From assembly GCA_963817955.1 (NCBI GenBank), contig CAWFQK010000002.1:256001-320000 (forward strand): 64,000 nucleotides of DNA, read 5' to 3'. The translations under genes were made by a program, and so were the position numbers. This DNA is from an uncultured Gemmatimonadaceae bacterium (lineage in GTDB: Bacteria; Gemmatimonadota; Gemmatimonadetes; Gemmatimonadales; Gemmatimonadaceae). Numbering within the stretch: the stretch's first letter is position 1; each line of letters opens with the position of its first letter. Shown here piece by piece: positions 1-64,000 of the stretch. The notes under the pieces are model-generated. The model saw only the letters and a program-made list of their open reading frames with translations. It did not search any database and was not told where the DNA came from.

Positions 1-482
1 ACCGCAATCTGACGCAAGGTGTTTGCATCGTATCGCGTGCCGTGCAGCGTGAGCGCGAGCACCGGCACGTCGTCAATGGAATGCGGCTTGACGACGGGTG
101 GCAGCGCGCCCGCCGGCGCCTGGTCCATTGCTCCGGCGAGCTTCGCCTGCACCTTGGTGACGCTCCGCTCCTGGTCTTCACCAACCTTGAATCGAACGGT
201 CACCATGGCGTACCCGTCGCCCGACATCACGTACACGTGATCGACGCCGGGAATCTCGAGCATGCGCTGCTCGATCGGACGCGCCAGCAGATTCTCCGTC
301 TCCTTTGGCGACGCGCCCGGCATTGCCGCGATGACGTCGATCATCGGCACCGAGATTTGCGGCTCCTCCTCGCGCGGCGTCGCGAGAATGCCGAGTACCC
401 CAACCGCCAACGCCGCAATGGTGATGAGCGGCGTGAGCTTGGAGCGCAGGAATGCCTGCGCGATGCGGCCGGCAATGCCCAT
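1..482 (-). CDS. Efflux RND transporter permease subunit (AcrB/CusA family), 5' part; runs off window
   Basis: Manual translation from ATG 482: MGIAGRIAQAFLRSKLTPLITIAALAVGVLGILATPREEEPQISVPMIDVIAAMPGASPKETE..., a typical RND N-terminus; lies directly downstream of MFP and TolC genes. Confidence 0.9.
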   Translation of the reverse strand, partial: MGIAGRIAQAFLRSKLTPLITIAALAVGVLGILATPREEEPQISVPMIDVIAAMPGASPKETENLLARPIEQRMLEIPGVDHVYVMSGDGYAMVTVRFKVGEDQERSVTKVQAKLAGAMDQAPAGALPPVVKPHSIDDVPVLALTLHGTRYDANTLRQIA

Positions 483-484
483 CG

Positions 485-1531
485 TCAGTTCCTCGCGGCA
501 ATAGTCGCTGCAGCAGCCACGGGCACGATCACCTGATCGCCCGCGCGCAGCCCGGAGTTCACCTGCACCACGTCGCCGGTCTGCACGCCCAGTCGTATCC
601 AGCGGGTCTCGTCACCCGCCGCCGTCCGCACCGTGACACCAGTGAGATCGCCCTCGCGCGTGACCGCTCGCGCCGGCACGATGATCGCCGATCGTTGGCC
701 AAGGGGCAGTGCAAGCGTCGCCGTACTGCCGGGAAGCATGGATCCGCCGGGGTTTGTCACGATCGCGTTGATGGTGTAGAGATTTCCCGCCGCGGCCGGC
801 ACGACTCCTTCAATCGCGGCATGGACCGCCTGCCCTTCAATCGTTGCTCCAATGGTCTGGCCACGGCGCAGTCCGCGCGCCACGTTCGGTGTTGCACTCG
901 CCACGATCCTGAGCTGCGATGCATCGAGCACAGTGATGAGCGGCGCACCGGGCGCCGCAAACGCGCCGGGATCGACGAACCGCTTGATCACCGTGCCGGC
1001 AAACGGAGCGCGCACCGTCGCGTAGGTCGTCGCAGCCTCCACCTCGGCCGCCGCGGCGTGCGCCGAACGCACGGCGGCATCGGCGCGAGCCACCGCCGTT
1101 TCGACCCCATCGAGCTGCGCTCGTGTTGCGGCGCTGTCGACATAGAGAGCCCGAATGCGCCGGGCCTGGGTCGTCGCGTCGCGCTGCATCGCCTCGGCCT
1201 CGGCGATCGATGCCGCCACCTGCGATTGCTTGGCGACCAGATCGCGTGCGTCGATCTGCACCAGCGGCTGGCCGGCGCCCACGGCATCGCCTTCCTTCAC
1301 CACGACCGTGGTCACGGTGCCCATCAGCTTCGTACTGAGCGTCGCCTGGCGAATGGGCTGGGCCACACCGGCGGCCTCGAACGTCGCCTGCATGATCGTG
1401 TCCTTCACCACGTACACGGTGCCCGGCGCGCGGCTCGCCGCCACCGGCGGTGCCTTGGCAGCGGGGGAGCCACAGGCAGCCGCGGCGAGGAGCAGCGCAC
1501 CGCCGGCGAAGCCATCAAGTCGAATGGTCAT
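485..1531 (-). CDS. Efflux RND periplasmic adaptor (membrane fusion protein), lipoprotein
   Basis: Lipobox-like LAAAAC; lipoyl-like motifs GTVTTVVVKEGDAVGAGQPLVQID and VRAPFAGTVIKRFVDPG; C-terminal SGLRAGDQVIV. Confidence 0.92.
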   Translation of the reverse strand: MTIRLDGFAGGALLLAAAACGSPAAKAPPVAASRAPGTVYVVKDTIMQATFEAAGVAQPIRQATLSTKLMGTVTTVVVKEGDAVGAGQPLVQIDARDLVAKQSQVAASIAEAEAMQRDATTQARRIRALYVDSAATRAQLDGVETAVARADAAVRSAHAAAAEVEAATTYATVRAPFAGTVIKRFVDPGAFAAPGAPLITVLDASQLRIVASATPNVARGLRRGQTIGATIEGQAVHAAIEGVVPAAAGNLYTINAIVTNPGGSMLPGSTATLALPLGQRSAIIVPARAVTREGDLTGVTVRTAAGDETRWIRLGVQTGDVVQVNSGLRAGDQVIVPVAAAATIAARN

Positions 1532-1559
1532 GAGAGATTCCTGGTGATGTCGGTGCGGG

Positions 1560-2957
1560 TCACCGCGATGGGGACGCGGCCACTGCGGGGGTCGAATCGT
1601 CGAGCGCGGCGAGCGACGCCGGGTCGCCGCCGATGGCGCGGCGACGTTCCGCCGCGGCCGTAATCGCCACATAGCGCGCTTGCGACAGCGCGAGCGCACT
1701 CTGTGTCTCGGTGGCTTGCGCGTCGAGCAGTTCCACGACACTCGCCAATCCACCGTCGTACTTGCGCGCCACAATGCGGTGCGCTTCGGCGCTTTGGGTC
1801 GCGCCACGTTCCGCGATCGTGAGCCGCGTGAGTGCCACCGCCAGCGCCGTGCGCGTCTGCTCCACGTCCACACGCGCTTGGGCCATGGCCCCGTCGGCCT
1901 GCGCCTGCGCGGCTGCGGCGCGGCCGCTCGTTGTCTGCATGTCAGCGAGGTCGCCGGCTCCGGCGAACAGACTCCAGGACGCCATCACTCCCGCCGTCCA
2001 GTTCTTATCGCCACCATAGAGACGCGCCGCCGAATTCCAGTCGTACCGCGCGAAGGAGTTGATCCGCGGCAGATACGCTGCGCGCGCGCGGAGGGCGTCG
2101 GCCCGCGCCGCATCGCTCCCAGTGGTCGCGGCGCGGACGTCGGCACGCGGTTGGATAGGGATGACCGCGGTGTCGGCCGATACGACGGCGCGGATGCGGT
2201 CGTCCGATGGCAGCGCATTGGGCGACGTGATGGCGGTCGGAGATTGCGTCCCGTCCCCGCCGAGCACGACCGCGAGCTGACGGCGCGCCGACGTTGCTGC
2301 GCCTTCCGCCTCGGCGAGCTGGGCGTCGATGTCGCCGGCACGAACCGACGCGAGCAGCGCATCGGAGTTGGTGACCAGCCCCTGGCGCACCATGGACTGG
2401 GCCTGATTCACGTGAGCGTGAGCCGCGCGTGCAGCAGCCTGAAGCGTTGCCACACGTTCCGAGGCGAGCACCGCGCCATAATACGCGCGCACCACATCCA
2501 CCCGCGTCGTGAGTCGCGTCCACTCCTCGGCGGCGCGTGTGGCACCAGCGGCGAGAGTCGCGGCGCGACGGCCGGTCCAGGCGTCGGCATTGAAGATTGG
2601 CTGCTCGAGCACGATGCCGCCCTGGTAGTTCCCGACCGCGTCAGGGTGGTTGAGACGGTCCGGTGCAAAGTCCGCCGGGGTGACGATCCGCTGCCGCAGA
2701 TCAATGCCGAACGCGCCGATGGGGTCCGTCGTGCGAATGTAGCCGGCCTCGAAGCGGACGGTCGGCAGAATGCCCTTCAACGGCGCGAGCGTCTGGCCGG
2801 CCTGGGCGTCGGCGTTTCCGGCGGCGGCGCGATTGGCATAGGCGGCGTGGTCGGCCTGGCCGAACGCCTGCCGCAGCGTGAGCTGGGCGGCGGCGTGGCG
2901 CGGCGCGACCGTGATGACAAAGGCGGTGAGGGCGAGCGCAATCGGGAATCGAGGCAT
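1560..2957 (-). CDS. TolC family outer membrane efflux protein
   Basis: Signal peptide; motifs VDVVRAYYGAVLA, RAAYLPRI and RKYDGGLASVVELLDAQ; first gene of the RND operon. Confidence 0.9.
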   Translation of the reverse strand: MPRFPIALALTAFVITVAPRHAAAQLTLRQAFGQADHAAYANRAAAGNADAQAGQTLAPLKGILPTVRFEAGYIRTTDPIGAFGIDLRQRIVTPADFAPDRLNHPDAVGNYQGGIVLEQPIFNADAWTGRRAATLAAGATRAAEEWTRLTTRVDVVRAYYGAVLASERVATLQAAARAAHAHVNQAQSMVRQGLVTNSDALLASVRAGDIDAQLAEAEGAATSARRQLAVVLGGDGTQSPTAITSPNALPSDDRIRAVVSADTAVIPIQPRADVRAATTGSDAARADALRARAAYLPRINSFARYDWNSAARLYGGDKNWTAGVMASWSLFAGAGDLADMQTTSGRAAAAQAQADGAMAQARVDVEQTRTALAVALTRLTIAERGATQSAEAHRIVARKYDGGLASVVELLDAQATETQSALALSQARYVAITAAAERRRAIGGDPASLAALDDSTPAVAASPSR

Positions 2958-2996
2958 TGCGAGCGGTCCGGGAAGACAGGATGACCTAGTATCTGA

Positions 2997-3020
2997 CTAT
3001 ACAATTATGCAGTAATATAG
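2997..3020. promoter_or_regulatory. AT-rich imperfect palindrome, possible repressor operator of the efflux operon
   Basis: CTATACAATTATGCAGTAATATAG has CTATA/TATAG ends; AT-rich patch 40 bp upstream of the tolC start. Confidence 0.3.
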
Positions 3021-3108
3021 CTGGCTGTCAATGGCCTGGCCGTCTGACAATGGCCGGCGTTGCGGTTGCGACAGGGCACTGGCGCGAGGTCTGCGGGTAT
3101 CTCCTGAG

Positions 3109-4536
3109 ATGACGATCGACACTCCGCGGGACGCTGGCGGCCAGCAGTCGGAACAAGCGGTCCCAACGACGCGAGCCATGTGGCTCCCGCTCATCGCGGT
3201 GATCGTCGTGCTCGGCCTGCTGGCCGCGGCACCGGTCCTCGTGAGCCTGCACGCGCGCCGGCTTCGCACGGTGATCAGCGACGTCATCGACCCGGCACGT
3301 CTCCGCGCCACCGATCTGTCGGCCTCGCTCTCGAAGGAGATGTTCGCCGTCGGCATGCAGTCGGGGACCGGTCGCGCATCGGAGGATGCTTTCTATCAGA
3401 AGTCATTACAGGTCGAGCACGGCGATGCATTCGCGCTCGACTCGCTGTTGCGCTTCGCGAACGCCGGCGCGGTCGAACAATTCGCTCAATACCGCGAAGC
3501 CGCCACGCGATGGCACGATGATGTGGACGCCATGAGGCAAGGGCCGGCGGGCGCGGCCGACCGCGACACGGCCCGCACGGACGGGGTGGCCGCGCTCGCG
3601 GCCACCAGCCGTCTGAGTGACGGCTTGGAGCAGGTCGGCGTTGCGGCCCGCGACCAGGTGCGGAGCGCCGAACAACTGGACGTGCTCTTGCCTGCCGCTG
3701 TCGTTCCGCTCGCGTTGCTCGCGTGCGTGCTACTCGTGCGGGCCGGCCGCCGGACAGTCGACATCGCCGTTCGTGCAGAGCGAAACCGTCACGCACTCGC
3801 CCAGGCGATGGAGCAGAAGAGCGCCTTCATGCGTGGCATTTCCCATGACCTGCAAAATCCGTTGAGCGCCGCGCTCGGGTACATCGAGCTCAGCCTCGAC
3901 GGATACACAAAGCCCGAGGAGCAGCGCGACACGTTGGCCCGCGTCCGGCGCCTGGTGAGCACTGCCAGCGAAACCGTGGGCTCCCTCCTCTCGCTCGCCC
4001 AGAGCGAGGCCGGCGAAATCCGGCTTGATGCGCGGAGTATCGAGCTCTGTGCTTTGGTCCGCGCGGCGATCGAGGACCATGCACCCGTCGTCCGTACCAG
4101 GCACCAGAGCATCGCGTTCACCGGGCCGTCCGAATGCAGGGCCACAGGCGATGCCGGGCGCGTGCGGCACATCGTCGACAACCTGCTCTCCAACGCGAGC
4201 AAGTATACCCAGCCCGGCGGCCACATCCGCGCATCGGTGGCACGCCGTCGGCGGGGCGGACGCACCTGGTCAGTCGTGATCGTTGAAGATTCCGGGCCGG
4301 GCATTCCGCCCGACTGGCGCGAGCGCGTATTCGAAGAATTCGCACGCGTGCCCGGAACCAGCGACATCGCTCCCGGAAACGGAATCGGCCTCGCCGTGAG
4401 CCGCCGCGTCGCGCGGTTGATGGGAGGCGACATCACGCTCGGAGCAGCGGACGAGCCATCCAATGCTGACTCACCACTCGGCGGGGCCGTGTTCATACTC
4501 TGGCTCGTGGCTGGGGAGACCGGGTCGGCGGCCTAA
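3109..4536 (+). CDS. Membrane sensor histidine kinase
   Basis: Two TM segments; H-box ISHDLQNPL, N-box NLLSNASKYT, G1 VEDSGPGIP, G2 GNGIGLAV; no cognate response regulator in the window. Confidence 0.92.
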   Translation: MTIDTPRDAGGQQSEQAVPTTRAMWLPLIAVIVVLGLLAAAPVLVSLHARRLRTVISDVIDPARLRATDLSASLSKEMFAVGMQSGTGRASEDAFYQKSLQVEHGDAFALDSLLRFANAGAVEQFAQYREAATRWHDDVDAMRQGPAGAADRDTARTDGVAALAATSRLSDGLEQVGVAARDQVRSAEQLDVLLPAAVVPLALLACVLLVRAGRRTVDIAVRAERNRHALAQAMEQKSAFMRGISHDLQNPLSAALGYIELSLDGYTKPEEQRDTLARVRRLVSTASETVGSLLSLAQSEAGEIRLDARSIELCALVRAAIEDHAPVVRTRHQSIAFTGPSECRATGDAGRVRHIVDNLLSNASKYTQPGGHIRASVARRRRGGRTWSVVIVEDSGPGIPPDWRERVFEEFARVPGTSDIAPGNGIGLAVSRRVARLMGGDITLGAADEPSNADSPLGGAVFILWLVAGETGSAA

Positions 4537-4537
4537 T

Positions 4538-4718
4538 GACACGGGACACGAGACACGAGACACGAGACACGAGACACGAGAAACTCACAACTCACAACTC
4601 ACAACTGGAAACTCGAACCTCGCCGACCGGCGCTATTTGCCTCCAAGCCAGGGACCCCGGCGCCCGTAACCTGACTGACAACTCACCACTGACCACTGAT
4701 CACCGATCACCGATCACC
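4538..4718. repeat. Composite heptamer tandem-repeat element (GACACGA, ACTCACA, GATCACC units)
   Basis: Direct reading: (gacacga/g)x6, (actcaca)x3, gaaactc-like x2, then accactg/gatcacc units; core nearly identical to 46980-47051. Confidence 0.85.
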
Positions 4719-4779
4719 CGTCGTCCCGATCGCTTGCCCCGGCCAACGCTCCCTCGATCGGGACGCGCCGCCGCCACGC

Positions 4780-5253
4780 CTACTCAGGCGCTGCGACCGT
4801 CACCGAGACCGGATCGCTGGCCAGTACGCGTTGCTCACCCCAGACCTGCGCGACCAAACGGTATCGCCCCAACGCCACCGGTAGCGCCCCGTGCGCACCA
4901 TCGGTCCTGTCAGCGGACCAGCGGTCGTGGATGACCACGCTGTCGCCCGGCGCGAGGTCTAGATCGGCGTAGAGGTTCATGCCGCATACGCGATCGGGAA
5001 GCGGTATCACACCTCCCGATTCGTCGAGAATGACGTACGCCCGAGCGCAGCCATAACTGAGGGGATTTGTCGTCTGAGCGAAGCCAGGCCCGCGATTCGT
5101 GACCCGGACAGTTATCCCAACATCATTGGATGGACTCACGACCGCGCGATCGACTGACAGGACCACGTCGAGGTGGTTCTGCGCCTCCGTGGTGAGCCGG
5201 CAGGCACCCAGTGCAACACATAGGATGGGAAGAAACTGCGCTACTCGGGCCAT
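4780..5253 (-). CDS. Hypothetical lipoprotein with Ig-like (BsuPI-like) domain
   Basis: Lipobox VALGAC; VRVTNRG, LDLAPGDS and GRYRLVA beta-sandwich-like motifs. Confidence 0.55.
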   Translation of the reverse strand: MARVAQFLPILCVALGACRLTTEAQNHLDVVLSVDRAVVSPSNDVGITVRVTNRGPGFAQTTNPLSYGCARAYVILDESGGVIPLPDRVCGMNLYADLDLAPGDSVVIHDRWSADRTDGAHGALPVALGRYRLVAQVWGEQRVLASDPVSVTVAAPE

Positions 5254-5343
5254 GGGACTCCGCCGTGGTTGATAGATGTCAAACTCCTTGATTGCAGAGT
5301 ACGTCACCGAAAGCTACCGCAAGCCTCGGCGGGTGGCGCCCCG

Positions 5344-5814
5344 TCAGTCGCCGTCGTGTGCATATGTTCCAATGAGCTCCGCGTGATCCAACACGTGATC
5401 CTTCATCGCTCGTTCGAGCTCCGCCTTGGTGGGCTCACCGAGATCCCCCAGCGCGGTATCGAGCGCGTACAGCTTGAAGAAGTACCGATGCCGGCCGATG
5501 GGCGGACAGGGTCCGGTGTAGCCGCGACCGCGCGCATCGTTCACTCCCTCCCGGAACTTCGGGTGATCCGCGCCACCGTCCTCGAGACTGGTCGCCGTTC
5601 CAGGAATGTCGTACGCCACCCAATGCACAAACGTCCGCTTCGGTGCCTTGGGATCGGGCGCATCGGGATCATCAACTATGAGGGCGATAGTTCTGGTTCC
5701 CGCAGGCACGCCTGTCCAGGTCAGAGGCGGCGCCGTACCCGCGCCTTTGCAGGTGTGGGCTTTCGGAATTTCACCGTTCGGCGAAAACGCTGGTGAGCTG
5801 AGCTTGAGGGCCAT
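5344..5814 (-). CDS. YbhB/YbcL family Raf kinase inhibitor-like (PEBP) protein
   Basis: MALKLSSPAF, ALIVDDPDAP, FVHW and GPCPPIGRHRYFFKLYALD; own RBS (AGGAG) upstream. Confidence 0.92.
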   Translation of the reverse strand: MALKLSSPAFSPNGEIPKAHTCKGAGTAPPLTWTGVPAGTRTIALIVDDPDAPDPKAPKRTFVHWVAYDIPGTATSLEDGGADHPKFREGVNDARGRGYTGPCPPIGRHRYFFKLYALDTALGDLGEPTKAELERAMKDHVLDHAELIGTYAHDGD

Positions 5815-6879
5815 GGCAGGTTCTCCTGGTTGATGGGTGCCGCGGGTGCGGCCAATCGCGATGTCAGCGGCGAGATATCCATTCTGTCGTGCCTTCGAAC
5901 TTATCGATCCTGGCTCACGGCCACGCACGAGCGCGACGATGACCGGATAAACGATATCCAGGCGCCGGACCCGCTGTCGCGGATCGATGACGTCGTGCGG
6001 CAATCCCAGGGCCAACGGCAGCTCGTATATCTGTACGACCGCGCCGTGTCTCGCCCATCGGCCACCCATTGCCAGCACCGGGCGCGCCGAAATGGTGCGA
6101 TCGTGCGCATTCAGCAGAATGGCGATGTGCCTGCACGCGGACGGCATTTCCGCGGACGCTCTCCGCACCGCCAGACCGAGCCGCAGGATCTCCCCCACCG
6201 CATGGGTGCTCCATCCGAGCTCACGGTCCGGCTCCGACGGATTCGGAGCACTATGATCTGTGAAGTTCGGAAGGCGAACCGCGAGATTCAGAACCGGACG
6301 GTCGAGCAGCGCAGGAACGCGCGCCAATGCCATCAGGGGCGCAATGATCACGACCCGCCCGGCATCGGGCCGGAATTGCGCGATCCACGCCGCCATGGTG
6401 CCACCCAAGCTCAACCCAGCGACCACAACGGTGTCGCCAAGCGCGTCCGCGATGTCCATCGCTGAATCGGCGCCCGCCCGAAGCTCCTCGGCGGTCATCC
6501 GCGCGAGCGGACCCGCTCCGTCATTGCGCTCGGCGTGATGCGGTAGCCGCGGGATGTACACGTTGGCGCCGTCGCGATACAGCATGCGGCCAAGTGAATC
6601 GAACTGGAGCGGCGAATTCGTGTAGCCGTGTAAGAGCAACACGGCAATCGGCGTTCGCTGTCCATGCGCGAGCAGCACCGATCGTCCCGATGGAACGACC
6701 GTTCGCGCCTCGCCGTCACGCCGTCGCATGATCGCCGACACGGCCGACTGGTAATCGAACGTGGTGCGCGGGTGCGGCCCGAGATCACGCGTTTGGACCG
6801 GCACGCCGGCCAGGAGTCCCAGTGCAATCGCGATCAGCGCCACGATCGAGCTTGCCAACCTGCGCCGGCGCGTCACCAT
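5815..6879 (-). CDS. Alpha/beta hydrolase (carboxylesterase-like); no stop codon, reads in frame into the YbhB gene
   Basis: LLLHGYTNSP, nucleophile GLSLGG, NAHD and HD motifs; RBS GGAGG before ATG 6879. Confidence 0.85.
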
Positions 6880-7015
6880 ACCTCCGCGGCAGTAGGATCC
6901 CATCCGACAACCGATAGCCGATAACCAACCGATGCCCAATTGCGGCAAGCGATTCGCATGCCGACTCGTGAGTAAGGATGATTGAAAGTCCACTCTGCTG
7001 TAGCGTGCTCGACAC

Positions 7016-7390
7016 ATGGTCTATCATTGGCTCGCGGGCTGCGTCGTCGTGCTCCATTCAATGTTTGTGGCGTTCGTCGTTCTCGGCGGGTTTCTGGCAG
7101 CCCGATGGCGACGGATAATGTGGCTCCACATCCCATGTGCCGTCTGGGGGGCACTGATCGAGTATGCCGGATGGGTCTGCCCGCTCACGCCGCTCGAGAA
7201 CGCGCTCCGCGCCCGGGCAGGCGAGGCTGGCTACGCTGGCGGATTCGTCGAGCACTACCTGCTGCGAGCGCTGTATCCAGCCGGGCTCACGGCGACAATA
7301 CAATGGACGCTGGGCACGTTGGTCATCGGCATCAACATCGCCGCCTATTCATTCGTTTTCGCGCGCGGCGCACACCGTTTGCAGCATTGA
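7016..7390 (+). CDS. DUF2784 domain membrane protein
   Basis: WLHIP..WG..IE..GW.CPLTPLEN.LR..AG..GY.GGFVEHYL signature. Confidence 0.88.
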   Translation: MVYHWLAGCVVVLHSMFVAFVVLGGFLAARWRRIMWLHIPCAVWGALIEYAGWVCPLTPLENALRARAGEAGYAGGFVEHYLLRALYPAGLTATIQWTLGTLVIGINIAAYSFVFARGAHRLQH

Positions 7391-7434
7391 GCGCCAGAGC
7401 CTCTATCTGGAGCTCTATCTATAGGAGAGTAGCT

Positions 7435-8079
7435 ATGGCGAACCGCAAGCCTGGCCGTGAGAGCGCTCGCAACGCTCAGAGCAGTCCCGACGTCGATCGC
7501 GATCTGGCCCGTGGCCCTGCATCGGGGCGCTCAGAGTTTCGTGATCAACGCGAATACGGTGATTACGAAATAGATGATATTCGGTCGCCGGGTGGCGTTC
7601 CACACCGGAGAGCAACCCCAGAAGGATTTGGATTTGCCGCACCGCCCAATTACAGCCTCGGTGCATGGGCCGACGTGCAACGTGGCGGCCACTTTTTCGG
7701 CCGCGGTCCCAAGGGATATCGACGCTCCGATGAACGAATCAAGGAAGAGATCAGCGATCGACTGATGGCCCATCCCGACATCGATGCCTCAGACGTCGAG
7801 GTGCAGGTCGCGAATGGCATTGTGACGCTGACGGGAACCGTCGAGGACCGCCACGAAAAGCGACTCACCGAATACGTCGCCGAGGACGCGCTCGGCGTGG
7901 ACGACGTGAACAATCAGCTCAAAGTGCGTCACGGATTCTGGGCCACGCTCGCCGGCGAAAGAGCATCCGAAACTGAGCTTGCCCGACGGCCAGAGCGGGA
8001 AATGGGAGTGGCATCCAAACAAGGTGGTCGAGCGAACGCCGCTCGCTCCTCCGCCCGCCGCGATACAGAAGCCCGCTGA
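7435..8079 (+). CDS. BON domain-containing protein
   Basis: GRGPKGYRRSDERIKEEISDRL..IDASDVEVQVANGIVTLTGTV..GVDDVNNQLKV; RBS AGGAG. Confidence 0.92.
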   Translation: MANRKPGRESARNAQSSPDVDRDLARGPASGRSEFRDQREYGDYEIDDIRSPGGVPHRRATPEGFGFAAPPNYSLGAWADVQRGGHFFGRGPKGYRRSDERIKEEISDRLMAHPDIDASDVEVQVANGIVTLTGTVEDRHEKRLTEYVAEDALGVDDVNNQLKVRHGFWATLAGERASETELARRPEREMGVASKQGGRANAARSSARRDTEAR

Positions 8080-8094
8080 GCAGCGGGGGTTGAC

Positions 8095-10596
8095 TCACTC
8101 AGTCCGTAACGCCACCTGCGGATCGACGCGCGACGCTCGCCGCGCGGGTATCCAACTGGCCGCGATGACGACGGTGAGCAGCGTCAGCGTCACGAACGCG
8201 AACACCACCGGGTCGTTTGGCGACTCGTTGAACAGGAGCGGCTTCACCCACCGCGCCGCAGACAGCGCGGCGATCGCGCCAACGGCCAGGCCGATGGCGC
8301 CGATCGTCACGCCGTCGCGCACCACGAGCGTAATCACGTCCCGGGCCTGTGCCCCGAGCGCGACACGCACACCCATCTCGTGCGTCCGCTGCGCCACGTT
8401 GTAGGCAATCACGCTGTACAATCCCACGGCGGCGAGCACCAGCGCGAGCAGGCCGAACGCAACGAACATCGTGGCGCCCAGCTCCCACGACTTGGTCACG
8501 GACCCGACAATCTCTCGGAACGGCGTCGTGGTCACGTACGACGCACCGGGCATTTCTCGCTGGAGGCGGCGGCGTACGGCATCAACCGAATGGCTGGCGT
8601 CGCCGACCACGCGGAGCGCCAATCCTCCCCTGGCCGTGAACTGCGTCGCCGGCAGGTAGTACATATACACGCCCGAGTCGCTGCTGATGCTCTGCTGCCG
8701 GATGTCCTCGGCGACGCCCACCACCGTCGTGCACGGCACTGTGTCCGCGTTGACGCGCATGCATTGCCCGATCGCGTCGCGTCCCGGCCAGAGCGTCTTT
8801 GCCATACCCTGGCTCACGACGGCAACCTTGGGTGCGAGCGGAGAGTCGCCATCGACGAACCCGCGCCCGCGTACGATGCGCGTGCCGAACGTTGCGAAGT
8901 AGTCCGGGCTCACCGAGTTGAGATTGAATTGGCCAAGCCGGCTCGTTGTGTCGATCCCCTGCACGAACAGTCCTACGCTCCACGAGCTCCAGAACGGCAC
9001 CGCGGCATTCAGGCTTGCATGCGTGACGCCGGGAATCGTCTTCGCGGCATCGAGTAGGCGTTGGTCGAGCTGCGCCTTGCGCGCGCTGTCGAGCGTCACG
9101 CCGCGCATGTTGAGGTTGACGAGCATCACCTGGTCCACGTCGTATCCGAGACGGAGCGACCGAACGTGATCCAGGCTGCGCACGAACAGGCCGGCGCCCA
9201 CGAGGAGCACCACGGACAACGCCGCCTGTAACACGAGCAACACGGCGCGGAGCCGCGACCGCGCGTTCGTCCCTTCGCGCGCGCCCGATTTGAGATCGTC
9301 CACCAGGCTCTCGTTGGCGCGCGACGTCTGCAACATGGGCGCGACGCCGCTCAGGAGACCGACGACCACCGCCGCGATGCCGGCGAAGAGCACCGTGCGC
9401 GGATCCCGGAAGACCATCGTCGGCGCCGACGTGGTGAGAAGCACCGCGCGCAGCGCCGCGCCACCCCACTGCGCCACGAGCAATCCGGCAACGCCGCCAA
9501 TGCACGCAAGCAGTACGCTTTCCGTGAGCAACTGGAAGAAGAGCCGCCCGCGACTCACGCCGAGCGCTATGCGAACCGCCACTTCGCGCCGCCGACGTAA
9601 CGCACGGGCGAGCAGCAGATTCGCCACATTCGCGCAGGCAATGAGCAGGACCACGAGCGACACGCCGCCCACCCATGTCGCCACCTTCGCGAGGCTCGAT
9701 TCATTCGGTCCGCGCTCGGAGAGAATCGATGCGGCAATGGCGTGCGGCTTGGCGAGCGCGATCGGTGTGTTGCCTTTGTGTTCCTCGAGCTGAAGCAGAT
9801 AGCTCTGCCGCGCCGCGTTTGTGAGGTCGGCGTTTGCGCGATCTAGCGTCACGCCAGGCTTGCGTCGCACCACCATCGACATCCAACTCCAACTGTACGT
9901 CTTCGGCCAGGTGAGGCCGTTCTTCAGCCAAAGGAATCCCTGCGCCTGCGTTCCGGCGAAGTTGGTGATCGGAATGAACGCGACTGGCGGTTGGTCGGGC
10001 CACAGGCCGACGAATCCGGCCGGTGCGACACCGATTACGGTGAAGATCGTTGGGCCGATTTGTACCTTGCTGCCCAGAGCATCCTTCCGCTCGCCGAAGT
10101 GTGTGCTCCAGAACGCGTGACTCAGCACCACAACGGGCTGACCCTCCGGCGGCAAGTCTTCCCCGGCCGCAAAGTAGCGGCCGAGCGCAGGGGGCGCGTC
10201 AAAGAACGAAAAGAAACTCGCGCTCACCGCGCCGATCGACATCTCGCGAGCCGACTCGCCAACGCCCACCGCGAGATCCCGCCGCGTGTAGGCAGCCGTG
10301 CCGCTGAACGACGTCGTGAACTTCGACAAGTCTACGTAGCGCGCGTACGGATACCCCCCCGCCGCGCGCTCCTTTCCGCGAAAAGACGAGTAGTAATAGA
10401 CGCGGTGCGCCGTTTGCGGATCGCGCAACATCGGCGGCGGCCGAAAGAGCATCCGGTCCACGATGCCGAACATCGCGGCGTTTGCCCCTATTCCAAGCGC
10501 GAGGGTAAGGACGACGGCAATGGTGAACCCCGGCTTCGCGCGAAGTCCGCGCAGGGTGTAGCGCACGTCCTGACGAAACGCCTCGAGCATGGTCAT
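8095..10596 (-). CDS. ADOP-family duplicated ABC permease (MacB_PCD/FtsX x2)
   Basis: QDVRYTLRGLRAKPGF, LIACANVANLLLAR, RTHEMGVRVALGA, PARRASRVDP. Confidence 0.93.
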   Translation of the reverse strand: MTMLEAFRQDVRYTLRGLRAKPGFTIAVVLTLALGIGANAAMFGIVDRMLFRPPPMLRDPQTAHRVYYYSSFRGKERAAGGYPYARYVDLSKFTTSFSGTAAYTRRDLAVGVGESAREMSIGAVSASFFSFFDAPPALGRYFAAGEDLPPEGQPVVVLSHAFWSTHFGERKDALGSKVQIGPTIFTVIGVAPAGFVGLWPDQPPVAFIPITNFAGTQAQGFLWLKNGLTWPKTYSWSWMSMVVRRKPGVTLDRANADLTNAARQSYLLQLEEHKGNTPIALAKPHAIAASILSERGPNESSLAKVATWVGGVSLVVLLIACANVANLLLARALRRRREVAVRIALGVSRGRLFFQLLTESVLLACIGGVAGLLVAQWGGAALRAVLLTTSAPTMVFRDPRTVLFAGIAAVVVGLLSGVAPMLQTSRANESLVDDLKSGAREGTNARSRLRAVLLVLQAALSVVLLVGAGLFVRSLDHVRSLRLGYDVDQVMLVNLNMRGVTLDSARKAQLDQRLLDAAKTIPGVTHASLNAAVPFWSSWSVGLFVQGIDTTSRLGQFNLNSVSPDYFATFGTRIVRGRGFVDGDSPLAPKVAVVSQGMAKTLWPGRDAIGQCMRVNADTVPCTTVVGVAEDIRQQSISSDSGVYMYYLPATQFTARGGLALRVVGDASHSVDAVRRRLQREMPGASYVTTTPFREIVGSVTKSWELGATMFVAFGLLALVLAAVGLYSVIAYNVAQRTHEMGVRVALGAQARDVITLVVRDGVTIGAIGLAVGAIAALSAARWVKPLLFNESPNDPVVFAFVTLTLLTVVIAASWIPARRASRVDPQVALRTE

Positions 10597-10636
10597 CCGC
10601 GTCCTGTAGAAGTTGTCCGAGGTTGGACACCACGAG

Positions 10637-11056
10637 TCACCCGACAGTTGTGTCGAGAATCGCCGGATCCGACTCCCCGGATACATCCGCATCCCGCTCA
10701 ACCTGTGGCGCCGCGACTTCCCCCCCGAGCCGATTGCTGCGCTGTCGGCGAGTCGAAACACGCTGTGGCAGGCGCTCGTCCTCAAGGATGAGCCCGACGA
10801 TGTCGGTTTCAGTCGCCGCCAGACGACCGACGCGGTCTCCGAGTCCCAGCACCCAAAGCACCGTTGCATAGACTCCAAGACTGACCCCCGGATCGCCCCG
10901 CTCGACGCGCAGCAGCGTCGGACGACTGTTCTGCGCCCGCTCGGCGACCATCGTCGTCGTGAGACGCCGACGTCGACGGGCGTGCTGAATGTCCACGCCG
11001 AGGCTAGCCAGGGCGCTGCGGACAGCAATGGGGAGAAGTGGCGTCTTCCTTGGCAC
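10637..11056 (-). CDS. XRE-family HTH protein (HipB-like); no adjacent toxin gene
   Basis: LGVDIQHARRRRRLTTTMVAERAQNSRPTLLRVERGDPGVSLGVYATVLWVLGL..EDERLPQRV; GTG start. Confidence 0.8.
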   Translation of the reverse strand: MPRKTPLLPIAVRSALASLGVDIQHARRRRRLTTTMVAERAQNSRPTLLRVERGDPGVSLGVYATVLWVLGLGDRVGRLAATETDIVGLILEDERLPQRVSTRRQRSNRLGGEVAAPQVERDADVSGESDPAILDTTVG

Positions 11057-11155
11057 GCACTAAAGCGACATATCTTTTACGCTACCTGGAATAGCGCAAA
11101 ATATATCTTCCCGTGGCGCTGCGAACAGCGTTTGATGCAACCGCCCATGCGGTTG

Positions 11156-11344
11156 CTACCGGCTCAGGCCGATCTGCTGCATGAACGACACGAGCGTGAC
11201 CACGACGTTGTGCCGGTGTCGCGCCCCGAACACCTTCATGACCTGCGCGTTCCACGCATCGTCGAGCGTTTGCGTCAACTCCATGTTGTGAGCCTCGCGA
11301 GACGACGTGCTCGCGGTGGTCTCACGTGCATCTGTTACGCTCAT
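11156..11344 (-). pseudogene. Ester cyclase/SnoaL-like gene collapsed by internal deletion
   Basis: N-terminal NMELTQTLDDAWNAQ..F..RH joined directly to C-terminal-like LVSFMQQIGLS; only 62 codons. Confidence 0.6.
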
Positions 11345-11374
11345 GCTTGGTATAGCGCGTTGTTTGAGGCGCTG

Positions 11375-12316
11375 TCACACACCTGGGCGCTCGAGCGCTG
11401 CGCGATCCCAACGCCCCAGCGTCGCCGCCGTGTCATACGTGCTGTTGAAGAAAGCGAGCAGCGCGCGGTCGGACTCGTCCGCCGTGCGCACCGCATCATG
11501 CGGTAAGATCCACTCGCGGAGAACCGGGTGATACGCACCAGCGGCGGGAAGAATGGGTGCGGCGGCGCAGCCGGCCGGCTCGGGATACGCATACGCGTAA
11601 AACGCGGGCTCATCCACTACGCCGCCCCCAGGCCACCAACCTGCGCTGATGCACTCGTGCGAATACGCCTCGCGCGTCACGTAATCCGGGCAGTTTGGCA
11701 CGCCCCCTGGATGCGGCGGTGCGCGCCGGCCTGAGAACCGCGTGCACGACAGATCGAAGCTCCCCCACCAGAAGTGTACTGGGCTGCACTTGCCCAGGAA
11801 GCCGCTTCTGAACACGTGCAACAGACGGTTGGCTTGTATCAGCACCCGCCAGAACTCCCGTGCGGCGCCCGCGTCGTACGCACCGTGGATCTCATCCTGA
11901 TCGAAGGGAATGACGTCCGGCAATTCCACGGGACGCGCGTGAATGCTCACGGGCACGCCGAGCGCGTGCAGCGCCCCCATCGTCTCATGATAGAAGTCCG
12001 CCACCGAGCGCGGTGCCAGTGCCACGTCGCGTCTCCCGCCCGCGCTGGTCTCGATGCAGAGTGTCTCATTCAGGAAATCGAACCGCACCTCAACAGCCTG
12101 ACCATTGTACGGCATTGCCGACGTGGTCAGTCCACGGGCGTCAACGTAGAGCGTGACCTGCCACCAGTGATTCACCATCGGCGCCAGCGCGAGCCGTATC
12201 TTGCCGACGATCTGCGTCCACAGATGCAGCGTATCCTTCGTCTCGCGCCAGGATGCGAGTGGCAGTACCGGCCATGCTCCGCCCGACGCCGGAATCACCG
12301 ACGCGGGCAGACTCAC
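11375..12316 (-). CDS. DUF5996 family protein
   Basis: WRETKDTLHLWTQIVGKIRLALAPMVNHWW, PVHFWWGSFDL, EAYSHE.ISAGWWPG, PAFYAYAYPEP; GTGA overlap with upstream gene. Confidence 0.9.
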   Translation of the reverse strand: MSLPASVIPASGGAWPVLPLASWRETKDTLHLWTQIVGKIRLALAPMVNHWWQVTLYVDARGLTTSAMPYNGQAVEVRFDFLNETLCIETSAGGRRDVALAPRSVADFYHETMGALHALGVPVSIHARPVELPDVIPFDQDEIHGAYDAGAAREFWRVLIQANRLLHVFRSGFLGKCSPVHFWWGSFDLSCTRFSGRRAPPHPGGVPNCPDYVTREAYSHECISAGWWPGGGVVDEPAFYAYAYPEPAGCAAAPILPAAGAYHPVLREWILPHDAVRTADESDRALLAFFNSTYDTAATLGRWDRAALERPGV

Positions 12317-12609
12317 CGTGACTGCCGCGCCGGCACGGGGGCAGGCTCGATGACGAGATCGTCGACGTAGCACCATCCCCAGTCCTCGCCTGGCTCGAAG
12401 CTCCGAATGACTGGGTGGGACGTGGCGTGGAAGTGCTTCGTCGCATGCTTGCCGGGGGAATTGTCACAGCAGCCGACATGGCCGCACGTGAGGCAGAGCC
12501 GGAGGTGGACCCACCGACCACCCGTTTTCAAGCATTCTTCGCAGCCTTGCGGCGTGCGGGGCGTGACGTCGTGGACTTGATCCAGGTGCGTGCACTGGGT
12601 GGCGCCCAT
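12313..12609 (-). CDS. UBP-type zinc finger protein
   Basis: CTHLD..GCEECL..WVHLRLCLTCGHVGCCDNSPGKHATKHF..EPGEDWGWCYVD. Confidence 0.93.
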   Translation of the reverse strand: MGATQCTHLDQVHDVTPRTPQGCEECLKTGGRWVHLRLCLTCGHVGCCDNSPGKHATKHFHATSHPVIRSFEPGEDWGWCYVDDLVIEPAPVPARQSR

Positions 12610-12611
12610 GG

Positions 12612-13178
12612 CTATTCGCCGTCCTTCACGAACTGTACTTCGCCCTCGATTCGCACCTTGTTCGCGACGAGCACACCGCCCGTCTCGATCGCCTGGTTCC
12701 ACTTGAGTCCCCACTCGCGCCGATCGATCTCCCCGCGGAAGCTGAACCCCGCGCGCGTCTTGCCCCAGGGGTCCTTCCCACGACCCTGGTATTCGCAGTC
12801 GAGCACGACCTCCATCGGCGTGTCTCGAATCGTCAGCATGCCAACGAGACGGAAGCGGTCGCCTTCCTCGTGCGGCGCATCGCCGTCGATGCGCGTACTG
12901 CGGAACGTGATCGTAGAGTGGTTGTCCGCGTCGAAGAAATCGGCACTGCGCAGGTGCGCGTCGCGATCGGCGACCCCGGTGTCAATGCTCGCCACTTGAA
13001 GCGTCACGTCGACGCCAACCTCATCCGGGTGCTCACGGTCGCCGCGAAGCGTTGCCTGAACGTCCTTGAAGCGGCCTCGCACAGTGGTCATCATCATGTG
13101 CTTCACCGTGAACTCAACGCTCGAGTGCGCCGGATCGAGCTGCCAGGTAGTCGTCGCCGTGTGCGAGCTGGAAGCCAT
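12612..13178 (-). CDS. YceI family protein
   Basis: WQLDPAHSSVEFTVKHMM, SIDTGVADRDAHLRSADFFD, DPWG..RAGF; RBS GAGGAGG. Confidence 0.95.
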   Translation of the reverse strand: MASSSHTATTTWQLDPAHSSVEFTVKHMMMTTVRGRFKDVQATLRGDREHPDEVGVDVTLQVASIDTGVADRDAHLRSADFFDADNHSTITFRSTRIDGDAPHEEGDRFRLVGMLTIRDTPMEVVLDCEYQGRGKDPWGKTRAGFSFRGEIDRREWGLKWNQAIETGGVLVANKVRIEGEVQFVKDGE

Positions 13179-13394
13179 ATATCCCTCCTCACTGGTGTGA
13201 TGCCGCTGCCGTAGAACACCTCGGACCGCGCGAGGATCGTACCACGCGACGTCGGACACCTCGACTCACGTCAGTAGGCACCGCGCATCGAGCTCAGCGC
13301 TGCGGGTCGCTTGCTGTGTGGCTTACCGACGAGGTCGGAGCACTGTGCCCGTTGTGCGCTTCTTGGGGCATGGAATCGTCGTCGACGACATCGA

Positions 13395-13994
13395 TCATTC
13401 CTCCGGACTGCGGGCCCTCAAAGCACGCTCCATCAAGTCGGACACGTCCAATCTCCCCGCCCATTCGCATAGATAGGCGCCGTCGAGTCGAGTTGATTGG
13501 GCGTTCACGATCCCGACCACATCACGCCACTGTCGTTCCGATGCGTGTCCACCACGCCGATACCACTCCAGCTTCCGCAGTATCGTATCCTCCGCGGTGT
13601 CGACGAACAGGGTGACCGCCTCGGAACCGCTCGAGAACACGACGGGCACCCGTCGCTTCAGGCGCTCGCGATCGAATGCATCAACGCCAGCGACAAAGAT
13701 GTCGGCCTTCACGGCGGTAGGCACGTGGATGACGTTGAATGCGCCGCCCGCGCCGACTGCTTCGGCAACCGCGTCGCGAGAGACATACCACTCGGCACCG
13801 ATCGCATCGACGAAGGCATCCACGTCGCCCTGGTGAAGATCGGCGACCATGTCGATATCGTTCGTCGAACGTGGTTCGCCGTGAACCGAGCTGGCAAACG
13901 AACCGCCGATGACGTACGAGACGCCGATTCGAGTCAAACAATCGGCGATGTGACTCGCTACTGCGATCGGCTCCGGGAGCGAATCAGGCGCCAT
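13395..13994 (-). CDS. Putative nucleotidyltransferase (MNT/DNA pol beta-like)
   Basis: YVIGGSFASSVHGEPRSTNDID (GS..DxD motif), EDTILRKLEW, SERQWRDV. Confidence 0.7.
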   Translation of the reverse strand: MAPDSLPEPIAVASHIADCLTRIGVSYVIGGSFASSVHGEPRSTNDIDMVADLHQGDVDAFVDAIGAEWYVSRDAVAEAVGAGGAFNVIHVPTAVKADIFVAGVDAFDRERLKRRVPVVFSSGSEAVTLFVDTAEDTILRKLEWYRRGGHASERQWRDVVGIVNAQSTRLDGAYLCEWAGRLDVSDLMERALRARSPEE

Positions 13995-14241
13995 CCCGAG
14001 CGCCATAAACGCGATCAACTAGCTCATCACCCAACCGCAACCGGGCGAGCCGCAGGAGAAGCTCCTCTCGCGATTCGTCCGGATAGCGCGACGCCAGGCC
14101 GGCAAGCGCGAGTCGGCTTACCGCCAGCGTCAACTCGCTCATTCGCGTCAGCTTCTCAGCCGCCGTCATCGACGCATAAAGCTGTTGCTGCACTCTCCGC
14201 GCGTCGGCGGATGTATCGTCAAGCCGTGGTGGTCGGACCAT
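13984..14241 (-). CDS. Small helical protein coupled to the nucleotidyltransferase (putative TA partner)
   Basis: DTSADARRVQ..MTAAEKL..AGLASRYP; 11-nt overlap with the downstream NTase gene. Confidence 0.65.
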   Translation of the reverse strand: MVRPPRLDDTSADARRVQQQLYASMTAAEKLTRMSELTLAVSRLALAGLASRYPDESREELLLRLARLRLGDELVDRVYGARDGA

Positions 14242-14290
14242 AGAAGTGAATATACGGGTCCGTCCGAGATCGCAGCCAATCCCTGCGCTG

Positions 14291-15652
14291 CTACACCAGT
14301 GGCCCGGCGGCACGGTCGACACCGGCGAGCGCCTTGCGAATTGTGGTACGTCGCGGCCGCGGCACGCCCGCCGCCTCGGCGAACTCGGGCCAGCGCTCGA
14401 CAGCGGCGCTTACCTCCTCCATGATCCCGCGCACGCGCGCGGCAGGAACGGCCCCAACTTCCTGTGCCAGCTCTTGCATACCAGCACGCGTCGGCCGCGC
14501 ACCGTTTCCATTGATGGAGGTCGTGTGCTCACCGTTCATGCCTGCGGAGAACGTGAGATCGTACGCTGGCGAGAGGCACCACTCGCCCACGGCGTTCATC
14601 GTGTACGCGAAGTTCCGCACGTGGTCGTCCCGATTGTGCGCGAGCACATTGAACACCATGCGCCGCACCGCCTCCGCGGCTTCCGCCACACTCTGGGTTA
14701 GCTGTAGGGTCGCGGAGAGGAAGTCCCTATAGTCGCAGGATGGCGTCCTATAGTCGGAGTGGATCAGACCGCCGAGTGTGTGAACATGAACACGCTGCGC
14801 GAAGCCCGGGCCCACGCGATCGAAGCGCCGGATACCGAAGAACCGGCGGCCATCCGGCACCTCGAAGAGAAACGTCGGCGGCATCACGATCCCTGCTGCA
14901 CGAGCCATCGCCGCATACGCTGATTCCACTGCGCCGGCATCAGGTCCATCCGGCTGCGCAGGGAACTTGATGATCCACGGCTCGTAGCCCTCGGGGGTCT
15001 CGAGCGCCCGACCCGCGAGCTCCGGATAGCCACCCGCTACCACCTTGGGCGAACCCCCGCCGGCGTCGTCGGCAAACGCGACAGCAGCCAGCACCTTTGG
15101 ACGCGCCCCACCTGGCGAGCCACCGCCAGCAAGGAGTGCGGGTAACACCTGTTCAGCGACACCCTGATACAGCCGCGCGGCATGGTCGGCCACTTCAGCG
15201 AGTTCGGGTCGCCAGCGCCACTGATCGTTTGGTTCCTCAGCGCGTTCGGCGACGGGAGCAGAACGCGCGGCATCTGCATCCGGATCGAGCTCAATCACGG
15301 GATCGAATGCGAGGGCCCCAATTCCCGATAACCCTACCGCCGCGAGTCGGTCGAGCGGCGTGATCTCGTGTTGGGCGATGCCAAGCCTGCCAAATGCGCG
15401 ATCCTGCAGGAGTCGTCCCCATCCGTCAGGCATCGCATCGAAGAAAATGCCGTGCAGCTGCTCGAAGTCGCGGTCCGGATGCTCCTGAATGCCAGCACGG
15501 CGCTCGAGCGCGAAGGGCGACACCGGCAGCCAGTCCGCCAGGAACTCGGGAGCGAACTCGAAGAAGATGCGTGGGCCATCCGCCGCGAGCGTGCCGAGGG
15601 GTCGAGGGACCGCAGGGTCAAAGACGAGATTGACGCGGAGCCTCCGCATCAC
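14291..15652 (-). CDS. hipA: Type II toxin HipA (Ser/Thr kinase-like)
   Basis: HipA_N motif DAMPDGWGR; GSPGGARPK P-loop; WIIKF, RRFDR, HNRDDHVRNF, LSPAYDL. Confidence 0.93.
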   Translation of the reverse strand: MMRRLRVNLVFDPAVPRPLGTLAADGPRIFFEFAPEFLADWLPVSPFALERRAGIQEHPDRDFEQLHGIFFDAMPDGWGRLLQDRAFGRLGIAQHEITPLDRLAAVGLSGIGALAFDPVIELDPDADAARSAPVAERAEEPNDQWRWRPELAEVADHAARLYQGVAEQVLPALLAGGGSPGGARPKVLAAVAFADDAGGGSPKVVAGGYPELAGRALETPEGYEPWIIKFPAQPDGPDAGAVESAYAAMARAAGIVMPPTFLFEVPDGRRFFGIRRFDRVGPGFAQRVHVHTLGGLIHSDYRTPSCDYRDFLSATLQLTQSVAEAAEAVRRMVFNVLAHNRDDHVRNFAYTMNAVGEWCLSPAYDLTFSAGMNGEHTTSINGNGARPTRAGMQELAQEVGAVPAARVRGIMEEVSAAVERWPEFAEAAGVPRPRRTTIRKALAGVDRAAGPLV

Positions 15653-16032
15653 CGTTTCTGGTCTCGCGGCGCGCCTGTCGCAGTCGACGCAGACTCAATT
15701 TCTTGGGCGCGCGCGCGCTGCCGAGGTGCGCGCACACGCGTGGCGGTGGCCCGCGCATCCTCCAGCGCGTCCAAGCTCAGCGCCGCGACCGCCGGCTCGG
15801 CGAACAGAGTCTCCCATTCGGCGAGCGTGCCAAGCGCGAAGGCAATCCGCAGCAGGCTCTCGATGGTGCCCTGACCAGTCTGCTCAAACCGCTTGACAGT
15901 ATCCCTCGAAACCCCGGCCTTTGCCGCGAGAGCCTCGCGACTGAGCCCGCCTGCGATTCGCCGCTGGCGTACGCGCTTGGACATCGACACAGCCACAGAC
16001 AATGGCGTCCGCGAGACGGTGGATATTTTCAC
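15649..16032 (-). CDS. HipB-like XRE HTH antitoxin (start uncertain)
   Basis: RVRQRRIAGGLSREALAAKAGVSRDTVKRFEQTGQGTIESLLRIAFALG; GTGA overlap with hipA. Confidence 0.85.
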   Translation of the reverse strand: MKISTVSRTPLSVAVSMSKRVRQRRIAGGLSREALAAKAGVSRDTVKRFEQTGQGTIESLLRIAFALGTLAEWETLFAEPAVAALSLDALEDARATATRVRAPRQRARAQEIESASTATGAPRDQKR

Positions 16033-16174
16033 CTTTACCTCACTGAGTGAGATGTAACGGCGTAATTTACCGCCTTTAGCGATTATGCGTACCCCAGGCT
16101 GGCCGGCGCGAATAGCCTTCTTCAAGAGTACGGTGACGTGGGATCCACCGCAGTACGGGATCTCATGACCTACA

Positions 16175-18891
16175 TCACGCCTCGGTTCGTAGCGCGACTG
16201 CCGGATCCACACGCGTCGCACGCCAGGCGGGCACCGCCGCGGCAATGCAGGCGACCACAATGAGTACGACGCTGGAGCCGATGATGATCGTCGGGTCGCG
16301 CGGTGAGACGTCGTACAACAGCGGCGTGACCAGGCGGCCGAGTACCAGCGCGAGCACGATGCCGACGCCAATGCCCGTGACCGTAAGCGCGATGCCCGAG
16401 CGGATCACCACCCGTGCCACGTCCGTCGCGCGCGCGCCAAGCGCCATGCGCACGCCAATTTCGTGCGTCCGCCGCGCGGTGCTGTACGTCAAGGCGCTGT
16501 ACACGCCAATGGCCGCCACGAGCAGCGCGAGTCCGGCGAGTGCACTGAAGAGCCAGGCGCCGAGTCGCCACGCGTGGAATCGCGGCGAGAGCATTTCCGA
16601 CATGATGATGATCTGCGGTTTTTGGTCACCACTCCGTCCGCCAGCGATCACCCGGATGGCAGCAGCGACGTCGCCGGTACGGCCAGGCGCAGCACGGACG
16701 GCGATCCACGAGGACCCGAACATGGCGACCGGCGGCGCGCCGACCGGCAGGTAGTACGCCGGCTTGGCTTGCTCGGTTACGGACATGTTCCGGCCGTTCT
16801 CGACGACGCCGACGATCGTATAGCACGGAGTAGTCTTTTTCGTGAATCGTAGGCATTGGCCAATTGCATCGACGCCGGGCCAGAAGATCCGCGCCATCTC
16901 CTCGTTGATCATCACCTCGAAAGGCGCGCGGTCGCCGATGGGTTCCGCGAACACCCGTCCGCGAAGCAGGCGCATGCCCGCGGTCGAGAAGAACGAGGCC
17001 GAAACCGGTGTGACGATCGGGAAAGGCTGGTTTCCATACCGCAGCGAGTCGCCGCTCGTGCGGAACAGGGTCCCGAGGAAGCTGAAGCCCCGCATCGGCG
17101 GATTGCTGACGATGGCCGTGCGCTGCACGTCGGGCAGGCGCCCGAGGCGCGCTTCCAGCTCTCGCGCGTTCGCCATCTCAACGGTGGGTTCGACGCTTGA
17201 AGGCGCGGCGGCCCTCACGAACACGAGCTGGTCGACGTCATAGCCGATTCGCTGCGAGGCGACGTTTTGCAGCGATCGGACAAACAGGCCGGCGCCGATG
17301 ACGAGAACGGCCGCGAGCCCCGACTGCGCAACAACGAGCAGCGAGCGCAGGCGCGACCGCCGTCCCCCACCCTCGCGCGCGCCCGATTTGAGCGCGGCAT
17401 TCAGGTCCGTGCGCGTGGACTGGAGCGCGGGAGCGACGGCGGTTACACACGCCGTCAGCAGCGCGGCAGCGGAGGTGAAGAGGATGATGCGGGCGCCGTG
17501 AACGTCTGGCTGCCAGTGCGCCTCCGGGAGCAGCAGCGCTCGAAGCAGGCCGCTCGCCCACGTTGCCGCCAGGAACGCGCCCGCCGCCGCGAGCGCCGCG
17601 AGCAGAGCGCCGCGAGCAGAGCGCACTCGGCGAACAGCATGCGCGCGAGTCGCGAGCGCGAGATGCCCATGGCGAGGCGCACCGCGATCTCACGCCGCCG
17701 CTCCATGGCTCTCGCGAGCAGGAGGTTCGCGACGTTCGCGCATGCGATCACGAGCACCATCAGCGCGACGACGGCAATGCGGGCGGCGAGAGAGAGTTCC
17801 TGGTCTTGCTTCGCCGGTCCACGCGACTCGATCAGTGAGCCCGGCGCGATGCTGGCGAGCGAATCCGACCGGCGGGCTTCGCGCGCATCGCGGCGGGCTC
17901 CGGTCGTGGCATGCGCCGCAACCTGACGGCTGCTGGTCTCGCGCGCCGGGCGCGCCACTACGCGCAGAAAATACGTGTTGCGCTCCTCGTACCAGGGCGG
18001 TCCCGTCTGCACCGAACTGCGAGCAGAGAACCCTGCGAAGGTGGCCAGCGGTCGCCAGAAGTCCACTTCGTCCAGGTCCACGCCTGTGAAGCCCCTCTCG
18101 GCTACACCGATGATCGTGTTCTGGACGTTGCCCACCCGGAGCTTGCGGCCGATCACGGCGCTGTCGCCGCGGAATCGCCTCTGCCAGTAGTCGTAGCTCA
18201 GCACGAGGGCATATACGGGTTGCGCGAGGCGCTCCTCATCGGGCGCGAACAACCGGCCGAGGGCGGGATGCACGCCGAGCAAGGGGAAATAGCCGGCGTC
18301 CACGAAGGACGAGAACACCTCACCGCCAGAGTCATCGTCGACATTGGTTTTCAAAGGCGGGGCGTAAGCCGTAACGGCGGCAAGCGGGCCGATGGCGTCG
18401 CGAATGGCCCCGTACTTCGGGTAGTTGTACACCGGAATGGCTGGCATGCCGGCGTCGGGATGTTGCGGAATCTCATACAGTCGCAACACACCGTCCGGCT
18501 GCACCACGCCGTCTGGCATCCGGAAGAACACCCGGTCCAGCACCGAAAAGATCGTGGCGTTGGCGCCGAGTCCCGCCGCGAGCGTGAGCACGATGGCGAT
18601 CGTCACGCCTGGCGTTCGGGCGAGCGAGCGCACCCCATACCGCACGTCAGTCAGAAGGTCCTCGATCCAGGCGAGGCGCCGCACGTCACGGTGCCCCTCC
18701 CGCACCTGCTGCACGCCGCCGAAGTGCGCCAGCGCGAGCCGGCGCGCTTCGGCCGCAGGAATCCCGGCGCGCATCTTCTGCTCGGTTTCCATGTCGATGT
18801 GAAACCGGATCTCCTCGTCGAGTGCGGCGTCCGCCATGCGAGGCCTGAGGAGCGCGCTGGCCCTCGCGACTAGCCCACCAAAGGCGCTCAT
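16175..18891 (-). pseudogene. ADOP-family ABC permease, frameshifted by a 14-bp tandem duplication
   Basis: Halves in ORFs 17455-19143 and 16175-17626; GAGCGCCGCGAGCA occurs twice at 17591-17618; removing one copy restores ECALLAALAAAGAF. Confidence 0.88.
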
Positions 18892-18892
18892 G

Positions 18893-19090
18893 TCACGCTC
18901 CGCTCGTCGCGAGGATGGATTCGACCGCCTCCACGTAGTGCCGCCAGCTTGCCGTCTCAGCCCCCACGGCTTTGCGGCCCGACGCGGTGAGGCGGTAGTA
19001 CCTGGCGCGCCGATTGTTCTCGCTGGTCCGCCACTCGCTCGCCACCCAGCCCTTCTGCTCCAGCCGCTGGAGCGCCGGATAGAGCGAAGC
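18893..19090 (-). pseudogene. PadR-family regulator, 5'-truncated
   Basis: Manual translation [52 protein letters not shown]; no start codon; begins immediately after the secB-like stop. Confidence 0.85.
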
Positions 19091-19600
19091 CTAGGACGCG
19101 GGCAGCGCCGGAAGCGAAGACTGCACTCCGAACGCGTTCCCAAGTCGCGGGTTTTCGCGTGCTTGCTTCAATCCCGTCGTTGCCTCGATGTTCACATCGT
19201 TCATCAGAGCTTGGACATTCAAAGGCGGTAAGTACAATGCACCGTAAAATCCACGACCGCTCAATGCACTGATCGTCTCCCGCGCATAGGGCATGAGAAT
19301 AGACGGCGCGTGGACTTGAACAAATCGCAGAACATCCACGGCCGGACCTTCTCCAACACGCGTGAACACTCCGACGGTCATCACGCGAATTGACTCTGGA
19401 CGCTCGCGCGTCGGCTCGATACCGACTGTGATCGAGACAAGAAATTGTCGATCGTCCATGATCTGCCAATCCCAACCGAAGGTCGCGTGCGCATCGCTGT
19501 TACCACTCAGGAGTTGCTCGCTGTTGCGATGCCCGGTGAAACTCTGCTCCTGCGCAAACACCCTGTCGAGGGTGTAGCCCGACGTAGGCAGTGTGCTCAT
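19091..19600 (-). CDS. SecB-like chaperone of a TAC module
   Basis: C-terminal SecB signature APSILMPYARETISALSGRGFYGALYLPPLNV; ATGA overlap with the antitoxin gene. Confidence 0.85.
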   Translation of the reverse strand: MSTLPTSGYTLDRVFAQEQSFTGHRNSEQLLSGNSDAHATFGWDWQIMDDRQFLVSITVGIEPTRERPESIRVMTVGVFTRVGEGPAVDVLRFVQVHAPSILMPYARETISALSGRGFYGALYLPPLNVQALMNDVNIEATTGLKQARENPRLGNAFGVQSSLPALPAS

Positions 19601-20205
19601 CCGATTGACTCTCTAAAAGTTCTGCTCTCCGACGAAAGGCGCGTCTCCACCTGCTGCATCGTCGAGGCACGCGCCAGATACGGCTGGATCGGTATGACAT
19701 TCGAACTCGCAACCGGCACGCTATACCCGCGCGGATCGCCCAATGGCACCGTATCCGTCGCTGCCTCGCCGGAATAGGCTGGTGGTAGTTCGACGTTATT
19801 GAGACTCGCCAGATACCGCACGGCACCGGGCACTGCGGCTAACACACGGAGTAACGTCCCAGTTGCGGCGTTCGGAATTACCTGGCCCGACTCCCAACGA
19901 ACATCCGTCTTGGGACCGGTGTTCAGGAGTCTTTCAAACTCCGTTTGAGGAAGACCTAGCCGGATCCGCAAATTTCGAATTTCGAACGGCAGTGGCGGCT
20001 CGCCGTTCTGCCGTGCCACCTCTGACGCTTTCCGATCAGTACCTTCCATTTGCCCAGCGAAATAGTACGTCTCGCCGCACTCGCCGCATCGCACAAACTC
20101 ATCCTCGACAATGACACGCCGACGACCGTACGCGATCTCGCGTGGTTCCCGAACGATTGCGGCTTCGCCAGTGCAGATGGAGCAGATCAAATTTTCACTT
20201 GTCAC
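19597..20205 (-). CDS. mqsA: MqsA-family antitoxin (Zn ribbon + HTH) with C-terminal extension
   Basis: CSIC..CGECGETYY zinc ribbon; IRNLRIRLGLPQTEFERLLNTGPKTDVRWESG HTH; ~65-aa low-complexity tail. Confidence 0.88.
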   Translation of the reverse strand: MTSENLICSICTGEAAIVREPREIAYGRRRVIVEDEFVRCGECGETYYFAGQMEGTDRKASEVARQNGEPPLPFEIRNLRIRLGLPQTEFERLLNTGPKTDVRWESGQVIPNAATGTLLRVLAAVPGAVRYLASLNNVELPPAYSGEAATDTVPLGDPRGYSVPVASSNVIPIQPYLARASTMQQVETRLSSESRTFRESIG

Positions 20206-20208
20206 GGC

Positions 20209-20547
20209 TTACTTCCGCTTGAATTGAATGACGACGGCGACTGCGCCGTTCGTGAGCTGGAGCTTGATATAGATGCGCGCTCCGAGGTATCCGATGCGAT
20301 AAACGTCCTGCCACAGCCCCTTCGCAGCTGCGACCGGATTGTCAGCCGGCATCGTTTTATGGAAATGAGTCGCAACGTCCAGCTGAGCGATGCAGTCCCT
20401 TATTTGTGGTTCTGAGAACCCGAGGGTCGAGCGCGCCTCATCGGCTGCAAGTCGAGTAATGACGTATTGCCTCGGGTCACCCGACGCGACCTTCGCCTGG
20501 ATAGTCCGCAAATCATACTTCGGCGCCTGTTTGGGTGAGCTAGCCAT
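20209..20547 (-). CDS. mqsR: MqsR-family mRNA interferase toxin
   Basis: PKYDL..I, FHKTM, WQDVYR, IYIKLQ, VVIQFKRK motifs. Confidence 0.9.
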   Translation of the reverse strand: MASSPKQAPKYDLRTIQAKVASGDPRQYVITRLAADEARSTLGFSEPQIRDCIAQLDVATHFHKTMPADNPVAAAKGLWQDVYRIGYLGARIYIKLQLTNGAVAVVIQFKRK

Positions 20548-20575
20548 TGCCAGTCAATGGTAGCATCGTGCTACC
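20544..20575. promoter_or_regulatory. Two overlapping palindromes at the mqsR start, probable antitoxin operator
   Basis: GGTAGCA-TCG-TGCTACC (20559-20575) and CCATTG-CCAGT-CAATGG (20544-20560). Confidence 0.55.
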
Positions 20576-20864
20576 TATAAGGCAAGCGACATGCCAGAGT
20601 ATCGGAAGGCAGTCGGGCTGGCTTGAGACACGGCGGTTCTTGCGCTCGCCCGAATCCGCTTCGACGCAGGTGGTGTGCAAGGGCGTATTGCCTGCTGTCG
20701 CCGTGCAGCAGCCACCGCTCTTTCACGGCGCGATAGGTTAAGTTTTCAGTTCGTGTTCGACATCGTCGCGCATGGATTCGCACACGGACGCGAGTTCGAG
20801 ACAATACCGTTGCACTGCCCTGCTGCCGCGCAACACATTGTCCTCGCAAAAGTTGCATCGTTCC

Positions 20865-20937
<73 letters not shown>

Positions 20938-21190
20938 TTTGATGTCAGTCGAATTGAGCAAGTCAGAATGGCGGCCGGATCCCTCGTCAAAAGGTCATCG
21001 AGCGCGACGCCATTTGTGGCCGCCGGCACCTTGTCGCCCCGGCGCGCGTTAGGGAAGCCCCACCGCCGGCGTTCGAGATGCCCGGTTGTCGGCGACCACT
21101 ACGACCGCTCCGTGCCAAATTCACGCCGGTGACCTTGCGACGCGGTAGTCCAGTTGCGAGACTCTGGTCCTGACCCGATCCGGACTCAAT

Positions 21191-22777
21191 ATGCGTCTCA
21201 GCCTCGTTGTCGCCTCGCTCGCCGTTCCGTTCGCCGTCGGAGCCCAGGCTTCCCAGCAGTCCAAACCGACACCGGCGCCCGAGGGGTTCGGCGACGCGTT
21301 CAAGGCTCGGCCCTACGGGAAGGGCTCGATCAAGGTCGGGCCGGAAAAGGGAACCGTCGTCGTCGTGGGCGGCGGATCGATGGGCCCGGAGGTCTACAAG
21401 GCGTTCATCGACGCCGCCGGAGGCCCTGACGCGTTGATCCTCGACGTTCCGAACGCCGGCGGCCAGGATTCGGTGTCTCCCAACGTCGGTGCGCCCTGGC
21501 GTAGCAACGGCGCGAAGAACGTCGTCGTCCTGTTCACCAAGGATCGCAAGATCGCCGACAGCGATTCGTTCACCGCGATCATCAAGAAGGCGGGCGGCGT
21601 GTGGTTCGAGGGCGGGCGGCAGTTCCACATCGTCCAGGACTACGGCGGCACCAAGACCGAAAAAGAGATCATGGCACTGGTCGAGCGCGGCGGCGTGGTC
21701 GGCGGTTCGTCAGCCGGCGCGTCGATCCTCGGCGACTTCATGGTCCGCGGCGCCCCGTCGAACGACAACATGACCATGGATTATCCCGGATATGAGCGTG
21801 CGTTCGGATACCTCAGGAACGTAGGCATTGACCAGCACGTCGTCGCCCGCTCGCGTCTGCCCGACCTCGCCGACTCGATCGTGCCGCGATACAAGGACTT
21901 GCTCGCTATCTCCGAGGACGAGGGCACGGCTTGGGTGATCAAGGGCGACACCGCGAGGATCATCGGACGCAACAAGGCGTTCGCCTACAACGCGAAGGAT
22001 TCGAATGATCCCGGTCTTCCGTTCATCACGCTGCACCCGGGCGACAGGTTCAACCTGAACACCCGCAAGGTGATCAGTCGCGCCATCACGCGGTCGCCGG
22101 TGAAGGAGGACTTCATCAAGTCGATGTTCGCGAAGTACGACGACCCCGCTGCGGGCGGCGCGACTGTTCTCGTCGCCCAGAACGGCGAGGTCTTCATCGA
22201 TCACGCCTTTGGTGTCGCGCAGCAGCCGCGATACATGCCAAAGACCACGCTGCCGCAATTCGACCTCGGCGACATGTCCGCTGTGTTCTCCGAGCTCTGC
22301 GCTTCGATGCCGCCGCAGCGCGGCCGTGGCCCGGCGCAGGCGCCCGATTCCACCGCGGCCGGCGCCGCGACCGCCGGCGCGGGGCGAGGGCGAGGGCGCG
22401 GCGGGCCACCGCCGTCCCTGCTCCAGCAGTGCGTGACGCGGATCTCGGCGGGCATTGGCGCGCACCAGACGTCCGCGCTGGATTCGACCCACGTCCAGTC
22501 GAGCGTCGACGAGATGTATCGACTCGCGCTCATGATGAACCTTCAAAACGCTCAGGCCGACCATTGGTCGGCGGTCTCCTCGACCGCCTGGGTGACCAGC
22601 AGCCACGGCGGCGTCACTCGCCACGCGTCGTACGCCACGGCCGATGGCAAGCGCGGCGCGTTCGTGCTCGTACCCGAGAAGCAGATCTCGATCGTCATTC
22701 TCACCAACGACGCTGGTGCTGACGCCAAGGGCATGGCCGAGAAGATCCTCGACCAGGTGCTGGCGAGCCAGAAATAA
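21191..22777 (+). CDS. Secreted cyanophycinase (peptidase S51) with degenerate beta-lactamase-like C-terminal domain
   Basis: Signal peptide; VWFEGGRQ, nucleophile GGSSAGA, IDQH; C-terminal GATVLVAQNGEVF and SIVILTN motifs. Confidence 0.85.
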   Translation: MRLSLVVASLAVPFAVGAQASQQSKPTPAPEGFGDAFKARPYGKGSIKVGPEKGTVVVVGGGSMGPEVYKAFIDAAGGPDALILDVPNAGGQDSVSPNVGAPWRSNGAKNVVVLFTKDRKIADSDSFTAIIKKAGGVWFEGGRQFHIVQDYGGTKTEKEIMALVERGGVVGGSSAGASILGDFMVRGAPSNDNMTMDYPGYERAFGYLRNVGIDQHVVARSRLPDLADSIVPRYKDLLAISEDEGTAWVIKGDTARIIGRNKAFAYNAKDSNDPGLPFITLHPGDRFNLNTRKVISRAITRSPVKEDFIKSMFAKYDDPAAGGATVLVAQNGEVFIDHAFGVAQQPRYMPKTTLPQFDLGDMSAVFSELCASMPPQRGRGPAQAPDSTAAGAATAGAGRGRGRGGPPPSLLQQCVTRISAGIGAHQTSALDSTHVQSSVDEMYRLALMMNLQNAQADHWSAVSSTAWVTSSHGGVTRHASYATADGKRGAFVLVPEKQISIVILTNDAGADAKGMAEKILDQVLASQK

Positions 22778-22917
22778 CGGGTCGGCCTTTATAGTTTTCT
22801 ATTGCTTTGGCGACGTGCACGAAATAGAGATCGGTGCGTACCAGCAACGCCCAGGGTGGCGCCCAATTTCCGACTACCCTTGAGCGCCTCCAATCGGTTG
22901 GCCGGCGGCTTGGTCAG

Positions 22918-23109
22918 ATGACCGAGATCGGCCACCGAGTCTGGCGCTCGGACGACTCATTCGGAACGGCGCTGCACCTCGTTCAACTCGGCGCCACCCC
23001 ACTGGGGGCAAAGCCGCTCAAGGGATTCGGAGGAGCAGGCGTCCGGCGTTTTCGCGTCGCTTCAGAACACCATGCGACCCTGCAAAACAGGGAGGATGGC
23101 CGTGGCTAA
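22918..23109 (+). pseudogene. RelE/ParE (phage Gp49-like) toxin remnant
   Basis: FGTALHLVQLGATPLGAKPLKGFGGAGV matches the Gp49-like N-half; the downstream core is absent. Confidence 0.65.
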
Positions 23110-23479
23110 CCGAATGACGAAGAGGAAGAGCGACCCCACGAGCCGTGGCGAGCAACCCGTCACGCCGAGCAGCGGCAACGTATTCGCCGACCTCGACCTT
23201 CCTGACGCCGACGAGTTGTTGGCAAAGGCCGACCTCGTCCACGCAATCCAACAGCTCGTACACGACAGTAAGTTGTCACAACGTGCGGCCGCGACAGTGC
23301 TCGACGTCGCCCAACCAGACTTGTCCAAGCTATTTCGCGGACGACTGGACGGCTTTTCAATCGAGCGACTCGTTCGAATGCTCAACGCTCTCGATCAAGA
23401 CGTGCGAATTGTGGTGCAACCCAAGCCGCGGTCTCGACGTCGAGGAACCGTGCGGACGCTCTTGCGAAAATCGGCATAA
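23096..23479 (+). CDS. XRE/HTH antitoxin (HigA-like)
   Basis: SSGNVFADLDLPDADELLAKADL, LSQRAAATVLDVAQPDLSKL.RGRLDGFSIERL. Confidence 0.9.
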   Translation: MAVANRMTKRKSDPTSRGEQPVTPSSGNVFADLDLPDADELLAKADLVHAIQQLVHDSKLSQRAAATVLDVAQPDLSKLFRGRLDGFSIERLVRMLNALDQDVRIVVQPKPRSRRRGTVRTLLRKSA

Positions 23480-23499
23480 TCCGAGCCTGCGTCACGCCT

Positions 23500-25971
23500 C
23501 TAACTCGCCCGCATCGCCTCCACCGGAACGATCCGCGTAGCCCCCCGCACCGGCAGCAGCGTCGCCAATAACGCAATTATCACCAGCACAACCGCAGTCC
23601 CACCGAGCACCAACGGATCACTGGGGCTCACCTCGAACAGCTGCGACCGCAACACGCGCGTCGTGGCCAGCGCGAGGGCGACTCCGACTGCCGCGCCCGC
23701 GCCGGACACGACTAACGACTCGCCGATCACCAGCCGCGCAATCGCCCCCGGCTGCGCGCCGAGCGCCATGCGGATGCCGATCTCGCGCCGGCGATGGGTC
23801 ACGAGATACGAGATCACACCGTACGTGCCCACGGCGCTCAACGACAGCGCCAGCGCGGCGGAGATGAGGAGCAGGAGCATGGCGAACGAAGTCTGCGCCA
23901 TCGAGGCGGCAACGATCGCCTCCATCGACTGCACGTCGGCGATTGCTGCTCGCGGTTCGAGCTCGCCGAGAACGCGCCGCACCCGCGACACGACTGCCCC
24001 TTGGCTGAGCGTGGGCGCGCGGACGATCAGGTACATCGCGCGAGACGCCGGCCAGTACTTGGTCCCCGCCGGCGCAACGATGGACACGAACGCCTCTTCA
24101 CTCGGCGGCTTCTCGAGGCCGTTTGCGCGCAGATCGCTCGTAATGCCCGTCACCGCGAACGAAGGGTTCCGTGCATTGAACGGCTTGAGGCCGCGGCCCA
24201 CGGCGCCAGTCGTCGGCCAGAATCGTTTGGCAAAAGCGGCGGTGACCACGGCCGGCGATTCGCCGGCGTCGATCGCGGCCCAGGTCGGCCGTGTTCCGCG
24301 CACGCGCATGCCTAGCGCCTCCAGGTAACCGGGCGTCACGCGCTGCCAGGGCATGCAGGCCGACGCGTGATCAAGATCGTCGGCCCCGTCGGCCACGATG
24401 CTGGAGCACCCCTGGTCGCCCGTGAGCGGCAGGCTCTCACCCGCGCCAGCATGCGCTACCCCGGGGATGGTCCCGACGCGCGTCGTGAGCTCGCGCCACA
24501 ACGCGACCACCTGATCGTCCGTCACCTGTCGCGAATACGGCAGCATGACGAGCATCGATTGCGCGCCGGTAGGCTCGAAACCGGGGTCCACGTGCCGGAG
24601 CCGCGAGAAGCTCTTGGCCAGCAGGAGGCCGGCCGAGAGCAGCACCACGCCTAGCGCCACTTGGGCCAGCACCAGGCCACGGCGAGCGAGCTGCCGCGAC
24701 CGCGTGGCGGTGAGTCCGCGACTGCCCTCGCGGAGCGCGCTCACGTCAACCGTGCGCGCCGCCAGCGGCAGCAGCCCGAAGACGACGCCGAGCGCCAGCG
24801 ACACGACGAGACAGAACGCCGCGCTTCGCCAGTCGAGGGTCACCTCCGCCAGCCGCGGCAGCGACTGCGGCGCGATCCGCAGCAGAAAATGCAACAGCAT
24901 CCAGGCGAGCCCGATCGCCGCGGCGCCCGCAGCCAGAGCGAGTAGCAAGCTCTCGCTCACGTAATGCATGGCGAGCTGGCCGCGGCTGGCGCCGAGCGCG
25001 GCGCGTACGGCCGCCTCCTGCTGTCGCGCCTCGATGCGCACCAGGTAGAGATTGGAGACGTTCGCCGCCGCCACGAGAAGTACCACAGCCACACCGCCGA
25101 ACAGGAGCCAGAGGACGCGCGCGATCGAGTCGCCGAGCACGTAGTCGCGCAGGGCGCTCACGTGCATGGCAAAGCCGCTGCGGTCGAGGAAGGCCTTGGG
25201 GTAGACATTGGGGTATTGCGCGATCATCAACGCCTGCACGCGGTCGATGTCGGCGGCAGCGGCGGCAATCGAAACGCCGGGCTTCAGGAGGCCGACGGCG
25301 TGGTGCGTGTGGTTGTTCTGCGGCGGCGCGTTGGGATCGAGGTAGTTGCGCGTCCAGACGTCGGCGCTCGCATCGAGGATGGCTGCGCCGGGGGCGAGCA
25401 CACCGATGATCTCGAGCGAGTTGTCGCCATAGGGAATACGCGCGCCCAGCGCCCGGTCGTCGCCGCCGAATCGGCGTTGCCAGTATTCATATGAGATGAG
25501 CGCCACGCGCGGGTCGCCGTCAGGATTGCGCTCGTCGGCCACGGTAAAGTACCGGCCACGCGCGAGGCGGATGCCGAGCATGCTGAACGTGTTCGCGCTG
25601 ACGTCGAGCTCCGACACGCGCTCGGCGGGGTGCGCGCCGTCGCCGGGAACGAGCAGGATGTCCCGGTCGTAGAGGAGCAGATCCCGGAGCACCCGGCTAT
25701 TCTGGCGGAAGAAGAAGTACTGGCCCTTGGAGAGTGAATATTCCTCGCCCTGCTTGACCTTGGGCCACAGGGTGCCGAGGTGGACGAGGCGGTCGGCGGT
25801 CGGGTACGGGAGCGGCCGCAGCACCACGCGATCGAGCAGCGTGAAGATGGTGGTCGCGGCGCCGAGCCCCAGCGCGAGCGTGAGAATGGCGATGAACGAG
25901 AACGACGGGGCGCGGCGCAGCGCGCGCGATGCCCGGGACATTTCACGCCGCACCAGATCCAGTAAATCCAC
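23500..25971 (-). CDS. ADOP-family duplicated ABC permease
   Basis: RALRRAPSF, LALGLGAATTIF, AAANVSNL, RRREIGIRMALGA. Confidence 0.92.
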   Translation of the reverse strand: MDLLDLVRREMSRASRALRRAPSFSFIAILTLALGLGAATTIFTLLDRVVLRPLPYPTADRLVHLGTLWPKVKQGEEYSLSKGQYFFFRQNSRVLRDLLLYDRDILLVPGDGAHPAERVSELDVSANTFSMLGIRLARGRYFTVADERNPDGDPRVALISYEYWQRRFGGDDRALGARIPYGDNSLEIIGVLAPGAAILDASADVWTRNYLDPNAPPQNNHTHHAVGLLKPGVSIAAAAADIDRVQALMIAQYPNVYPKAFLDRSGFAMHVSALRDYVLGDSIARVLWLLFGGVAVVLLVAAANVSNLYLVRIEARQQEAAVRAALGASRGQLAMHYVSESLLLALAAGAAAIGLAWMLLHFLLRIAPQSLPRLAEVTLDWRSAAFCLVVSLALGVVFGLLPLAARTVDVSALREGSRGLTATRSRQLARRGLVLAQVALGVVLLSAGLLLAKSFSRLRHVDPGFEPTGAQSMLVMLPYSRQVTDDQVVALWRELTTRVGTIPGVAHAGAGESLPLTGDQGCSSIVADGADDLDHASACMPWQRVTPGYLEALGMRVRGTRPTWAAIDAGESPAVVTAAFAKRFWPTTGAVGRGLKPFNARNPSFAVTGITSDLRANGLEKPPSEEAFVSIVAPAGTKYWPASRAMYLIVRAPTLSQGAVVSRVRRVLGELEPRAAIADVQSMEAIVAASMAQTSFAMLLLLISAALALSLSAVGTYGVISYLVTHRRREIGIRMALGAQPGAIARLVIGESLVVSGAGAAVGVALALATTRVLRSQLFEVSPSDPLVLGGTAVVLVIIALLATLLPVRGATRIVPVEAMRAS

Positions 25972-26110
25972 GGATGCCTCTAGCGTTCAGGGTCGACTCC
26001 ACCTTGGACACGTGCGGCTCAACAATGGTTCGACTTTCAGCGATTCGGCAAGTATGATATATCGGCTTTCGGTCATCAGCGTCAGTTGCTCGGACCACAC
26101 GCATCGCATC

Positions 26111-26572
26111 ATGCCGCTCTTCGATCCATCTCTCTCAACGCGACGCTGGCTCAAGGTCGGCCTTACCGTTGGTGGCGCACTCGCGGGCGCGGCGTTCGGG
26201 CTCGTGCTGACGCGGTTGGGCAAGATTGTCGCGCAAGCACCACCGGCGACGGTCGGCAACTACATCTGGAACGCCACCGTGTTTGGCGTGCTCGCCGGCG
26301 TGATCAGTCCAATCGTCTCTTGGTCGACGCTTCGCCGGGTGCCGTTGTGGCGCACGGTTGTAGAGCCTCTAGCGTACGCCGTTGCCGGTGGCTGTGCGGC
26401 AGTCGTCCTCGGTGTGACCGCGCTAATACTCGTACTCCCACCCGCTGGGCTTGTCCTTGGCTTCGTCCGGCTTCAGCGACGATATCCGCAACGGGACGTG
26501 CTCCCTGCCCTCAACGCTGGCACGATCGGGACAGACTTGGATGCATCTCGACCATCCGGCAACGAACGCTAA
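26111..26572 (+). CDS. Hypothetical membrane protein
   Basis: Three to four hydrophobic segments; no recognised motif. Confidence 0.55.
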   Translation: MPLFDPSLSTRRWLKVGLTVGGALAGAAFGLVLTRLGKIVAQAPPATVGNYIWNATVFGVLAGVISPIVSWSTLRRVPLWRTVVEPLAYAVAGGCAAVVLGVTALILVLPPAGLVLGFVRLQRRYPQRDVLPALNAGTIGTDLDASRPSGNER

Positions 26573-27008
26573 GGACAGTCCATTGCGTCTTCATCCGGTA
26601 GCGCGGCGCCTCCTTCTGCTCTGCAGCACCGCGCTCCTCATCATGCTGGCCTGGGGAGCATTTTCGGGCGCGCTGGGCCAATTCCCGCGCTCCCACACGG
26701 TCGGCCAGCGAGTTGAGACTACGGTGCAACTCGTCTGCGGATTTCTGAGCTTGGCTACCGTGGTCACGTGCTTCTGGTGGCGCCAATGGGATGGTCCGGT
26801 TCGTTGGGCCTGGGCCATCTCGCTCGCGACAGCGGTCGCCCTCTCCTCGCTTGTCTGGGGACCCCCGATGCCGCTTACCGGTCTACTCTTCGCTGTGGGA
26901 ACGCTGCTCGCGGCACTAGCCATCATCTGGGCGTTGCGCACAACGCTCGCACCTATGCCCGTGCGCCATTCGATCGCTCCAGAGCCATTGAACGGGCGGC
27001 CTGGCTAG
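26541..27008 (+). CDS. Hypothetical membrane protein (4 TM; start uncertain)
   Basis: Four hydrophobic segments; no recognised motif. Confidence 0.55.
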   Translation: MHLDHPATNAKDSPLRLHPVARRLLLLCSTALLIMLAWGAFSGALGQFPRSHTVGQRVETTVQLVCGFLSLATVVTCFWWRQWDGPVRWAWAISLATAVALSSLVWGPPMPLTGLLFAVGTLLAALAIIWALRTTLAPMPVRHSIAPEPLNGRPG

Positions 27009-27031
27009 AGATGGACTGGTGAGATGATCAC

Positions 27032-29473
27032 ATGAATGCCATCGCGCATGATATCCGCCTGGCGCTCCGCGGTTTCCGCCGCACGCCGAGCTTTGTCGTC
27101 ACGGCCGTGGTCATCCTCGCGCTTGGCATTGGCCTGTCGGTGGCATTGTTCACCGTGTTTCAAACGGTGCTCGTGCGGCAATTGCCCGTGCGTGATCAGG
27201 ATCGTGTCGTCGTCATGTGGACGTACGCCGGAGACCCAACCGCGGATGTCACGGAGGGCACAAAGGATCTGGCTATCGTGCAGCGGGAATCTCGCACGAT
27301 GCGCGCAATTGCCGCCGTCGCGCACTGGCCGGCTACGGCCTCCCCATTCGCGTACGGGCAGCAATCGGTGGAGCTCAACCGCGGAATGGTGACGGGCAAC
27401 TTCTTCGATGTCCTCGGAGTGCGGCCCGCGCTTGGGCGACTCTTCCGTCCGACCGACGACGAACCCGCCGGCGCTTCGCCCGCCGATTCGCGCATTGCCC
27501 GCGGTCTTGTCCTCAGCTATCGCGCCTGGCGCGAGAAGTTCGGAGGCGACCCGGCCATTGTCGGCCAGCACCTCGTCGAGCCGCTACTCCACACCGATTA
27601 CACCATCATCGGCGTCGCGCCGCCGGGCTTTGACTACCCGGTCGGCGCCGACTACTGGATTCCGATGTGGCAGGGTTGGCAGTCTACCGTATCCGCCTTC
27701 GCGGTCGCGCGCCTCGCGCCGGGGGCTACTGTCACCGCCGCACGGAACGAATATCTCGCGATAGAACAACGGCTCGAGCCAACGCTCGCCTTGCGTGGCG
27801 CACACGCCGCGACGTTCGCGGAAACCGTGCTCGGAAACGTGCGTCCCGTGCTCACGCTCTTGACGGTGGCCGTGGGACTGCTGCTGCTCATCGCCTGCTT
27901 GAACGTTGGCAACTTGCTCCTTCTCCGCGCCTCATCGCGCGCGCGAGAGATTGCCGTGCGCCGCGCCCTCGGCGCGCGCACCGCAGACATTGTGCGGCAA
28001 CTCTTCGTCGAGTCGCTGATGATTGCGGCAATGGGTGGCGCGCTCGGACTCGGCGTGGCAATCGCCGTGCTCCGCTTGCTCGTCGTAGCCGCGCCCGCTG
28101 GACTCCCGCGCCTCGACGATGTCCAACTCGCCGGGGCGCCAGTGGGCATCGCCGCCGCCGTCGCGTCTCTCGCCGTGCTGCTCTTCGGCGTTGGACCCGC
28201 TGTCTTTGCCGCACGCGCGAACCTCGCCTCGCCTCTCCGGCTCGATTCGCGCGCCGGCACCGAGACGACGCGGCGGCGTCTCGTCCGACAATCCCTCGTC
28301 GCCTCGCAGATCGCGATCGCCATGGTCATGCTCGGCGGCGCAACGCTTCTCGCGAAAAGCCTCGCGCGGCTCGAGACGCAGGACACAGGGTTCGTGAGCA
28401 ACCATCTGTCCGTCTTCTTTTATTCATGGAACGCGAAACGGTATGACTCCGCTTCAGCGATGGTCGGGCTTGGGAGTCGCGTCCTGCACCGCGTCCGCGC
28501 GATCCCGGGAGTCACCGCTGCGACGCCGCTGGTTGCGCCGCCCATGCTGGGTAATGGCGTGTGGCAAGTACGGTTCGAGGTGGAAGGCGAATTGGCGCAC
28601 GGCGCCGCGTCGAAGCCCATAATCCCGACAGAGATGTGCGGGCCGGAGTTCTTCAAGACCTTTGGCGTGCCGCTCCTTCGCGGGCGCGCGTTCGCCGAAC
28701 GGGACGACGGCTCGGCACCACTCGTGGCTATCGTGAGCGAATCAGTTGCGCGGCGACTGTGGCCGAACCAGGACCCGATCGGGAAGCGCATTCGAGTGCC
28801 CGGTGCGTCGCAGGCGAGTGTCGTTGGCGGCGACGGATGGCGGACCATCGTCGGAGTCGCGCACGAGACCCATCTTCGCACGCTGCGGGATGCCTCGCCC
28901 ATGGTATTTCTCCCGTCGCTACAGGGCTATTGGCAGGGCTCGATCGCCATACGGAGCACCGTGCCGCTGCCAGCCTTGCTCCCGGCCTTGCGCGCTGCCG
29001 GGCGCGAAGTCGATCCCGACCTGGCGCTCTGGAGCCCACGAACCATGGATCAGATCCTGGCGGAACCGCTCGCGCGGCCGCGGCTCGGCGCACTGTTGAT
29101 GTCCGTCCTCGGTGGCGCTGCCCTGTTCCTCGCGGCAATTGGACTCTTCGGCGTGATGGCGGCACTCGTCCGCGACCGGACGCGCGAATTCGGAATCCGC
29201 ATCGCGCTTGGTGCGACGCCGGAACGTGTGCGAGCCGACGTACTGAGACGCGCCGGTGTCATCACCGGAGTCGGTGCAGCGGTCGGCCTCGGCCTGGCGC
29301 TCCTCACGTCACGCCTGTTGACCGCGTTGCTCTTCCAGGTGAGTCCGGCCGACCCGCTGTCACTCGGCGCCGCGTGCGTGATCCTCCTCGGCGTCGCCGC
29401 AACAGCGGCGTATCTGCCGGCACGGCGGGCGACCGCGATCGATCCTATGCAGGCGTTGCGCGCGGACTGCTGA
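27032..29473 (+). CDS. ADOP-family duplicated ABC permease
   Basis: HDIRLALRGFRRTPSF, LIACLNVGNLLL, RTREFGIRIALGA, PARRATAIDP. Confidence 0.93.
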   Translation: MNAIAHDIRLALRGFRRTPSFVVTAVVILALGIGLSVALFTVFQTVLVRQLPVRDQDRVVVMWTYAGDPTADVTEGTKDLAIVQRESRTMRAIAAVAHWPATASPFAYGQQSVELNRGMVTGNFFDVLGVRPALGRLFRPTDDEPAGASPADSRIARGLVLSYRAWREKFGGDPAIVGQHLVEPLLHTDYTIIGVAPPGFDYPVGADYWIPMWQGWQSTVSAFAVARLAPGATVTAARNEYLAIEQRLEPTLALRGAHAATFAETVLGNVRPVLTLLTVAVGLLLLIACLNVGNLLLLRASSRAREIAVRRALGARTADIVRQLFVESLMIAAMGGALGLGVAIAVLRLLVVAAPAGLPRLDDVQLAGAPVGIAAAVASLAVLLFGVGPAVFAARANLASPLRLDSRAGTETTRRRLVRQSLVASQIAIAMVMLGGATLLAKSLARLETQDTGFVSNHLSVFFYSWNAKRYDSASAMVGLGSRVLHRVRAIPGVTAATPLVAPPMLGNGVWQVRFEVEGELAHGAASKPIIPTEMCGPEFFKTFGVPLLRGRAFAERDDGSAPLVAIVSESVARRLWPNQDPIGKRIRVPGASQASVVGGDGWRTIVGVAHETHLRTLRDASPMVFLPSLQGYWQGSIAIRSTVPLPALLPALRAAGREVDPDLALWSPRTMDQILAEPLARPRLGALLMSVLGGAALFLAAIGLFGVMAALVRDRTREFGIRIALGATPERVRADVLRRAGVITGVGAAVGLGLALLTSRLLTALLFQVSPADPLSLGAACVILLGVAATAAYLPARRATAIDPMQALRADC

Positions 29474-29538
29474 CCGAGAGCGCCCGGTCCACCTGTTCAA
29501 GGAACCATCGGCAGCTCTACCGCACGCGTCACGACCGT

Positions 29539-31020
29539 TCATCGCCGCCATGCGGACTTGGTCCAGATCAAGATCACGCCGCACCCGTTTCGTAAGTTGA
29601 CGTATCTCTGTGGGGCCTCGCTCGACCGCTTATAGACCTCGACTGCTGACACCTGGCTTGCCAGCAGAGATCTCACGTCATCTTGAAACGGCGTGTAGAC
29701 GCCGTCCACGTATACGTTGGCCTCACAGAATCCATGATCGGCGAACGAGATGTTCAACGGAACCAGAATGACCAGGGAACCAGGCGGGTGCAGATGATCA
29801 CGAGTCGTGTCTGGCACATCCGCCGGAACGTGGCTGACCATGAGGCTCGGTATAGCCTGCAGAACGAATTCCAATGGCTGCCCCGGAACAGCAGCCATCT
29901 CATCAGGCCCGAGGAGGATTCCAAACCCCATTTTCTTGCGATCGGCGAATTCCGATCGCAGCGTAAATGGCGGCGCTGCGGCGGCGTTCACTTCCATTTT
30001 CGCAAGGACCGTCACTTGCGCAAGCTGTATCGCGATCCGCGTAATGCTGTCAGGTCGCAACACCACAATCTCGCGAACCGCGGCGTAGCCAACTCGTTTG
30101 ATCAGGACGGCCTGTGATCCTACGAGTTCGCGTGAGGTGAGCGTGAACGCACCGGCGCGATCGGTTGTTGCCTGCTCACCGTTATCGAGGGCGACTATCG
30201 CCCCCGAGAGCGGGTTGCCAAGCGTATCTGACACCGTTCCAACCAAGTGACTTGGCGTCGTTGGTCGCACGGCGGCAGCAGCACCGATTCCGGATGGCGC
30301 ACGCTCATTTACGTAGAGGTCGAGCGCCACGAACCGACGCGGTGATACGGGAACAGGCACCGCGCCGCTGCGCGCCTCGCCGACCGACGCAAATGCGGTT
30401 GCATCCGCCTGCGGCGCCGTACACATGAAGTACCTGCCGTCGGAATCCGTACGGCCCACCACTTCCTCAATGTGAGCATTCACGGGGTGCGACGCTGCTC
30501 CGGCCGCATCCAACCACGACAGGTGCACTTCAGCATTTCCCAGGGGAGCAGAGGACGCGACACTCCTCACAATGCCGGTGATCAAATCCGCGCTATCCGC
30601 GCAGAGCCCGTGTTTGAGCGTCGACAGCGATGGCGTGCCAAATCGCACCACGGTCACGTCATCGGCATGGACCCGGAGCACTTCAGCGAAACCACCCAAG
30701 CCGAGCGAATCGAGCGCCACGTCCCTGACCTGCAGCTCATACGTGCCGGGCCGAAGCGAATCGATCTCGAACCGTCCAGCATCGTCGGTAAGCTGCCGCC
30801 CGGCAACAGTGGAAATTCTGACGACGGCACCGCGCAGCCCGCGCCCAGTCAGGCTGTCGTACACGCTTCCCTGCACGCATCCGAAGCCAGTCGTTGCAAC
30901 GCATGGCTGGACCCTGGTGTTCGCCTCCTTGGCTTGCCCCTGACTACGACCCGCAACTGCGCTGCTCGCTAGAACTGCAATGGCAGCGCATCGGGCGATC
31001 TTCTGGGCGCACGGCTGCAT
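29539..31020 (-). CDS. Secreted protein with repeated carboxypeptidase-regulatory-like domains and C-terminal plug-like domain
   Basis: G.V.DS..G..L.GA.V repeats, TDxxGRF/Y motifs, VYVDG..VSAVEVYK..CGVILIWTK. Confidence 0.8.
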   Translation of the reverse strand: MQPCAQKIARCAAIAVLASSAVAGRSQGQAKEANTRVQPCVATTGFGCVQGSVYDSLTGRGLRGAVVRISTVAGRQLTDDAGRFEIDSLRPGTYELQVRDVALDSLGLGGFAEVLRVHADDVTVVRFGTPSLSTLKHGLCADSADLITGIVRSVASSAPLGNAEVHLSWLDAAGAASHPVNAHIEEVVGRTDSDGRYFMCTAPQADATAFASVGEARSGAVPVPVSPRRFVALDLYVNERAPSGIGAAAAVRPTTPSHLVGTVSDTLGNPLSGAIVALDNGEQATTDRAGAFTLTSRELVGSQAVLIKRVGYAAVREIVVLRPDSITRIAIQLAQVTVLAKMEVNAAAAPPFTLRSEFADRKKMGFGILLGPDEMAAVPGQPLEFVLQAIPSLMVSHVPADVPDTTRDHLHPPGSLVILVPLNISFADHGFCEANVYVDGVYTPFQDDVRSLLASQVSAVEVYKRSSEAPQRYVNLRNGCGVILIWTKSAWRR

Positions 31021-31099
31021 GGGCCACTCTCATTTTCGATGACGTACATCACAAGAAGCAGCGCGTCGTGCCACTTCAGCGGGTGCTGGGCGGCGTGGG

Positions 31100-33508
31100 C
31101 TACGCCTCCCGGAACATCACCGACGGAGACGTCCGTACTGCACGTCGCGCGGGCAATATACAGGCGGTTACCGCTGTCACGGCTATCACCAGCGCGACGC
31201 CGACATACGTCGTCGGGTCCACCGGCGTGACGCCGTACAAGAAACCGCGAATAGCGCGCGCCACCAGGAGCGCGAGTCCCACACCGATCGCCATGCCGGC
31301 GCCGACGGGCGCCATACCCTGCCGCACGACGAGCAGGACCACGTCGCGCCGCTCTCCGCCCAGCGCGATCCGCAACCCGATCTCGGCACGACGCAATTGC
31401 GTGCCGTACGCCATCACGCCGTAGATCCCCAATGCCGCCAACACCAGCGTCAACGATCCGAGGATGCCGAGGAGGATACCAGCCATGCGCGCCGGAAACA
31501 CCGCCGCCCGCAGATGGTCGTCGGCCGTGCGAACCTGATACACCGGAATGTTTGGGTCAACGCGCGTCACGGCGGCGCGAAGCAGCGGGAGTCCGCGCCG
31601 CGCGTTGCCCCGGGCAGCGATGGCGATGGTCATCTCACCGGCGTACGCGCCGGCGTGCGGCAAGTAGATGAACGGCTGCGGGGCCTCCGTCAGGCTACGA
31701 TACTTGCCGTCGCGCGCGACGCCGACGACCTCGAGCCACTTGGTCTCATCGCCGCGCACGGCGATTCGATTTCCCACGGCACCGCGCGGAAAGAAGTTGC
31801 GCGCGAGCGTTTCGTTCACGATGACTTCGTTCGCGCCGCCGCTCGACGAAAAGTCGCGGCCGGCGCGCAGCGGAATGCCCATCGTCGTGAAGTAATGTGC
31901 GCCCACGATCGAGTAATCGGCCGCGCCGTGCCGCACCGGAGCAGATCCGCCCGCGGCGGCAAAGACCGTTGCCTGGTTCCCAAAGTCGAGCGGAACACGC
32001 TGCACGATCGATGCGTCGCGCACCCCATCCTCAGAACGGAGCCGCGTCAGCAATTCGTCGTAGGCGCGACGACCCGCGTCGGGAGTCGGGAAGCGACGGC
32101 TGACGTCGACCGTCGCGAACAGCACATGGTCGGCGACGAAGCCGGCGTCCATCGCACGCGCTGCGGCAAGGCTGCGCACGAAGAGACCCGCCGTCACGAG
32201 CAGCACAGTCGTGATCGCGACCTGCACCGCGACGAGCCAGCGGCGATTGCGGATCTGCCCGATCGTGATCCCTGAGCCGGCACCAGAGTCCTTGAGCCCA
32301 CTCACGAGATCGTAGCGCGTCGCGCTCAACGCCGGGCCCAAACTGAAGAGGAGGGTGGCGATGCCCGCGAACAGCGTGGCCGCGGGAATGATGCGCGCGT
32401 CGGGTGTCACATCGACGAGCAGCCCCGACGGTGCCGAGGGGAGCAGCGCGAGCAGTCCGACCGTTGCGGCATTCGCAAGGAGGACGGCAGCCGCCGCGGC
32501 AGCCGCCGTAAGCACAAGCGACTCGAGGACGAGCTGCCGGACGATCCGGGCCTGCGATGCGCCGAGCGCCGCCCGCACCGCAAGCTCGCGCCGGCGGGCC
32601 GAGGCCCGCGACAGCAATAGATTCGCGAGATTGGTGCATGCGAGCAACAGCACCAGCCCAGTCACGACGAACATCAGCACTGCGACCACGGTGAGCGGCG
32701 TGCGCGCACCGGGCGCGAGCGCGCTCGCCGGCGCGACGCGAATGCGGCGTTGTTGTGCGGTCCGTCCGGATCGTGGCGTGATGGCGTCGAGCCGCGTGGC
32801 GATCAGGTTGAGCTCCTGCTCCGCCACGCCCGCTCCGTCAGGCGCCACGCGAGCCAGCGCCTGAATTCCGGTCGCCAGAACATCGTCGAGCCGAGGCGCC
32901 GCGGGTTCGAGCTGTGGGCGCGATCGCAGCGGCACGAAGAGATCCATGGACAGTCCGAAGACCGGCTGAAACCGGGCGGCGACGACGCCGCCCACGGTCA
33001 TCGCGCGTCCGTTGACCGTGACCAGGCTTCCCACGGCGTGATCGACGGCGCCGAACAGCTCGAGCGCCAGCCGGGTGCTAATGACCGCCTGCGTCGCGTC
33101 ACCGATGCTCGAGACGTCGCGGCCCGCGACCGGCGCCACGCCGAGCAACGCGAAGTAATTGCTGTCGACGAATACGCCGGCGTGTAGCTCCGTGGCGGCT
33201 CCGCTGCCGACCGCGAAGTTCGAGATCGCATATCCTGCGAGGCCACGCAGCGAGTGCGCGGTGCGATACTGCGCCAGGTCGGGGTATGAGAGCGGACGAT
33301 AGTCGCTGCCAGTGGTCTCATAGATCTCGATGACGGTTGCCGGATCGCGTGCCGGCAACGGCCGCAACAACAGACCGTTGGCCAACGAGAACACCGTGAG
33401 GTTGGCCCCGATCCCGATGGCCAGCGAAAAAATGGCAACGAGGCTGAATCCCGGCGATTTCATCATCACCCGGATCGCGAGGCGCAAGTCGTCATAACAG
33501 CTACGCAT
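31100..33508 (-). CDS. ADOP-family duplicated ABC permease
   Basis: DDLRLAIRVMMKSPGF, LACTNLANLLL, VGVARDGKY, RRAEIGLRIALG. Confidence 0.92.
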   Translation of the reverse strand: MRSCYDDLRLAIRVMMKSPGFSLVAIFSLAIGIGANLTVFSLANGLLLRPLPARDPATVIEIYETTGSDYRPLSYPDLAQYRTAHSLRGLAGYAISNFAVGSGAATELHAGVFVDSNYFALLGVAPVAGRDVSSIGDATQAVISTRLALELFGAVDHAVGSLVTVNGRAMTVGGVVAARFQPVFGLSMDLFVPLRSRPQLEPAAPRLDDVLATGIQALARVAPDGAGVAEQELNLIATRLDAITPRSGRTAQQRRIRVAPASALAPGARTPLTVVAVLMFVVTGLVLLLACTNLANLLLSRASARRRELAVRAALGASQARIVRQLVLESLVLTAAAAAAAVLLANAATVGLLALLPSAPSGLLVDVTPDARIIPAATLFAGIATLLFSLGPALSATRYDLVSGLKDSGAGSGITIGQIRNRRWLVAVQVAITTVLLVTAGLFVRSLAAARAMDAGFVADHVLFATVDVSRRFPTPDAGRRAYDELLTRLRSEDGVRDASIVQRVPLDFGNQATVFAAAGGSAPVRHGAADYSIVGAHYFTTMGIPLRAGRDFSSSGGANEVIVNETLARNFFPRGAVGNRIAVRGDETKWLEVVGVARDGKYRSLTEAPQPFIYLPHAGAYAGEMTIAIAARGNARRGLPLLRAAVTRVDPNIPVYQVRTADDHLRAAVFPARMAGILLGILGSLTLVLAALGIYGVMAYGTQLRRAEIGLRIALGGERRDVVLLVVRQGMAPVGAGMAIGVGLALLVARAIRGFLYGVTPVDPTTYVGVALVIAVTAVTACILPARRAVRTSPSVMFREA

Positions 33509-33521
33509 GATGTCCTGCCGG

Positions 33522-33782
33522 CTACGGGTTCGCGATGGCTCGGTTCCGGCGAGATGCCGCCGCGGACGAAACAGCCGACACACGCTTGGGCGCAGGCACT
33601 TCAGCCGCCATCATTTTCTCGAGCGTCTCGAGGGTCGGCGCTGCCCTGAGCATCTGACCCTGGACAACGATCGTCGGTGTGCCACTCACACCGATGCGCT
33701 GGCCACGCAGTACTTGCGAATGCGCGCGAAATGTATGAACGCTGTTCACACTCGTCAAGAGTGAAGAGCCGTACAGGGTCAT
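33522..33782 (-). pseudogene. 3' fragment of a DsbA/thioredoxin-fold gene
   Basis: GQRIGVSGTPTIVVQG cis-Pro motif present; no CxxC-containing N-terminal part. Confidence 0.5.
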
Positions 33783-33943
33783 CAGAGTTTGTGGCAGGCC
33801 AGAGCGATTAGACGCCTCTCATAATCGGCGATCGACGTTCAAGCCGCCACCGTGGGCATAGAACGGCAGCTTGAATCGTTCGCGGTGTCGAGCGCGCACG
33901 GACCTACATCACCGAGCGCCGCAAGCGCGCGTCCGCTGGCGAG

Positions 33944-34100
33944 ATGCATGAATTGGCGGAATGGGACGAGATTCTCGCATCAATGTCGGTTCATCGGCTC
34001 CGGCGCTTTCTCGTTGACGAGGGTGAGCGCGCGACGCGACTGAGACAGTCGATTCCCTTTCTTGGCGTTCTGTCGGAGGCAGAGCGGCATCAGCGTACTC
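33944..34100 (+). pseudogene. C-terminal fragment of a putative antitoxin-like protein
   Basis: EWDEIL..LVDEGERATRLRQSIPFLGVLSEAER resembles a W..IL..LRQSSPF.GVL..ER motif recalled from nucleotidyltransferase-associated proteins. Confidence 0.45.
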
Positions 34101-34431
34101 GCAGCGCGAGCCGCAACGTGCAGGCGTCGTCGAAGCGTCACTCGAAACCGTCGCGCGAACCGTCTCGACGAAATGGGCGCTGACCGGCGCGTGCACTCGA
34201 CGCCCGGTGGTAGCGGCCGCATTATTCTGTTGCCGTGCGCCTCGGCAGTTGCGCAATGCACGGGATGACCGCATTCGGCCGATCTACGCGATCGTCGATG
34301 AGCGAAGCAATCTCTGCAGCTACCGCCGAGCCACGACATCATAAGGATTTGGATCAGGCCGCGCGGTGCACCCTACCGCTCGCGACGAGCGTGGAGCATG
34401 GATCGAGCGCGCTCGGTGGTAGACGTCGCAA

Positions 34432-36249
34432 TCAGAATCCGTACGGGCGAATGCTAGTTTTGAGTCTGAGCCGCACGCTTCCGGCTGGCGCATGCGCCCG
34501 CTCAGCGCTGTCGGCGACAGCGGCGAGCCCCGTAGCAACGCTGGCGGACAAGCCGCGCGCGACCGCGTCCTGTGCCTCGCGCTTCGCGTCGTCGTACCGG
34601 CCGAGGGCGATCAAGTCAGCGATCAACCCCGCTTTGGCGACAGGCTGATTCGGATCGCGGCGCAGACTTGCCTCGAACTGTAACAGCGCGAGCGAATCGT
34701 TCCCGTGATCTCGAAATTGATTGGCGAGATCGTTCCGGATCCATTCAGGATTGGGCGATTCATCAATCGCGCGTTGATACGCCTCGATCGCCTCCGGCGT
34801 GCGCCCGATCTGAAACAGCATGAAGCCAACGGCGTGCTGTGCCCGATAGCTCCGCGGAGCATCCTGTGCGGTGCGGAGCCAGAGGATTGCGTTATTCCGC
34901 CAATCAAACTCGCGCCGCACGCTCCGCCACGCCCACAGAACGACAATTACCAGCACCGCCAGCTCAGCATATCGCGGAACGTCATCCCGCGTCTTAGCGA
35001 GCTGCGTCACCGCTGCACCGCCGAGCGCAATCACAGCGATCAAGAATCCGACGCTTGGCAGAAAGAGCGTGCGCTCGGCGAGTACAATACCCGTTGGTAT
35101 GACCACGTTGCTCACGGGCGCGAGTGCAATGGCACACCACAACAAACCGAACGACACCGCGGGGAGCTTACGCCACGACAGCACGATCAGAGCAATAACC
35201 GCGATTACGATTCCTAGACCGACAAGCTCCGTAGACCCAAGGTGCGTTGACTTGACGATTTCGCCCGGCGAATAGTCAGCTTGCAGGTGCACGGGCCATA
35301 CGAACAATCGTAGCCAGCGCGGCACAACTTGCAGCATCGTCAGGGCACGCTCCCGAGCACTGGCACCCACCAGCGCCTCGGCGGTGAAGCTCCCCGCGAT
35401 TCCCTTATGAAGGACGAGCCGCCGAACGACTAGGATCGCCGCGGCCACGACTGCCAAGACCCCGAATCCCGCAAGGGGCGACTTGGAATCGGCGCGAGGC
35501 TGTGCGCGCCGCACGATGAGCAGTTCCGCGATCGCGAGCAGCGCGATTATAACGAAGCCTGTCTCTTTGATCAAACAGGCCGCTGCGTACATGAGCACGA
35601 GCGCGCCCCAGCGCCCCAGCGCCCCCCCCAGCGCCCCAGCGCCCCAGCGCCCCAGCGCCCCAGCGCCCAGCGCCCCAGCGCCCCAGCGCCCCAGCGCCCC
35701 AGCGCCCCAGCGCCCCAGCGCCCCAGCGGAATGTGGGCCGGGGTTGCGAGCTCGCAAGTAGACGAGCACTGAGCCGACCGCAAGAATGGTGACGAGCAAC
35801 TCGCTTTGATTGACTGCGAGTGCAAGCGCCTCCGTGTGGATCGGGGCCGCCGCGAACAGGAGGCCGACCGCCAGTGCCGGTCGCTCGTCCATGAATTGGC
35901 GCACCAGATGGACGACAGCGAAGCTCACCGCGATGTACAGTAGGATGCTGACCAGCCGGAAAACAACCGGCGTTCCTCCACCGAGCCCGTATTCCAACGC
36001 GAAGAGCGTCGTCGAGAAAGGCCGGTAAAGATCGGGAGAGAACGGCGGTGGCCAGTACGGCTTCGTGAAGTACAGCTTCCACATTCCGAGTGCATGCACG
36101 CGGTCATCGCCCACAATGAGTGGCAAGTCGTCGACCGCGTAATCGTTCACCAAGATATTCGCGGACGTGATCAGCGCGACGAGTGCGACGAGCCCGGCGT
36201 CCAGCCATTCCGCGCGTGGCAATCGCGCCTGAGTCCGATGAGAGGTCAT
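34432..36249 (-). CDS. TMTC-like GT-C glycosyltransferase with C-terminal TPR repeats
   Basis: DD motif (YAVDDL), YRP, P.HTEAL, KE, LQADYS, AERTLFLPS; multiple TM helices followed by TPRs. Confidence 0.82.
   Translation of the reverse strand: MTSHRTQARLPRAEWLDAGLVALVALITSANILVNDYAVDDLPLIVGDDRVHALGMWKLYFTKPYWPPPFSPDLYRPFSTTLFALEYGLGGGTPVVFRLVSILLYIAVSFAVVHLVRQFMDERPALAVGLLFAAAPIHTEALALAVNQSELLVTILAVGSVLVYLRARNPGPHSAGALGRWGAGALGRWGAGALGAGALGRWGAGALGGALGRWGALVLMYAAACLIKETGFVIIALLAIAELLIVRRAQPRADSKSPLAGFGVLAVVAAAILVVRRLVLHKGIAGSFTAEALVGASARERALTMLQVVPRWLRLFVWPVHLQADYSPGEIVKSTHLGSTELVGLGIVIAVIALIVLSWRKLPAVSFGLLWCAIALAPVSNVVIPTGIVLAERTLFLPSVGFLIAVIALGGAAVTQLAKTRDDVPRYAELAVLVIVVLWAWRSVRREFDWRNNAILWLRTAQDAPRSYRAQHAVGFMLFQIGRTPEAIEAYQRAIDESPNPEWIRNDLANQFRDHGNDSLALLQFEASLRRDPNQPVAKAGLIADLIALGRYDDAKREAQDAVARGLSASVATGLAAVADSAERAHAPAGSVRLRLKTSIRPYGF
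35605..35727. repeat. Intragenic 8-bp tandem repeat (GCCCCAGC) x15
   Basis: 13 perfect 8-mers plus one 12-mer and one 7-mer = 123 bp. Confidence 0.95.
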
Positions 36250-37313
36250 GAAGTGAATATGATGCGTCGACGCCCCTACGAACATCAACAGCGGCAATTG
36301 GCATCCTCACGCGGCGTCGACCCGGAGCATCCGATACGGTAATTCGCCCCCTGCGTGGGATAGGCACGAGGCGCCATCGCGGCACGCCTGCGCTGAACCT
36401 CTGACAAAGCAGTACTAACGACTGGCCCAAACAACGCGATCTCTCCGCGTTGGGCCGGATATGGGAATAGAAGAGTGCTCAGTCTGAGCTTCGCGGAAGA
36501 GCGAATGGCCCGCTGCCTCATCAGAACATGCGTGCAGGGTCGAGATCGCTATTTCGGAATCGTGAGGTCGAGCCACTTTCCAAACAGCGGGTCCTCGACA
36601 TAGTGCCGGAGATTCGCCCGGTCCCCTTCCCGGCGCGTCAGGCCACGGGCGTCGAGTACAGAGAGCGCCTTCTGCATGGTGGGGACGGGCATCGAGTAGC
36701 GTGCCACGACTTCGCTCGACTTCAAGCCTTGCCCGTGCTCGCGACGAACGGCGAGTAAGGCTCGCTGCTGCGCCGACGAGCGCTCGTTCCAAAGTTGCGT
36801 GTAGAGTGGATCGTTCCGCCGCGCCAGGACTTCGTGCATGCGCCGGACGAGTTCGGGCGTGAGTGATTTCGCGCCGCGTCCCGTCTTCTCGCTCACGGTT
36901 TCCCGACACGCCTCCCAACAGCCGTGAGCCAGGAGTTGCACGTTGTACGGCACGTCCTCCGCTTCGTCGAGGATCGCGGTGATCGCGCCGGCGTCGAGCT
37001 TGATATGACCGCGACTAAATGAGCGCACCAGAAACTCGGCGAAATCCGGGCGCGGAATCGGCCCGATGAATAGGGTTTCGCCAAGCCGATAGAAGGGTTG
37101 CTTCTCCTTCGTGGTCATGTCCGTGAGCAAGCGAGTGGCCGAACCCGCGAAGATGTAACCAATGTGGCGATGCGTTTGCACAGCGGCCCGGAACTCCTGT
37201 TGCGCCGTTTCGCTCGTGCTGACGACGCGCTGGAACTCATCAATGATGAGCGCCACGGGCTTGCCCGTGTGCGCGGCGGCCCGGTCAACGCCCTTGAGCA
37301 CGTCGGTCAGTAA

Positions 37314-38595
37314 GGACCCGTCAAGTAATAAACTTTACACTAGGGCGTGAGGCCGAATCGCGTAGTTCCACTCTCCGTGGAAGGCGTGCGGGAACAGGTT
37401 CACCGTCGCGATCTCCGCGTCCGACACCTTATGCCCCACCGGATACCGATGCCGATCGAGGCGACAGGTCACCGTGAGCCCCTTGGCGGTCGTGGTCTTC
37501 GCAATCAGGCGCACGATGGTTTCGTAGTCCCGCAACGGCTCGCCGCGCCAGTTCGAGCTGATGAACGAGAACAAGCGATGCTCCACCTTGTTCCATTTGC
37601 TCGTGCCAGGTGGGAAATGGCACACCCGGAGCGTGAGGCCCGTCTCATCGGCCAACGCTTGCAGTTGCAGTTTCCATTGCCGCAGCCGGTAGCCGTTGCT
37701 GCCGCCCGCATCCGCCGTGATCAGCAGACTGCGCGCGGCGGGATAGAGGCGGCGGCCTTCCGCACGCCACCACCCGCGAACCGACGCCACCGCAAACGCG
37801 CCGGTGTCGTGGTCGGTCCCAACGTTCACGAATCCCCGGTTGCGGGCAAGGTCGTAGATGCCGTACGGGAAGGCGCGCGGCACCTCGGGGCTGGGAAAAT
37901 CATGCACGGCCACCCGCTCCGGGGTCTTCCCTTTCCGCCACTGCTGGCCCGCGTTCTGGTAGTTGCCGAGCAGTTCCTTCTTCTTGGTATCGACGGAAAT
38001 GACCGGTCGCTTCGCCCGCAGCGCGCAGCGCACGGCATCGTTGATGAACGCGAATTGCGCGTTGCGGTCGGGATGATCGGCCCCTTCCTCCGTCTTTCGA
38101 TTGGCTTGCAGACTGTAGTCCATGCTCCGCAACACCTGCGCAACCGTCTCATGACTGATCGGGTGCCCCTCCGCGGTCAATTCCGCCGCGAGCACGCGCG
38201 TGCTCTTGATGGTCCACCGCAGGGGGGATTCCGGATCGCCGCGCGTCAGCGGGTCCACCAGCGCCTCCAGTCGATCCGGCAGCTCCGGATCGTCTAGCTC
38301 GAGCATCGGGCGCCCGCCGCCCGCGCGGCGCACGCGCCCGGCCGGGAGGGGAGCCTCGTCCAGTTCGTGCAAGCCCTTCGTGATCGTGACGCGCGATAAC
38401 CCACAGGCGCGACTCACCGCGGAGATACCGCCCCGACCGAGGCGCCGCGCTTCGCTCGCGGCAAACAACCGCCGCGCCCGCTCATCCAAATGCGGCCACA
38501 ACTGGTTCACCCGCTGCTGCAATGCGCGCACGTCGGCCATGCGCACAAGATATCACTGTGCTCATTCCATGTAAATGTTATTGTCTGACGCCTCC
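37314..38595 (-). mobile_element. ISAzo13-family insertion sequence (1282 bp)
   Basis: Imperfect 26-bp terminal IRs (GGACCCGTCAAGTAATAAACTTTACA vs GGAGGCGTCAGACAATAACATTTACA, 19/26); TAA direct repeats at 37311-37313 and 38596-38598. Confidence 0.93.
37335..38546 (-). CDS. ISAzo13-family DDE transposase
   Basis: TRGDPESPLRWT, YSLQANRKT, HPDRNAQF, ISVDTKKKE, ADAGGSNGYR, PPGTSKWNKVEHRLFS. Confidence 0.96.
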   Translation of the reverse strand: MRMADVRALQQRVNQLWPHLDERARRLFAASEARRLGRGGISAVSRACGLSRVTITKGLHELDEAPLPAGRVRRAGGGRPMLELDDPELPDRLEALVDPLTRGDPESPLRWTIKSTRVLAAELTAEGHPISHETVAQVLRSMDYSLQANRKTEEGADHPDRNAQFAFINDAVRCALRAKRPVISVDTKKKELLGNYQNAGQQWRKGKTPERVAVHDFPSPEVPRAFPYGIYDLARNRGFVNVGTDHDTGAFAVASVRGWWRAEGRRLYPAARSLLITADAGGSNGYRLRQWKLQLQALADETGLTLRVCHFPPGTSKWNKVEHRLFSFISSNWRGEPLRDYETIVRLIAKTTTAKGLTVTCRLDRHRYPVGHKVSDAEIATVNLFPHAFHGEWNYAIRPHALV

Positions 38596-39193
38596 TAACG
38601 GAATGCCTCCGCTCCGCCCCGCCTTGCCGGTGAGCCGCACGGCGATCGAGCCATCGCTCTCTGCGCGCACCTCGGGGCGTACGCTCGCGAAGAAGGTGAG
38701 TGCGGCCTGCCTGGTCTTCTCGAATGTCGTGGCCACCCGCTTTGCCGTATCCGTGAGGATGCGCTCGGCAAGGTGCTCGATCGTCGGGAACGCTTCGGCG
38801 TCATACCGCAGCACGATCGCGCCCTTTCCGGCACGCTCTTCGGCTGATGCGAGGAGACTCGACTTCCCGAGCCGGCGACGCCCAATCACCCACAACACGG
38901 AGCCATTGCGAATGGCCGCGAGCACCGTTCGCAGCTCATCGGTGCGATCCACCAACTCATCTGCACCAAGTTCGCGTCCGAACTCAAACGGGTTCTTCAT
39001 AACATGGCGGCCAAAGTGGCAGTGAATACTGGACTATGCCAAAAGGAATAATGCCGAACGGTGTAATTCTACATGTCCCTGTGGCGGCGGCAAGCCCTTC
39101 AGCGAGATCCGGGTAGCGCGGCGGGGGGAAGAAGCCCACATCGTCGTGTCGCGCCGCGATTACCACGATGAACTCTTTCAGAAGCAGGACTCG

Positions 39194-39757
39194 CTAGGAC
39201 TGAGGATACTCCACCCTGGTTGTGACGCTCGCCGGCTCGCCCGTTCCACTTTTCTCACGCGTCGTCACCTCGATCCGCAGCGGCGTGCCTTTGAGAAGCG
39301 AGATGGCGTTCCGCCCGGTCGCGTGAAGTTCCTGGCGCGCGTGTCCCCCGACCAGCGCGACAGCTCCGCGATGTCCACGTCCGGCGCGATCCACGCGTCG
39401 GCTGTGAACCCGATGTTGCGACGGCAGGTCCGCGCGCCCTGTAGCTCGAGCACGACCGTTCCATGCACCCGTGCGTGCCGCGTTGCATGTCCGAGTATCG
39501 ACGGCCGGCGCCCAGATCGTCTACCGTTTGTGTCTCGGCGTGCGGCAGCACCATTCCGGCGGTGGCGCGCGGTCCGGGTCCCGCGTCGCTACTCGTCACG
39601 ATCGCGCTCTGCTGCGCTGGCACGACGATGGTCATCGTCGAATCGGCGGCACCTGCGCTGACACGCGCGGCGACAGGTGGGGCGATACGCACGGCAATGC
39701 GCACAACAGTACGCACGCGACCGCGATCATCCTTGCTCTCGTCCATTGCCGGTTCAT
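39194..39757 (-). pseudogene. Frameshifted secreted protein (possibly DUF4412-like)
   Basis: ATGA-coupled start MNRQWTRARMIAVACVLLCALP..VSAQ (signal peptide) stops after 41 codons; plausible continuation is spread over three later frame segments (TIVVPAQQSAIV, TADAWIAPDV, LKGTPLRIEVT). Confidence 0.5.
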
Positions 39758-40377
39758 GGCACCATCCTCAGCGTCGCACGGCGCGCTTCGCGATTGAGGC
39801 GCGCCCGGTGCGCCAGTATCGCATCAGGCATGACATGGAGCGGCTCCTCTCGCAGGGCCACGGCAATCGTTGCGGTCATGATCACAGTGGCAGCGAGTAC
39901 GAGCACGCCGCCGTGTGCCAGGGGAACCGCGGCCACGGCGAGCGTCTGGCCAACGAGCCAGCCTGTTGCGCCATACACCAGGTCGCGGCGGTACCCCTCG
40001 ACGCCCGGCCCGCGCAAGCCCAGCCTGTATGCGGTAAGCGCCGCCGCGACGTAGAGAATTCCCGTCCAGCTCTGCCCGCTCGACCCGGGCGTGAACTGCA
40101 ACAGGACCGCGCCGAGCACCGCAACGAGCGGAAGGGAGCGACCAGGGATGATCCACCAGAACTTCACGAATCGAGCCGGTAGACGATCGTCGCGCCGCCG
40201 CTCAACGCCCAGCCGGTATATGCCGGTCACGCCGAGGATCACCGCCCAGGGATAGCTCACTATTCCGCCGGGGCGCACGATGGCCAACACGAGCCACGCC
40301 AGCAGAAGCATGCGGCCCAGTGTTGGACGAAAGGCCCAGCGGAGCGCACGCATCAGGTCACGCAGAATGTCACGCAT
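39754..40377 (-). CDS. Hypothetical polytopic membrane protein
   Basis: About 6 hydrophobic segments; overlaps both neighbours; RBS GGAGG. Confidence 0.65.
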   Translation of the reverse strand: MRDILRDLMRALRWAFRPTLGRMLLLAWLVLAIVRPGGIVSYPWAVILGVTGIYRLGVERRRDDRLPARFVKFWWIIPGRSLPLVAVLGAVLLQFTPGSSGQSWTGILYVAAALTAYRLGLRGPGVEGYRRDLVYGATGWLVGQTLAVAAVPLAHGGVLVLAATVIMTATIAVALREEPLHVMPDAILAHRARLNREARRATLRMVP

Positions 40378-40729
40378 AGTTCCTCCGTGGTGGTACTCCG
40401 AGATGCACCCGCAGCCGGTGGCTGCCGCCGAGTGCGAGATGCTCGAGCTTGCGAACAGCCTGCATGCGTTTGATCAACGCGCCGCGGACGTAGCTGTCGC
40501 TGCACGACTCCGCGAAATCGGTTCCCCATTCCCAGAGGAGCAGCCGTCCATGTTGCCTGAGGTCCTGGGCAAGTAACCGGTCGCCCTCGGCCAGAAAACG
40601 TGCCCACCGTTTGATGAACGGCGCATACCGTCTGATGAGCTGCGCCACGGCGCGCTCCGCCTCCGGGCCGAGCACCTCGTGCGGCCAGCGGCAGTTGCGC
40701 CAACGCTGTTCTCGTGTGCGTATGCGCAT
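40370..40729 (-). CDS. Small protein resembling sigma-70 region 2 only
   Basis: AVAQLIRRYAPFIKRWARFLAEGDRLLAQDLRQHGRLLLWE follows the L...Y.P.I...A......DL.Q.G...LW pattern; no region 4. Confidence 0.5.
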   Translation of the reverse strand: MRIRTREQRWRNCRWPHEVLGPEAERAVAQLIRRYAPFIKRWARFLAEGDRLLAQDLRQHGRLLLWEWGTDFAESCSDSYVRGALIKRMQAVRKLEHLALGGSHRLRVHLGVPPRRNYA

Positions 40730-40732
40730 GGG

Positions 40733-41338
40733 TCACGCTGCCGCTTTCCAGACCATCCGCCCCATGCACACCTCGACGGCCGCGCGCGGTTCGCCAGCCA
40801 CGGCATGCGTGTCCAGATCCACCCATCGGACAAACCGGTCGCCGTCGTCCGGACAGAGCTGCCGTATGTTCCGATGAATGCCATGCTCGGCGAGGCGGCC
40901 GGACTCGTCGATGCTCGCTTCGATGGTCCGGCACTCGAAGCAGGGCTTCTCCTCTGCCGTGACGGTCGTGCCCTCCACGTGCACGACGATGCCCGTGTGG
41001 AGATAGCGGCGCCGCAACCTGGACCACTGGAGAAAGACGTCGCCGCGAATCGGCATGCCCACCCGTCCGATCCCGCGCTCGCTGGCAAAGCGCCACAGGT
41101 CGTCGCCGTCGGCGGTCGCGGGGAGCGGCCAGGCCGACCAGCCCGTCAGGTGATCGAAGTGCGACCAGTAGCCCACATGGTACACGAACGCCGCATGCCA
41201 CGGCGCGTCGATCGGTGCATGCACCTCGTGGAGCATGTACTCGATCAACTGTCCTCGGCCCGTCGGCCGCTCTTCATGGACGCCAATGAAGCCGTTGGCG
41301 CATGCCACGAACGCATCAGGAGACAGTGGACGAATCAT
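40733..41338 (-). CDS. CHAP-domain-like protein lacking the catalytic Cys
   Basis: A..FIGVHE....RG, PWHAAFV (usually PWCAAFV), P.RGDVF, HTGIV, RTIEAS (usually TIEGN). Confidence 0.72.
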   Translation of the reverse strand: MIRPLSPDAFVACANGFIGVHEERPTGRGQLIEYMLHEVHAPIDAPWHAAFVYHVGYWSHFDHLTGWSAWPLPATADGDDLWRFASERGIGRVGMPIRGDVFLQWSRLRRRYLHTGIVVHVEGTTVTAEEKPCFECRTIEASIDESGRLAEHGIHRNIRQLCPDDGDRFVRWVDLDTHAVAGEPRAAVEVCMGRMVWKAAA

Positions 41339-41388
41339 ATGTTAGACTATTGAGTAGATGAATGTTGGTATTGGTGGCCATCCCGTTG

Positions 41389-42261
41389 CTACTGCACGTC
41401 GAGCCGGTTCCCATGAATGCAGGCGGTTTCCCCCGCGTGTAACGCGCGTCCCGCTCCGTAGCTCGCCGACTCACTCTCGATGATCGCACTGCCCTGGTGC
41501 ACCTCGATCACCGTCGCCTCCCGCCCACCGCGGATGGTGTACCGTCCTGGCAACAGATCGACATGCACGCGGGTCGTGGAGATCCCAAAGAGCGAGTGGC
41601 GCGCCCCGTTCACGGCAATCTCGATGTCGCCCTGCAGGAACCCGGCGCGCGTGAACGCCGCACCCCGCGCGATGGGGGCATAGATGAATGTGCTTCCCGG
41701 CATGAGCATGAGATTCGAGCTGTCCGGAAGGATCAGACGCTGCGCGGCGCCACCGGCGGGAACACACCACTCCGTGGTGCCCCACCGTTGCCGCTCGCAC
41801 GACGTCTGCGGCAGTGGCCGCGACGCGATCGCCCGCGCCAGGGCATAGCTCCCACTGCCCACGCCGCCGACACGCAGCACGAGCGCCGCGAGGCCAACCG
41901 TCTGCGGTAGGTACCGCCAATACCGCAGCCGGTCCCACGCGCTGTGGTCGCCCAACAGTCGATGCGAGAACACGTCGGTACGCGCCAGCCCCGCCGCTTC
42001 AGTGATCTGGTCCCAGCCCGCCTGTGCCGCCGCACGTTGGCGTGCCGATTCGTCGAGCGGCACGGTGCTCTTGATGAACGTGATGGTCTCTATCCATTCG
42101 CCGACCCGCGCGTCGAAGACCGCTTCACGTTGCATTCTGGCCTCTACGCCATGTGCCGCTTCCGCGTCAAGCATGCCCCGCGCGTATTCCATCGCCAGGA
42201 TGTCGTCGTGAGTCACGACGCCTTCGCCATCAGTGTGGATGATATCCATACGATTATGCAT
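41389..42261 (-). CDS. FecR-like anti-sigma factor
   Basis: N-terminal EYARGMLD..A..VE anti-sigma helix, one hydrophobic segment, ILPDSSNLMLMPGSTFIY..FLQGD..TVIEVHQGS FecR-like strands; 8-nt overlap with the sigma gene. Confidence 0.7.
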   Translation of the reverse strand: MHNRMDIIHTDGEGVVTHDDILAMEYARGMLDAEAAHGVEARMQREAVFDARVGEWIETITFIKSTVPLDESARQRAAAQAGWDQITEAAGLARTDVFSHRLLGDHSAWDRLRYWRYLPQTVGLAALVLRVGGVGSGSYALARAIASRPLPQTSCERQRWGTTEWCVPAGGAAQRLILPDSSNLMLMPGSTFIYAPIARGAAFTRAGFLQGDIEIAVNGARHSLFGISTTRVHVDLLPGRYTIRGGREATVIEVHQGSAIIESESASYGAGRALHAGETACIHGNRLDVQ

Positions 42262-42967
42262 GATCGCTCCTCCGCATGCTCGTCGTCCGCGGCGCGCCCG
42301 CCGAGATGAGCGATTGCTGACCCAGGGGCAAGCGGCCCGCCTGGTATTCGTTTCGGACGGCCAGAAGCTCGGCGCGCAGCTCGCACACGATGTGCGTCAC
42401 CCGGCCCGGCGTGATGCCGAGAGCGGCGGCGGCGTCCCGATGTGGCATCTCGCGATGAAAGACCAACTCATAGACTCTGCGTTGCTGCTTGGTCAGGTTC
42501 CCGACGCCTGCCTGGATGGCCGTCCAATACTCGGCGTCCACCAACGCGGCATCTGGCCCATCGACCAGGACCGCATCGGGGTATGTCGTCAGGCTCACGG
42601 TGCGCCATCCACCCTGCCGTGCGTTGTCCCGACGTGCATCCTTCAGCTGGTTGCCGGTCGCCTGTTTGACGTAGGAGAAGAACTCTGCCTTGTGCTCGAA
42701 GCACGCGCCCTCGTCGCACCTCTTCAGGACCTTCAGAATGACCTTCACGGCGATATCCCACGCCTCGTCTTCCAGGGCGCCTGCCTTGCGGGCCGTGCGA
42801 AACGCCGCGTCGTACGCCTCTTTGAGGCGAGCGTCGAACAGTGGATCCAGCTTTGCGGTCGATGGTACCGGCAGGAGCGGTGGCTCCTCGACGTTGACAT
42901 CGTGCATACAGTACTCGTCCGGGTGGACCGGTGGACGGTAGAGAGGCAAGGTCGGGGTCGGCGGCAT
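42254..42967 (-). CDS. ECF-type sigma-70 factor (start 42967 or 42907)
   Basis: Region 2 DEAWDIAVKVILKV..YVKQATGNQLKDARR; region 4 LTKQQRRVYELVFHREMPHRDAAAALGITPGRV. Confidence 0.85.
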   Translation of the reverse strand: MPPTPTLPLYRPPVHPDEYCMHDVNVEEPPLLPVPSTAKLDPLFDARLKEAYDAAFRTARKAGALEDEAWDIAVKVILKVLKRCDEGACFEHKAEFFSYVKQATGNQLKDARRDNARQGGWRTVSLTTYPDAVLVDGPDAALVDAEYWTAIQAGVGNLTKQQRRVYELVFHREMPHRDAAAALGITPGRVTHIVCELRAELLAVRNEYQAGRLPLGQQSLISAGAPRTTSMRRSDHA

Positions 42968-43100
42968 CGCGTCTGATGTGCCTCTCTACTTGTACTAACG
43001 CCGAAATCGGCAAAACATGTCGGTTTTGGTCAATCGGTCATATTGGCCCTTGCGCCGACCCCCCATTTTCGGAACTAATATATAGAGGCATGTTCATCAC

Positions 43101-43922
43101 AGAACGCTCAGGCGCCGCGATGGAGTCGATCGCGCCGAGATCGAATGCGTGCCTGTCGAGATGGGATCGATCGTTGTCTAGCTCGAATGCACGCTTGTGT
43201 AGCTGGAATCGATCATCGTTCAGACCGAATGGACGCGTGTCCAGGTGGGATCGATCGGTGTTGAGATCGAATGCAATCCTGCCCCGAGGGAATTGATCGC
43301 GGTCGAGACCGAATTCCCGCGACTTTACCTGGAATACATTCCTGCTCATAGGGAATCCCTCGCTGTCTCACTCCAACTCACGCCTGCGCAGGTGGAACTC
43401 CCGCCCGTCACGATCGAACGAGCGCCGATCGAGGAGTGACTCCGGCGCATCCAGCTCGCACCAACGACGGATCAGGGCGGAGGCATTCCGGTTCCGATCG
43501 AACACACCGGTGTCGACCGATAATGCCGCCCGCGCCAGTGACAATGCCCCTCGCGCTCCATGGAACCTCTGCTCGCCAAGGCGCCTCTGATGCGCGTACA
43601 CACACATCTCGCGCGCGTCCACCCGCAATCTCCGCTCGGTTCGCTGGAATGATCTGACGTCGACGTGGAATGGTGTCCCGGTCAGGTCGGATTCCTTCCT
43701 GTCGAGAGCGAATCCACGCGCATCCAGGTGTGATTGGTCTGTGGTGAGACGGAACGGCGCCGGCGCAAACACGAACCCGTCGCGTGCAAGAACGAATCGG
43801 TCGCGTGCAAGCATGAACCGCTCGCGACCGACAGCGGACTCACGGCCGTGCAGGATGGAGTAGCGGGCATCCCGCGAGGAGTAGTCCCGGTCAACAGCAA
43901 ACCCTCGCTCATCACCATCGGA
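43101..43922. repeat. Degenerate 21-bp periodic array (~39-40 units, unbroken register)
   Basis: G[AG]A at 29 of 39 positions spaced exactly 21 bp (43122, 43143 ... 43920); approximate consensus GTCNAGNTSGAAY-N8. Confidence 0.85.
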
Positions 43923-44138
43923 GCCTCGGCCCTCGAAGCCTCTCCCGCTCGATCCACGCGGGACTCGTCCGCGCCGACATGGAACAGATCCCTGTCGACA
44001 GGTAATCGATTGTTCTGTAGGACCCAGTCGCGCGGACGCACGAGGGATGGCTGGCGCGGCACGTAGACACGACCAATGCACGCGGCACGTCGCGCTGTCC
44101 CTCGGCGACTCCGACAGGTCTGAAGGCAGCTCCCGCTC

Positions 44139-44270
44139 TTCCGACGACCATTCCGTCATTCCCGACTGCGCTTCCGTCGGTTCCGACGACCATTCCGTCA
44201 TTCCCGACTGCGCTTCCGTCGGTTCCGACGACCATTCCGTCATTCCCGCCGCGCTTCCGTCACTTCCGAC
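44139..44270. repeat. 42-bp (2x21) tandem repeat, ~3 copies
   Basis: TTCCGACGACCATTCCGTCATTCCCGACTGCGCTTCCGTCGG at 44139 and 44181, with a variant copy at 44223. Confidence 0.92.
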
Positions 44271-44379
44271 GGCGATCGCGACACATCTCACGTCTGTTGC
44301 TCTCTCTTCACGCCGGCGCGTCGGGCGCCCGCCGGCGTGCAGTTTTCTTTTGGCGCCCCCATGGCCACTTGGAGGCCAT

Positions 44380-45153
44380 ATGAAATACAGTGAAGGCAGT
44401 ACCCTGGAGACGCTCCGCCGCAGCGACGCATTCATCGCGGCGAATCCCGGCCCGTTCGCCACACTGAGCGGCTCGACGACGCTACGAGAGTTCAGCGACA
44501 CGATCGCGCAACTCACGGCCCACGCGGCGACGCAGGAGGATGGCAGCCGCGCGAGTCGGGGCGAGACGACGCGCCAGCAGGCGCTCCGGGTCGCGCTCCG
44601 CAAGCATCACATGCAGGGCATCGCGGCAGTCGCGAAGATCCGGCTCAAGGCAGTCCCGGACTTCAGCTCGCTGACGATGCCGCGGGCCAATGTCTCGACG
44701 GAGCGGTTGCTCGCTGCGGCGGCGGCCATGGCCGAGGCGTCGCGGCGGCACGAGGCCGTGCTGATCGACGGCGGGCTGTCGACCAATTTCATTGCACGTC
44801 TCGAGGCAGCGGCGGAGACGATGAAGGAATCGCTCGATGGTCGAGCGACATTCGGCGTCCGTCGACGGGGCGCCACGGCAGGACTGTCGATCGAGGAGCA
44901 GCGCGGACGCAACATGATCAAGCTGCTCGATTCGGAACTCCTGCCGCTCATCGGCGCCGACCAGGCCTTGCTCGCCGCCTGGCAGACCGCCAAGCGCATT
45001 CCGCGCAAACCGGGCGTCAAGATCGGGTCTACGACTGCGGCGACGACGCCGCCAGTCACCACCCAACCGGTCACCACATCACCCGTCACCACGCCACCCG
45101 TCACCACGCCACCGGTGACTCCTCCGCCGGCCAGTGAGGTGTCGGCCGCGTAG
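44380..45153 (+). CDS. Uncharacterised alpha-helical protein with C-terminal (PVTT[PQS])n tail
   Basis: RBS GGAGG then ATG 44380; 257 aa, Ala/Leu/Arg-rich amphipathic helices, no signal peptide; five 5-aa repeats near the C-terminus. Confidence 0.8.
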   Translation: MKYSEGSTLETLRRSDAFIAANPGPFATLSGSTTLREFSDTIAQLTAHAATQEDGSRASRGETTRQQALRVALRKHHMQGIAAVAKIRLKAVPDFSSLTMPRANVSTERLLAAAAAMAEASRRHEAVLIDGGLSTNFIARLEAAAETMKESLDGRATFGVRRRGATAGLSIEEQRGRNMIKLLDSELLPLIGADQALLAAWQTAKRIPRKPGVKIGSTTAATTPPVTTQPVTTSPVTTPPVTTPPVTPPPASEVSAA

Positions 45154-45186
45154 TTCGTCGCACCAGGAGGTCACAATCCGCAGTAC

Positions 45187-45220
45187 ACGCGAACGGCCGC
45201 CCTCGGGCGGCCGTTCGCGT
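45187..45220 (+). terminator. Perfect GC-rich hairpin (terminator or mRNA stabiliser)
   Basis: ACGCGAACGGCCGCCC-TC-GGGCGGCCGTTCGCGT; only a weak U-tract follows. Confidence 0.65.
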
Positions 45221-45269
45221 TCCTGGGCCTCTCACTCGCCCATTCCCATTCCCCTATAAAGGATCTCCC

Positions 45270-45560
45270 ATGTTCACCCAGTTCTCCCCTCCCCTGGTCA
45301 CTACCACTGTTGGTCTCGCCGCCGTCGCCACCGCGGCCTTTCGCTTTGGCGTCCACCACGAACGCGGCAACAGTATCAGCCGCCGCGTCAGCCTCGAGCT
45401 CAATCGCTTCCGCGATGAACTGACCAATGGCCTGGCCGCCGTCGAACGCCGCATGCGCAGGTTCGACGACGTCATTGCCTTCGTCTACGACCACAACCGC
45501 CGCCTCGCGCTCCTCGAGCATGGCGTGCGGGTGCATGGCACCCAGGTCGCCGCCACATGA
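45270..45560 (+). CDS. Small protein, one hydrophobic segment plus coiled coil (holin-associated-like)
   Basis: Hydrophobic N-terminus, then heptad region ending HNRRLALLE; ATGA overlap with next gene. Confidence 0.6.
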   Translation: MFTQFSPPLVTTTVGLAAVATAAFRFGVHHERGNSISRRVSLELNRFRDELTNGLAAVERRMRRFDDVIAFVYDHNRRLALLEHGVRVHGTQVAAT

Positions 45561-45856
45561 GCCCGCGCATGACGTTCTCCATTCGACACGGCGTTGCCCT
45601 TGCCCTCAGCTTCGTCCGCGAGCACACGGCCGAGAGCTGCACGCGGCTCTGCGCCATTCTGTGCTGCCTCACCGGCTGCGGGGCCGCGGTCGCGACGCTC
45701 TGGTTCGCCTTCATCAACCCCAGCGCGGCGGCCACGGTCGCCGCGCTGGTGGGAGTGACCTCGGCGCTCATTGCTGCCGGGTGTGTCGCCCTTCTCACCC
45801 GTACCAGAAACCCTGACTGCGCCCTCACCCCTGCTGGCGCCGGAGGTGTGGCATGA
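45557..45856 (+). CDS. Putative holin (2 TM, 99 aa)
   Basis: ESCTRL followed by two TM helices; immediately upstream of and coupled to the CHAP hydrolase. Confidence 0.55.
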   Translation: MSPRMTFSIRHGVALALSFVREHTAESCTRLCAILCCLTGCGAAVATLWFAFINPSAAATVAALVGVTSALIAAGCVALLTRTRNPDCALTPAGAGGVA

Positions 45857-46374
45857 TGCCCGAGAGTCTATATAAGGAAGTGAGCGACGGCGTCCGCCGC
45901 GCCCTGGACTTCGCCCTCACCAACGTGGGGGTGTGCGAAGAGCCCCCTGGCTCGAACCGCGGGCCCGAAATTGACGCCTGGGCCCGCGAGTTCGGCTCTC
46001 CACCAGGGTCCTTCTGGTGTGCACTCGCCGTAGCCAAGGCCCGCAAGATGGGGAATCTTTGGATTCCGCAGGGTAGCGCCGGCTCGTGCGACGAATGGAT
46101 ATACCAGGGGCGTCATGCTGGCGTCATGTCGAACCTGCCACAGCCCGGCGCGGCCGTCGTCTACACGAACAACAAGCGCCTCACCCAAGGCCGCTACGCC
46201 GGCCAGCTCGACGCGGTCCACATTGGGCTCGTCCTCCGCCTCACCCCCAAGCTCCTGTCCATCGAGGGCAACACCACACTCGGCAAGTATGATCGCGAGG
46301 GCTACGTGCAGACGCTCAAGGAGGTAGACCCCACCCGGGTGCTCGGCTTCATCCTGCCGGAGAAACCAGCATGA
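45853..46374 (+). CDS. CHAP-domain peptidoglycan hydrolase (putative endolysin)
   Basis: VGVCEEPPGSNRGPEID, FWCALAV (Cys), PQPGAAVVY, HIGLV (His), SIEGNT; no signal peptide. Confidence 0.88.
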   Translation: MMPESLYKEVSDGVRRALDFALTNVGVCEEPPGSNRGPEIDAWAREFGSPPGSFWCALAVAKARKMGNLWIPQGSAGSCDEWIYQGRHAGVMSNLPQPGAAVVYTNNKRLTQGRYAGQLDAVHIGLVLRLTPKLLSIEGNTTLGKYDREGYVQTLKEVDPTRVLGFILPEKPA

Positions 46375-46973
46375 AGCCAACACTTCTCATCATGACAACG
46401 ACCAACCGCCGGTGGCTCCCCGCCACCGGCGGTGTGGTCCTGGTGCTCGTCGCACTCGCATCGTGGATGCATCGAGCCAACCGCTCGTCGCTGGACGCCA
46501 CGCTTGCAGCACATGAAGAGCGCGCTCGGAACGCCGCGGCGGCAATCCGCGACGCGAAGTCCGCCGCGGAATCGGCAGGCAAGCAGGAGTCGGCCTACGT
46601 GCAGACCGTATCAATAGAACGGGCCCACGCCGGCGCAGTGCGCGTCCGCGCGGACTCGGTGTTCGCTGTCGCGCAAGTGCTGGATACGGCGTTCCGTGAG
46701 GCCTACGTGCTGCGTGACAGCGAAGCCATTGCGTTGCGCGTCCTCGCGGCGGCGCAGGACAGCGCACTGACGTGGGCCGACACGCGTGCAGTCTCGCTCT
46801 CGACGGCGCTCGACATCAGCGAAGTGCGGGCGGCGGACGCCGAGTCGCTGTTAGTGGTGGTCCAACGCAACGCCAGCGAGCAGTGCCGCATCGTGCGAGT
46901 GGTTCCGTGTCCGTCACGACGGGTGATCGCGGTATTGAGTGGGGCAGCGGTGTGGTTGGCGTTGAAGCGGTGA
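46371..46973 (+). CDS. Spanin-like membrane-anchored coiled-coil protein
   Basis: N-terminal TM, long Ala-rich helical region, C-terminal CRIVRVVPCPSRR plus hydrophobic tail; ATGA overlap with the endolysin. Confidence 0.5.
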   Translation: MKPTLLIMTTTNRRWLPATGGVVLVLVALASWMHRANRSSLDATLAAHEERARNAAAAIRDAKSAAESAGKQESAYVQTVSIERAHAGAVRVRADSVFAVAQVLDTAFREAYVLRDSEAIALRVLAAAQDSALTWADTRAVSLSTALDISEVRAADAESLLVVVQRNASEQCRIVRVVPCPSRRVIAVLSGAAVWLALKR

Positions 46974-46979
46974 TAACAG

Positions 46980-47051
46980 GACACGGGACACGGGACACGA
47001 GAAACTCACAACGCACAACTCACAACTGGAAACTCGAAACTCGCCGACCGG
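46980..47051. repeat. Second copy of the composite heptamer element
   Basis: GACACGG-GACACGG-GACACGA-GAAACTCACAACGCACAACTCACAACTGGAAACTCGAAACTCGCCGACCGG, near-identical to the core at ~4573-4630. Confidence 0.85.
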
Positions 47052-47091
47052 TGGGCCGCCCGTTACCGAGCAACAAGCGACCCTCCTCATA

Positions 47092-48744
47092 CTATCTCGG
47101 CTCCGCCGCGCGAAGCTCCAGAACGGTCATTCGCGTATTCATGTGCACGCTCGCCATGGCGGCATCCACGTACGAGCCGCTGCGGTACGCCTGCACGGTG
47201 ATCTGCCCCTCGAAATGCTTAACGCACATCTGGAACTCGCCGTTGCTCCCGGTGATGTATGCCGCGGCCGGATCCAGCGAGAGGCCGCGAAGGACGCTCA
47301 CGACGACAGCCCGCATCGGCGCGCCGCCACGATCGAGCACTCTCCCGGCGACCAGCTGGTAATTCCGTCGCGCGTTCTCGCGTGACATAAGGCATGCGTC
47401 GGCCATGTAGTCGTCGATCGACGGCAATGGCATGGACACGCGCACGAGCGAGTCCCGCACGATCCTAACCACGGTGGTGCTGTCTCGGATCATGCCGAAC
47501 GCGCGAAACGGAGCATCCGTCAGCGCGACGCGATAGGAGCCGGGAAAGATCCCCGTGAGATCGACCGTGCCCAGGGAATCGGTCGTCGCACCGTATGGCG
47601 TACCGAGAAGCCTCATATGGATGCCGGCGCGTGCGTCACCCGAATCACTCGGGATTATCACCGCGTGGAGTTCCCCAAGCGGACCCTTCCACGTGCCACC
47701 GTCGGGCCAATCGGCGCGGGCGAGCTCGCCGCCCACTTCGCGTGCGACGAGCGCTGGGCGGACGACGGGACCGCGCGGCTGGTGGACGGTATCCTCGACG
47801 ACGTCGGGCATCCTCAACGTCCACTGTGTCACGAGGACCGTCCCATTCGGCATGTCGCGAAGAGCGACGCTGCCACCGGGGGCGATTTGCCGCAGTGCGG
47901 GAGCGAGCCCGTCGTAGGAGAAGTCGATCCGATCCAGTCGGCGATGGACCGTGTCCACCCAGAAGGTGCCCTGAATCGCGACCACGTTGCGGCGGTGTTC
48001 CGCGGGCGCGAAGGCCAAGCCGAGCTCGCGCACATCACGATCCGTCGAGCGAACCACGCGAAAGCAGTAACCACGCGCGAAGGCATCGTCGGCCAGGACG
48101 CCGGCGTCAGGCCCGAAGAAGAGCACCTGGTCTCCGCTTCGGCCGGTGAAGCCGGAGTCCACGAGCTGCGATGGCGTACGTGGCGCCGCGAAGGGATTGG
48201 CGGTGGCCGTAGTCGAGTCGAGCGTGACGGCCTGATCCTGGATCGAGCCGTCGCGAAGCCGGCGCTCGAAATGGATGCGGAGCAGGCGGGGACGCGCATC
48301 GTGTCCCGCCACGTCCGCGGCGAGGAGCGCCGCGCGCACCTGCTCCCAGAGCGCCACAGCATCGTGGTCTCCCTCTCTCCGTGCACAGCGGGCGTTGGTG
48401 CGCGACTGCACCGGCGCGAGAAGGGTCGGCAGGCGGAGTAGCGACACGCGTACGACTGTGCCGGAGTCGGCCACACGTGCGATCTCGCGGGGCGCGTAAC
48501 CGATACGCAGCACGCGGAGCTTGGCGACGGCGGCGTGCGAGACCACGAACTCGCCGGTCGTCGCCGTGAGCACTCGTTCGAGTGGCGTCCGCAACGAGTC
48601 GAGTGCGACCACGACGGCGCCGGCCAGGGGCGCGCCGCTCACGCTATCGACGACACGGCCACGGAATTGCTGGGCCGGTGCATTGGCGGACGCGAGGACG
48701 AGGATCATCGCGGCAGCACGTACGATACGGCGGCTGGGCGGCAC
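47092..48744 (-). CDS. Secreted carboxypeptidase-regulatory-like domain protein
   Basis: Signal peptide, QFRGRVVDSVSGAPLAGAVV, LRIGYAP, further GRVLD and TTDSLG repeats. Confidence 0.8.
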   Translation of the reverse strand: MPPSRRIVRAAAMILVLASANAPAQQFRGRVVDSVSGAPLAGAVVVALDSLRTPLERVLTATTGEFVVSHAAVAKLRVLRIGYAPREIARVADSGTVVRVSLLRLPTLLAPVQSRTNARCARREGDHDAVALWEQVRAALLAADVAGHDARPRLLRIHFERRLRDGSIQDQAVTLDSTTATANPFAAPRTPSQLVDSGFTGRSGDQVLFFGPDAGVLADDAFARGYCFRVVRSTDRDVRELGLAFAPAEHRRNVVAIQGTFWVDTVHRRLDRIDFSYDGLAPALRQIAPGGSVALRDMPNGTVLVTQWTLRMPDVVEDTVHQPRGPVVRPALVAREVGGELARADWPDGGTWKGPLGELHAVIIPSDSGDARAGIHMRLLGTPYGATTDSLGTVDLTGIFPGSYRVALTDAPFRAFGMIRDSTTVVRIVRDSLVRVSMPLPSIDDYMADACLMSRENARRNYQLVAGRVLDRGGAPMRAVVVSVLRGLSLDPAAAYITGSNGEFQMCVKHFEGQITVQAYRSGSYVDAAMASVHMNTRMTVLELRAAEPR

Positions 48745-48864
48745 TGGTCGTCGCTTAGTGGTTTGTAAATGAAATGTCGATAGTATGCATGTTACTGCCG
48801 GTCAAGAACTCACAACGTCAGGATGAAGCTGAGCATGTCGGCCGGTCCCCCCCCGTCCAACCCC

Positions 48865-49815
48865 TCAGAAGTGATACATGAAGTCGAGATACGGAAGCCC
48901 AATTCCGACGCTGGACGTTCCGCTTCCAATCGGTCGAAAGACGGCCAGGTCCACCGTTATCTTCTCGCCGAAAAATCGAACCCCTCCGGACAAGAGCTGC
49001 ACGCTGCTCACGGCCACCAGATAATTCTCACTCACAATGCCGATGTGCTTCGACAACCGTCGCTCGCCGCCCAGCATCAGCACCGGCTGGCTGGCGACGT
49101 GGCTGCCGGCGAAACCGTAGCCGAGTCCCGCGGTGACGCTCGCGTCAGCCGATCCGTATGTGCCGGCAGCGTAATAGAGGCCGAACGTGTTCAGCGATTC
49201 CGTGTCCGAGCAGCAGCCAGGAACTCGCACCGCCAACACGCCGGCGGCAACGTCCACGTTGTTGTGCGAATAGAGCCGAACCTTCGGCGTCAAGTAGAAG
49301 AGTTCCTTGTCGAGCCCGATTCCGGGGACCGCCGACAGGCCCCCGCCAATGCTGAACCAGTCGGTGACCCCCACCGCGAATCCGGGAAAAAAGATGTAGT
49401 AGTCGGCGAAGTAGGTCTCGCCGCGCTTCAACATCTTGGCCGTGGGCGCGAAGAGGAGCCGCGTCGCGTTCGGATTCACCGGCCAGTATTCGCCGCCGTG
49501 CATGTCGCCCGAGACGAACCGGACGTCCGCGATGTTCGCGACAGGAATGTCGAGCGTCCCCACGGTCGCTTCCACATGCACGCTGCCTGGTCCAGTGCCG
49601 ACGATGCGGCCGAAGAGCACGGTACCGTCGCGGAGGGTGATCTGCTGGGTCTGCCCGGGCAGTGCAATTGGAAAGCGGTCTCGCGTTGCGGTCGCCACGG
49701 TGTCCTGCGCCTGGACCGTGACCGGTGCGGCACCGAAAGACACGGCGATGAGCAGCACGGCAACGACCCATGAGGTCCTGCATCGACACGAGATTCTGCA
49801 CATGTACGAAGTCAT
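48865..49815 (-). CDS. Hypothetical secreted/outer-membrane protein
   Basis: Signal peptide ..VQAQD; ITLRDGTVLFGRIV; TRLLFAPTAKML..GE.Y; alternating beta strands; terminal Phe. Confidence 0.7.
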   Translation of the reverse strand: MTSYMCRISCRCRTSWVVAVLLIAVSFGAAPVTVQAQDTVATATRDRFPIALPGQTQQITLRDGTVLFGRIVGTGPGSVHVEATVGTLDIPVANIADVRFVSGDMHGGEYWPVNPNATRLLFAPTAKMLKRGETYFADYYIFFPGFAVGVTDWFSIGGGLSAVPGIGLDKELFYLTPKVRLYSHNNVDVAAGVLAVRVPGCCSDTESLNTFGLYYAAGTYGSADASVTAGLGYGFAGSHVASQPVLMLGGERRLSKHIGIVSENYLVAVSSVQLLSGGVRFFGEKITVDLAVFRPIGSGTSSVGIGLPYLDFMYHF

Positions 49816-49999
49816 GAGACCTCTCTGCGTAGTCGCGAAGAGCCGGCATGGCTTCCTCACCAGTCCGCTTTCACTCGACCGTATCATAGACCGCGCTGTC
49901 CGGTAGCGCCAGCATGGGTGTACGCCGGCTTTTCGCTACCGGCGCGCGCGTCGGTCCAAACCGTGCGTGTCGCGCACATCGGTACCAACTGGAGAGCCT

Positions 50000-50551
50000 A
50001 TGATTCGCCGAATGTTTCTTGCCGCTACGATGGTCGCGCTCGCCGCATGCTCACATAACGTCAGCGTGCGCACACAGGCGGCGCCCGGTTTCAGCGTTGC
50101 CGGCCGTACGACGTTCCGTGTGCTGCAGGCGCCGTCGCCAGTAGGAATCGTGAATAGCAGCGCGTACGATCCCATGCTGGCAAACTCGATCACGAACCAG
50201 GCGCTGCGCCGCGACATCGTTCGCGCCATGGAGGATCGTGGCTATCAACTCGCCACCGACGCCCCTGCGGACCTCGATGTTGCGTTCTACGCTGCGGCGC
50301 AGGAGGCATTGGACATTCATACATACGACTATGGCTACACGTGGCACGGATGGCCGCGCGAATATACAGAGGTCACGAACTACGAAAAGGGAACCGTGAT
50401 CGTAGATCTCGTCGACCCGAGGACCCGCCAGTTGCTATGGCGTGGTCAGGGTGTGGCGGCCGTGTCGACGGATCCGAACAAGTACGTCAACGAGCTCGAC
50501 AAAGTCGTCAACTCCATCGCCAAGCAAATCCCAACGGCAGGATCACGCTGA
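50000..50551 (+). CDS. DUF4136 domain lipoprotein
   Basis: Lipobox LAAC; RGYQ..ADLDVAF; YEKGTVIVDLVD..LLWRG. Confidence 0.85.
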   Translation: MIRRMFLAATMVALAACSHNVSVRTQAAPGFSVAGRTTFRVLQAPSPVGIVNSSAYDPMLANSITNQALRRDIVRAMEDRGYQLATDAPADLDVAFYAAAQEALDIHTYDYGYTWHGWPREYTEVTNYEKGTVIVDLVDPRTRQLLWRGQGVAAVSTDPNKYVNELDKVVNSIAKQIPTAGSR

Positions 50552-51256
50552 GTGAGCGTCTGCCGGCCGGGTGCGCGACGCTGAACCGCTCCCGGCCGGC
50601 GCTTCCTCAGTGCCGGCACGGACGATCGGCCTGCTGTCGCCAAGACTGGTCGCGGTAAAGTCGCGGAGGTCCGTCAACATCTGGTTCACGCGGCGGCCGG
50701 AGTTCACTACTCCGGTGACGAGCACGAGTTGGTTCTCGCTGAGCCCCCCGGTCTCCAGCAGGAACTGCCCCGACGTGATGACCGCACTCAGCGTCGATCG
50801 CAGATCATGACCGAGCATCGTGAGCAAATGCTGCCTGGTCTGATCGATATCGTGTGTGTAGCGCGAGAACGACTCGACGATCGCTTGATCGATGGCTTCG
50901 TTGAACCGGATCATCTCGTCGAATTCTGCTTCCCCGACAGTCCGCCACTGCCTGGCCCATAGTCGCATCACGCTCGTACGCAGGGCCAGAAACTCGGACA
51001 CCGTTTGCCTGACGGAAGAGCTGCCTTCTTGCCTGACGGAAGAGCTGCCTTCGGTCCGCAGCGATACATGATCCGATGCTGCCCCTGCCTGCGGCCTCTC
51101 CAGGTCGCCCGCGATGCCTTCGAGGGTCGCCTTTGCGTGATCGCGGGGCGCCGAAACATCCGGCAATTCCCCCGCTGGAAGCCCGCGGGCGAGCGTTTCC
51201 CACTCGGCAGCGATCTCTTCGATGTGTTCGCGGATGAAGTGCGAGAGCCTGGGCAT
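50543..51256 (-). pseudogene. RsbRD-N plus HisKA sensor kinase fragment lacking the ATPase domain
   Basis: RLSHFIREHIEEIAAEWE, SEFLALRTSV, RFNEAIDQAI.ES, LGHDLRSTL; ends before N/G boxes; internal 24-bp duplication at 51005-51052. Confidence 0.7.
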
Positions 51257-51389
51257 GAGTGCCGGTGTGTTGGGGGGGACGACGGGAACGCCATCTATTT
51301 CCGCGAATCGCGCGCCGGGTTTCCCGAAATTCCGCAACGCGCCTATGTTCACTCCAACGACACCGAGCGCCGCCACACGGAACCAGGTT

Positions 51390-54068
51390 ATGACAACACT
51401 CACACCGCCAAGCCCTGCTGGTCCTGCGGCTGCCGCGTCCGCTGCCGATTCGAAGCTCGGCAACCTCGCGTACCTCGACGCCGCGGACGTGCTGGCAGCG
51501 CTCCAGACGACGCGCGAAGGCTTGACGGATAGCGAAGTCGAAGCGCGTCGCGCGCGGTACGGCAGGAATGTCGTGGCCCACGAGAAGCCGCCGACCTGGT
51601 ATGCCGCGCTCGCGCATGCGTTCGCCAACCCCTTCAACTTTCTCCTCACCATACTTGCCGTGGTCTCCGGTGTCACCGGAGGCCTCGAAGCGACGACCGT
51701 GATCGGTGTCATGGTGGTGTTCAGTACCGGGCTCCGCTTCGCCCAGGAATTCCGCTCGAGCAAGTCGGCGCAGGCGCTTCGGGCCATGGTGCGCACGAGT
51801 ACGGCAGTCGAACGCGCCGGGGACGAATTTCCCGCGGACAGCACACCGGCCATGCGCCGGCGGGAAGTTCCAATGGACGACCTGGTGCCTGGAGACATCG
51901 TGTACCTGTCCGCCGGCGACATGATGCCGGCGGACGTTCGGCTCATTGCGGCAAAGGACCTTTTCGTGGGTCAGTCGTCGCTCACTGGCGAGGCGATTCC
52001 AGTCGAGAAGCTCGATCGCGCTCAGCGCCCGGATGTCGTTCCGCCCCTCACGGATCTTCCGACGATCTGCTTCATGGGCACGAGCGTCGTGAGCGGCACG
52101 GCGACGGCGGTCGTCGTCGCCACGGGCGGATCCACGAGCTTCGGACGGCTCGCGAAGAGCCTCACCGGACGCCGTGCCGAGACCGCCTTCGACGCGGGCG
52201 TGCGCAAGGTGAGCTGGCTGTTCATTCGGTTCATTGTCGTGATGGTGCCGATCGTGTTTCTGCTCAATGGCCTGAGCAAAGGCAATTGGGTGGAGGCGTT
52301 GCTGTTCGGGCTCGCCGTGGCCGTGGGGCTCACGCCCGAGATGCTGCCGATGATCGTGACGACCAACCTTGCAAAGGGGGCCGTCACGATGGCGCGGCAC
52401 AAGACGGTCGTGAAACGGCTCAATGCCATTCAGAACTTCGGCGCCATGGACGTGCTCTGCACGGACAAGACCGGAACGCTCACGCAGGACAAGGTCGTCC
52501 TCGAGCAGCACGTCAACGTCGTGGGCGAAGAAGACGAGGCCGTGCTGGCGCTCGCTTACCTCAACAGCTTCTATCAGACAGGACTCAAGAACCTGCTCGA
52601 CGTCGCGGTGCTCGACCATGCCGAGCTTCAGACCGAGCTCGCGGTGGACCGCGCCTACGGAAAGGTTGACGAGATCCCCTTCGACTTCACTCGACGGCGC
52701 ATGTCCGTGGTGGTCGATCACGAACACCGTGACCACCAGCTCATCTGCAAGGGAGCCGCGGAAGAGATCCTGGCCATCTGCAAATTCGTGCGCGATGAGG
52801 GCGCGCAGTTGAGTGACACCGAGTGCGTCGTCGAACTGACCGGCGACCGCCGGGACGACGCCAAGGAACTCGTGGCCGATATGAACGAAGACGGGTTTCG
52901 CGTCGTTGCGGTGGCGTACCGCGAATACCCCACGACTCATGGGGCGTACACGATCGCCGACGAGACCGACCTCACCCTGGCGGGCTTCATCGGCTTCCTC
53001 GATCCGCCGAAGGAGTCTGCCGCGCCGGCGCTCAAGGCGCTCGGGGCCCATGGCGTGGCCGTCAAGATTCTCACCGGCGACAACGATCTCGTCACGCGGA
53101 AGATCTGCCGCGACGTCGGCCTCGACGTCGGCCGTATCGTGCTGGGCAGCGAGCTTCAACACCTCGACGACGCGGCCCTGGGCGCTCTGGCGAGCGAGCA
53201 CACCATCTTCGCCAAGCTGACCCCCGATGACAAGACTCGCATCGTCCGCTCCCTGCGGAATCGCGGCCACACGGTGGGATTCATGGGCGACGGCATCAAT
53301 GACGCCGGCGCACTCCGGGAAGCCGACGTCGGCGTGTCCGTCGATTCCGCGGTGGACATCGCCAAGGAATCAGCCGACATCATTCTCCTCGAGAAGAGTC
53401 TGATGGTGCTCGAGGAAGGGATCATCGAGGGACGACGCACGTTCGGCAACACGGTCAAGTACATCAAGATGACCGCCAGCTCGAACTTCGGAAACGTGTT
53501 CAGCGTGCTCGCGGCCAGCGCGTTCCTGCCGTTTCTGCCCATGCTACCGATTCAACTTTTGACGAACAATCTGCTATACGATATCTCGCAAACGTCTATC
53601 CCGTGGGACGACATGGATCCGGAATACCTGTCCGTGCCGCGCCAATGGCGCGCCGACGACATCGGCCGGTTCATGATGTACATTGGTCCCATCAGCTCCA
53701 TCTTCGACATCGCGACGTTCGTGCTGATGTGGTACGTGTTCAGGGCCAACGTTCCCGCCCGGCAATCGCTCTTCCAATCGGGCTGGTTCATCGAGTCGCT
53801 GCTCACGCAGACGTTGATCGTGCACATGATTCGCACGGCGCGCGTTCCATTTCTCCAGAGCCGCGCGGCCACCCCCGTGCTGCTCCTGACGAGCGCCATC
53901 ATGGCGTGCGGTCTCGCACTCCCCTTCTTGCCCCTGGGCCGGAGTCTCGGACTCACTGCCTTGCCGGCGAGCTACTTCGCCTGGCTCGTCGTGATTCTGC
54001 TCACCTACTCGGCGCTGACCCAACTCGTGAAAGGGTGGTACATTCGGCGGTTCAGCACGTGGCTGTGA
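51390..54068 (+). CDS. mgtA: Magnesium-translocating P-type ATPase
   Basis: LTGEA, GLTPEMLPMIV, phosphorylation site DKTGTLT, GDGIND, KYIKMTASSNFGN, LFQSGWFIES. Confidence 0.96.
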   Translation: MTTLTPPSPAGPAAAASAADSKLGNLAYLDAADVLAALQTTREGLTDSEVEARRARYGRNVVAHEKPPTWYAALAHAFANPFNFLLTILAVVSGVTGGLEATTVIGVMVVFSTGLRFAQEFRSSKSAQALRAMVRTSTAVERAGDEFPADSTPAMRRREVPMDDLVPGDIVYLSAGDMMPADVRLIAAKDLFVGQSSLTGEAIPVEKLDRAQRPDVVPPLTDLPTICFMGTSVVSGTATAVVVATGGSTSFGRLAKSLTGRRAETAFDAGVRKVSWLFIRFIVVMVPIVFLLNGLSKGNWVEALLFGLAVAVGLTPEMLPMIVTTNLAKGAVTMARHKTVVKRLNAIQNFGAMDVLCTDKTGTLTQDKVVLEQHVNVVGEEDEAVLALAYLNSFYQTGLKNLLDVAVLDHAELQTELAVDRAYGKVDEIPFDFTRRRMSVVVDHEHRDHQLICKGAAEEILAICKFVRDEGAQLSDTECVVELTGDRRDDAKELVADMNEDGFRVVAVAYREYPTTHGAYTIADETDLTLAGFIGFLDPPKESAAPALKALGAHGVAVKILTGDNDLVTRKICRDVGLDVGRIVLGSELQHLDDAALGALASEHTIFAKLTPDDKTRIVRSLRNRGHTVGFMGDGINDAGALREADVGVSVDSAVDIAKESADIILLEKSLMVLEEGIIEGRRTFGNTVKYIKMTASSNFGNVFSVLAASAFLPFLPMLPIQLLTNNLLYDISQTSIPWDDMDPEYLSVPRQWRADDIGRFMMYIGPISSIFDIATFVLMWYVFRANVPARQSLFQSGWFIESLLTQTLIVHMIRTARVPFLQSRAATPVLLLTSAIMACGLALPFLPLGRSLGLTALPASYFAWLVVILLTYSALTQLVKGWYIRRFSTWL

Positions 54069-54134
54069 CGAGAGGATGACGGCGGACGCGGGGGCCCCTA
54101 TTGGCGTGGGCTCACCGCGGTAGATTGCGAGGCG

Positions 54135-56156
54135 ATGCCTCGCCAGTGGTTGATCCCTCTCGTGATTTCCTCGCTGGCCGCGCCCCCCCTCGCGGCGCAG
54201 CAGCCCGCCCGTCGCGATTCCGTGCGCGCCGACTCCTCCCGCCACACCGCGGCGCTCAAGGCAGTCCAGATCGTCGCCGCGCCCGCGGACCGTGCCGAAC
54301 CGGTGAGCGCGACGCACGTCTCGGAACTCACCATCCGACTGACCCCGGCCCAGAACACCTGGGACCTCCTCCGGCAGACCGCCGGCGTCGAGGTGCACGA
54401 GCAGAGCCAGGGGCCCGGCTTTGCCTCCGACGCCTCGGTGCGCGGCTTCAGCTCGGACCACTCCACCGATCTCGCCCTCTGGGTAGACGGCGTGCCGATC
54501 AACGAGCCGATCAACGGCCACGCCGAGGGCTACAACGACTGGAACGTCATCTTCCCTGGGGGCATTCAGGACATCGACGTAATAAAGGGGCCGACAAGCG
54601 CCCTGTTCGGCAACTTCGCCCTGGCCGGCGTCGTCAACGTGCGCACCCTCGAGCGCATGACGGGCACCGAGCTCACGGCCACCGCCGGCTCGTTCGGCCG
54701 GGCCGACGCAATGCTCATGACCGGCTTCGACCACGGTGCAGTGGGCGGCGGCGTCTTTGGCGTGCACGTGCAACGGGAAGACGGCTGGCGGCCGAACTCC
54801 GCCTACGACCTCGGCCACATGCACGCGCGCGTGGTGCACGACCTCTCGCCGGCCGCGCGCATCGACTTGGCGGTCGAGGGCTACGCCTCAGGCTGGAACT
54901 CGCCGGGATATCTGAGCGAAAATGAATTCGCCGCCCGCGAGTACGACATCGTCTCCAACCCCAGCGATGGCGGCTTCCGCCGCCGCGCCCAGGAGCGGGC
55001 GAGCCTGCGAGCGCTCTCCGGCACCACGCTCTGGCGCACGACGGTCTATTCCACTCACAGCCTCTGGCAGCTCTTCCTCACCATTCCGCCGGCCGGCGGG
55101 CGATTCGAGGGCACCGGCAGCCAGACCGAGGAAGACGACAGTCGGTACGCCTACGGTGTCACCAGCGCGATGACGAGGCTGCTGCCGAATGGGGATTGGA
55201 CGATCGGCGCCGAGGGACGCTTCGACCACAGCCACTACCAGAACTGGTTCACGACCGCGCGGGCGCGTGACTCAGTGGCTGAGCGCCTGTTCGCGGGACA
55301 GCTTGCGGGCGCCCTGTTCGTGCAGGCGCACAGCGACGTCCTCCCGCGCCTTCGCCTCGATGCCGGCGCCCGAGTCGACGCAATTGGCACCCGGAGCTTG
55401 CCGGACAGCACTGGCGCCGTCTGGAACAACGGAAGCCATGCAGTGGTCACGCCAAAACTCGGCGCGCTTCTCCGCCTGACCAGCGAGCTCGGGTTGTTCG
55501 CGAACGGCTCGCGCGGCTTCCGCTCCACCGACGGCGTGATCGCGAATCCCGCGCTGCCGTTCATCACGGAGTGGGCGTACGAGTCCGGGCTCAAGTTCGA
55601 TCGTGGCCCAGCGAACGCGACCGCGACGCTCTTCCGCATGAACGTGAGCAACGAGCAGACATTCAACCCCGTGACACTGCAGTCCACCAACGGCGGCCGG
55701 AGCCGGCGGCAGGGGCTCGAGATCGAGTGGCACACGCCGCTCGCGTCGCGGCTCGCGCTGTCGGGCAACTGGACGTTCCTCGACGCGAGATATACGCAGC
55801 AGACGCTCGCGTCAGAGGACCCGAGCGCGCCGCCGATCGTGCTCAATGGGGTCCGCGTCTACAACACGGCACAGTACGTCGGCGACGTGGCGATGGAATT
55901 CGTTCCGGCGCACGCGTGGCGACTCCGCGTGAGCGGGAACTTCGTGGGCCCGTACTCGCCCTTTGACGAGCCTGGTGTCGTGCTCGCGCCGTACGGATTG
56001 CTGCACGTTGGCGGCTCGGTGATGCTGCGCGGGACGGAGCTCGACTTCGGGATCCGGAACATGCTCGATCGCGCCTATCCGGAGCTCGTGGCGGGCCACA
56101 TCGTCGCGCCGGGGCAGCCCCGCTCGATCTTCCTCAGCGCACGGCACACACTCTGA
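54135..56156 (+). CDS. TonB-dependent receptor
   Basis: Signal peptide; plug motif VRGF..VDGVPIN..IDVIKGPTSALFGNFALAGVVN; C-terminal NMLDRAY..PGQPRS. Confidence 0.92.
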   Translation: MPRQWLIPLVISSLAAPPLAAQQPARRDSVRADSSRHTAALKAVQIVAAPADRAEPVSATHVSELTIRLTPAQNTWDLLRQTAGVEVHEQSQGPGFASDASVRGFSSDHSTDLALWVDGVPINEPINGHAEGYNDWNVIFPGGIQDIDVIKGPTSALFGNFALAGVVNVRTLERMTGTELTATAGSFGRADAMLMTGFDHGAVGGGVFGVHVQREDGWRPNSAYDLGHMHARVVHDLSPAARIDLAVEGYASGWNSPGYLSENEFAAREYDIVSNPSDGGFRRRAQERASLRALSGTTLWRTTVYSTHSLWQLFLTIPPAGGRFEGTGSQTEEDDSRYAYGVTSAMTRLLPNGDWTIGAEGRFDHSHYQNWFTTARARDSVAERLFAGQLAGALFVQAHSDVLPRLRLDAGARVDAIGTRSLPDSTGAVWNNGSHAVVTPKLGALLRLTSELGLFANGSRGFRSTDGVIANPALPFITEWAYESGLKFDRGPANATATLFRMNVSNEQTFNPVTLQSTNGGRSRRQGLEIEWHTPLASRLALSGNWTFLDARYTQQTLASEDPSAPPIVLNGVRVYNTAQYVGDVAMEFVPAHAWRLRVSGNFVGPYSPFDEPGVVLAPYGLLHVGGSVMLRGTELDFGIRNMLDRAYPELVAGHIVAPGQPRSIFLSARHTL

Positions 56157-56202
56157 GGGCGCGCACGCTGGTGGAGGGTGCGGGGATTGGAATTGCCGCC
56201 AG

Positions 56203-56670
56203 CTACCGCGCCAGCCTGAAGTTGGCGTAACTCTTTTCGGCAGTCACCTCGCGAACCAGCACCGATTCTATGAAATCGGGCAACTCGACGTGCTGGTTTA
56301 CGTGCTCGAGCTCCAGCTCGGCAAGCACCAGATCGCGATCAAGGAACTCGTCAACTTCCCAAACGCCGTCGGCCACCGGCATCAGGTAGCGCCGCTTGCG
56401 GACGCGTTTGCCGAGCGTGAGCGGCCAGACGGTGTCGAAGAACACGCGCGTCGTCTCTTCCTCGATCTCGATGCGCTCGAGGCCCGCCCCCATCTTGATC
56501 GTGCGGTAGTATCGAACGGCGCTCCCCTCCACCGTCCGCCTGATGCGCTCGCGAATGCGCGTTCCCGGCAGATAGCCCTGGTCCACCTCGAGCCGGCGCG
56601 CGCCCACGACGGCGGCCGGCAGGCCGGACAACAGATACTTGCGCTCGATCTCGCGGTCGTTGTGAGCCAC
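56203..56670 (-). CDS. CYTH domain protein
   Basis: EIERKYL, QGYL, RIR, KRRY, WEVDEF, LAELEL, EVT..YAN. Confidence 0.92.
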   Translation of the reverse strand: MAHNDREIERKYLLSGLPAAVVGARRLEVDQGYLPGTRIRERIRRTVEGSAVRYYRTIKMGAGLERIEIEEETTRVFFDTVWPLTLGKRVRKRRYLMPVADGVWEVDEFLDRDLVLAELELEHVNQHVELPDFIESVLVREVTAEKSYANFRLAR

Positions 56671-56749
56671 AGCGGATACTACGCCACTGTCCGAACGGAC
56701 TCAACGGGCTGAACGTCCGGCACTCCCCTTGCCACCGAAGTGTCCGCCC

Positions 56750-57637
56750 ATGCCCACCCACGTGATTCAATACACCGAAGCACGGTACGCCGCGGCGCTC
56801 GATGCCCTGCACGTGCGTTTCGACAGCCTCGAGCGCAAATCCGGCGCGCGCGCGCTGTCCGTGGCCGTATACGACACCGAGACGTGCGCCTGCTTTCGCC
56901 GGCACGCCGACCGCTGGTTCCACGCGGCCAGCACGATCAAAGTGGCCATTCTGCTCGGCGTCTACGCGTCCATTCACCACGGCTGGCTGCTGCCCCATTC
57001 GCGGCTGCACGTACGCAACCGGTTTCTCAGCGCTGCGGACGGGCGGCCATTCCGCGTCCTGGCGGATCGCGACGCGAACGCGGCCGTGCACGATGCTGTT
57101 GGCAAGATGCTACGAATTTCCGATCTGGCGCTGCACATGATCACGACGAGCAGCAATCTGGCAACGAACCTGTTGCTGGATCTCATCGGATTGGATTCGG
57201 TCCAGCGCGGTCTCGACGAACTGCACGTGGACGGGATCGACATTCGGCGCGGCGTGGAGGACGAACGCGCCTTCGAGCAGGGCATCAACAACCGAGTCAC
57301 CGCCGACGGACTGGTGCAGCTGCTACGGCTCATCGCGGAGGAGCGCGCGTTCTCTCCGGATCTGTCGCGCGAGATGCTCGACATCTTGCATCGCCAGGAG
57401 TTTCGCAACGGCATTCCGGCCCGGTTGCCGCCAGCCGTGCGCGTGGCTCACAAAACAGGCGATATCTCGACGGTCGCCCACGATGCCGGTGTCGTGTATC
57501 CACCCGGACGCAAACCCTACGTCATCGCGATCCTCACTGAATGGTCGCCCGATGCGGCTGGACGTTCGGCGACGATCGCCGAGGTCTCGCACGCAGTGTA
57601 TGAAGCGCTCACGGCGACGGCGGCGACTGATGGGTGA
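56750..57637 (+). CDS. Serine hydrolase, class A beta-lactamase-like
   Basis: SxxK (AASTIK), SxN (SSN), HKTG; no signal peptide. Confidence 0.9.
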   Translation: MPTHVIQYTEARYAAALDALHVRFDSLERKSGARALSVAVYDTETCACFRRHADRWFHAASTIKVAILLGVYASIHHGWLLPHSRLHVRNRFLSAADGRPFRVLADRDANAAVHDAVGKMLRISDLALHMITTSSNLATNLLLDLIGLDSVQRGLDELHVDGIDIRRGVEDERAFEQGINNRVTADGLVQLLRLIAEERAFSPDLSREMLDILHRQEFRNGIPARLPPAVRVAHKTGDISTVAHDAGVVYPPGRKPYVIAILTEWSPDAAGRSATIAEVSHAVYEALTATAATDG

Positions 57638-58262
57638 ATCCTACCGGTTTCCGCTGCGTCTCATCGATGGACTGCGGCTCGAGAAGCCGCTGCGCGACGC
57701 ACTGCTCCCCGGTCGTGTGGTCCACGACGATAATGGAAATCCGCGCCAGCTCCCGCGCTACTTCTACGAGGTGCCGTCCTGGGAGCATGCCATGGCCACG
57801 CAGCTCGCTCCCAGCTTCTCGCTCTGGGAATTCATCCAGACAGATGTACGTGAGGCAGCGCCGCTTCGGGCGTTTCCGCGATATGTGCCCTGTGCCATCA
57901 CGCTGCTCGCCCTGTCGCTGGAACGCTTTCGCGAGTCCGTGGGCACGTTCGTACACATTGCGGCGAACGGCGGCTACCGTTCACCGCAGCATGCGCAAAG
58001 CATCAACGCGTCGACGCATTGCTGGGGCACGGCGGTAAACATTTACCGGATCGGCGACGTGTTCCTCGACGATCGTGAGGCCATCGAGCGCTACGCCGCA
58101 CTCGCACGCCAGGCATTGCCGGGAGTGTGGACACGGCCGTACGGCACGAGCCGCGGCGAAACGGACGATCATCTGCATCTCGACTTCGGCTACGTGCTGT
58201 CGCTGCCGCACGATGCGCCGAACCAGATGCTCACGGTCGACGCCGAGTGGCGGGCATCATGA
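57630..58262 (+). CDS. Peptidase M15 / Hedgehog-DD-peptidase-like protein
   Basis: SFSLWEF, GGYRSPQH, STHCWGTAVNI, DHLHLD; 8-nt overlap with upstream gene. Confidence 0.7.
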   Translation: MGESYRFPLRLIDGLRLEKPLRDALLPGRVVHDDNGNPRQLPRYFYEVPSWEHAMATQLAPSFSLWEFIQTDVREAAPLRAFPRYVPCAITLLALSLERFRESVGTFVHIAANGGYRSPQHAQSINASTHCWGTAVNIYRIGDVFLDDREAIERYAALARQALPGVWTRPYGTSRGETDDHLHLDFGYVLSLPHDAPNQMLTVDAEWRAS

Positions 58263-59542
58263 CCACCATGCACCACGCCGCCAAAGCGAAATCGGACGAC
58301 GCGCGCGTGCGCCGCTCGACCACCGCGCGTGCCGCCATGGGGCTCGAGGCGGAATTCGCCGTCATGATGGACGGACGCCAGGTGAGGCCGGAAGACATCT
58401 TTGGCAGTCCCACGAACATCGTGCGTGTGCCGATGATGCATCGCACCGGTCGGTCGTATCATTTGCCGACCGGGGGAGCCGTGTACTTCGATACAGGCGT
58501 GATCGAGATCGCCACGCCGGTCATCGAGTTGGAATCGGGCTGCGCGGCACGCGCCGGCCGTTCGCTGTGGGAGAGCATTCGCTTCTTGCGCGACGAGCTC
58601 GACGCATGGGAGCAACGAGAGCTCCACAGCATCCACCTGGCCGGCTTCAGTACGCACTACAATGTTTCATTCGAGTTACCGGAGTCGGAGCGCGGCACAA
58701 GCCGAACCGTAGAGAAGCTGGCACTCCTGCTGACGCACATTCTGCCGATGCCCGTCATGCTGCTCGCCGCTAATCGCCGGTCCACGGGCATTGGGGTACG
58801 GCCGCGCGTGAATCGCATCGAGGTGACCGCCGACTTCACTCCCGACGCCGCGCTGATGATCGCCACGGCGACGCTCATCGTTGGCGTCGCTCGTGCCGTG
58901 ATGACATGGCCGTCGTTCGAGCTGAGCGGGCTCGACGAACATGATCTTCCGCTCGTGCGCGACTTTGCGCCGCTGCCGCACGGCTCGCGCACTGGCTGGG
59001 TGGCAAAGGACTCGTCGTTCCTCGAGAATCCGTTCGCCGCGGACGTGGACGAATCCATCTGGCCGACGCGTACGGGCGAGACGTTGACGCTGCGCGACAT
59101 CGCCGCACGCATCACCCGCTACTTCTGGTCGTCGATCACGAACATTGGCGACGCCCGCACCCTGCAACTCATCGCCGGCGTCATGAGCGGTCGTTCGCCG
59201 TCGCTGCTCGAGTTGGACGATCGCCCCCCGGCGTACGAGAGCGTGGGACGTCTGTGCACCTGGACCGATCTCTTCCCCGTGCACGCCCTGCCCCGCTCGC
59301 GCTACGAGCGCGTGTTCATCCGCGCCATCTCCCGTCGCAAGCTGCGTATCGGCCAGGACTGGTACACGCCCATCAGCATGCGCGGCTGGGCGCACGTGGT
59401 CTTCCGCCGCGATCGCGACCAAACGCGGCACGTCTTCTCACTCGACGCGCTGCTCGGCCATCTGGATGACTGGGATCTCGGGCCGGCAACCGAACGGAAG
59501 ATCAGGACGAGGCTACGGAGGGTAGTAGAGCAGCACCGGTAG
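58259..59542 (+). CDS. PafA/Dop-like (glutamate-cysteine ligase fold) carboxylate-amine ligase homologue
   Basis: MGLEAEF (GhExE), LPTGGAVYFDTGVIEIATP, GFSTHYNVS, RIEV; ATGA overlap with the M15-like gene. Confidence 0.65.
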   Translation: MTTMHHAAKAKSDDARVRRSTTARAAMGLEAEFAVMMDGRQVRPEDIFGSPTNIVRVPMMHRTGRSYHLPTGGAVYFDTGVIEIATPVIELESGCAARAGRSLWESIRFLRDELDAWEQRELHSIHLAGFSTHYNVSFELPESERGTSRTVEKLALLLTHILPMPVMLLAANRRSTGIGVRPRVNRIEVTADFTPDAALMIATATLIVGVARAVMTWPSFELSGLDEHDLPLVRDFAPLPHGSRTGWVAKDSSFLENPFAADVDESIWPTRTGETLTLRDIAARITRYFWSSITNIGDARTLQLIAGVMSGRSPSLLELDDRPPAYESVGRLCTWTDLFPVHALPRSRYERVFIRAISRRKLRIGQDWYTPISMRGWAHVVFRRDRDQTRHVFSLDALLGHLDDWDLGPATERKIRTRLRRVVEQHR

Positions 59543-59564
59543 TGCTACGGGACACGGGATGCCT

Positions 59565-60239
59565 GTCATCCTGAGCGGGGCGAAGGATCTCGGTGAACGG
59601 CGCAACAGCTCTTGAACGCAGAGGGCGCAGAGAACTGCAAAAGAGAACTGCAAAAGAGAACTGCAAAAGAGACGCTAGAGGCGATTCGCCACGCGGATGA
59701 TCCCATCTTTCAACTGCGCAACCTGGAAGTTGATCAACAGGCCAACCTGCCGATTGCTCAGTTTGAGTTGGGACAGCAGTTGGGCTTTGTGGACCGGCAG
59801 AATCTTCGCGGCCGCCTTGACCTCGACAATGACACATTCCTCGACCAGCAGATCTATCCGATAGGCCAGGTCGAGCTCGACACCCTCGTACACGAGGGGC
59901 ATCGGAACCTCGCTGCGCACGCTCAGCCCGCGTTTCCGCAGCTCGTGCGCGAGGCAGACGTGGTACGCGCGCTCCAGCAATCCAGGACCCAATGCGGAAT
60001 GAACCTTGATTGCCGAGTCCACAATCATTCCGCTCACCTCGTTGATGATCACGACATAGGCGATACCATCCGAGCGTCACGTGGGCGTCATCCAAGGCTT
60101 CCAGGCGAGACGATACTTCATGGTCCTCTGCGTTTCTCTTTGCAGTCTCTTTGCAGTTCTCTTTTGCAGTTCTCTGCGTCCTCTGCGTTCAAAAGCTGTT
60201 GCGCCGTTCACAGAGATCCTTCGCTCCGCTCAGGATGAC
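59565..60239. repeat. ~110-bp inverted repeats flanking the GxxExxY gene
   Basis: 59565-~59674 GTCATCCTGAGCGGGGCGAAGGATCTCGGTGAACGGCGCAACAGC..(AGAACTGCAAAAG)n versus its near reverse complement at ~60129-60239. Confidence 0.9.
59675..60052 (-). CDS. GxxExxY protein (PD-(D/E)XK-like)
   Basis: VHSALGPGLLERAY, YRIDLLVE..VIVEVKA, AQLLS.LK, GLLINF. Confidence 0.93.
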   Translation of the reverse strand: MIINEVSGMIVDSAIKVHSALGPGLLERAYHVCLAHELRKRGLSVRSEVPMPLVYEGVELDLAYRIDLLVEECVIVEVKAAAKILPVHKAQLLSQLKLSNRQVGLLINFQVAQLKDGIIRVANRL

Positions 60240-60298
60240 GGGCGCTTCGCTCAGAATGTCCCGTGTCCCGTGTCCCGTGTCCCGCCTCCCCCAATACC

Positions 60299-60901
60299 AT
60301 GTCCCATCTCCTCACCCCCGGCATCGGCATCGACGAGAAGCTGCTGCGTACCGTCGTGGTCTACGGCTTCCTGCTCGCCGGCTTGCGCCTGGCCGGCAAG
60401 CGGGAGCTGTCGCAGCTCAACCCATTCGATCTCGTCGTGCTGCTCTTGCTGTCGAACACTGTGCAGAATGCCATCATCGGCGATGACAATTCTCTCACGG
60501 GTGGACTGGTCGGCGCCGGCGCGCTGCTGGTGCTCAACGCCGTGGTCGTGCGCCTGCTCTACCATTACCACAAGCTCGATGCCATCGAGGGCAAGCCGGA
60601 CACGCTCATTCGCAATGGCCGGCTGCTCCGTCATCACCTGGAGCGCGAGCTCATCACGGTGGCCGAGCTCGAGTCAGCGGCGCGGCGTCAGGGCATCTCG
60701 TCGCTCGCGCACGTGCAGGAATGCCGGCTCGAGACGGGGGGCGCGTTGACGTTCATTCAGCACGAGCCGACCGACGAACAACTCCGACATCACGAAACGA
60801 TTGGCCTGCTCGGCCAGATCGACGCGCGTCAGCGCGCCATCACCGAGCAGCTCGCCGCGCTCGAGCGGAAGATCGCCGGCACAACAGGCACCACCCCCTG
60901 A
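60299..60901 (+). CDS. DUF421 (YetF) family membrane protein
   Basis: LRLAGKRELSQLNPFDLVVLLLLSNTVQNA, EGKP..LI.NG, LETGG. Confidence 0.92.
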   Translation: MSHLLTPGIGIDEKLLRTVVVYGFLLAGLRLAGKRELSQLNPFDLVVLLLLSNTVQNAIIGDDNSLTGGLVGAGALLVLNAVVVRLLYHYHKLDAIEGKPDTLIRNGRLLRHHLERELITVAELESAARRQGISSLAHVQECRLETGGALTFIQHEPTDEQLRHHETIGLLGQIDARQRAITEQLAALERKIAGTTGTTP

Positions 60902-63030
60902 TCGGAGAGTGCCGTCGCCAGCGCGCCGGCGATCGCGGCGCGGAATGCGTGGACCATGCGCGCCCCAGGCTCGGGGGCAAATGGCACCGCGCCCAGGACA
61001 CTATTGGCCCAGTCGGAGCGCATGCCGGCGGGACGGAAGCGTGCACGTCGGGCCGCAATGCCCTCGGCTCGCGCGTCCACTGCGAGCAGCAGGAGCCGCT
61101 CCCGTGCGCGCATCGCCGGGGAGTCACCGGTCATGCACAGTGTGGCCGGCAGTTCCGCGTTCGCCCATCGCGCACCGGGGCCCTCCCATGTGCCCCGCGT
61201 CGAAATCGGCGTCTCGATCACGCGGCGCACGAGCAACATGGGGTCGACCATTGCCGGGTCTGCCCACTGCGACACGAAGCCCTGTCTCGCCGAGTCGGGC
61301 ACGAACGTCATCTCGGCGATTGCCGACAATAACGACTGTGTGCCCGCCGATCCCACCACCGTTGCCGCGCCGGCTGCGTAGCCTCCGAGCACCGCATCCT
61401 GCACCGCCGTGAGGAATCCGTTGGAGCGGCCACTCGCCGCGAGGGTCGTGGCCACGAACCAGTCCACCCCGCGCGCGAACAGCTCGGCCGGCCGGTCGCC
61501 CTCCGGCAACGGGCGCGTGGCGCTGAACGGCCGCAGCAACCGGGCTTCCGCCAATCCGGTCACCGAGCTGGCGAGCAAGCCGCGTCCATCGCGCATTGCC
61601 CAATCGGTGCTATAGCCGCCCGCGGCCGGATACAGCCAGCGCGCCGCCTGCCAATCGAGATCATGCGACAACTCATGCGCAATCGTCCCTCCCGACGTCG
61701 CGATCGACAGCTGCAGGGTGCGCGTGGACGGGTCGTGCATGGCCAACGCGGAATCGCGTAGCCGATCCGCCGTGTACCGCACTCGCAAGCCGTTCACGGA
61801 CAATCCAGGGAACACCTGCCGCATGTCGCCCAGCGCTGTCTCGAGCTCTCGGAGGTAATAGGGACGCCAGGCCAACGGCGTCGATCGGGCGAAGGTCACA
61901 CTCGCCAGGCCGAACTCCGCCGACAGGTCGCTCGCCGTTGGCCCTACGTCGCCCACGAACCACGGTTCCTGCTGCGCCAGGGAGCGGAGCGCCACGGCAG
62001 TCGAGAGCACGGCGAGCGCGCTCGCGCGGTGCGCGGAGTCCGTCGGCTGTGCCGTGATCACATTCGCCGCGGCCAGCGTCTCGTCATTCGTGGCGACGAG
62101 AGGCGCCGCGGCGCGGGCGGCGAGCGTCACGACTACCGGTGCCACGGGGGGCTGGTTGGCACCCAGCGTGGCGAGGCGCAGAGCGAAGTACGGACCCATG
62201 ACTGGCCGGTCCGCCCGGACCGGCACGGCCGGGATGGTCACCCGGTCGAGCGTGTCCAGCGCTCGGAGCAGCGCGGGGACAGCGTCAATGGCTTGCGTCT
62301 GTAACTCAGCGGAGAGCGGCAACAGCGGCGGCTGTTCCACGCGCAGGCTGCGGCTGGAACGCCGCGCGGTGGCCAACTGCAAGACATCAGCGTGTTGCTC
62401 GTTCGCGTCGACCAACAAGTCTCTGACATCTGCTTCTGCCTCGACGCGGTCGCGTACGAGCGCCGCCGTCTGCGTGGCGGCGGAGACCGCCGACGTCGCG
62501 AGCTTGCCTTTGCTCGCTTCTAGAGTGTACGCCAGACGCACCGCGAGCTCGCCGGCGCGTGGATCGGACGCGCTGCGCACTGCCTGCTCGATCAGCGCGA
62601 GGTGCGCGGCTCCCACCGAACCATGTCCGTCAGCAGACCACGGTCCGGCGCCGTCGAGCACAACCGGATCGATGACGTACGCATCGCCGCGGCGGGTGCG
62701 CGCCAGGAGCGCCCAGGCGACGCGTGCGCGGGTCGGTGCGTCGAGTCGCGGATCACGCAGCGCTTCATCGGCCAGCGCAAACGGGTCGCGAAGACCCAGG
62801 CGGAGTCGCTCGAGATATCCAAGCGCAATCGTCAGCGCGTCGCCGCGAGCGCCACGCGGACGCGCCGCGCGGGCCAGGACAATGGTGGAGTCGAAGTACG
62901 CGGCCGCGTCGACCAGCTCGCGCACCGCCACCGGACTCACCGCCGGACGCGCCCTCGCCCAGCCGAGCAGCACGGAAATGCCCAGCAGTGCGGCCGTAGT
63001 CAGCATCGAGATCCGACGTACGACATCCAT
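60829..63030 (-). CDS. Large secreted hypothetical protein with zincin-like HExxH motif
   Basis: Signal-like N-terminus; GTIAHELSHDLD followed by PAELFARGV; 73-nt convergent overlap with DUF421. Confidence 0.65.
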   Translation of the reverse strand: MDVVRRISMLTTAALLGISVLLGWARARPAVSPVAVRELVDAAAYFDSTIVLARAARPRGARGDALTIALGYLERLRLGLRDPFALADEALRDPRLDAPTRARVAWALLARTRRGDAYVIDPVVLDGAGPWSADGHGSVGAAHLALIEQAVRSASDPRAGELAVRLAYTLEASKGKLATSAVSAATQTAALVRDRVEAEADVRDLLVDANEQHADVLQLATARRSSRSLRVEQPPLLPLSAELQTQAIDAVPALLRALDTLDRVTIPAVPVRADRPVMGPYFALRLATLGANQPPVAPVVVTLAARAAAPLVATNDETLAAANVITAQPTDSAHRASALAVLSTAVALRSLAQQEPWFVGDVGPTASDLSAEFGLASVTFARSTPLAWRPYYLRELETALGDMRQVFPGLSVNGLRVRYTADRLRDSALAMHDPSTRTLQLSIATSGGTIAHELSHDLDWQAARWLYPAAGGYSTDWAMRDGRGLLASSVTGLAEARLLRPFSATRPLPEGDRPAELFARGVDWFVATTLAASGRSNGFLTAVQDAVLGGYAAGAATVVGSAGTQSLLSAIAEMTFVPDSARQGFVSQWADPAMVDPMLLVRRVIETPISTRGTWEGPGARWANAELPATLCMTGDSPAMRARERLLLLAVDARAEGIAARRARFRPAGMRSDWANSVLGAVPFAPEPGARMVHAFRAAIAGALATALSDQGVVPVVPAIFRSSAASCSVMAR

Positions 63031-63098
63031 AGATGCCTCGTACCCCGCGTCACTTGGGCGGTTGCGGCCACCGCCCAAACGCGGCAATCTTGACTACC

Positions 63099-64000
63099 AT
63101 GCGATCCCGCCGCCCGTTGGCCCTCGCGACGCTTGCGTCGCTCAGTCTCAGTCTCAGTTTCGGCATGCGCACGGCACTCGCGCAGCAAACGCGCCTGACC
63201 ATGCAACCCCGCAAGCCGTCCGGTGGATCGCTCGTACGGTTGACGATCGATCATGGCATGGGGCACGGCGACCTGGCGCGCGCCAACGGCACCATGGCCG
63301 GAGAACCCCTGCATTTTATCGCTGCCGCTGGCGGAAAGCTCCAGGCGCTCGCAGCCATTCCGTTGGATGCATCGGACTCCGTCGTCGCCAACGTAACTGT
63401 GGAGCGCGATGCCGGCGTGGTGGACACGCTGCGGATATTCCTCCGGTTCCCCCACAGGGCCGCTCCCCAAGGCACTACCGGCGGCCGCGTGGCCGGCGCG
63501 CGACGGCTGCGCGTGGACCCACAGTTCACGCGCCGCATGGACTTGGCGACCACGACACGGATAGAGGACGAGAACGAGCTCGCGCGGCAGGTGGGACGCC
63601 GCGCGCAACTGACGCCTCAGCTCTGGACGCTGCCCTTCCTTCGTCCGCGCTCGGCCCGGGTCACGAGTCGGTTCGGGAGCGGCCGGTTATTCAATGGGCG
63701 CGTGTCCAGCAGCCACCTTGGCATTGACTACCGGGGATCTGTTGGGGAGCCGATATATGCGGCGAACAGGGGAGTGGTCGCTCTCGTCGCCAGTTTCTTT
63801 CTCGCCGGCAACGTGGTCTATGTGGATCACGGCGATGGCGTGGTCACTGGCTACTTCCATATGAGCCGCCCCGAAGTCGCCGTGGGCGACACGGTACAGC
63901 GCGGCCAGGAAATAGGCCTCGTTGGTGCGACGGGACGCGTCACCGGCCCGCATCTGCACTGGAGCGCGCGGTTCGGCGCGTTGACGATCGACCCGGCGGA
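63099..64000 (+). CDS. M23 family metallopeptidase; runs off window
   Basis: Manual translation: signal peptide, TSRFG..R.FNG, HLGIDY, VDHGDG..YFHMS, GATGRVTGPHLHW. Confidence 0.93.
   Translation, partial: MRSRRPLALATLASLSLSLSFGMRTALAQQTRLTMQPRKPSGGSLVRLTIDHGMGHGDLARANGTMAGEPLHFIAAAGGKLQALAAIPLDASDSVVANVTVERDAGVVDTLRIFLRFPHRAAPQGTTGGRVAGARRLRVDPQFTRRMDLATTTRIEDENELARQVGRRAQLTPQLWTLPFLRPRSARVTSRFGSGRLFNGRVSSSHLGIDYRGSVGEPIYAANRGVVALVASFFLAGNVVYVDHGDGVVTGYFHMSRPEVAVGDTVQRGQEIGLVGATGRVTGPHLHWSARFGALTIDPA

Follow-up and report, generated by a model that had tools for sequence, protein, structure and literature searches.

Two arrays of tandem 21-bp units, which do not code for protein, sit between two divergent operons in the 64,000-nucleotide stretch of Gemmatimonadaceae DNA analyzed here (the window, to which all positions refer), and arrays of the same kind lie directly upstream of each of five distant homologues of the gene at 44380–45153 (hereafter the 44380 gene). 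Since like arrays precede every relative examined, a conserved regulatory track of non-coding DNA is the most likely identity of the region, in preference to a broken gene. To the more specific proposal, that the track is a phased docking array for a cooperative DNA-binding protein with two helical turns of DNA per unit, we give roughly an even chance on the basis of sequence analysis.

Results

Organization of the array region

The window has a GC content of 65%, and its relatives are Gemmatimonadaceae MAGs. The features of the region are the following:

41389–42261, minus strand: FecR-like anti-sigma factor gene (PF04773, 23.9 bits against a cut-off of 24; NF052375 weak)
42254–42967, minus strand: sigma-70 family gene of ECF type, next after the box
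42958–43014, minus strand: promoter-like box, homologous to the array-to-gene box of all five relatives and reaching the sigma ATG at 42967
43095–43934, minus strand by its putative polarity: main array, 40 head-to-tail 21-bp units without a register slip
43935–44117, no strand assigned: degenerate zone, weakly periodic
44118–44270, plus strand: proximal array, about 7 units (a 42-bp unit repeated 3.2 times at 95% identity), adjoining the 44380 leader
44316–44352, plus strand: GC-rich hairpin and subsequent T-run, 28 bp upstream of the start codon of 44380
44380–45153, plus strand: the 44380 gene, encoding an all-helical, basic protein (pI 10.3) whose Pro/Thr tail is disordered
43371–44243, minus strand: spurious open reading frame P0001 (291 aa), a gene-caller prediction across the arrays that ends at the TGA at 43368–43370

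The sigma gene scores under the Pfam cut-off for both Sigma70_r4_2 and r4, and reaches 41.7 bits against a cut-off of 42.9 for TIGR02937. A weakly CHAP-like gene accompanies the sigma and anti-sigma genes on the minus strand at the left; for all three, Pfam and NCBIfam scores reach the curated thresholds or fall slightly short of them. Four small genes follow the 44380 gene on the right, plus-strand side. The hairpin and T-run at 44316–44352 look like a terminator or attenuator placed inside the 44380 leader.

To describe the periodicity quantitatively, we counted the triplet G[AG]A, which the earlier note had reported to recur every 21 bp. It occupies 29 of the 39 sites spaced by 21 between 43122 and 43920, compared with 1.1 expected from its background frequency of 0.028; among the other 20 registers the maximum is 9 and the remainder hold 3 or fewer. 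Base identity at a lag of 21 is 0.45 over 43101–44270, against 0.24–0.26 at lags of 7 and 14, and the maxima of Fourier power fall at 21.0 and its harmonics, so that count, lag identity and spectrum all confirm the reported period. Taken over the whole 64 kb, 600-nt windows have a mean lag-21 identity of 0.30 (sd 0.03); those that exceed the mean by more than 3 sd all start at 43001–43901, indicating that this is the sole period-21 region of the window.

The 40 units of the main array all keep a length of 21 bp, in agreement with the absence of register slips noted earlier, and TRF recovered the near-perfect 42-bp triplication described at 44139–44270 as a repeat of period 42 at 44139–44271 (3.2 copies, 95% matches). 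The region had also been described as one array that resumes after a shift. Periodicity does return at 44118–44270, but the intervening 43935–44117 is barely periodic (lag-21 identity 0.34); we therefore treat the region as two arrays (43095–43934 and 44118–44270) separated by a degenerate zone, not as one continuous array.

The consensus of the main-array unit, read on the minus strand, is GACGGGCGTGGATTCGATCTG, and the T of its TTC is present in 38 of the 40 units. A 42-bp higher-order repeat is also present in this array, most clearly at 43138–43275. Units two apart share a mean identity of 0.55 near the box and 0.40 in mid-array, where the units are very degenerate and match the consensus at only 7–13 of 21 positions; this degeneracy fits weak constraint, and we count it against the docking-array reading. 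In the window and in its relatives alike, the most regular units are those nearest the putative promoters. We found no inverted repeats within the unit and no signal at lags of 10–11, which suggests that each unit is a single asymmetric site. A CRISPR array was considered and rejected, as the units are contiguous and lack spacers.

Arrays beside distant homologues of the 44380 gene

We scanned genome contigs once with a profile built from an alignment of 11 homologues of the 44380 protein. The scan gave four loci, all in Gemmatimonadaceae MAGs and at about 29–33% identity to the 44380 protein; one of them (L003) holds two tandem array-gene copies, bringing the number of homologues to five. An array of period 21/22 and 0.5–0.6 kb in length lies directly upstream of all five. 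In the 56.6 kb covered by these loci, every 400-nt window with a lag-21 identity of at least 0.40 lies no more than about 2.4 kb upstream of a matched homologue, and since L003 contains two copies, no flagged stretch is more than about 1 kb from the start of a homologue. Homologues without periodic flanks, an outcome raised in the earlier note, were thus not seen in any of the four loci.

An iterated position matrix called 100 units in the relatives' arrays, with spacings of exactly 21 in 70 of 95 cases. Spacings that are not multiples of three number 21 of 95; at least one occurs in every array, and the second array of L003 (L003b) has 11 among its 19. The units have a common 12-nt core, G[GA]CGA[AC][CG]GNNGC, usually followed by TTCC and always on the strand of the gene, while the other 9 nt vary between sub-arrays. 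The proteins adjacent to these arrays are 69–80% identical to one another and 30–33% identical to the window protein. Similarity scores among the relatives' arrays are 1.5–4.9 in the same orientation and 0.9–2.3 when one array is reversed, with a single exception (L002p/L001d), which scores slightly higher reversed.

The neighbors of the array-gene module vary among loci. An ECF-like sigma gene adjoins the module in the window and in L002, and these two sigma factors are unrelated; a histidine kinase is adjacent at L001 only, and no adjacent response regulator occurs in the loci examined. The 44380 family is the constant partner of the arrays. As judged from these comparisons, a family of Gemmatimonadaceae genes has conserved one arrangement, in which the array precedes a box or leader and the gene comes last.

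A promoter-like box and the polarity of the arrays

In all five relatives a box and leader of about 190 nt, with a mean identity of 82%, separate the array from the gene. The box begins with ACTTTTG-N8-GGNGTT-N7-AGTAGAGGGGCACGTC, includes a TAGTAGAG part, and is followed by a leader with predicted hairpins, in which only 3 of 45 pairs show a compensatory change. Searched against the 64 kb with nhmmer, the profile of the relatives' box gave one significant match, at 43014–42958 on the minus strand (E = 0.0023). This match contains an exact copy of AGTAGAGRGGCACRTC at 42975–42990, also on the minus strand, and extends beyond the sigma ATG at 42967. The same profile gave no match at E≤10 in 43935–44379, upstream of the 44380 gene.

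Since the box lies on the minus strand before the sigma gene, we read the region as two back-to-back arrays with putative divergent promoters. This suggests a leftward module, in which the main array is followed by the box and the sigma operon, and a rightward module, in which the proximal array is followed by the hairpin/T-run leader and the 44380 gene. The main array appears to face the sigma operon on its left and not the 44380 gene, a point missed in the earlier note. We infer the minus-strand polarity of the main array from two observations, the strand bias of ATTC (13 minus-strand and 4 plus-strand copies in this array) and the position of the box. The bias of TTCC over 43935–44290 (13 on the plus strand, 1 on the minus strand) likewise agrees with the placement of the box.

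Comparison of the units themselves gave less. The relatives' unit matrix has no match of at least 8 bits on the minus strand of 43000–44300 and three on the plus strand, and orientation-specific similarity between the window and the relatives, measured matrix against matrix, is at noise level for most arrays. Because the window unit lacks a match to the relatives' matrix, both unit homology and main-array polarity rest mainly on the box. The window's minus-strand consensus and the relatives' plus-strand consensus agree at 10 of 21 positions (ACG..CG.GG.TTC), with an A/T patch at position 13, which is no more than suggestive of homology between the units.

The box is a putative promoter. The sigma-54 promoter consensus is TGGCAC-N5-TTGC, with GG-N10-GC spacing. 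In the six boxes, compared by eye, GGCAC is invariant and TTGC absent; a GC is found at the sigma-54 distance in two of the six (window and L004) and one base off in the other four. A search for consensus sigma-70 promoters found none. The box core GGCACRTMGAC has a single exact match in the window, at 44058–44068 on the plus strand within the degenerate zone; with 12 matches against 9.9 expected when up to one mismatch is allowed, this is a weak lead. We also tried the idea that the box carries an inverted unit core, as in an iteron operator, and rejected it: a score of at least 9 bits was reached in only one of five boxes, which is not significant, and the unit-core matrix matches about twice per kb anywhere in these GC-rich genomes.

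The minus-strand reading frame

A frame on the minus strand remains open across most of the region, and one explanation of the periodicity is a real or recently decayed heptad-repeat gene on that strand, perhaps read through the TGA at 43368. We consider this very improbable. The stop counts given earlier proved right, with four stops in the plus-strand frame that has Asn or Asp at every seventh codon and one, the TGA at 43368–43370, in the minus-strand frame. Units in the P0001 frame read D-x-R-x-F-x-L; its single stop in about 400 codons compares with 4–11 in the other five frames, the second base of the F and L/V codons, a T, carries the strongest signal, position three of the L/V codon is unconstrained (0.03 bits), and gene callers predict the frame in two strains. 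However, when each unit column is shuffled among the 40 units, 3.3 stops arise on average, compared with the one seen (P(≤1) = 0.09), indicating that the open frame is largely a by-product of unit composition. GC3 is 0.68, about 1.8 sd below the 0.775 (sd 0.054) of 38 other open reading frames, and one codon is variable except for its third base, a conserved A (20 of 40 units).

The frame also fares poorly in comparison with relatives. P0002 is a 141-aa fragment at 55% identity with a 7-aa gap, in which, by eye, the register-5 Phe has become Cys or Ser at 4 of 9 places. Every frame is stopped in four of the five arrays of the distant relatives, the sole open one (L004) lies on the strand opposite the TTCC motif, and the 21 of 95 spacings that are not multiples of three break the reading frame. 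P0001 has no match in Pfam or NCBIfam; among 1.84 billion representatives searched, the hits were the window's own copy, P0002 and two long low-complexity proteins, which we set aside, and the Atlas recognition value of P0001 is low (887, best score 0.76). Thus composition largely explains the frame, which is kept neither in P0002, a likely paralogue, nor in the relatives, and the suggestion of a decayed heptad-repeat gene is not supported: the region is non-coding. The FxLD-like strings of the minus frame resemble the lanthipeptide leader motif, and a lanthipeptide leader was rejected for want of an NCBIfam match.

Copy-number variation between strains

The corresponding open reading frame of a close strain, P0016, is identical to that of the window at 336 of 341 aligned residues, with gaps of exactly 14 aa and 7 aa. 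The gaps amount to a deficit of one 42-bp unit and a surplus of one 21-bp unit; copy number therefore shifts by whole units, so that phase is kept. The 7-aa gap against P0002 is likewise the length of one unit. P0002 and P0005, the latter 88% identical to the 44380 protein, are each recorded on a contig of 1,163,325 nt, a length also given for the contig of the window's P0001, and are likely a second module of the same genome. If they do share a genome, divergence is far greater in the array than in the gene, and the array has not kept its open reading frame.

The 44380 protein family

The AlphaFold model of the 44380 protein (mean pLDDT 79.6) predicts long helical hairpins (helices 33–88 and 137–191) and a disordered Pro/Thr tail. 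A Foldseek search with this model gave no match at E≤0.001 in PDB or BFVD, and a sequence profile search of PDB gave none below E = 0.1. The family has no match in Pfam, NCBIfam or PHROGs, and these searches, together with those of PDB and of folds, detected no DNA-binding domain. With tblastn we found none of its members in 72,556 plasmids and none in phages; Atlas neighbors are clusters of hypothetical proteins only, from Gemmatimonadota and Myxococcota. The pI is 10.1–10.5 in 11 of 12 aligned sequences, which is compatible with nucleic-acid binding and nothing more. Its constant pairing with the arrays and its basic pI of about 10 make the family a candidate binder, and only a candidate.

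Discussion

The phased docking array that we favor would work as follows. Each unit would be one asymmetric docking site, and because 21 bp corresponds to two helical turns, all sites would face the same side of the helix. Cooperative loading of a DNA-binding protein along this track would then set the activity of the adjacent promoter. The main array would serve the ECF sigma/anti-sigma operon, while the short, young proximal array would serve the 44380 gene. Each array is most regular beside its putative promoter and decays toward the middle. The arrays, their period, their conserved place and their lack of coding function are observed; protein binding and a regulatory effect are inferred from sequence.

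The chief competing explanation is a minisatellite under weak constraint that travels with the promoter. According to this explanation, the arrays arose by slippage upstream of a promoter, have little or no sequence-specific function, were carried along as the gene and its upstream region were duplicated, and at most tune expression by copy number, as in a contingency locus. We regard it as unlikely, though the one alternative to be taken most seriously. It accounts well for the whole-unit differences in copy number between close strains, for higher-order repeats of 42, 64 and 127 bp, which are typical of satellite dynamics, for the young proximal triplication with its 95% identity, for the strongly degenerate middle of the main array, and for the likely paralogous array that is 55% identical in the reading frame beside a paralogous gene at 88%. 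It accounts poorly for the fact that the period and position of the arrays persist beside proteins down to 30% identity, for a 12-nt core that is kept across genomes while the remainder of the unit drifts, and for a unit length that is 21 in 70 of 95 spacings of the relatives and in 40 of 40 units of the window. Neutral decay would erase such features, and the persistence of period, position and core thus argues against a minisatellite. A repetitive RNA, transcribed from the array either within a long leader or independently and titrating an RNA-binding protein as CsrB/RsmZ do, is quite unlikely. The plus strand of the window does carry a repeated GGAAU/GGGAU motif, with a GGA motif every 21 or 42 nt, as well as a box-like TATAGAGGCATG at 43082–43093 (found by eye) and, at 44316–44352, the hairpin and T-run that could end such a transcript. 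In the relatives, however, GGAA lies on the strand opposite the gene, and since their box lies downstream of the array, the array would be outside the mRNA of the gene if the box is its promoter. Both strands of the window and L004 arrays fold no better than dinucleotide shuffles (z = +0.89, −0.23, −0.33 and +0.26), and Rfam has no match at E≤1 in 43000–44400 and none at E≤0.1 in the relatives' arrays. Among the three readings offered in the earlier note, it is therefore the phased binding array that we retain, while the decayed gene finds no support and the repetitive non-coding RNA none from folding or Rfam, although a separate transcript without structure may exist.

A stronger form of the docking array makes the adjacent protein itself the binder. 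The arrays would then be loading tracks on which the basic helical protein polymerizes head-to-tail over 0.5–0.85 kb, with one subunit or dimer per two helical turns, and the resulting filament would autoregulate its own promoter and act on the ECF sigma promoter. Unit and protein would co-diverge, giving a window-type pair on the one hand and a GGCGAACG-type unit with a protein of the L001–L004 type on the other. Such a system would be iteron-like and non-replicative, and specific to Gemmatimonadota and possibly Myxococcota. We think this proposal unlikely.

It is instructive to compare the arrays with systems of known geometry. The nearest that we found documented is that of BvgA~P at the Bordetella ptx and fha promoters, with sites on one helix face upstream of the core promoter; at Pptx, six dimers are spaced 22 bp apart, or "two helical turns" (PMC7250471). 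These sites, 3–6 in number and built as inverted heptad dyads, abut the −35 element; they are individually weak and cooperative, and deletions of whole 22-bp units retained phasing (PMC7250471). Like them, the arrays described here space their sites by 21–22 bp, which would place them on one face, upstream of a putative promoter. In contrast, our arrays consist of 19–40 asymmetric direct repeats and end about 30–120 bp before the box. They are several times longer than known activator or iteron arrays, and we count such length, at 24–40 sites, against the docking-array reading.

Other familiar repeats agree in part. Plasmid iterons (R6K, pPS10, RK2) are direct repeats of about 20–22 bp with a phasing of about 22 bp beside a gene whose own promoter follows the repeats and whose product binds them; they number about 3–7, lie at a replication origin and are bound by a winged-helix Rep protein. 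The arrays described here are also direct repeats at about two helical turns beside a partner gene, but they are chromosomal, with at least 2–3 modules per genome, and the 44380 partner is all-helical, has no similarity to Rep and has no plasmid or phage homologues. In partition systems such as parC/ParR and the heptads of the omega protein, short tandem repeats upstream of the binder's operon are coated cooperatively, and this coating also represses the promoter. Our arrays are likewise tandem repeats upstream of a gene; they differ in that no ParA/ParM-type motor or ribbon-helix-helix gene was detected beside them and that several copies occur per chromosome. Contingency repeats, such as the 7-bp repeats of the Haemophilus hmw promoters, have units of 1–7 bp and are nearly perfect. 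They resemble our arrays in lying upstream of a gene and, for the arrays here, in a copy number that varies between strains, whereas our units are 21 bp long, diverged, and kept across deep protein divergence. Taken together, we group the arrays with a known kind, the helically phased tandem binding-site array, and have moderate confidence in the protein-binding mechanism. A full-text literature search found no description of such arrays.

The finding bears on annotation, since gene callers convert these arrays into "hypothetical proteins" (P0001, P0002 and P0016), and recognizing the array element would improve it. In one strain the true neighboring gene has apparently been cut back, with P0006 beginning at residue 100. 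If the arrays are docking tracks, they would represent a new and easily recognized class of cis-regulatory element in a poorly studied phylum, and a natural example, extreme in having tens of sites, of cooperative binding in helical phase. They would also provide a testable function for an uncharacterized protein family that has no Pfam or structural relative, and if the filament proposal were true, the family and its arrays would constitute a previously undescribed protein-DNA filament system.

Leader and Neighborhood of the 44380 Gene

A GC-rich hairpin precedes the gene at 44380-45153 (plus strand), which encodes a basic, all-helical protein to the right of the 21-bp arrays. This hairpin may act as an attenuator or mark the terminus of a plus-strand transcript running across the arrays. 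In the close strain, the homologue of this protein (P0006) is on record only from residue 100 when compared with the product of 44380-45153, while the array-derived ORF (P0016) has a 5' extension that spans the start of the homologue's gene. This paired shortening and extension looks like an annotation artefact due to the arrays.

44316-44352: GC-rich hairpin followed by TTTTCTTTT, 28 bp ahead of the 44380 start codon
45270-46973: genes downstream of 44380, encoding proteins of 96 aa, 99 aa (hydrophobic), 173 aa (weakly CHAP-like) and 200 aa (hydrophobic segment at the N-terminal end)
40733-41338: second weakly CHAP-like gene, to the left of the arrays and downstream of the anti-sigma gene

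The order of the downstream genes recalls a holin-endolysin-spanin cassette, with all matches, including those of the gene at 40733-41338, under curated cut-offs.

Box and Leader of the Relatives

The distant 44380 homologues at four Gemmatimonadaceae loci (L001-L004) share a 5' box and leader of ∼190 nt, with 82% identity across the five sequences, compared with 69-80% for the adjoining proteins.

L001: 9800-9985
L002: 4470-4655
L003: 8160-8345 and 9800-9985
L004: 9255-9440

Three hairpins are predicted in this leader, the last of which would sequester the ribosome-binding site GGAGGGGG; covariation was observed in only 3 of the 45 pairs among the five sequences. An Rfam search with the ∼190-nt box and leader matched nothing.

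Other Repeats and Possible Insertions in the Window

34432-36297 (minus strand): TPR / PMT_2-like ORF
37335-38546: ISAZ013-type DDE transposase gene (E=8e-136)
51222: start of a P-type ATPase gene
59675-60052 (minus strand): small ORF within 59560-60240
4538-4625 and 46979-47052: composite tandem-heptanucleotide element

Within the TPR / PMT_2-like ORF, the 8-bp unit GCGCCCCA occurs 16 times (35603-35728), its reading frame being maintained only as a 24-bp (8-aa) repeat. The P-type ATPase gene is preceded, at a distance of ∼170 bp, by a 24-bp exact direct repeat (two copies, 51005-51052).

The transposase gene is flanked by STAND/AAA ATPase fragments (36549-37301 and 38578-39000), which suggests that its insertion split an ATPase gene (36549-39000). 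The small ORF stands between two inverted arrays (59629-59672 and 60134-60175) whose 13-bp unit is AGAGAACTGCAAA, and external to these arrays are inverted repeats of the tcatcctgagcgg...gaaggatctc type. The segment as a whole (59560-60240) resembles an inserted cassette.

The heptanucleotide element, ordered GACACGA/GGACACG, AACTCAC and then GGAAACTCGAA.CTCGCCGACCGG, is near-identical at its two loci, each immediately 3' of a stop codon, and its first heptamer reappears inverted at a third locus, as reverse-complement heptamers (60257-60284). The element appears to be dispersed and REP/STRR-like.
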